A stretch of 20,000 nucleotides of DNA, from the IMG/VR virus record IMGVR_UViG_3300031669_000019. The stretch is one strand, 5' to 3'. Numbering within the stretch: position 1 is the stretch's first letter; every line of letters starts with the position of its first letter. A program made the translations under genes and the position numbers. The notes under the pieces were generated by a model. That model worked only from the letters and a program-made list of their open reading frames with translations. It did not search any database and had not been told where the DNA came from. This document shows positions 1 through 20,000 of the stretch, one piece after another. This DNA comes from an uncultured virus (IMG/VR IMGVR_UViG_3300031669_000019). Taxonomy: Duplodnaviria > Heunggongvirae > Uroviricota > Caudoviricetes.

Positions 1-360
1 GTCATAAGTACAAAATGGATCAAGCGCTACTATATGCGTCGGTTCAATTCCGTGATACATCAATGTCAAGGCATGGGAAGTTGTACAAAATATTCCACCT
101 TTCCAATCCTTCAAAAACTGTATAGAATAATCCAGCGATGGCCCTGAACCTAAAATTATTGCTGAAGTTTTATTTACTTTGGGCTCTAGCGAAATATCCC
201 TGGCACGATTGTTTTTTATTGCGTCGATTATTACATGATGATTATATGCAGTATTTATTTCCTCATGGATCAATTGCTTGGCTAAAGTTCCTTGATTATA
301 TTTGGATGAATCGGAACGGATTGTTGCTTCATCCCTTAAAGATTCTTTTATCTCACTCAT
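1..360 (-). CDS. Maf/DUF115-like (motility-associated factor glycosyltransferase / MptE-like) protein, 5' part, runs off window
   Basis: Not in the ORF track. Manual translation from ATG at 360 (ATGA overlap with the upstream stop) is open to position 1: MSEIKESLRDE...AIILGSGPSLDYSIQFLKDWKGGIFCTTSHALTLMYHGIEPTHIVALDP. GSGPSL plus GIxPxxxVxLDP is the DUF115/Maf pattern. Confidence 0.7.
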   Translation of the reverse strand, partial: MSEIKESLRDEATIRSDSSKYNQGTLAKQLIHEEINTAYNHHVIIDAIKNNRARDISLEPKVNKTSAIILGSGPSLDYSIQFLKDWKGGIFCTTSHALTLMYHGIEPTHIVALDPFCTYD

Positions 361-1244
361 AAATCAAAGCCCTCCATTATTTTTTTATCAAGCAATTGTT
401 TACTATTTCCAAATAAAGGCAAGCTATTATTTTCATTTATTTCAACTATTTTTCTAAATTCTCTCGCGTATCTAGTATAAACTTCCATGCCACGGCCTTT
501 TAAAATAAACTCTTCCATAAGCATTTCACATACCCGGAAATAATAATCATAATCAGTTTCAAAACATTGCCATGGTTCTACGGAATAAGCTAATATTTCT
601 TTACGACCATCAAATATTATGGAATCTAAATTAGCGTCAATAGTGGAATCAAATTTTGGTTGGTTTTCCCATATCCGCATTAAATAATCTTTTTTAGCTA
701 TACCCCAACCACCGCATATTTTAGAATGGTTCCAAGATTTATCCGCTATTTTTCTTATAACGTGGTAAGGCACGTTATAATTTGTAGTCATATCCTCAAC
801 ATTTTTAAATATAAAACATTCCCTATCCGGGGACATTGTTGCCATTTCCGGTTCTTTATTTACTAATAGACTATTTATAAATAAAAACGATTTAATCATG
901 TTATCTAAATCATCAACCTTTTTAAGCGGAGAAGTTGGAAGCATAGAAACTATATGATCTGGATTTATATTTTCTTTTTCCAATTCATGAATAGCGTGGG
1001 CAAACGGTACACCAGCCGTGGTATCATTATCCCATACAGGGCGTCGTACCACTTTCGCTCCATATTTAATTCCTATTTCTGCTATTTCATCATCATCCGT
1101 GGTAAGCACCGTCTCGTCTATCAACCGCGAGCAGCGAGATTGCATAATGCTCCACGCAACTAATGGATGGCCGCAAAATATTTTTGCGTTTTTCCTTGGA
1201 AGTCTAATGGAACCGCCACGTGCCGTTATCAATCCTAAAATCAT
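357..1244 (-). CDS. Acylneuraminate (CMP-nonulosonate) cytidylyltransferase family protein, NeuA/PseF-like
   Basis: N-terminal ITARGGSIRLPRKN motif, GHPLVAWSI, TTDDDEI, LPTSPL; RBS AAGGAG upstream. Confidence 0.85.
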   Translation of the reverse strand: MILGLITARGGSIRLPRKNAKIFCGHPLVAWSIMQSRCSRLIDETVLTTDDDEIAEIGIKYGAKVVRRPVWDNDTTAGVPFAHAIHELEKENINPDHIVSMLPTSPLKKVDDLDNMIKSFLFINSLLVNKEPEMATMSPDRECFIFKNVEDMTTNYNVPYHVIRKIADKSWNHSKICGGWGIAKKDYLMRIWENQPKFDSTIDANLDSIIFDGRKEILAYSVEPWQCFETDYDYYFRVCEMLMEEFILKGRGMEVYTRYAREFRKIVEINENNSLPLFGNSKQLLDKKIMEGFDL

Positions 1245-1256
1245 TTTGTACTCCTT

Positions 1257-1592
1257 TTAAATACGTTTTCTATATTTTCCATTTGAATCTACATTGATTA
1301 CTTTCCAGCCTTCTTTATAAATATCCTCAATAAACAATTCATCAAAACGCTCGGCGCGATGAATCCAACAATTATATAGCCAAGCTATTCCTCCATCCTC
1401 CAACGTTATTCTTCCCAATAAAGTTTTTTTATTCAAAGCCAATTTTTTTAATTTTTTAATGCTATTAGGGCATTCATACAACCCATCAAATTTGCCATAA
1501 CCGACAAAATAAATTTTGTGCTTTTTCTCGTCTATTTTATTCAACACTACAGCTACCCGTTCGCCAGGTTCAATTGGATTTACCATATTCAT
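1257..1592 (-). CDS. Hypothetical protein
   Basis: 111-aa ORF, ATGA-coupled to the upstream permease, co-oriented. Confidence 0.7.
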   Translation of the reverse strand: MNMVNPIEPGERVAVVLNKIDEKKHKIYFVGYGKFDGLYECPNSIKKLKKLALNKKTLLGRITLEDGGIAWLYNCWIHRAERFDELFIEDIYKEGWKVINVDSNGKYRKRI

Positions 1593-2401
1593 TCTTTTAT
1601 TGCTCCACCAATACTATCTATGAAATATTTATTTGCCAAAATAAAAATAATCAATAATGGAATTAATAAAATCACGCCAACGGCTAACGTTCTACCAATT
1701 GGATTTACACCCCGATCACCACCGCCGCGAAGCATAGCGAACCGCATTAATCCAACTAATAATGTTTGCCGCTCCGGTATTTGTAAAACTAACGCCTGCC
1801 AAATATAATCTTGTAAAGCGCTAATAGCAGCGAATACCGATAATACGGCAATAATAGGTTTAGATATTGGCATTACTATTTTTCTTAGTACTAAAAATTC
1901 CGAAGCACCGTCAAGCCGCGCCGATTCCAACAACGATATAGGCACAGTTTCAAAATAATTCCTAGCTAAATATAATCCGATAGGGGAAAAAACTATTGGC
2001 AATATCGTAGCTAATAACGTTCCAGACAAACCTAATTTTTTTATTACTACATATAAAGGAATTATAAACGATATACGCGGAACCATTAAACCTAATAATA
2101 AGCAGCCCCATAATAGTTTTTTAAATCTAAATTTATAAAAAGCAAAAACATATCCGCCACAACTGGAAATAAATACTGATAATATTACCGTAGAAACCGT
2201 AACTATTATTGAATTTCCTAGCCACCGAACAAAATCCAATTTAAATATTGTTTGATAATTATATAAAGTACTATTAGTAGGAATCAATTGTGGCGGCATT
2301 TTCATTACGCCGTGGGTATCTTGAAATGAACCTATAACCATAAAATAAATAGGTAGCATCATTATAATAAAAAATAATATTAGAAATATTTTTTTAATCA
2401 T
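1589..2401 (-). CDS. Carbohydrate ABC transporter permease (MalG/UgpE-like)
   Basis: Several hydrophobic segments, EAA loop LLESARLDGASEF, GYVFAFYKFRFK. Confidence 0.92.
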   Translation of the reverse strand: MIKKIFLILFFIIMMLPIYFMVIGSFQDTHGVMKMPPQLIPTNSTLYNYQTIFKLDFVRWLGNSIIVTVSTVILSVFISSCGGYVFAFYKFRFKKLLWGCLLLGLMVPRISFIIPLYVVIKKLGLSGTLLATILPIVFSPIGLYLARNYFETVPISLLESARLDGASEFLVLRKIVMPISKPIIAVLSVFAAISALQDYIWQALVLQIPERQTLLVGLMRFAMLRGGGDRGVNPIGRTLAVGVILLIPLLIIFILANKYFIDSIGGAIKE

Positions 2402-2825
2402 CGCTACTACTAATAAAAAAATTAGGAAATATGCCCATATATTTTTCTACAAAACAAGAAAAATTTTGAATAACAGCCCTGGGATCAACCTTATCCAAAT
2501 CTATTTTATATAAATCATTGTAGCGCCAATCTCCCTTTTTATACCATTCTTCATTTTTTGATAAAGCGAAAGTTTTATCTTGTAATTTTTGATCTGGATC
2601 GCTTGAAGCTAAAAAACCTTGCACTAAGCAATCGCATAAATCACGCATCGTTATGCCTTTTACTTCTTGCGCGCCGCGCTGACCAGAATCAGTCCACGGT
2701 TGCCCATTATAAGGGCGCTCCCTAGAATTATCCCAAGATGTACTGCCATCTATAGCATCTAATTCAAATTCTAATTTTTTAATTAAGTCTTTATCATTAC
2801 CATCTAACATTGGAATTTCGTTCAT
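2394..2825 (-). CDS. Hypothetical soluble protein lying between the two permease genes
   Basis: 143-aa ORF overlapping both neighbours; hydrophilic; no Walker motifs. Confidence 0.75.
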   Translation of the reverse strand: MNEIPMLDGNDKDLIKKLEFELDAIDGSTSWDNSRERPYNGQPWTDSGQRGAQEVKGITMRDLCDCLVQGFLASSDPDQKLQDKTFALSKNEEWYKKGDWRYNDLYKIDLDKVDPRAVIQNFSCFVEKYMGIFPNFFISSSDD

Positions 2826-3640
2826 TTTTCCACCTTCTTTTTTATCAACGATAATACCAAAATTATAATTAATAGTATAACCGCTTCTGCCGAGGCGATT
2901 CCATATTTACTAAACATAAAACCTGTTTGATATATTTTAAACGTAATAGTAGTGGCAAACGTTTGTGGCGCCAACGCATATATATTCTCGAAAATTTGGA
3001 AAGCATTTATAGCCGATAATAAACCAATCAAAACAATTACTGGGGATATTATCGGAACTATTATTTGCCATTTTATTTGATGCTCACTTGCTCCATCAAT
3101 CATAGCCGCTTCCAAAATTCCTTTATCGATTGACAATATAGCCGCCAATAAAATAATCAAATTTGAACCAAAAGAGGAAAAAATAACAATAAATGAAATT
3201 ATTGGAATAGCCGTTATGCCTTGTGCAAACCAATTTACAGCTTCTATATTGAATATTGATAACAACCAATTGATTGGTCCATCAATATGAAAAATCCATT
3301 TCCAAGAACCGGCAATTATTATGCCTGCCGATAAAACCGGAACATATAAAATAATCCTGGAAATATCTTGCCAGCGTTTATTTAAAGAATAAATAGAAAG
3401 TGCCGTAAACAACGCGGCTAGTATTTGACCAGGAACCAATATCAGCGCATAAAAAATACTATTTATTATCGATTGTAAAAAATCTGGATCAGTCAAAGCA
3501 TATATATAATTATCCAACCCAACAAATTTAGTCGTGATGAAATTAGTTTTATATAAAGAAAGCTTTACCACTTCTGCCAATGGCCAAATCGTGAACATTC
3601 CATAGAATCCGACCACCAACAGAAGCAGTAAATTTTTCAT
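2822..3640 (-). CDS. Carbohydrate ABC transporter permease (MalF/UgpA-like)
   Basis: FVGLDNY motif, EAA loop ILEAAMIDGASEHQ, YGIASA, transmembrane segments. Confidence 0.92.
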   Translation of the reverse strand: MKNLLLLLVVGFYGMFTIWPLAEVVKLSLYKTNFITTKFVGLDNYIYALTDPDFLQSIINSIFYALILVPGQILAALFTALSIYSLNKRWQDISRIILYVPVLSAGIIIAGSWKWIFHIDGPINWLLSIFNIEAVNWFAQGITAIPIISFIVIFSSFGSNLIILLAAILSIDKGILEAAMIDGASEHQIKWQIIVPIISPVIVLIGLLSAINAFQIFENIYALAPQTFATTITFKIYQTGFMFSKYGIASAEAVILLIIILVLSLIKKKVEK

Positions 3641-3646
3641 CTTACT

Positions 3647-4096
3647 TTAAAAAACCATTTCAGCCGTTATTGTTATCGGACTCGAATTATCAGCAAGTCC
3701 GGCAAAATCATACTCGACTGTAATGGTTGTAAACGGGAGCCCATTGACAACCAGCGCCGCAGGAAGCGTAAAAGCAAATATATCAATAAAATTAAACGTT
3801 GGCGTCACATAAATTTCCAGCGGGCCAACTACATAATCGACCTTCTGCGAAATAGATGCAGAAAGCAGTTCCGGGAGAAGAACATCCAGCGAAGCGTCTA
3901 TTGTGGTAACAGTAGTAAACGCCCCAAGCGTCAACGTTGCGCTAGCATTGGGATTTGCTTCAAACGTTACCAGTCCACCATCAGGTTCAACAGTCGCGAC
4001 ATACGTGGAATCACTGGCAAAAACCATGCCATCATCGGCAAAAGCAATTGCTCCCATTGAAAGCATTACGCACATGACAAACAGAAATTTCTTCAT
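3647..4096 (-). CDS. Secreted protein, possible small outer-membrane beta-barrel
   Basis: Signal peptide MKKFLFVMCVMLSMGAIAFA, beta-strand-like alternating residues, C-terminal Phe (ITITAEMVF); RBS AAGGAG. Confidence 0.55.
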   Translation of the reverse strand: MKKFLFVMCVMLSMGAIAFADDGMVFASDSTYVATVEPDGGLVTFEANPNASATLTLGAFTTVTTIDASLDVLLPELLSASISQKVDYVVGPLEIYVTPTFNFIDIFAFTLPAALVVNGLPFTTITVEYDFAGLADNSSPITITAEMVF

Positions 4097-4117
4097 ACAA
4101 ACTCCTTGAAAATTTTG

Positions 4118-4346
4118 TATTACGGCCTACGGCCTTATAATTACTTTATCAACTTCTTGATCTGCTTCAGCTGAACCTCGTCAGCCTTGCCAATCAGCTT
4201 CATTTTTCCCTCGCCATCAAGCGTGTATAGTGAAACAATTTCACCGTTTGTAGGCTCGGGTGCTTCTTTTACAACAACATCAGTTTTCTTCATGTAAATT
4301 CCTTAGAAAGAATATATTACAGCCCTACGGCTTTATAATTACTTTA
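4118..4346 (-). repeat. Imperfect ~31-nt direct repeat (4118-4148 and 4315-4346), each with a small GC hairpin just after a stop codon
   Basis: tattacggcctacggccttataattacttta versus tattacagccctacggctttataattacttta. Confidence 0.7.
4141..4293 (-). CDS. Small hypothetical protein (50 aa)
   Basis: Manual translation MKKTDVVVKEAPEPTNGEIVSLYTLDGEGKMKLIGKADEVQLKQIKKLIK; RBS-like AAGGA upstream; below the ORF-track cutoff. Confidence 0.6.
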   Translation of the reverse strand: MKKTDVVVKEAPEPTNGEIVSLYTLDGEGKMKLIGKADEVQLKQIKKLIK

Positions 4347-5601
4347 CCGCTGAGAGCTTTTTCTGATATAATTTAATCGCATCTTCTGGTGTCATCTTGA
4401 AATTCAGTACCTGCTGAAGAATTGGGAACTGCAAAGCACGGCGCTCTGTAAATCGAGGATCTGTAATGCCAACATCCTGCAAACCGTTAGCAGCTACAAT
4501 TGCCATGATCTCCTTGGTATGAGGATCGCTCGGGCCATAAATTGCATCAGAACGATTCGGAATAACGGAAACCAGTTTTGCCAATTCACCCTGAATCCGC
4601 GCTCCATTCATATACTCAACCAATCGTGCAGTGACAATATCTTTTTCCGTGCCGCTATTATAAACAACCATAGCACCATTGGTATAATAAGTCGGAACCT
4701 TTTTAACTCCGGGTGTGCGTGGAAATGGCACAAACGTATAATTGAATGGCTTCTCAATCTGTTTCTGCGTAATAGCGGATTTGAAATATGGCCCTGTCCA
4801 ATCCTGGAAAAAAGCCGTTGCCGCCAAATTACCGGACTGCCACAAAACTGCGTAATCATCATCGGTGAGTGTAGCCGATGATGCAGGAATATACCCGGCT
4901 TTCATCAACTGCTGGAAAAAACTGTATACCTGCGCTCCGCCAGTATCGGCAATCACTGATTTGTCATACCCGGCGCCAGGTTTATAAAAACTAACACCAA
5001 ATGATGCAAACCACGCATTGATAAGATAATCCCCTGACTGATTGGCAGCGAACATTCCGGTGGCGTATTTCTTCCCACCATAAAATTTCTTTACCTTTTC
5101 TGCCATAACCAAGAAATCATCAACGGTCCAATCCTTCGGAACAGTATATTCTATTTCCGTCATCATATCGAGATTCACCAGCATCGCTTGTGCAGAACCT
5201 GGGCCGGGCATAGCTAGAAGCTTCCCATCCTTGCGGTAAGCATCAAATACACCAGGATTGTATTTTGATAAATCCCTTATATATTTATCAAGCGGCAAAG
5301 CATATTCTGGAATTATATATTTGCTAGCGCGGACCATCGAGTCAATATATAGATTCGGAGCGGTACCGGCAGCAAGCATAGCGTCCATCGTCAAGGTAGA
5401 ACCATCGGATAAATCTACTTTTGCCCAAGTAATTTTTACATCGGGGAAATCCTTTTTGAGCATGGTTTCCGCAATGGTAAAAAGCGTAGTATCACCTAGT
5501 ACAGTATCACCCGTATGGAGCACAGTTATTGAAACCGGCTCCGCGAAAGAACTGAAAATAGTACACGCAATCATCAGCATGAACATCAGAAATTTCTTCA
5601 T
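4339..5601 (-). CDS. ABC transporter extracellular solute-binding protein (family 1, sugar-type)
   Basis: Signal peptide, 420 aa, LAAGTAPNL, ALPLDKYI, DGKLLAMP, WTVDDF motifs; next to sugar permeases; RBS AGGAGG. Confidence 0.88.
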   Translation of the reverse strand: MKKFLMFMLMIACTIFSSFAEPVSITVLHTGDTVLGDTTLFTIAETMLKKDFPDVKITWAKVDLSDGSTLTMDAMLAAGTAPNLYIDSMVRASKYIIPEYALPLDKYIRDLSKYNPGVFDAYRKDGKLLAMPGPGSAQAMLVNLDMMTEIEYTVPKDWTVDDFLVMAEKVKKFYGGKKYATGMFAANQSGDYLINAWFASFGVSFYKPGAGYDKSVIADTGGAQVYSFFQQLMKAGYIPASSATLTDDDYAVLWQSGNLAATAFFQDWTGPYFKSAITQKQIEKPFNYTFVPFPRTPGVKKVPTYYTNGAMVVYNSGTEKDIVTARLVEYMNGARIQGELAKLVSVIPNRSDAIYGPSDPHTKEIMAIVAANGLQDVGITDPRFTERRALQFPILQQVLNFKMTPEDAIKLYQKKLSAVK

Positions 5602-5855
5602 ACAATAACCTCCTGATTTTCCTTTACAAATTTACCACCCGAAATAATATTGATATAAACCGACTCATCACCAAAATACTTGTTCTTACTGACATAATCG
5701 CCAACAAAAGCGATCTCGTTGGCAATCAAAATAGCATGTCCATATCCAGAAACTTCTACCGCTTTGCCCCGCGCCCACGAAGCAATATCATCAATATTAT
5801 CTTCATGAATACAACGTGCTTCAAATAAAGCATCCTTGTTGCAATACATTGGCAT
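5598..5855 (-). CDS. Hypothetical phage-type protein
   Basis: 85 aa, strong RBS AAGGAGG, coupled to the binding-protein gene. Confidence 0.7.
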   Translation of the reverse strand: MPMYCNKDALFEARCIHEDNIDDIASWARGKAVEVSGYGHAILIANEIAFVGDYVSKNKYFGDESVYINIISGGKFVKENQEVIV

Positions 5856-5874
5856 ACAAAATCCTCCTTGTTAT

Positions 5875-5973
5875 TTAGTGGACTATGGCAAATAAAATAA
5901 GCATATAAACAGCACCGAAAAGAAAGCCAATAAAAAATTTATTTTTTTGATCTGGCGTCCAATAGCTTTTCAT
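5875..5973 (-). CDS. Small membrane peptide (32 aa)
   Basis: Manual translation MKSYWTPDQKNKFFIGFLFGAVYMLILFAIVH; ATGA overlap with the upstream stop; fills the gap. Confidence 0.45.
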   Translation of the reverse strand: MKSYWTPDQKNKFFIGFLFGAVYMLILFAIVH

Positions 5974-6599
5974 TCACTGCTCCTTTCTACAACTTTGGAA
6001 ATGCCAGTAGCTTTATTTTGTGAAACTTCAAATATTTTATCCGCTATGGAAATTATTTCATCATTGTTTACCGAATTAGAACTGATTATAAATTGTAAAT
6101 TCAATTTTTTAGACAAGCGCTTTATTATTTCAAATCCACGCATCTGCAATTCTTTTGGTTGTAGCCATTTCAACGGCTCATCCAATATCAGAACGTTATC
6201 GGTATGCCCGAGACTCCATGCTGATATGCGCAACGCGAAAGCGGCCAAATCAATAAACCCACCCCCGCTTCCAGTCATTGGATCAATTTCAATTCCATTC
6301 TTGAAAAACAACAATTGTGCTTCCGTCCGCCCGTATTTTATTTTGAAATCAATGTCAAACGTATAAATATCTGGGAAGCAAGTATCAAGCGCCAACTGCA
6401 CCAAATCAATTATATTGAATTTCAACTGCTCTTGTGTATCCTTGGCAACCATTTGAATAAATGTTTGAGCCTCTTCCAACGCAATAGTACGTTTAGACAA
6501 CTTAACAAGCTGCACATCCAGATTTGCTTTTTGTTCTTGTAAAGTTTCAACTTTTCCTTTCAATTTATTCAAACGATCTTTATATATTTGTACGCTCAT
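5970..6599 (-). CDS. SbcC/Rad50-like ATPase, C-terminal half (coiled coil, signature, Walker B)
   Basis: N-terminal coiled coil, GSGGG signature-like motif, VLILDEP Walker B, IISSN at the H-loop position; no Walker A. Confidence 0.8.
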   Translation of the reverse strand: MSVQIYKDRLNKLKGKVETLQEQKANLDVQLVKLSKRTIALEEAQTFIQMVAKDTQEQLKFNIIDLVQLALDTCFPDIYTFDIDFKIKYGRTEAQLLFFKNGIEIDPMTGSGGGFIDLAAFALRISAWSLGHTDNVLILDEPLKWLQPKELQMRGFEIIKRLSKKLNLQFIISSNSVNNDEIISIADKIFEVSQNKATGISKVVERSSE

Positions 6600-6841
6600 T
6601 CAACATCATCCCAATCCGTTATTTTTTCCAACGTGTTATATAATTTTTCGAGCTTCTTTTTATCCTCTTCAATTCCAGATTCTAATTCAGTTACTTTTTC
6701 GCTTGCCTCTTCAATAGAATTTATGCCATAATCGCGTTTCCATTGCTCTTCTATTTTAGCCTTTGCACCTTCGGCGCGGGCTTTCTTTTCTTTGGCGGTT
6801 TCTATTTTTTCCTTGATTGCCTGGAATTCTCTGGGTGTCAT
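6596..6841 (-). CDS. Small coiled-coil protein (likely start MTPREFQ at 6841)
   Basis: RBS GGAG before ATG at 6841; Glu/Lys-rich heptads. Confidence 0.7.
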   Translation of the reverse strand: MTPREFQAIKEKIETAKEKKARAEGAKAKIEEQWKRDYGINSIEEASEKVTELESGIEEDKKKLEKLYNTLEKITDWDDVE

Positions 6842-7038
6842 TTTACAATCTCCATAATAGATGACTTGGCACAATTTTTACAAACAAGCCTATGCTTGTT
6901 TCCAATAAATATTCTACCACAAATAGTGCACTTACAATGATAATTTCCATTTTCTTGTTTTGTGTCTTCTTCCCAATCATATTTAGAATAGAAAGTTTCA
7001 AAAGGGCTAATTATTACTTGTGATTCTCTGGGTGTCAT
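6838..7038 (-). CDS. Small Cys-rich (zinc-finger-like) protein (likely start MTPRESQ at 7038)
   Basis: CxCxxC...CxxC pattern; RBS GGGAG before ATG at 7038. Confidence 0.6.
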   Translation of the reverse strand: MTPRESQVIISPFETFYSKYDWEEDTKQENGNYHCKCTICGRIFIGNKHRLVCKNCAKSSIMEIVK

Positions 7039-7040
7039 AA

Positions 7041-7235
7041 TTATTTTCTCCCATATATAATCAATATAATACCAGAACTTATCGGCCAAAATACAATGCA
7101 AAACAATAAAATAATAATTAAACTGACATCTTTTTTAACAAGTTTGAATCTGGCATCAACCAGGATAGCTCCAAAAATGATTCCGGCAATAAAAAAATAT
7201 GTGCTGAATATACAAATCCATATGGAATTACTCAT
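7041..7235 (-). CDS. Small two-TM membrane protein
   Basis: Two hydrophobic segments, overlapping start/stop with its neighbour. Confidence 0.6.
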   Translation of the reverse strand: MSNSIWICIFSTYFFIAGIIFGAILVDARFKLVKKDVSLIIILLFCIVFWPISSGIILIIYGRK

Positions 7236-7410
7236 CTGCTTTTATCTCTTTGTCGATTATCCGCAATACGTCATCTATGAACATTATTTTTCCGGTTTTA
7301 TCCAATTGAAATAAATCGGTATCTTTATTAAAAGAATATCTGTCAGCTTCATTTATTTTTTTAATGAGTTTTTTTGCTTTTATATACTTGCTTTTTGCTA
7401 CGTCATTCAT
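7228..7410 (-). CDS. Hypothetical protein
   Basis: 60 aa, overlaps both neighbours, RBS GGAG. Confidence 0.6.
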   Translation of the reverse strand: MNDVAKSKYIKAKKLIKKINEADRYSFNKDTDLFQLDKTGKIMFIDDVLRIIDKEIKADE

Positions 7411-8290
7411 TTGAATTCTCCATCAATTCCCGTATTTCTTTTATCGTAGCCTTGCTCAAATTATTGTTTTTTTCCAAAGCCACATTTATATTGTCAATAA
7501 ACGACAAACTTATTTTTCCGCTTTTCTTCACGCCTTCCACAAATGCTCCAACTCTATTCTCTCGCTCTTCCTCTATTTTTATATAGCTATCATCTACCAA
7601 TTTTATATTGACATCCGGCAATTCTATTTCTTCAACAATATTCTTTTCCGTGTCTACATAATATATTATAGGTTTGTAATCGATGAAATCCGAAGCCTGC
7701 CTGATAATACAACCGGGATTTACAACGTGCCGCCCTTTTTTCTCGTAATGGAAATGCTTGTGCATATCGCCAGTAAAGATCCATTTGGCGTTTGGGAATT
7801 CATTCAACAAATCTTGCGCCGTGCAAGCCTTCACATTCGGTGGCAACGATTTCAAATTCTCGAACACCAACCGGTGAAGAAATTGTATTTCTTGATCAGG
7901 ACTTTCTGGCTCTTCATTAAAATGCGCCCAAGAACCTAAATCATCAAAATATTTTATCTTGTCACCAATGATTGAATTAACTATTCCAAACGATGAACTA
8001 TTAACATTCTCCCACGAATGATATGGCAAATCATGGTTGCCAGCCAAAAGCCTTACGCCTTTTTTGACTTGCAACATATAGCGCAAAAACATGGCAGTAA
8101 TATAATTAGGAACATTAGGACTTTCTTTCCCAAATACATCGCCAATTATACTCAACAAACAATTTCTTTTATTTGCTTCTTCAACAATAAATTTAATGGT
8201 TGCTTCCTGAAATCCCAACCAATCGTCATCGATTCGACAGCGTGGTCTATCCGGCCTTAAATGTAGATCGGCAGTTATTATACTTTTCAT
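7403..8290 (-). CDS. SbcD/Mre11-like metallophosphoesterase nuclease
   Basis: ADLHL, GDVF, GNHD, H, GDMHKH, NPG motifs of the calcineurin-like phosphoesterase fold; adjacent to the SbcC-like ATPase. Confidence 0.9.
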   Translation of the reverse strand: MKSIITADLHLRPDRPRCRIDDDWLGFQEATIKFIVEEANKRNCLLSIIGDVFGKESPNVPNYITAMFLRYMLQVKKGVRLLAGNHDLPYHSWENVNSSSFGIVNSIIGDKIKYFDDLGSWAHFNEEPESPDQEIQFLHRLVFENLKSLPPNVKACTAQDLLNEFPNAKWIFTGDMHKHFHYEKKGRHVVNPGCIIRQASDFIDYKPIIYYVDTEKNIVEEIELPDVNIKLVDDSYIKIEEERENRVGAFVEGVKKSGKISLSFIDNINVALEKNNNLSKATIKEIRELMENSNE

Positions 8291-9372
8291 ATTTTATTCC
8301 TAACATAGGGACATGCATCTACATAGGGGCACACATCTGGCAATAATTCCATATTATCTTTTATTTCCTGTTTAGATTCTTTTATCGTATCATTATTATC
8401 ATTATAGCTGGAAACCATATCAGTAATGGTTTCCAATTTCTTAACCCTGTTGAAAATATCTATTCGCAAATAATCAATAGAATTTACCAAAGTGCCTAGT
8501 TTAATAAAATCCACCGTGGCGGTTTTTTTGTTATTGGCATTCCAATCAGAAATACTTTCTGACAATTGCTGGCAAGTATTTTCCTTTGCCTTCAATTCAA
8601 GTTGGGCCACATCGATTTTTTTTATTGTTGCCACGGCAGATAAAATAGCATCGTTTTTTGTAATTATTTTATCATAGGAACCGATTTGGTTTTTTAAATT
8701 ATTTATTGTTTCTATAGACTCGTTATTGTCATCAATCCGTTTTTCCAGTTTATCAATTTTATTGACAAGCTCCTCTGCTTCGGGTAAATAATTAAAATTT
8801 TCTAATTCGCCTGCAACGTCATGTAAAGAAATTTCTGCTTGCTTTTTTTCTGCGTTATTTTCTCTTCGTTTCGTTTCTGCCTTACTAAGAACCTTATCAA
8901 TTAAATCTAACCTAATTATATTATTAAAATATTTAGCAACATCACCGGCGCTCTTCGATAGTAAGAACGGGGAATCAAGCTGCATTTGAATATTAGTTTC
9001 GTCTATATTTAATATAGAAGGGATTTCTTCTGGAATATCCATTCCAACGGCTTCAAGTATTTTAGGCTCTTCCAATTCCGGAATAAATATTTTATAGCCA
9101 TTCATAGAATCAGATTTAATACGCTTAATTATATTAGTATCGTTTTCTATAGCAACTGAGGTGGCTTTGATAGGTTTATTTTTATTATCACGATTCCAGT
9201 TGGATATATAGGAATCACCGTTAGGCCGATTAAATCGCGCCCAATAAATGGATCTGAGCAACGAAGTTTTGCCGGAATCCGTATCACCGACAATTATATT
9301 TATTCCTGGGTCGAACTGCAGTATTGTTTTTTTGTGGGATTGAAAATTATGTATGGATAAAGACTTGATCAA
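8287..9372 (-). CDS. SbcC/Rad50-like ATPase, N-terminal half (Walker A, coiled coil, Cys pair)
   Basis: IHNFQSH, GINIIVGDTDSGKTS Walker A, Q-loop, coiled coil ending VCPYVDACPY; no Walker B; TTG start with RBS AAGGAG. Confidence 0.85.
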   Translation of the reverse strand: MIKSLSIHNFQSHKKTILQFDPGINIIVGDTDSGKTSLLRSIYWARFNRPNGDSYISNWNRDNKNKPIKATSVAIENDTNIIKRIKSDSMNGYKIFIPELEEPKILEAVGMDIPEEIPSILNIDETNIQMQLDSPFLLSKSAGDVAKYFNNIIRLDLIDKVLSKAETKRRENNAEKKQAEISLHDVAGELENFNYLPEAEELVNKIDKLEKRIDDNNESIETINNLKNQIGSYDKIITKNDAILSAVATIKKIDVAQLELKAKENTCQQLSESISDWNANNKKTATVDFIKLGTLVNSIDYLRIDIFNRVKKLETITDMVSSYNDNNDTIKESKQEIKDNMELLPDVCPYVDACPYVRNKI

Positions 9373-9462
9373 AAATTTCTCCTTACCGATTACGGTTTAG
9401 GTTCCGTGCATAAAAAGTATAACACAGAAATAGTGTTTATGCTAGTATGCGAAAATGTTATA

Positions 9463-9771
9463 TTATTTTTTATAAGCAGAGCAGAATTCACACACGTTGA
9501 ATTGTTTGCTGCTCATTTTGTGGCAGTGTGGGCATTCTTCTTCGGTGGAAGTGAATTTCAATTCAGCGGAATAATTTGATTTTTCTTCTATTAAGCTTAC
9601 AGGAGGTTTATTTTTCTTTATTTGTACCAAGGCGCCATAAATTGAAATGACAAGAAAAACGATAAACCAGATGAATGTTCCGAGCAAGCCGCTGCCGGAA
9701 ACCAAGGAAATTAGAGCCGCAAAAAACCAAAGAACGATAAGAACGAATGGAAGCAAAACAATATACACCAT
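9463..9771 (-). CDS. Membrane protein with C-terminal zinc ribbon
   Basis: Two TM segments and CPHC...CEFC; RBS AAGGAG. Confidence 0.7.
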   Translation of the reverse strand: MVYIVLLPFVLIVLWFFAALISLVSGSGLLGTFIWFIVFLVISIYGALVQIKKNKPPVSLIEEKSNYSAELKFTSTEEECPHCHKMSSKQFNVCEFCSAYKK

Positions 9772-9800
9772 GATTGTTCTCCTTTATGCAGAAATATCTT

Positions 9801-9818
9801 ACATATATATTATAGAAA
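9801..9818 (-). promoter_or_regulatory. Conserved promoter -10 motif TTTCTATAATATATATGT
   Basis: Identical 18-mer at 11364-11381; contains TATAAT; about 30 nt upstream of a start codon. Confidence 0.65.
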
Positions 9819-9839
9819 CTGCTAAATTGTTTTTTAATT

Positions 9840-9871
9840 AAAAGTAGGCGCTTAATTTAATAAGCACCCAC
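9840..9871 (-). terminator. Rho-independent terminator closing the RAMP/array unit
   Basis: Minus-strand RNA GUGGGUGCUUA-UUAAAU-UAAGCGCCUAC-UUUU: an 11-bp stem whose two G-U pairs form only on the minus strand. Confidence 0.75.
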
Positions 9872-9877
9872 GCACCT

Positions 9878-10004
9878 ACCTGCCGAACCATAACACACCA
9901 GAACCAACCACACCGTGCCGGGACCAGCCACACCGAACCTGCCAAACCTTGCCATGCCCCACCAAACCACGCCTTACCCCACGGAGCCTCACCCCGCCTG
10001 CCAA
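9878..10004 (-). repeat. GGY-NN pentamer array A: two 59-nt units delimited by GGCAGG; putative guide-RNA array
   Basis: CCTGCC (+) at 9879, 9938 and 9997, spaced 59 and 59; between them 11 in-register RCC-NN pentamers per unit (a few variant triplets). Confidence 0.85.
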
Positions 10005-10014
10005 GTTATATATT

Positions 10015-10518
10015 TTAAGCAAAAATAGTTTCATGAACCTTCTTTAATTTGGTATGGGCTTTCTGGAATATCTTATCCAAATAAGAATAATCACGCGCCA
10101 TGTTTTCGGCTTCCATTACTGTCGAAGATAACCGATTCATGACTTGCTGTTTCAATTCAGGATCAGACATGACTTCCATTACCGGCTTATATGTCATAAT
10201 CCTATTATCTTCATCCTCACCATCTAATCGAACAGATTCCAAAGCCCGAACTACCACAGAAACGGAATTACCTTTTTCATCTGCCCCGGCTATAGTGACA
10301 ACAAGAGTGCGCATGATTTGGCGGGCTTGCTCTATACGGTGCAACTCACCAGCAATTGAATCATCCCATTCAAAACATTTATACAGTTCGCTATTTTTAT
10401 TTTTTCTAGCTATCTGCACAACTTTGGGCGCTTCTTTATTTTCTATCTTTTCTAGCTCCTCGCCGACCTTCTGAGCATCGGCAAATATTCTGTTTCCCTT
10501 CTTCCAATCGTATACCAT
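10015..10518 (-). CDS. Accessory protein of the RAMP/array locus, function unknown
   Basis: 167 aa between the two arrays, RBS AAGGAG, motif SELYKCFEWDDSIAGELHRIEQARQIMR. Confidence 0.8.
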   Translation of the reverse strand: MVYDWKKGNRIFADAQKVGEELEKIENKEAPKVVQIARKNKNSELYKCFEWDDSIAGELHRIEQARQIMRTLVVTIAGADEKGNSVSVVVRALESVRLDGEDEDNRIMTYKPVMEVMSDPELKQQVMNRLSSTVMEAENMARDYSYLDKIFQKAHTKLKKVHETIFA

Positions 10519-10544
10519 ACTTTTCTCCTTATATAAAATTTATA

Positions 10545-10685
10545 ACCTAGCCTGCCCAACCATGCCTCACCAGGCCGCACCTCACCTTACCAAGCCGCAC
10601 CTCGCCTAACCCGTCCCCGCCTGCCAAACATACCTCACCGCACCCAGCCATACCTCGCCTCACCCAACCATGCCTTACCTGCCAA
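10545..10685 (-). repeat. GGY-NN pentamer array B: 58- and 69-nt units delimited by GGCAGG; putative guide-RNA array
   Basis: CCTGCC (+) at 10551, 10620 and 10678; 13 pentamers in one unit, 11 in the other (one with a 1-nt deletion). Confidence 0.85.
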
Positions 10686-10696
10686 ATAATTTTTAT

Positions 10697-11317
10697 TTAC
10701 TTCTTAGCTCGCTTTACCGGTATATTATCGGCATCGGTAGCTACGTGGAACATTCCATAGCTACCATCCTTTTCTGGACGCCATTCTCCAACGCCAACGC
10801 CGAACCCGGCCTGATTAAAAAGATTGACTATTTGCTCCAAGCTTATTTTATCGGCATTATAACGGATAGGTATGCTTGCGCGCCACTTCTTAAATTCCGG
10901 GCGATAGCGGATATCAGCCGTTCCCATACCCACGCGCACCATATCTTCCCGCATATTGGGTTTTCCTAATATGGGAACTAATTCACACGGTATATGAAAA
11001 GCGCCGCGCACTTCCGTCATCTTCATACCTTCGCAAAAACGCCCTGCGGCGCTTACAGCAGACGCCTTAAAACCGATAGCGGGAAAACCGGGTGTGCCAT
11101 CTTCAAGCCGATAAAAGGCTTCTTCATAATCACGCTGTGGATCTTTCGCTTGCTGAGCGCCCTTGGCCTTTTTCATCTGCTTATCCAGCATGCCCCTTTT
11201 TACTTTTTCTGACCATGCGTGAACGATTAGTGGGGAATCGCCTACCAATTCAATCGTAGCCAGTTGAATATTGATTTTCTTCAATTCAATCACTTGCACT
11301 TCAACAGACTTCTTCAT
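10697..11317 (-). CDS. RAMP / Cas7-like RNA-binding protein
   Basis: Likely start ATG 11317 after GGAGG. First strand IELVGDSPLIVH, GFPAIGFKASAVSA helix, and C-terminal Gly-rich loop AGFGVGVGEWRPEKDGSYGMFHV, as in RAMP (Cas7/Csm3-like) folds. Recognised by eye. Confidence 0.7.
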   Translation of the reverse strand: MKKSVEVQVIELKKINIQLATIELVGDSPLIVHAWSEKVKRGMLDKQMKKAKGAQQAKDPQRDYEEAFYRLEDGTPGFPAIGFKASAVSAAGRFCEGMKMTEVRGAFHIPCELVPILGKPNMREDMVRVGMGTADIRYRPEFKKWRASIPIRYNADKISLEQIVNLFNQAGFGVGVGEWRPEKDGSYGMFHVATDADNIPVKRAKK

Positions 11318-11363
11318 AAAAGAGACCTCCAAATAAAAAACATAATAAACGTCCTAAGCGTTC

Positions 11364-11381
11364 ACATATATATTATAGAAA
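11364..11381 (-). promoter_or_regulatory. Promoter -10 motif driving the RAMP/array unit
   Basis: TTTCTATAATATATATGT, about 47 nt upstream of the RAMP ATG; the motif recurs elsewhere in the window. Confidence 0.65.
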
Positions 11382-11505
11382 TTGTTTTACAATTTAACGG
11401 TTTTTTAGAAACAAATAGAATAATTTGTTTTTTCAACCTTTTCTATAGGAACCATTTATAAAAAACTAAATCGTTCAATTTGTTCTATAATATTGTTTGT
11501 ACAAA

Positions 11506-11550
11506 CCCTCTATACATTTTTTGTATAGAGGGCTCTATACATTTTTTGTA
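11506..11550. repeat. Palindrome plus direct repeat, candidate origin or operator
   Basis: CCCTCTATACA-TTTTT-TGTATAGAGGG inverted repeat (11506-11532); CTCTATACATTTTTTGTA at 11508 and 11533. Confidence 0.6.
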
Positions 11551-11640
11551 GAGATATATAAGATATAATACGTTATTAAAAATAAGACTTTATTACATAA
11601 AGTCAAGCAACCTGCGGTTGAATCACAATTTTTCGACTAC

Positions 11641-11669
11641 TTTACAGAATAATTCACGTGTGTTATACT
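11641..11669 (+). promoter_or_regulatory. Sigma70-type promoter for the rightward rep-like gene
   Basis: TTTACA, 17-nt spacer, TATACT with extended -10 TG. Confidence 0.7.
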
Positions 11670-11716
11670 TGATATGCTAGGAAAAGAATTTGGCCGTTCC
11701 AACCTGGTATTGACAG

Positions 11717-11823
11717 ACTACGGATTCAATCAAGTCCCTATAGACGGGTTGCTGATTAAATCCTTTTTCCGTAGTGAGGATTTATAGTCAGGGCCACAAC
11801 CCGTCTATAGGGATTTTCTTTTT
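11717..11823 (+). ncRNA. Structured 5' leader / attenuator-like RNA
   Basis: Perfect 17-bp stem 11735-11751 with 11797-11813, an inner stem, and a U-rich tail directly before the RBS; loop TCCGTAGT is complementary to ACTACGGA at 11717. Confidence 0.6.
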
Positions 11824-11833
11824 CGGAGGAACT

Positions 11834-13069
11834 ATGACAAATATTATCGCTTTCCGTTGTAATCAAAAGGCAAAAATAAAATATAACCTAAATAGTGACG
11901 ACCTGGTTTTTCTGGACTGGATGAAAGGTTTTGCTTCAAACATAAAAATAAAAAAAATAATGAATGATGAAGAACATTTTTTCTGGATAAAATATTCCAA
12001 GGTACTGGAAGATTTGCCAAGCATTTTCATCAATGTACTTTCTATCCGCAGACGAATAGCCAAACTATCGGCAAATAATCACGCTGCCATGAAGCCTTTA
12101 ATTTCTAAATTAGTTGCAACCAGTCACGGTGTAGAAACTTATTTTGCTTTCAATCCTGTTGTGATGGATGAATTGGAGGGTAATTCAATGAGCGGGTTCG
12201 ATGATGAATTGGGCTTGACCAAACTGAAATCCAAAATAAAGGAATCCAATTATAAAAAAATACCAGTAAATAAAAACGTGCAATTCATATTTGAACGGAT
12301 AAAAAAATTCAGCGTCAACGATAAAGAATTATTCCCACACGCCAGCCCGCTCGATGATCACCACTATTCCAAAACATTCGCACAATTCCAGGAAGCCCTT
12401 TACAGTTTATACGAAGGCAAATTCTTGACTAATTATTCTTTCAATACTTTTGAGGAATGGTTTCAGTTAAAATATAAATATTACTTACAAAAAGATAAAA
12501 TAATAGAAAATATAAAAGCGTGCAAAGGCGATTGGGAAGCTATAAGAAAATTATTAGTTAAAGCTATTAAAAACTATATTAAATGGTTTGATTCCGAATC
12601 GGAACAACGCGATAAATCAAAACTGCCTAGGAATATAAATGCTTTTATTTACGATAGGTTTAATCATTTATCTATGTTTTATGTTTGCTTGATCGAAGGC
12701 CCGACTGACTTACGCGAGGCAGAAGCAGAAAAAACGTTTGATACTATATTACCAAATTATAGAAAGATAGCATTAAAAATATATGACAAGAGCTTCGATG
12801 GCTTCCTTTTCTGGAATAAAATAAAATCCGTGTTACAATGGTATAAAAAATATTCAAAGGAACTATCCAATTCAAATGACGGTTGCTATTATTGGCTATC
12901 GATTGGATGTGAAGAATTTTTAGCGGATTATATTTCGTGGCTTTATGCGTTTACTGATGAAGCCCCGTTTATAAATAATATCGGTATCAATAATTTAACC
13001 TGGAAGACATTCATAAAAGAAAAGAAAACTAAACATGCTATCTATATCGATATCCCTTTAACACTTTGA
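11834..13069 (+). CDS. Putative phage replication initiator (N-terminal winged-helix-like domain)
   Basis: Likely start ATG 11834 after GGAGGA. The N-terminus (LNSDDLVFLDW...FFWIKYSKVLEDLP...IRRRIAKL) resembles phage replisome-organiser wHTH domains; function is inferred. Confidence 0.5.
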   Translation: MTNIIAFRCNQKAKIKYNLNSDDLVFLDWMKGFASNIKIKKIMNDEEHFFWIKYSKVLEDLPSIFINVLSIRRRIAKLSANNHAAMKPLISKLVATSHGVETYFAFNPVVMDELEGNSMSGFDDELGLTKLKSKIKESNYKKIPVNKNVQFIFERIKKFSVNDKELFPHASPLDDHHYSKTFAQFQEALYSLYEGKFLTNYSFNTFEEWFQLKYKYYLQKDKIIENIKACKGDWEAIRKLLVKAIKNYIKWFDSESEQRDKSKLPRNINAFIYDRFNHLSMFYVCLIEGPTDLREAEAEKTFDTILPNYRKIALKIYDKSFDGFLFWNKIKSVLQWYKKYSKELSNSNDGCYYWLSIGCEEFLADYISWLYAFTDEAPFINNIGINNLTWKTFIKEKKTKHAIYIDIPLTL

Positions 13070-13544
13070 CATAAAGTGTATATATGTCAACTATCGTCAA
13101 AACGGCGGTTCAATCCTTCAACCGTATACTTTATAGGGTTCGGGCTAGAAAACCTTGTCACACATTTATCTTAACGCAAAAACGGCCTGTTTCCACCTCT
13201 AGTTTCTGCCGCGATTGCGATTGACGGCAGTAGTATAGCTTTTATACTATATATAAAATAAAATACGGCCTAGAAACGCCTACAACGCGTTTTCTCGGTC
13301 ATAGGCATATAAGTATACGGGATAGCACACAAACTCCATAACAAGGCAGCAAACGGGTATACAGGAGGTATTAAGAAAATATAATAAATGGCTTTTATTG
13401 TTGTTAAGTAAAAGTACTTAACAAGAAAGTAAAAAAACGTATAAATAATGTACTTTTTTACCTATTTTGTTTAGAAAATCCTTTATTTATTTCTAAATAT
13501 GTGTATAATATATAGTGTACGAAGATAGTTTATAGGAGGATTTT

Positions 13545-13754
13545 ATGAGGCACGAATCGACCAGGAATTTTAGTATGTACGATGTAGCCGCTAGGGCCAG
13601 CAGCACCCCACAAACCCGATATCCTCTATCAGGTTATAATACCCGCTATGGTTATCCAGCTTGTGGTCGCGCTATAAAACATGGCTTGATAACCTGCGTT
13701 GGAACAAACAAGCGTGGCGAATGGCTCTATATCCGCACTGAGGCCAACAAATGA
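13545..13754 (+). CDS. Hypothetical protein
   Basis: Strong RBS AGGAGG and TATAAT at 13504 upstream. Confidence 0.65.
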   Translation: MRHESTRNFSMYDVAARASSTPQTRYPLSGYNTRYGYPACGRAIKHGLITCVGTNKRGEWLYIRTEANK

Positions 13755-13939
13755 TAAACGATACCGACATGGGCAAAACGGTGAAAATGCTCACCGGAAA
13801 AAACAAAGGGAAAACCGGAACTATAGAATATATTTATCCCGCTGGAACGCTCGGATGTTTCTTTACTATCATCCAAATAAAAATAACGGAACGCTTGTCC
13901 GGGCAGTTTACACCGGAACAATTACAGTTGGTTAAATGA
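13751..13939 (+). CDS. Small KOW/SH3-like protein
   Basis: GKTVKMLTGKNKGKTGTI is KOW-like; ATGA-coupled. Confidence 0.6.
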   Translation: MINDTDMGKTVKMLTGKNKGKTGTIEYIYPAGTLGCFFTIIQIKITERLSGQFTPEQLQLVK

Positions 13940-13983
13940 TCATTCTTTTTTGGATGATCAAGTTTTTATTATAGGAGTAGAAT

Positions 13984-14256
13984 ATGGCAGACAAGCGGGG
14001 AACGAAGGGCTGCGATGCGGCTGGCAGGAATACGGCGCGCTGCGCTCGCTATCAGGCGCTGGGGCATCTGGATCGCAACAAGGCCAGAAGCATAAAACGG
14101 AACAAGAAGCATCTGGAAAAGGCTAAACTCAGGCACAGCCGAAATAGCGTAATTTCCGAAATAACCAAACGGGAATTCCGCTTCACCAAAAACCATCCTG
14201 GCAAAATTTACTGGGAAACGGTAGCCAGCCACGGGCATGCAACTCCCGGCCTATAA
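13984..14256 (+). CDS. Basic hypothetical protein
   Basis: RBS AGGAG, Arg/Lys-rich, 90 aa. Confidence 0.6.
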   Translation: MADKRGTKGCDAAGRNTARCARYQALGHLDRNKARSIKRNKKHLEKAKLRHSRNSVISEITKREFRFTKNHPGKIYWETVASHGHATPGL

Positions 14257-14260
14257 ATAA

Positions 14261-14315
14261 ATCACCCTGACGAGTAGCTGAAAATTGCTACGAAACGCCG
14301 TGAGGCGTCGGTGAT
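14261..14315 (+). ncRNA. Type I hammerhead ribozyme
   Basis: Stem I ATCACC/GGTGAT, core CTGACGA, stem II GTAGC/GCTAC, GAAA, stem III CGCC-GTGA-GGCG, GTC cleavage triplet (cut after 14309). Confidence 0.93.
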
Positions 14316-14356
14316 GATCGCGGGCAGCGACAGGATGCCGGATCAGGAGGCACAAA

Positions 14357-14599
14357 ATGGCTTATCATATGCAATTTGCAAATCAAAAAGAATATGAGCG
14401 CTTTCATGAACGACTGGAAAAAATAAAAAAACTATACATAGAAAAAACCAATGACGCCCAGGAAACATTCGATACGTTAGTAAAAAAAATGAATTACAGT
14501 CCCAGAAGGGCCGCAGAATTGGTAGAGCAATGGCGATCCAAAGCGAAATTGCTGAAGCGCCGAAAGCCCCTGTGCTTCCAGGATTTCATATGTCAATAA
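14357..14599 (+). CDS. Hypothetical protein
   Basis: RBS AGGAGG, 80 aa. Confidence 0.65.
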   Translation: MAYHMQFANQKEYERFHERLEKIKKLYIEKTNDAQETFDTLVKKMNYSPRRAAELVEQWRSKAKLLKRRKPLCFQDFICQ

Positions 14600-14721
14600 A
14601 AACCTATGACGATTTACGTGACTGTTTTCGTTTGTTTCATTTGGATATAATATCCAAGTATGAATTGATTTGCGCCATTTATATATGGCAATTGAATGGT
14701 GCAATTCTTTAAGGAGATTTT

Positions 14722-15015
14722 ATGAGCCGCCCAAAAGGTTTTAAATTATCTGATGACCAGAAAGCCAAAATGCAAGCCGGGCGGCTCCTGAGAAGAGAAA
14801 AAGCCCACGAAGGCTTGATTGATGATGAACCTATAATAAAATATAATAAAAAAACTTCCTTTGTCATTGGGTATGGCTGGTCAAAAAGCGATACGCTAGT
14901 ATTCCCCATATTCAAATCTGAAACTGATATTTATAAGCGTAAAATATACCTTACAGTGGAAAAAGCACGCGAAGCGCTAGACAGATTTTTATCAAAGGAG
15001 CATATAAATGCTTGA
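14722..15015 (+). CDS. Hypothetical protein with a basic N-terminus (possible DNA-binding)
   Basis: RBS AAGGAG; RPKGFKLSDDQKAKM is reminiscent of NUMOD3-like motifs. Confidence 0.65.
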   Translation: MSRPKGFKLSDDQKAKMQAGRLLRREKAHEGLIDDEPIIKYNKKTSFVIGYGWSKSDTLVFPIFKSETDIYKRKIYLTVEKAREALDRFLSKEHINA

Positions 15016-15589
15016 TTCAAATGCTATGTTCAAACAATATCGCCGAATGATCGAAGGTGCTGCGTGGAAAGCTACAAAACATTATCACATTGACATTGAA
15101 GAAACACGCTCGCAAGTTTATTTAATATTCTGCGAAGCATTGGAACGATTTGACGAAAGTAAAAATTGCCAATTTGGTACTTTTCTTTTCAACAGACTTA
15201 GAACGATTTTCGATTATTGTTCTCAAGAAAGAAAAAATATTCATATATCTTTATCACCGAAAGATAATAAATATAATGAAAATGATTTCGATACAAAAGC
15301 GAATATAAATATTTATGCCATTGAAGCACGACAATACCAAGAATTTACCCAAGCGCTAGACCGACTGGAAACCGGCTTGGACTTATCGGAAGATGCGCAA
15401 GAAATCCTGGATTTCATCATCAGTCGCGTTTGGGAAGTGCCTGGCGCAACAAAAAAGCTGCTCCCGCGTTTCCATCCCACGATGTTATATTATACTAAAT
15501 CGGAAGGCTGGAAGCTCGCTCGCGTAAAAGCAGCTTGGGAAGAAATAAAAACGTGGTGGCTAGCCGATAACCATTTACAGGTAATATAA
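15008..15589 (+). CDS. Sigma-70 region-2-like protein (phage sigma-like factor)
   Basis: QYRRMIEGAAWK...IDIEETRSQVYLIFCEALERFDESKNCQFGTFLFNRLR follows the sigma region 2 pattern; RBS AAGGAG. Confidence 0.65.
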   Translation: MLDSNAMFKQYRRMIEGAAWKATKHYHIDIEETRSQVYLIFCEALERFDESKNCQFGTFLFNRLRTIFDYCSQERKNIHISLSPKDNKYNENDFDTKANINIYAIEARQYQEFTQALDRLETGLDLSEDAQEILDFIISRVWEVPGATKKLLPRFHPTMLYYTKSEGWKLARVKAAWEEIKTWWLADNHLQVI

Positions 15590-15590
15590 T

Positions 15591-15902
15591 ATGAGTGAAC
15601 TACCGTACACAAAACAAATTTTATTTATATCAGGAAAAGAAAAAGATGCGTTTGCTTTTTGGCTACTGCTTCGCCAAACGCTTCGCCCGATCCATCAATA
15701 TACATTGTGCAAAGCCATAGAAAAAGAAATAGTGAACGAAAAAATATGGCAAGATATAGAAAAAATAAAGTTGATATTGAATAAGTATTTTATATTAAAA
15801 ACAAGCAAAGAAAAATCTATAATAATAGTGAAGAAGAATCTTTCTGAAGATGAACGGAAAAAACGCAGCGATAGAATAAAATTGCTGCATAAAAAGGAGT
15901 AA
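15591..15902 (+). CDS. Hypothetical protein
   Basis: 103 aa, immediately after the sigma-like gene. Confidence 0.6.
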   Translation: MSELPYTKQILFISGKEKDAFAFWLLLRQTLRPIHQYTLCKAIEKEIVNEKIWQDIEKIKLILNKYFILKTSKEKSIIIVKKNLSEDERKKRSDRIKLLHKKE

Positions 15903-15905
15903 ATT

Positions 15906-16070
15906 ATGAAGATAAAACCAGAAGAATGGGAATTAGCCATACACTATGATATTGGGTACGATATATATGAAGTTACTTTATGGAATAAACTGACTGCTGA
16001 AATGAGAACAAAAAGATATTCGCCTGAAACGATGATGAGAAAAATATTCAAAGATCATGTAACATTCTAA
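15906..16070 (+). CDS. Small hypothetical protein (54 aa)
   Basis: Manual translation MKIKPEEWELAIHYDIGYDIYEVTLWNK...; RBS AAGGAG. Confidence 0.6.
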   Translation: MKIKPEEWELAIHYDIGYDIYEVTLWNKLTAEMRTKRYSPETMMRKIFKDHVTF

Positions 16071-16121
16071 AATCGTTTTCTATAATATCTATGTATCTAT
16101 TTTAATTTTAAGGAGCATTTT

Positions 16122-16964
16122 ATGTGCGATTTCGTATCATGGATTTCTGTTGGTAGGAAACTCTATTGGCTTGAGGATGACATGATCGAAGCCAAAGGTT
16201 GGGATTTTGAAAATTCCATCGGGCATTCCGCCATAGAAAAATATTATGGTATTACTGGAATACATAAAGAGGGTTGGAGAAAAATACCAATTCAAATTGC
16301 AAGAAGCGTAAATTCTGGCCACATGGATAAAATGGCTAAATCTTATGGATTAGCCGGGGTACGCTATAATAATAAAGGATCTATAAATAGTCCTTGGTGG
16401 TTGAATGCACGAAAATTCATCAATAGTATAAAAGATGTAAAATGGTTTGATAATCATGGTGCGATAAAAGAAAATTGGAAAGTTTTTGATACTTATTCAG
16501 CCGCAAGGTCAGCCACAAGGTCAGCCACAAGGTCAGTCGCATGGTCAGCCGCAAGGTCAGCCACAGAGTCAGCCGCAAGGTCAGCCACATGGTCAGCCAC
16601 AAGGTCAGTCGCATGGTCAGCCGCAAGGTCAGCCGCAGAGTCAGCCGCAGAGTCAGCCGCATGGTCAGCCGCAAGGTTAGCCACATGGTCAGCCGCATGG
16701 TCAGCCACAAGGTCAGCCGCATGGTCAGCCACAAGGTCAGCCGCAGAGTCAGCCACAAGGTCAGCCACAGAGTCAGCCGCATGGTCAGCCACAGAGTCAG
16801 CCACAGAGTCAGCCGCATGGTCAGCCGCATGGTCAGCCGCAGCTATAATATCTGAGGATAAAACAGCTATAGATTTCTTTATGCATGTATGGGAAATATG
16901 GAAATCGGGTTATGGATATATGTGGGATAAAGACGGTATTTTTTACGTTTATAAAAGTTTTTAA
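16122..16964 (+). CDS. Phage-type protein with S-A-(A/T)-(W/R/E) tetrapeptide repeats
   Basis: RBS AAGGAG, promoter motif at 16077-16094, unique N- and C-terminal domains flanking the repeats. Confidence 0.8.
   Translation: MCDFVSWISVGRKLYWLEDDMIEAKGWDFENSIGHSAIEKYYGITGIHKEGWRKIPIQIARSVNSGHMDKMAKSYGLAGVRYNNKGSINSPWWLNARKFINSIKDVKWFDNHGAIKENWKVFDTYSAARSATRSATRSVAWSAARSATESAARSATWSATRSVAWSAARSAAESAAESAAWSAARLATWSAAWSATRSAAWSATRSAAESATRSATESAAWSATESATESAAWSAAWSAAAIISEDKTAIDFFMHVWEIWKSGYGYMWDKDGIFYVYKSF
16497..16844 (+). repeat. Coding tandem repeat, 29 x 12 nt (TCAGCCRCA-AGG/TGG/GAG)
   Basis: Counted from the translation SAAR SATR ... SAAA. Confidence 0.95.
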
Positions 16965-16982
16965 TTTCAATAGGAGGAAATA

Positions 16983-17339
16983 ATGGCTGATGTTCGTGAA
17001 GAATTTACTCATCGGGTATACGGTTACATTCCTGAAGCCGTATTCTATGAAATGCTGAACGAAGCAAAGCGCGAAAGGATTTTTACCAACGAAGAAGGGC
17101 GCGTGGATATTGGCGCGCTGGTATCAGAATTGGTGACACGCTTCTCAGAAGGTCGCATACGAGTCGTACCACTACCACCGATAGTGAAGAAGGAAGTGGC
17201 CCCGGTAGAAACGCCGGGAGATATGGCCGCCCTGGAATCTGAAAAGCAAGAAGCCCAGCCAGAAACGGATGTGGATATTGGAGTTGAACCAACTCCCGTA
17301 GAAAAGCCAACCGGAAAGGGCAAGGGTAAAAAATCGTAA
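16983..17339 (+). CDS. Hypothetical protein, possible ribbon-helix-helix-like N-terminus with a disordered tail
   Basis: RBS AGGAGG; acidic/Pro-rich C-terminus. Confidence 0.7.
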   Translation: MADVREEFTHRVYGYIPEAVFYEMLNEAKRERIFTNEEGRVDIGALVSELVTRFSEGRIRVVPLPPIVKKEVAPVETPGDMAALESEKQEAQPETDVDIGVEPTPVEKPTGKGKGKKS

Positions 17340-17346
17340 AAATAAA

Positions 17347-17362
17347 TCTATAATATATATGT
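17347..17362 (+). promoter_or_regulatory. Conserved promoter -10 motif TCTATAATATATATGT
   Basis: Same motif as at 9801 and 11364 (minus strand) and 16077 (plus strand, one mismatch). Confidence 0.65.
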
Positions 17363-17373
17363 AAGGTATTTAG

Positions 17374-17458
17374 GGCGGGAACGGATGAGCACCCGGTAAC
17401 ACGGTTACGGGCTTCGGAAGGCGTTAAGCCTTTTGCTTCTCGCGTTCCTGCCATTTTT
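17374..17458 (+). ncRNA. GC-rich three-way-junction RNA candidate upstream of the primase
   Basis: Closing stem GGCGGGAACG/CGTTCCTGCC, inner hairpins GTAAC-ACG-GTTAC and AAGGC-GTTAA-GCCTT, then a T-run; starts just after a promoter motif. Confidence 0.55.
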
Positions 17459-17472
17459 ATTATAAGGATTAT

Positions 17473-18375
17473 ATGCAAATCGATTTTTTACAATTCTGTA
17501 AAGACTATAATATTGATTACCAATTAGTTACTGATGGTTGGGTTAATATAAATTGTCCTTATCATAGTAATGGTGATCGTGGCTATAAAGGCGGCTTGAA
17601 TATTTATGGCGGATATTTTAATTGCTGGGCTTGTGGTGGTCATAATGTAAATGCCGTTATAATGGAACTATTGGGAATTCAATATCACGAAGTTGAAAAT
17701 GTTTTAGCTCCTTATATAAATCAAATATCTTTACGAAAACAATTAAATAAGAAAATAAGCGCAGTAAATAAAATATCTTTGCCAATAGATACTTTAGATG
17801 ATCATTGCAAGCGTTATTTAATAAAGCGGAATTATGATCCTGAATTGATAGAGAAAAAATATAAAGTAACCGGTGCAACATTGATGGGTGCTTGGGCGGG
17901 TCGATTGATAGTACCTATTTATTACAATAAAAAATTGGTTTCTTTTCAAGGGCGCAGTTTATATTCAAAAGCAAAATGTAAAGAATTAAATATATTGCGA
18001 TATAAAACGTTAGAGCCAGCATTATCGGTTATCGACCCTAAAACTATTTTATATAATTTAGATAACTGCACTAAAAATTATGGAGCATTATTTGAAGGTG
18101 CTTTTGACGTTTGGCGATTCGGGGATAATTGTATGGCAACGCTAGGAACGTCAACGACGCCGGAACAGCATATACTTTTAGCCGAAAGATTTAAAAAACT
18201 ATTTATTATTTTTGACCCAGAAAAAGAAGCTCAGGAAAGGGCAGAAAAATTGGCTAGACAAGTTTCCGCTCTAGGCGGAATAAATGTGGAAGTAATTAAT
18301 ACCGAATTAAAACATGATCCAGGCGCGATGAGTGAAAAGGAAGTCAATGATATTAAAAAGGAATTGAGGTTATGA
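17473..18375 (+). CDS. DNA primase (zinc-binding domain plus TOPRIM)
   Basis: CPYH...CWAC zinc finger, RLIVPIY, FQGR, EGAFDV, IIFDPE TOPRIM motifs. Confidence 0.88.
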   Translation: MQIDFLQFCKDYNIDYQLVTDGWVNINCPYHSNGDRGYKGGLNIYGGYFNCWACGGHNVNAVIMELLGIQYHEVENVLAPYINQISLRKQLNKKISAVNKISLPIDTLDDHCKRYLIKRNYDPELIEKKYKVTGATLMGAWAGRLIVPIYYNKKLVSFQGRSLYSKAKCKELNILRYKTLEPALSVIDPKTILYNLDNCTKNYGALFEGAFDVWRFGDNCMATLGTSTTPEQHILLAERFKKLFIIFDPEKEAQERAEKLARQVSALGGINVEVINTELKHDPGAMSEKEVNDIKKELRL

Positions 18376-18481
18376 TGAAAAATATAATACAAACGCATGA
18401 AAATATTTGCACTATAATATTTATGATATTTGTTAAAAATAAATTTTTACCTTTAATGCATATAATAGAGGTTAATTTAAA

Positions 18482-19261
18482 TTGAATAAATATAATAAAA
18501 CTATAATTGGAAATTCTACATTATATTTAGGCGATTGTCTGGAAGTTATGAAAATAATTCCCGATAAAAGTATTGATATGATTTTATGTGATTTGCCGTA
18601 TGGGACTACACAAAATAAATGGGATTGCCCTATAAATTTACAATTACTATGGAAAACTTATAAAAGAATAGCTACAGATAACTGCGCAATTATTTTATTT
18701 GCGCAAACCCCTTTTGATAAAATTTTAGGTTGTTCTAATATAAAAATGTTAAAATATGAATTTATTTGGGATAAAGTTTTAGGAACGGGTCATTTAAACG
18801 CTAAAAGTATGCCATTAAAAAACCATGAAAATATATTAGTTTTTTATAAAAAGCAACCAATATATAATCCACAGATGAGAAAAGGTCAGCCATATACGTG
18901 TGCTAGTGGAAAAGGTAGCGCAAATTATGGTGATCAAAAAAGTACAGTAACTATAAATAGTGGTGATAGATTTCCATTATCAATTATAAAATTTAAAAGG
19001 GATAAAGAAAAAGCGCATACTACTCAAAAACCAGTTGCTTTATTAGAGTATTTAATTAAAACTTATACTAATAAAGACACTATTATTTTAGATAATTGTA
19101 TGGGATCAGGCTCAACTGGAATAGCCGCTAATTATATAGATCGCAATTTTATAGGAATAGAAAAAGATATAGATATTTTTAATGTGGCGGTTCAACGCAT
19201 AAAAAATCCTAAAAACTTTATTAAACCAAATAAAATAAAAGATAGTTTATTTAATGAATAA
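18482..19261 (+). CDS. Site-specific DNA methyltransferase (N6A/N4C, beta class), orphan
   Basis: GDCLE, DLPYG catalytic motif, HTTQKPVALLEYLI, DNCMGSGSTG SAM-binding motif. Confidence 0.92.
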   Translation: MNKYNKTIIGNSTLYLGDCLEVMKIIPDKSIDMILCDLPYGTTQNKWDCPINLQLLWKTYKRIATDNCAIILFAQTPFDKILGCSNIKMLKYEFIWDKVLGTGHLNAKSMPLKNHENILVFYKKQPIYNPQMRKGQPYTCASGKGSANYGDQKSTVTINSGDRFPLSIIKFKRDKEKAHTTQKPVALLEYLIKTYTNKDTIILDNCMGSGSTGIAANYIDRNFIGIEKDIDIFNVAVQRIKNPKNFIKPNKIKDSLFNE

Positions 19262-20000
19262 ATTATTAAAATTCCAAAAGGAAGCTATACAATTTATTGA
19301 CTCCAAACGTCCCCCGGTAAAAGCCGGGTATGGAATAATTGGTGACGAGTGCGGGCTAGGAAAAACTATAGATACTATTATGCTTTCTTATATTCATTTA
19401 GACGAAGGAAGTTTTTTAATTGTTTGCACGGCTTCGATGAAATTAAAATGGGCACGAGAAATAAAAAAGTGGACCGGGGAAGAAGCCTATATTATTTATG
19501 GAGAAAAAACAAACGAGTTGCCGGAAGCAAAATTTTATATTATTAATTATCATATTTTAGGTAAAGAAAATAGTTTGGATCGACAAGCCGAAACCGTACA
19601 TAAAAATATGTTTAAAAAATTAGAGCGCAAAAGGGAATTAGCTTGCTATGCCAATAAAGAAAAATTCAAGAAATCTAAATACAAACCATTTACAATCAGA
19701 CTTGAAGGTTGGATTGATGAATTGAGCAAAGCGCATATTATCGGGATTTTTCCTGACGAAGCACACAGGCTTGCCAATGACCAGGCGATTTGGACTAAAT
19801 GTTTTATCACATTATTTGATTCGATAAAGCCGAAAATATTTGTTCCGTTATCGGGAACCATTACGCGAAAGCGGACAAGGAATCTTTTTACTATTTTAAA
19901 TTTAACCGCGCCTGCAATATTCAACAATAAATATCGGTTTTTATATCGGTATTGCGATCCGGTAAAAACGCCATTTGGATGGAACTGGGACGGGTCAAGC
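19254..20000 (+). CDS. SNF2-family helicase/ATPase, 5' part, runs off window
   Basis: Not in the ORF track. Manual translation MNKLLKFQKEAIQFI...GDECGLGKTI (Walker A), in-frame DEAH at 19755, then LSGT (motif III). Confidence 0.88.
   Translation, partial: MNKLLKFQKEAIQFIDSKRPPVKAGYGIIGDECGLGKTIDTIMLSYIHLDEGSFLIVCTASMKLKWAREIKKWTGEEAYIIYGEKTNELPEAKFYIINYHILGKENSLDRQAETVHKNMFKKLERKRELACYANKEKFKKSKYKPFTIRLEGWIDELSKAHIIGIFPDEAHRLANDQAIWTKCFITLFDSIKPKIFVPLSGTITRKRTRNLFTILNLTAPAIFNNKYRFLYRYCDPVKTPFGWNWDGSS

Follow-up and report, generated by a model that had tools for sequence, protein, structure and literature searches.

VIPR systems, described in a group of 2026 preprints, are built around Vipr, a RAMP protein that binds one GGY/NN repeat per subunit, recognises double-stranded DNA with a 1-nt skip and represses transcription, and the available text of these preprints also reports guides aimed at rival vipr genes (bioRxiv 10.64898/2026.04.26.720920; 10.64898/2026.04.26.720927; 10.64898/2026.10.15.759431; 10.64898/2026.10.21.760802). 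Seven VIPR types have been distinguished, of which types II, VI and VII carry DNA-binding vaps, and the legend of Fig. S18 in the same source describes staggered arrays with a 1-nt overlap, drawn as processed units (bioRxiv 10.64898/2026.04.26.720920). As far as the available text of the preprints goes, the mechanistic work all concerns tailed type II systems, for which filament assembly, a triplex R-loop, repression and an anti-satellite function have been published (10.64898/2026.04.26.720927; 10.64898/2026.10.15.759431).

Here we describe a VIPR cassette in the window, by which we mean the whole 20,000-nt stretch analysed, part of a 67,752-bp contig. Its viral location is indicated by phage-type primase, sigma factor and exonuclease families and by 251 IMG/VR matches; no virion genes lie inside the 20 kb. 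The original prediction had noted a resemblance to viral VIPR-type systems, and rightly: homology to SUSP1 Vipr, the fold and the arrays mark the cassette as VIPR. The novelty that it implied did not hold, as VIPR and the staggered layout are already in print; with vipr-targeting guides also known from the 2026 preprints, the window is a new copy. New here are the polymorphism of the cassette in soil runs and computed skip-code evidence in a tail-less clade. The predicted layout of one minus-strand unit, from promoter motif to terminator, was recovered with all its parts, listed here by window position and strand.

9819..11482 (-): the complete VIPR cassette, in place of which a co-occurring sister allele has 20 other bases
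11364..11381 (-): putative promoter, an 18-nt motif with TATAAT box, with copies before other phage genes
11326..11330 (-): ribosome-binding site GGAGG predicted from sequence, 8 nt ahead of the ATG at 11317
10697..11317 (-): vipr, 206 aa, RAMP (Cas7/Csm3-like) fold, from SUSP1 Vipr homology, fold model and conserved residues
10916..10948 (-): thumb codons EDMVRVGMGTA in vipr, a perfect 1-nt-skip match to foreign guides of loci L189 (22/22) and L010 (16/16)
10683-10552 (-): array B, units B1 and B2
10626..10683 (-): guide unit B1, 58 nt, 10 perfect GGY-NN pentamers (10679-10630) and a 4-nt remnant
10552..10625 (-): guide unit B2, with 13 pentamers over the 69 nt from junction to junction and a closing GGCAG
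10015..10518 (-): vap, 167 aa, from co-occurrence and homology, with no named fold
10002-9880 (-): array A, units A1 and A2
9944..10002 (-): guide unit A1, 59 nt, 11 pentamers
9880..9943 (-): guide unit A2, with 11 pentamers (3 GTY) over the 59 nt from junction to junction and a closing GGCAG
9840..9871 (-): intrinsic terminator-like hairpin (9844-9871, 11 pairs, fold z -3.8) and T tract
9801..9818 (-): second, exact promoter copy outside the cassette, bounding the empty site on one side
11483..11491 (+): divergent TTCTATAAT promoter-like box, forming the other edge of the empty site

Cassette anatomy and proteins

The 18-nt motif ahead of vipr recurs exactly at 9801-9818 and as near copies at 16077-16094 and 17345-17362 (chance mean 0.16 matches), and is probably a phage-wide promoter. 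It is also present at about 13500, and the phage has its own gene for a sigma-70 region 2 protein at 15008-15589. The arrays have 64% GC against 36% outside the cassette, in keeping with the GC-rich arrays in an AT-rich genome that had been predicted, and a 52-codon ORF overlapping array A (9876-10034) shows no sign of being a gene. Also as predicted for the window, a Pfam scan of its 35 ORFs found no cas families, and the listed repeat families held no repeat-spacer array. Rfam and tRNA searches gave no match.

When the 206-aa protein was searched with phmmer against 177,635 distinct PDB sequences, the sole match at E<=1 was the Vipr of Escherichia phage SUSP1 (36pp, E 7.2e-6), and a 107-sequence profile matched residues 4-190 of that chain at E 1.2e-13. 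An AlphaFold2 model (pLDDT 94.7) gave 68 Foldseek matches at E<=0.001, headed by Csm3/Cas7/Cmr subunits (E 1.3e-6), and a second structural comparison with Csm3/Cas7-type subunits yielded Z 11.4 and rmsd 3.9 over 148 aligned positions. Model and homology together support a RAMP fold with RRM, thumb and G-loop, much as had been proposed for 10697-11317. In SUSP1, the residues H17, R138, D177, W178 and R179 read G1, G2 and Y3, according to the accessible part of the preprint (bioRxiv 10.64898/2026.04.26.720927). Their counterparts in the window Vipr, with their conservation in a 107-row alignment, are H33 (H in 96 rows), R139 (R in all 107), E178 (E or D in 106), W179 (W in 86) and R180 (R in all 107); judged by this alignment, the putative GGY-binding residues are kept.

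The proposal that one protomer binds each GGY-NN pentamer, with specificity in the NN positions, agrees with the available text of the VIPR cryo-EM preprint (bioRxiv 10.64898/2026.04.26.720927); the 1-nt skip rule for dsDNA targets had not been part of it. Vipr has an RRM core, a thumb and a glycine-rich loop in common with the class 1 CRISPR-Cas backbone proteins Csm3, Cas7 and Cmr4. However, identity to these is 9-13%, the window is without Cas5, Cas6, Cas10, Cas3, Cas1, Cas2 and a repeat-spacer array, and the class 1 period is 6 nt with contiguous pairing, whereas that of VIPR is 5 nt with non-contiguous pairing.

The model of the 167-aa Vap is likewise confident (pLDDT 95.5), and its family includes Gordonia phage ODay gp20 and Mycobacterium phage Donkeykong gp50 (profile E 2e-36 and 3e-31). 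Foldseek found nothing in the PDB at E<=0.001, the best VIA result (Z 7.8) covered the C-terminal helices only, and the Atlas and BFVD searches returned matches only to unnamed phage proteins. These fold searches used the whole chain, and the N-terminal part may hold an HTH-like domain. A profile of 77 vap sequences gave E 0.29 against the SUSP1-type vap1 of ESCO50 (gene 63, taken as vap1 by synteny) and E 1 against LESphi2 gene 8; the 167-aa Vap is not detectably homologous in sequence to SUSP1-type vap1. Pfam, PADLOC and NCBIfam have a name for neither Vipr nor Vap.

Staggered arrays, relatives and VIPR type

The regular alternation of a fixed GGY triplet with a variable dinucleotide, one of the claims of the original prediction, stands out clearly against shuffled sequence. 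The best 60-nt frame holds 12/12 in-phase GGY in array B and 11/12 in array A, a phasing reached by none of 2000 dinucleotide shuffles per array (maximum 7); on the plus strand, no part of the window has more than 4. Degenerate triplets occur in A2 (three GTY for GGY), A1 (one CGT) and B2 (one GGA). GGCAGG lies at 10683, 10625 and 10556 in array B and at 10002, 9943 and 9884 in array A. It had been said to cut the arrays into 58-69-nt units; the lengths stood (58, 69, 59 and 59 nt), but there is no separate spacer, the terminal GGCAG overlapping the next tract by 1 nt. More precisely, GGCAG closes each unit and its last G is also the first G of the next tract, which is why units measure 59 or 69 nt (5n-1). 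The guides are tail-less: units abut with nothing in between, and four of them fit within about 260 nt.

VIPR arrays are defined by intergenic same-strand tracts of 9-16 GGY/NN repeats, of which the window has 10, 13, 11 and 11, and in the staggered form by successive guides overlapping by 1 nt, reflected here in units of 59, 59 and 69 nt and one of 58. The staggered vrRNA arrays of Fig. S18 (bioRxiv 10.64898/2026.04.26.720920) are like the window cassette in vipr and vap, in GGY/NN tracts of 10-13 units, in the 1-nt guide overlap, in viral context and in having no cas genes, and no architectural difference was found between them.

Homologous loci were drawn from IMG/VR as the 80 best of 251 matches, not dereplicated, and 71 of these 80 carry a same-strand array near vipr, so that arrays and homologs do co-occur, as had been anticipated. 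Among the nine array-less loci, five end within 700 nt of vipr and four have full flanks and no array at the threshold used. The description of vipr as a stand-alone gene has to be given up: vap travels with it, being found in 74/80 vipr loci, and vipr in 74/79 vap-fetched loci, with some contigs common to both sets. The commonest gene order is vipr-vap-array (53 of 74 loci); the window's order, vipr-array-vap-array, occurs in 6 of the 74, plus one with an extra upstream array. Across homologous loci, 171 of 186 adjacent tract pairs have an offset of -1, 153 of those 171 after GGCAG, and the GGCAG -1 junction is therefore a conserved feature of the clade. It is also the best candidate for a processing site; the text of the preprint on staggered arrays makes no statement of junction motif, targets or processing for them (bioRxiv 10.64898/2026.04.26.720920).

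Two cultured phages fall in the same Vipr clade through unannotated loci, Gordonia phage ODay (gp19/gp20) and Mycobacterium phage Donkeykong (gp49/gp50), with profile E-values of 3e-72 and 1e-66. They have the same vap family and GGCAG-joined arrays, but their Vipr identity to the window is about 41-43% and their guides are different. As cultured phages, they offer testable models for the tail-less clade. In Donkeykong (L109, 1486-1872), gp48, annotated as a 128-aa hypothetical protein, coincides with a guide array and is probably not a gene.

According to the available text on type II VIPR of SUSP1 and a P. fulva prophage (PDB 36pp; 10.64898/2026.04.26.720927; 10.64898/2026.10.15.759431), these systems are like the window cassette and its clade in homologous Vipr, GGY-binding residues, a wobble-skipping code, anti-rival-vipr guides and loss of the locus in relatives. 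The same text has SUSP1 relatives keeping solo guides, whereas the window's sister allele is without arrays too. Type II further differs in a structured 3' tail of ~40 nt after each tract, seen also behind the ESCO50 tracts and absent from the window units. In a 40-row tree of chosen rows, the Vipr of ESCO50 and that of LESphi2 are set apart on a long branch of their own (100/100); branches are long, and only the separation is used. Because it has no guide tail, because the vap profile misses ESCO50 vap1 and because the ESCO50 and LESphi2 Vipr form a distant branch, the window cassette is, on sequence grounds, not type II. By the published text description of vaps it would be type VI or VII, since a non-nuclease vap other than vap1 points there. 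The locus stands for a large clade, with 4003 50%-cluster representatives of the Vipr family at E<=0.001, and the available text of the VIPR preprints holds no experiments on its tail-less members.

Guide targets and the skip code

Guides of the clade, defined as GGCAG-bracketed with 8-15 dinucleotides, were scanned against array-masked loci. For 138 guides on 1.5 Mb, matches of at least 90% numbered four with skip 1 and zero with skips 0, 2 and 3 and with a shuffle. For 155 guides on 3.1 Mb, there were again four with skip 1, against 0, 1 and 3 with the other skips and 3 and 3 in shuffles, while the 63 guides seen only in the second set gave three with skip 1, against 0, 0 and 1 with other skips and 0 and 1 in shuffles. 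Against whole loci, the skip-rule signal is thin; it is clearer in the location of the matches. Against non-self vipr and vap genes, five of 218 clade guides match at 90% or better, all of them sense with the wobble base skipped; none of the 218 does so in the other five strand/frame classes or on its own vipr or vap, and only one reaches its own genes even at 80%. On the own genes that they spare, clade guides score 13/16, 16/22 and 17/24.

The strongest case falls on the window itself, at the thumb codons listed above. The L189 guide is perfect on 69 of 155 vipr genes but scores 16/22 on L189's own vipr, and a rough chance figure for its 22/22 match is 4e-5 (uniform bases, 218 guides, 3.1 Mb). 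L189 and L010 are closely related and share a degenerate unit, the L010 guide being the shorter form, so the two anti-vipr guides are counted as one event. Guides of other phages are predicted to target the window's vipr. By these matches, which come from few guides, the 1-nt-skip, wobble-skipping code appears to extend from published type II to the tail-less clade.

Arrays of five further loci (L075, L048, L033, L134 and L052) hold guides that match the vap or vipr of rivals, and also a DPPY motif, typical of DNA methyltransferases. The own vap of L075 encodes the same ten residues by other codon families, scoring 15/20 against 19/20 on the rival.

For the window's own guides, scans used exact 1-nt-skip cores, which real targets with mismatches escape, and they gave chance-level matches only, with no convincing target for A1, A2, B1 or B2. 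B1 matched no loci, B2 matched 18 in viral contigs (best 22/28), A1 seven of four kinds (best 20/22), and A2 zero and seven in two scans (best 18/22). Fetched homologous loci matched at shuffle level or below 85%, vipr/vap genes and listed sister-strain variants gave no match, and at most five dinucleotides were in common with any other guide. Three candidates were dropped. A single metagenomic locus for B2 (23/26), in a methyltransferase-like gene on a 71% GC chromosomal contig, was rejected with about one chance match expected; an antisense, wobble-aligned A1 match on a Bro-N/ANT antirepressor gene was not accepted, with 2/4 unselected bases matching, the same as in an unrelated match; and the idea that B2 spells the RYxxLxE motif of Vap failed.

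Within the 20-kb window, nothing was found for A1, B1 and B2. Guide A2 has a near-match of 16/22 at 9675-9643 (-), sense and in frame on codons 33-43 of the next gene downstream, a score matched by 0.7% of 2000 order-shuffles over 33 ORFs (~0.03 after four guides, post hoc). No better-matching allele of the site was found, the sole 90%-cluster relative of the adjacent gene being identical there, and we treat the match as a lead only.

A polymorphic cassette and its possible role

Logan contigs of three soil runs (X1-X3), which may be one campaign and the origin of the window's DNA, were compared over 8800-12300. X1 had the cassette-bearing form only. X2 and X3 each showed a bubble, in which a unitig spanning 9729-11512 runs parallel to a 140-nt unitig joining 9818 to 11483 (1664 skipped, 20 other bases). 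Depths of the two branches are roughly additive, at 38.7 + 80.4 in X2 (flanks 115 and 112) and 114.9 + 98.1 in X3 (flanks 198 and 181). The empty joint has 30 letters on its short side at 85% likeness, but the points at which the two unitigs diverge coincide. The SbcC-like gene contains a second bubble, whose similar depth ratios suggest two co-occurring strains, and a 129-nt patch (9044-9172) with 16 positions different in the sister strain. A promoter-like box flanks the empty site on either side, the two standing back to back, and the presence/absence difference fits gain and loss of the cassette alike. Array variants were absent among those listed in the three runs. Such cassette-bearing and cassette-free forms, side by side in soil, offer a natural comparison for what VIPR protects against. 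Over 9917-11191, these runs also have loose ends, where other contigs match briefly and carry GGY-like repeats or pieces resembling vipr; they suggest further VIPR elements in the same soils.

Our preferred reading, to which we give a probability of roughly 90%, is a phage-borne VIPR cassette with staggered, tail-less guide arrays, whose one-promoter transcript is cut into four guides and which serves as an optional weapon against rival elements. Going by the anatomy, a single promoter would serve the whole run of vipr, array B, vap and array A, with transcription ending at the terminator, and cleavage of this RNA at its GGCAG junctions would release four guides of about 58-69 nt. Vipr would then polymerise with one subunit per pentamer, GGY buried and NN displayed, and the filament would bind dsDNA with two bases paired and then one skipped, blocking transcription without cutting; both steps are in print for SUSP1 and P. 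fulva and are carried over here. Vap would be a non-nuclease helper, and phages that have the cassette would use it against competing phages, satellites or rival VIPR loci. Four tail-less guides in so short a stretch would lend themselves to multiplexed repression, provided that their processing also works in a new host. We would add, as a doubtful extension, that the GGCAG register slip could be a built-in processing signal read by Vipr or Vap, with two small proteins maturing and using a multi-guide array without Cas6 or a ribozyme, and that the cassette could move as a unit between sister phages at the promoter-flanked site, in a VIPR-against-VIPR arms race on conserved thumb codons.

Three other readings were weighed, all of them very unlikely. 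The least improbable is that the arrays stay uncut, as one long RNA with several out-of-register filaments, or that RNA is targeted as by Csm3. No processing nuclease is evident at the locus, array folding is unremarkable (z -0.9 and -0.4), and among solved structures in the libraries searched, type III Csm3/Cmr subunits come nearest in fold; those libraries, however, did not return the SUSP1 Vipr entry, which was found by sequence search. Moreover, the conserved GGCAG -1 junction agrees with the staggered arrays in print, whose units are drawn as processed (720920, Fig. S18 legend), and SUSP1 Vipr on ssRNA forms mostly incomplete filaments, according to the available preprint text (bioRxiv 10.64898/2026.04.26.720927). 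A smaller chance goes to the same VIPR complex mainly regulating the phage's own or host genes, such as the neighbouring membrane-protein gene. This would give meaning to the in-frame A2 match in the adjacent gene, but 16/22 is just the level at which clade guides score on spared own genes, own vipr and vap are almost never reached at 80% (1/218 guides), and the other three guides have nothing in the window, which covers 20 kb of the about 68-kb contig.

Least probable of all is a decaying or orphan relic, a GC-rich repeat without guide function. The 3/11 degenerate triplets of A2, the shortened last unit of B1, a sister allele without the cassette and the lack of targets found would suit such a relic. 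Both ORFs are nevertheless intact with conserved residues kept, similar degeneracy occurs in guides with perfect targets (L189), and the three runs list no array variants, all of which speaks against a relic.

Several neighbouring genes deserve mention in their own right. On the minus strand, 1589-5601 encodes an ABC transporter set, made up of two PF00528 permeases and a PF01547 solute-binding protein; an ATPase to go with them was not seen in the window. The set has 181 homologues at E<=1e-20, several of them on 40-105-kb contigs and none in the IMG/VR scan, and may be a phage-borne clade of sugar transporters. A cytidylyltransferase (PF02348; 357-1244, minus strand) adjoins these genes and has a possible role in surface-glycan modification. 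An SbcCD/Rad50-like nuclease lies in pieces over 5970-9372 (-), with the N-terminal ATPase at 8287-9372, the phosphoesterase at 7403-8290 and the C-terminal half at 5970-6599. The strand switch before a 431-aa gene holds a tandem 22-nt repeat pair and a 20-nt inverted repeat (11508-11554 and 11732-11816), a possible operator or replication origin. At 16425-16904 (+), a 12-nt tandem repeat encodes SAAW/SATR tetrapeptides in a 280-aa protein, one cluster member of which is 8 aa shorter. Finally, a 149-aa gene and the solute-binding gene (3647-4148 and 4324-5605) have near-identical 5' ends and upstream 23-nt repeats, suggesting a leader duplication.
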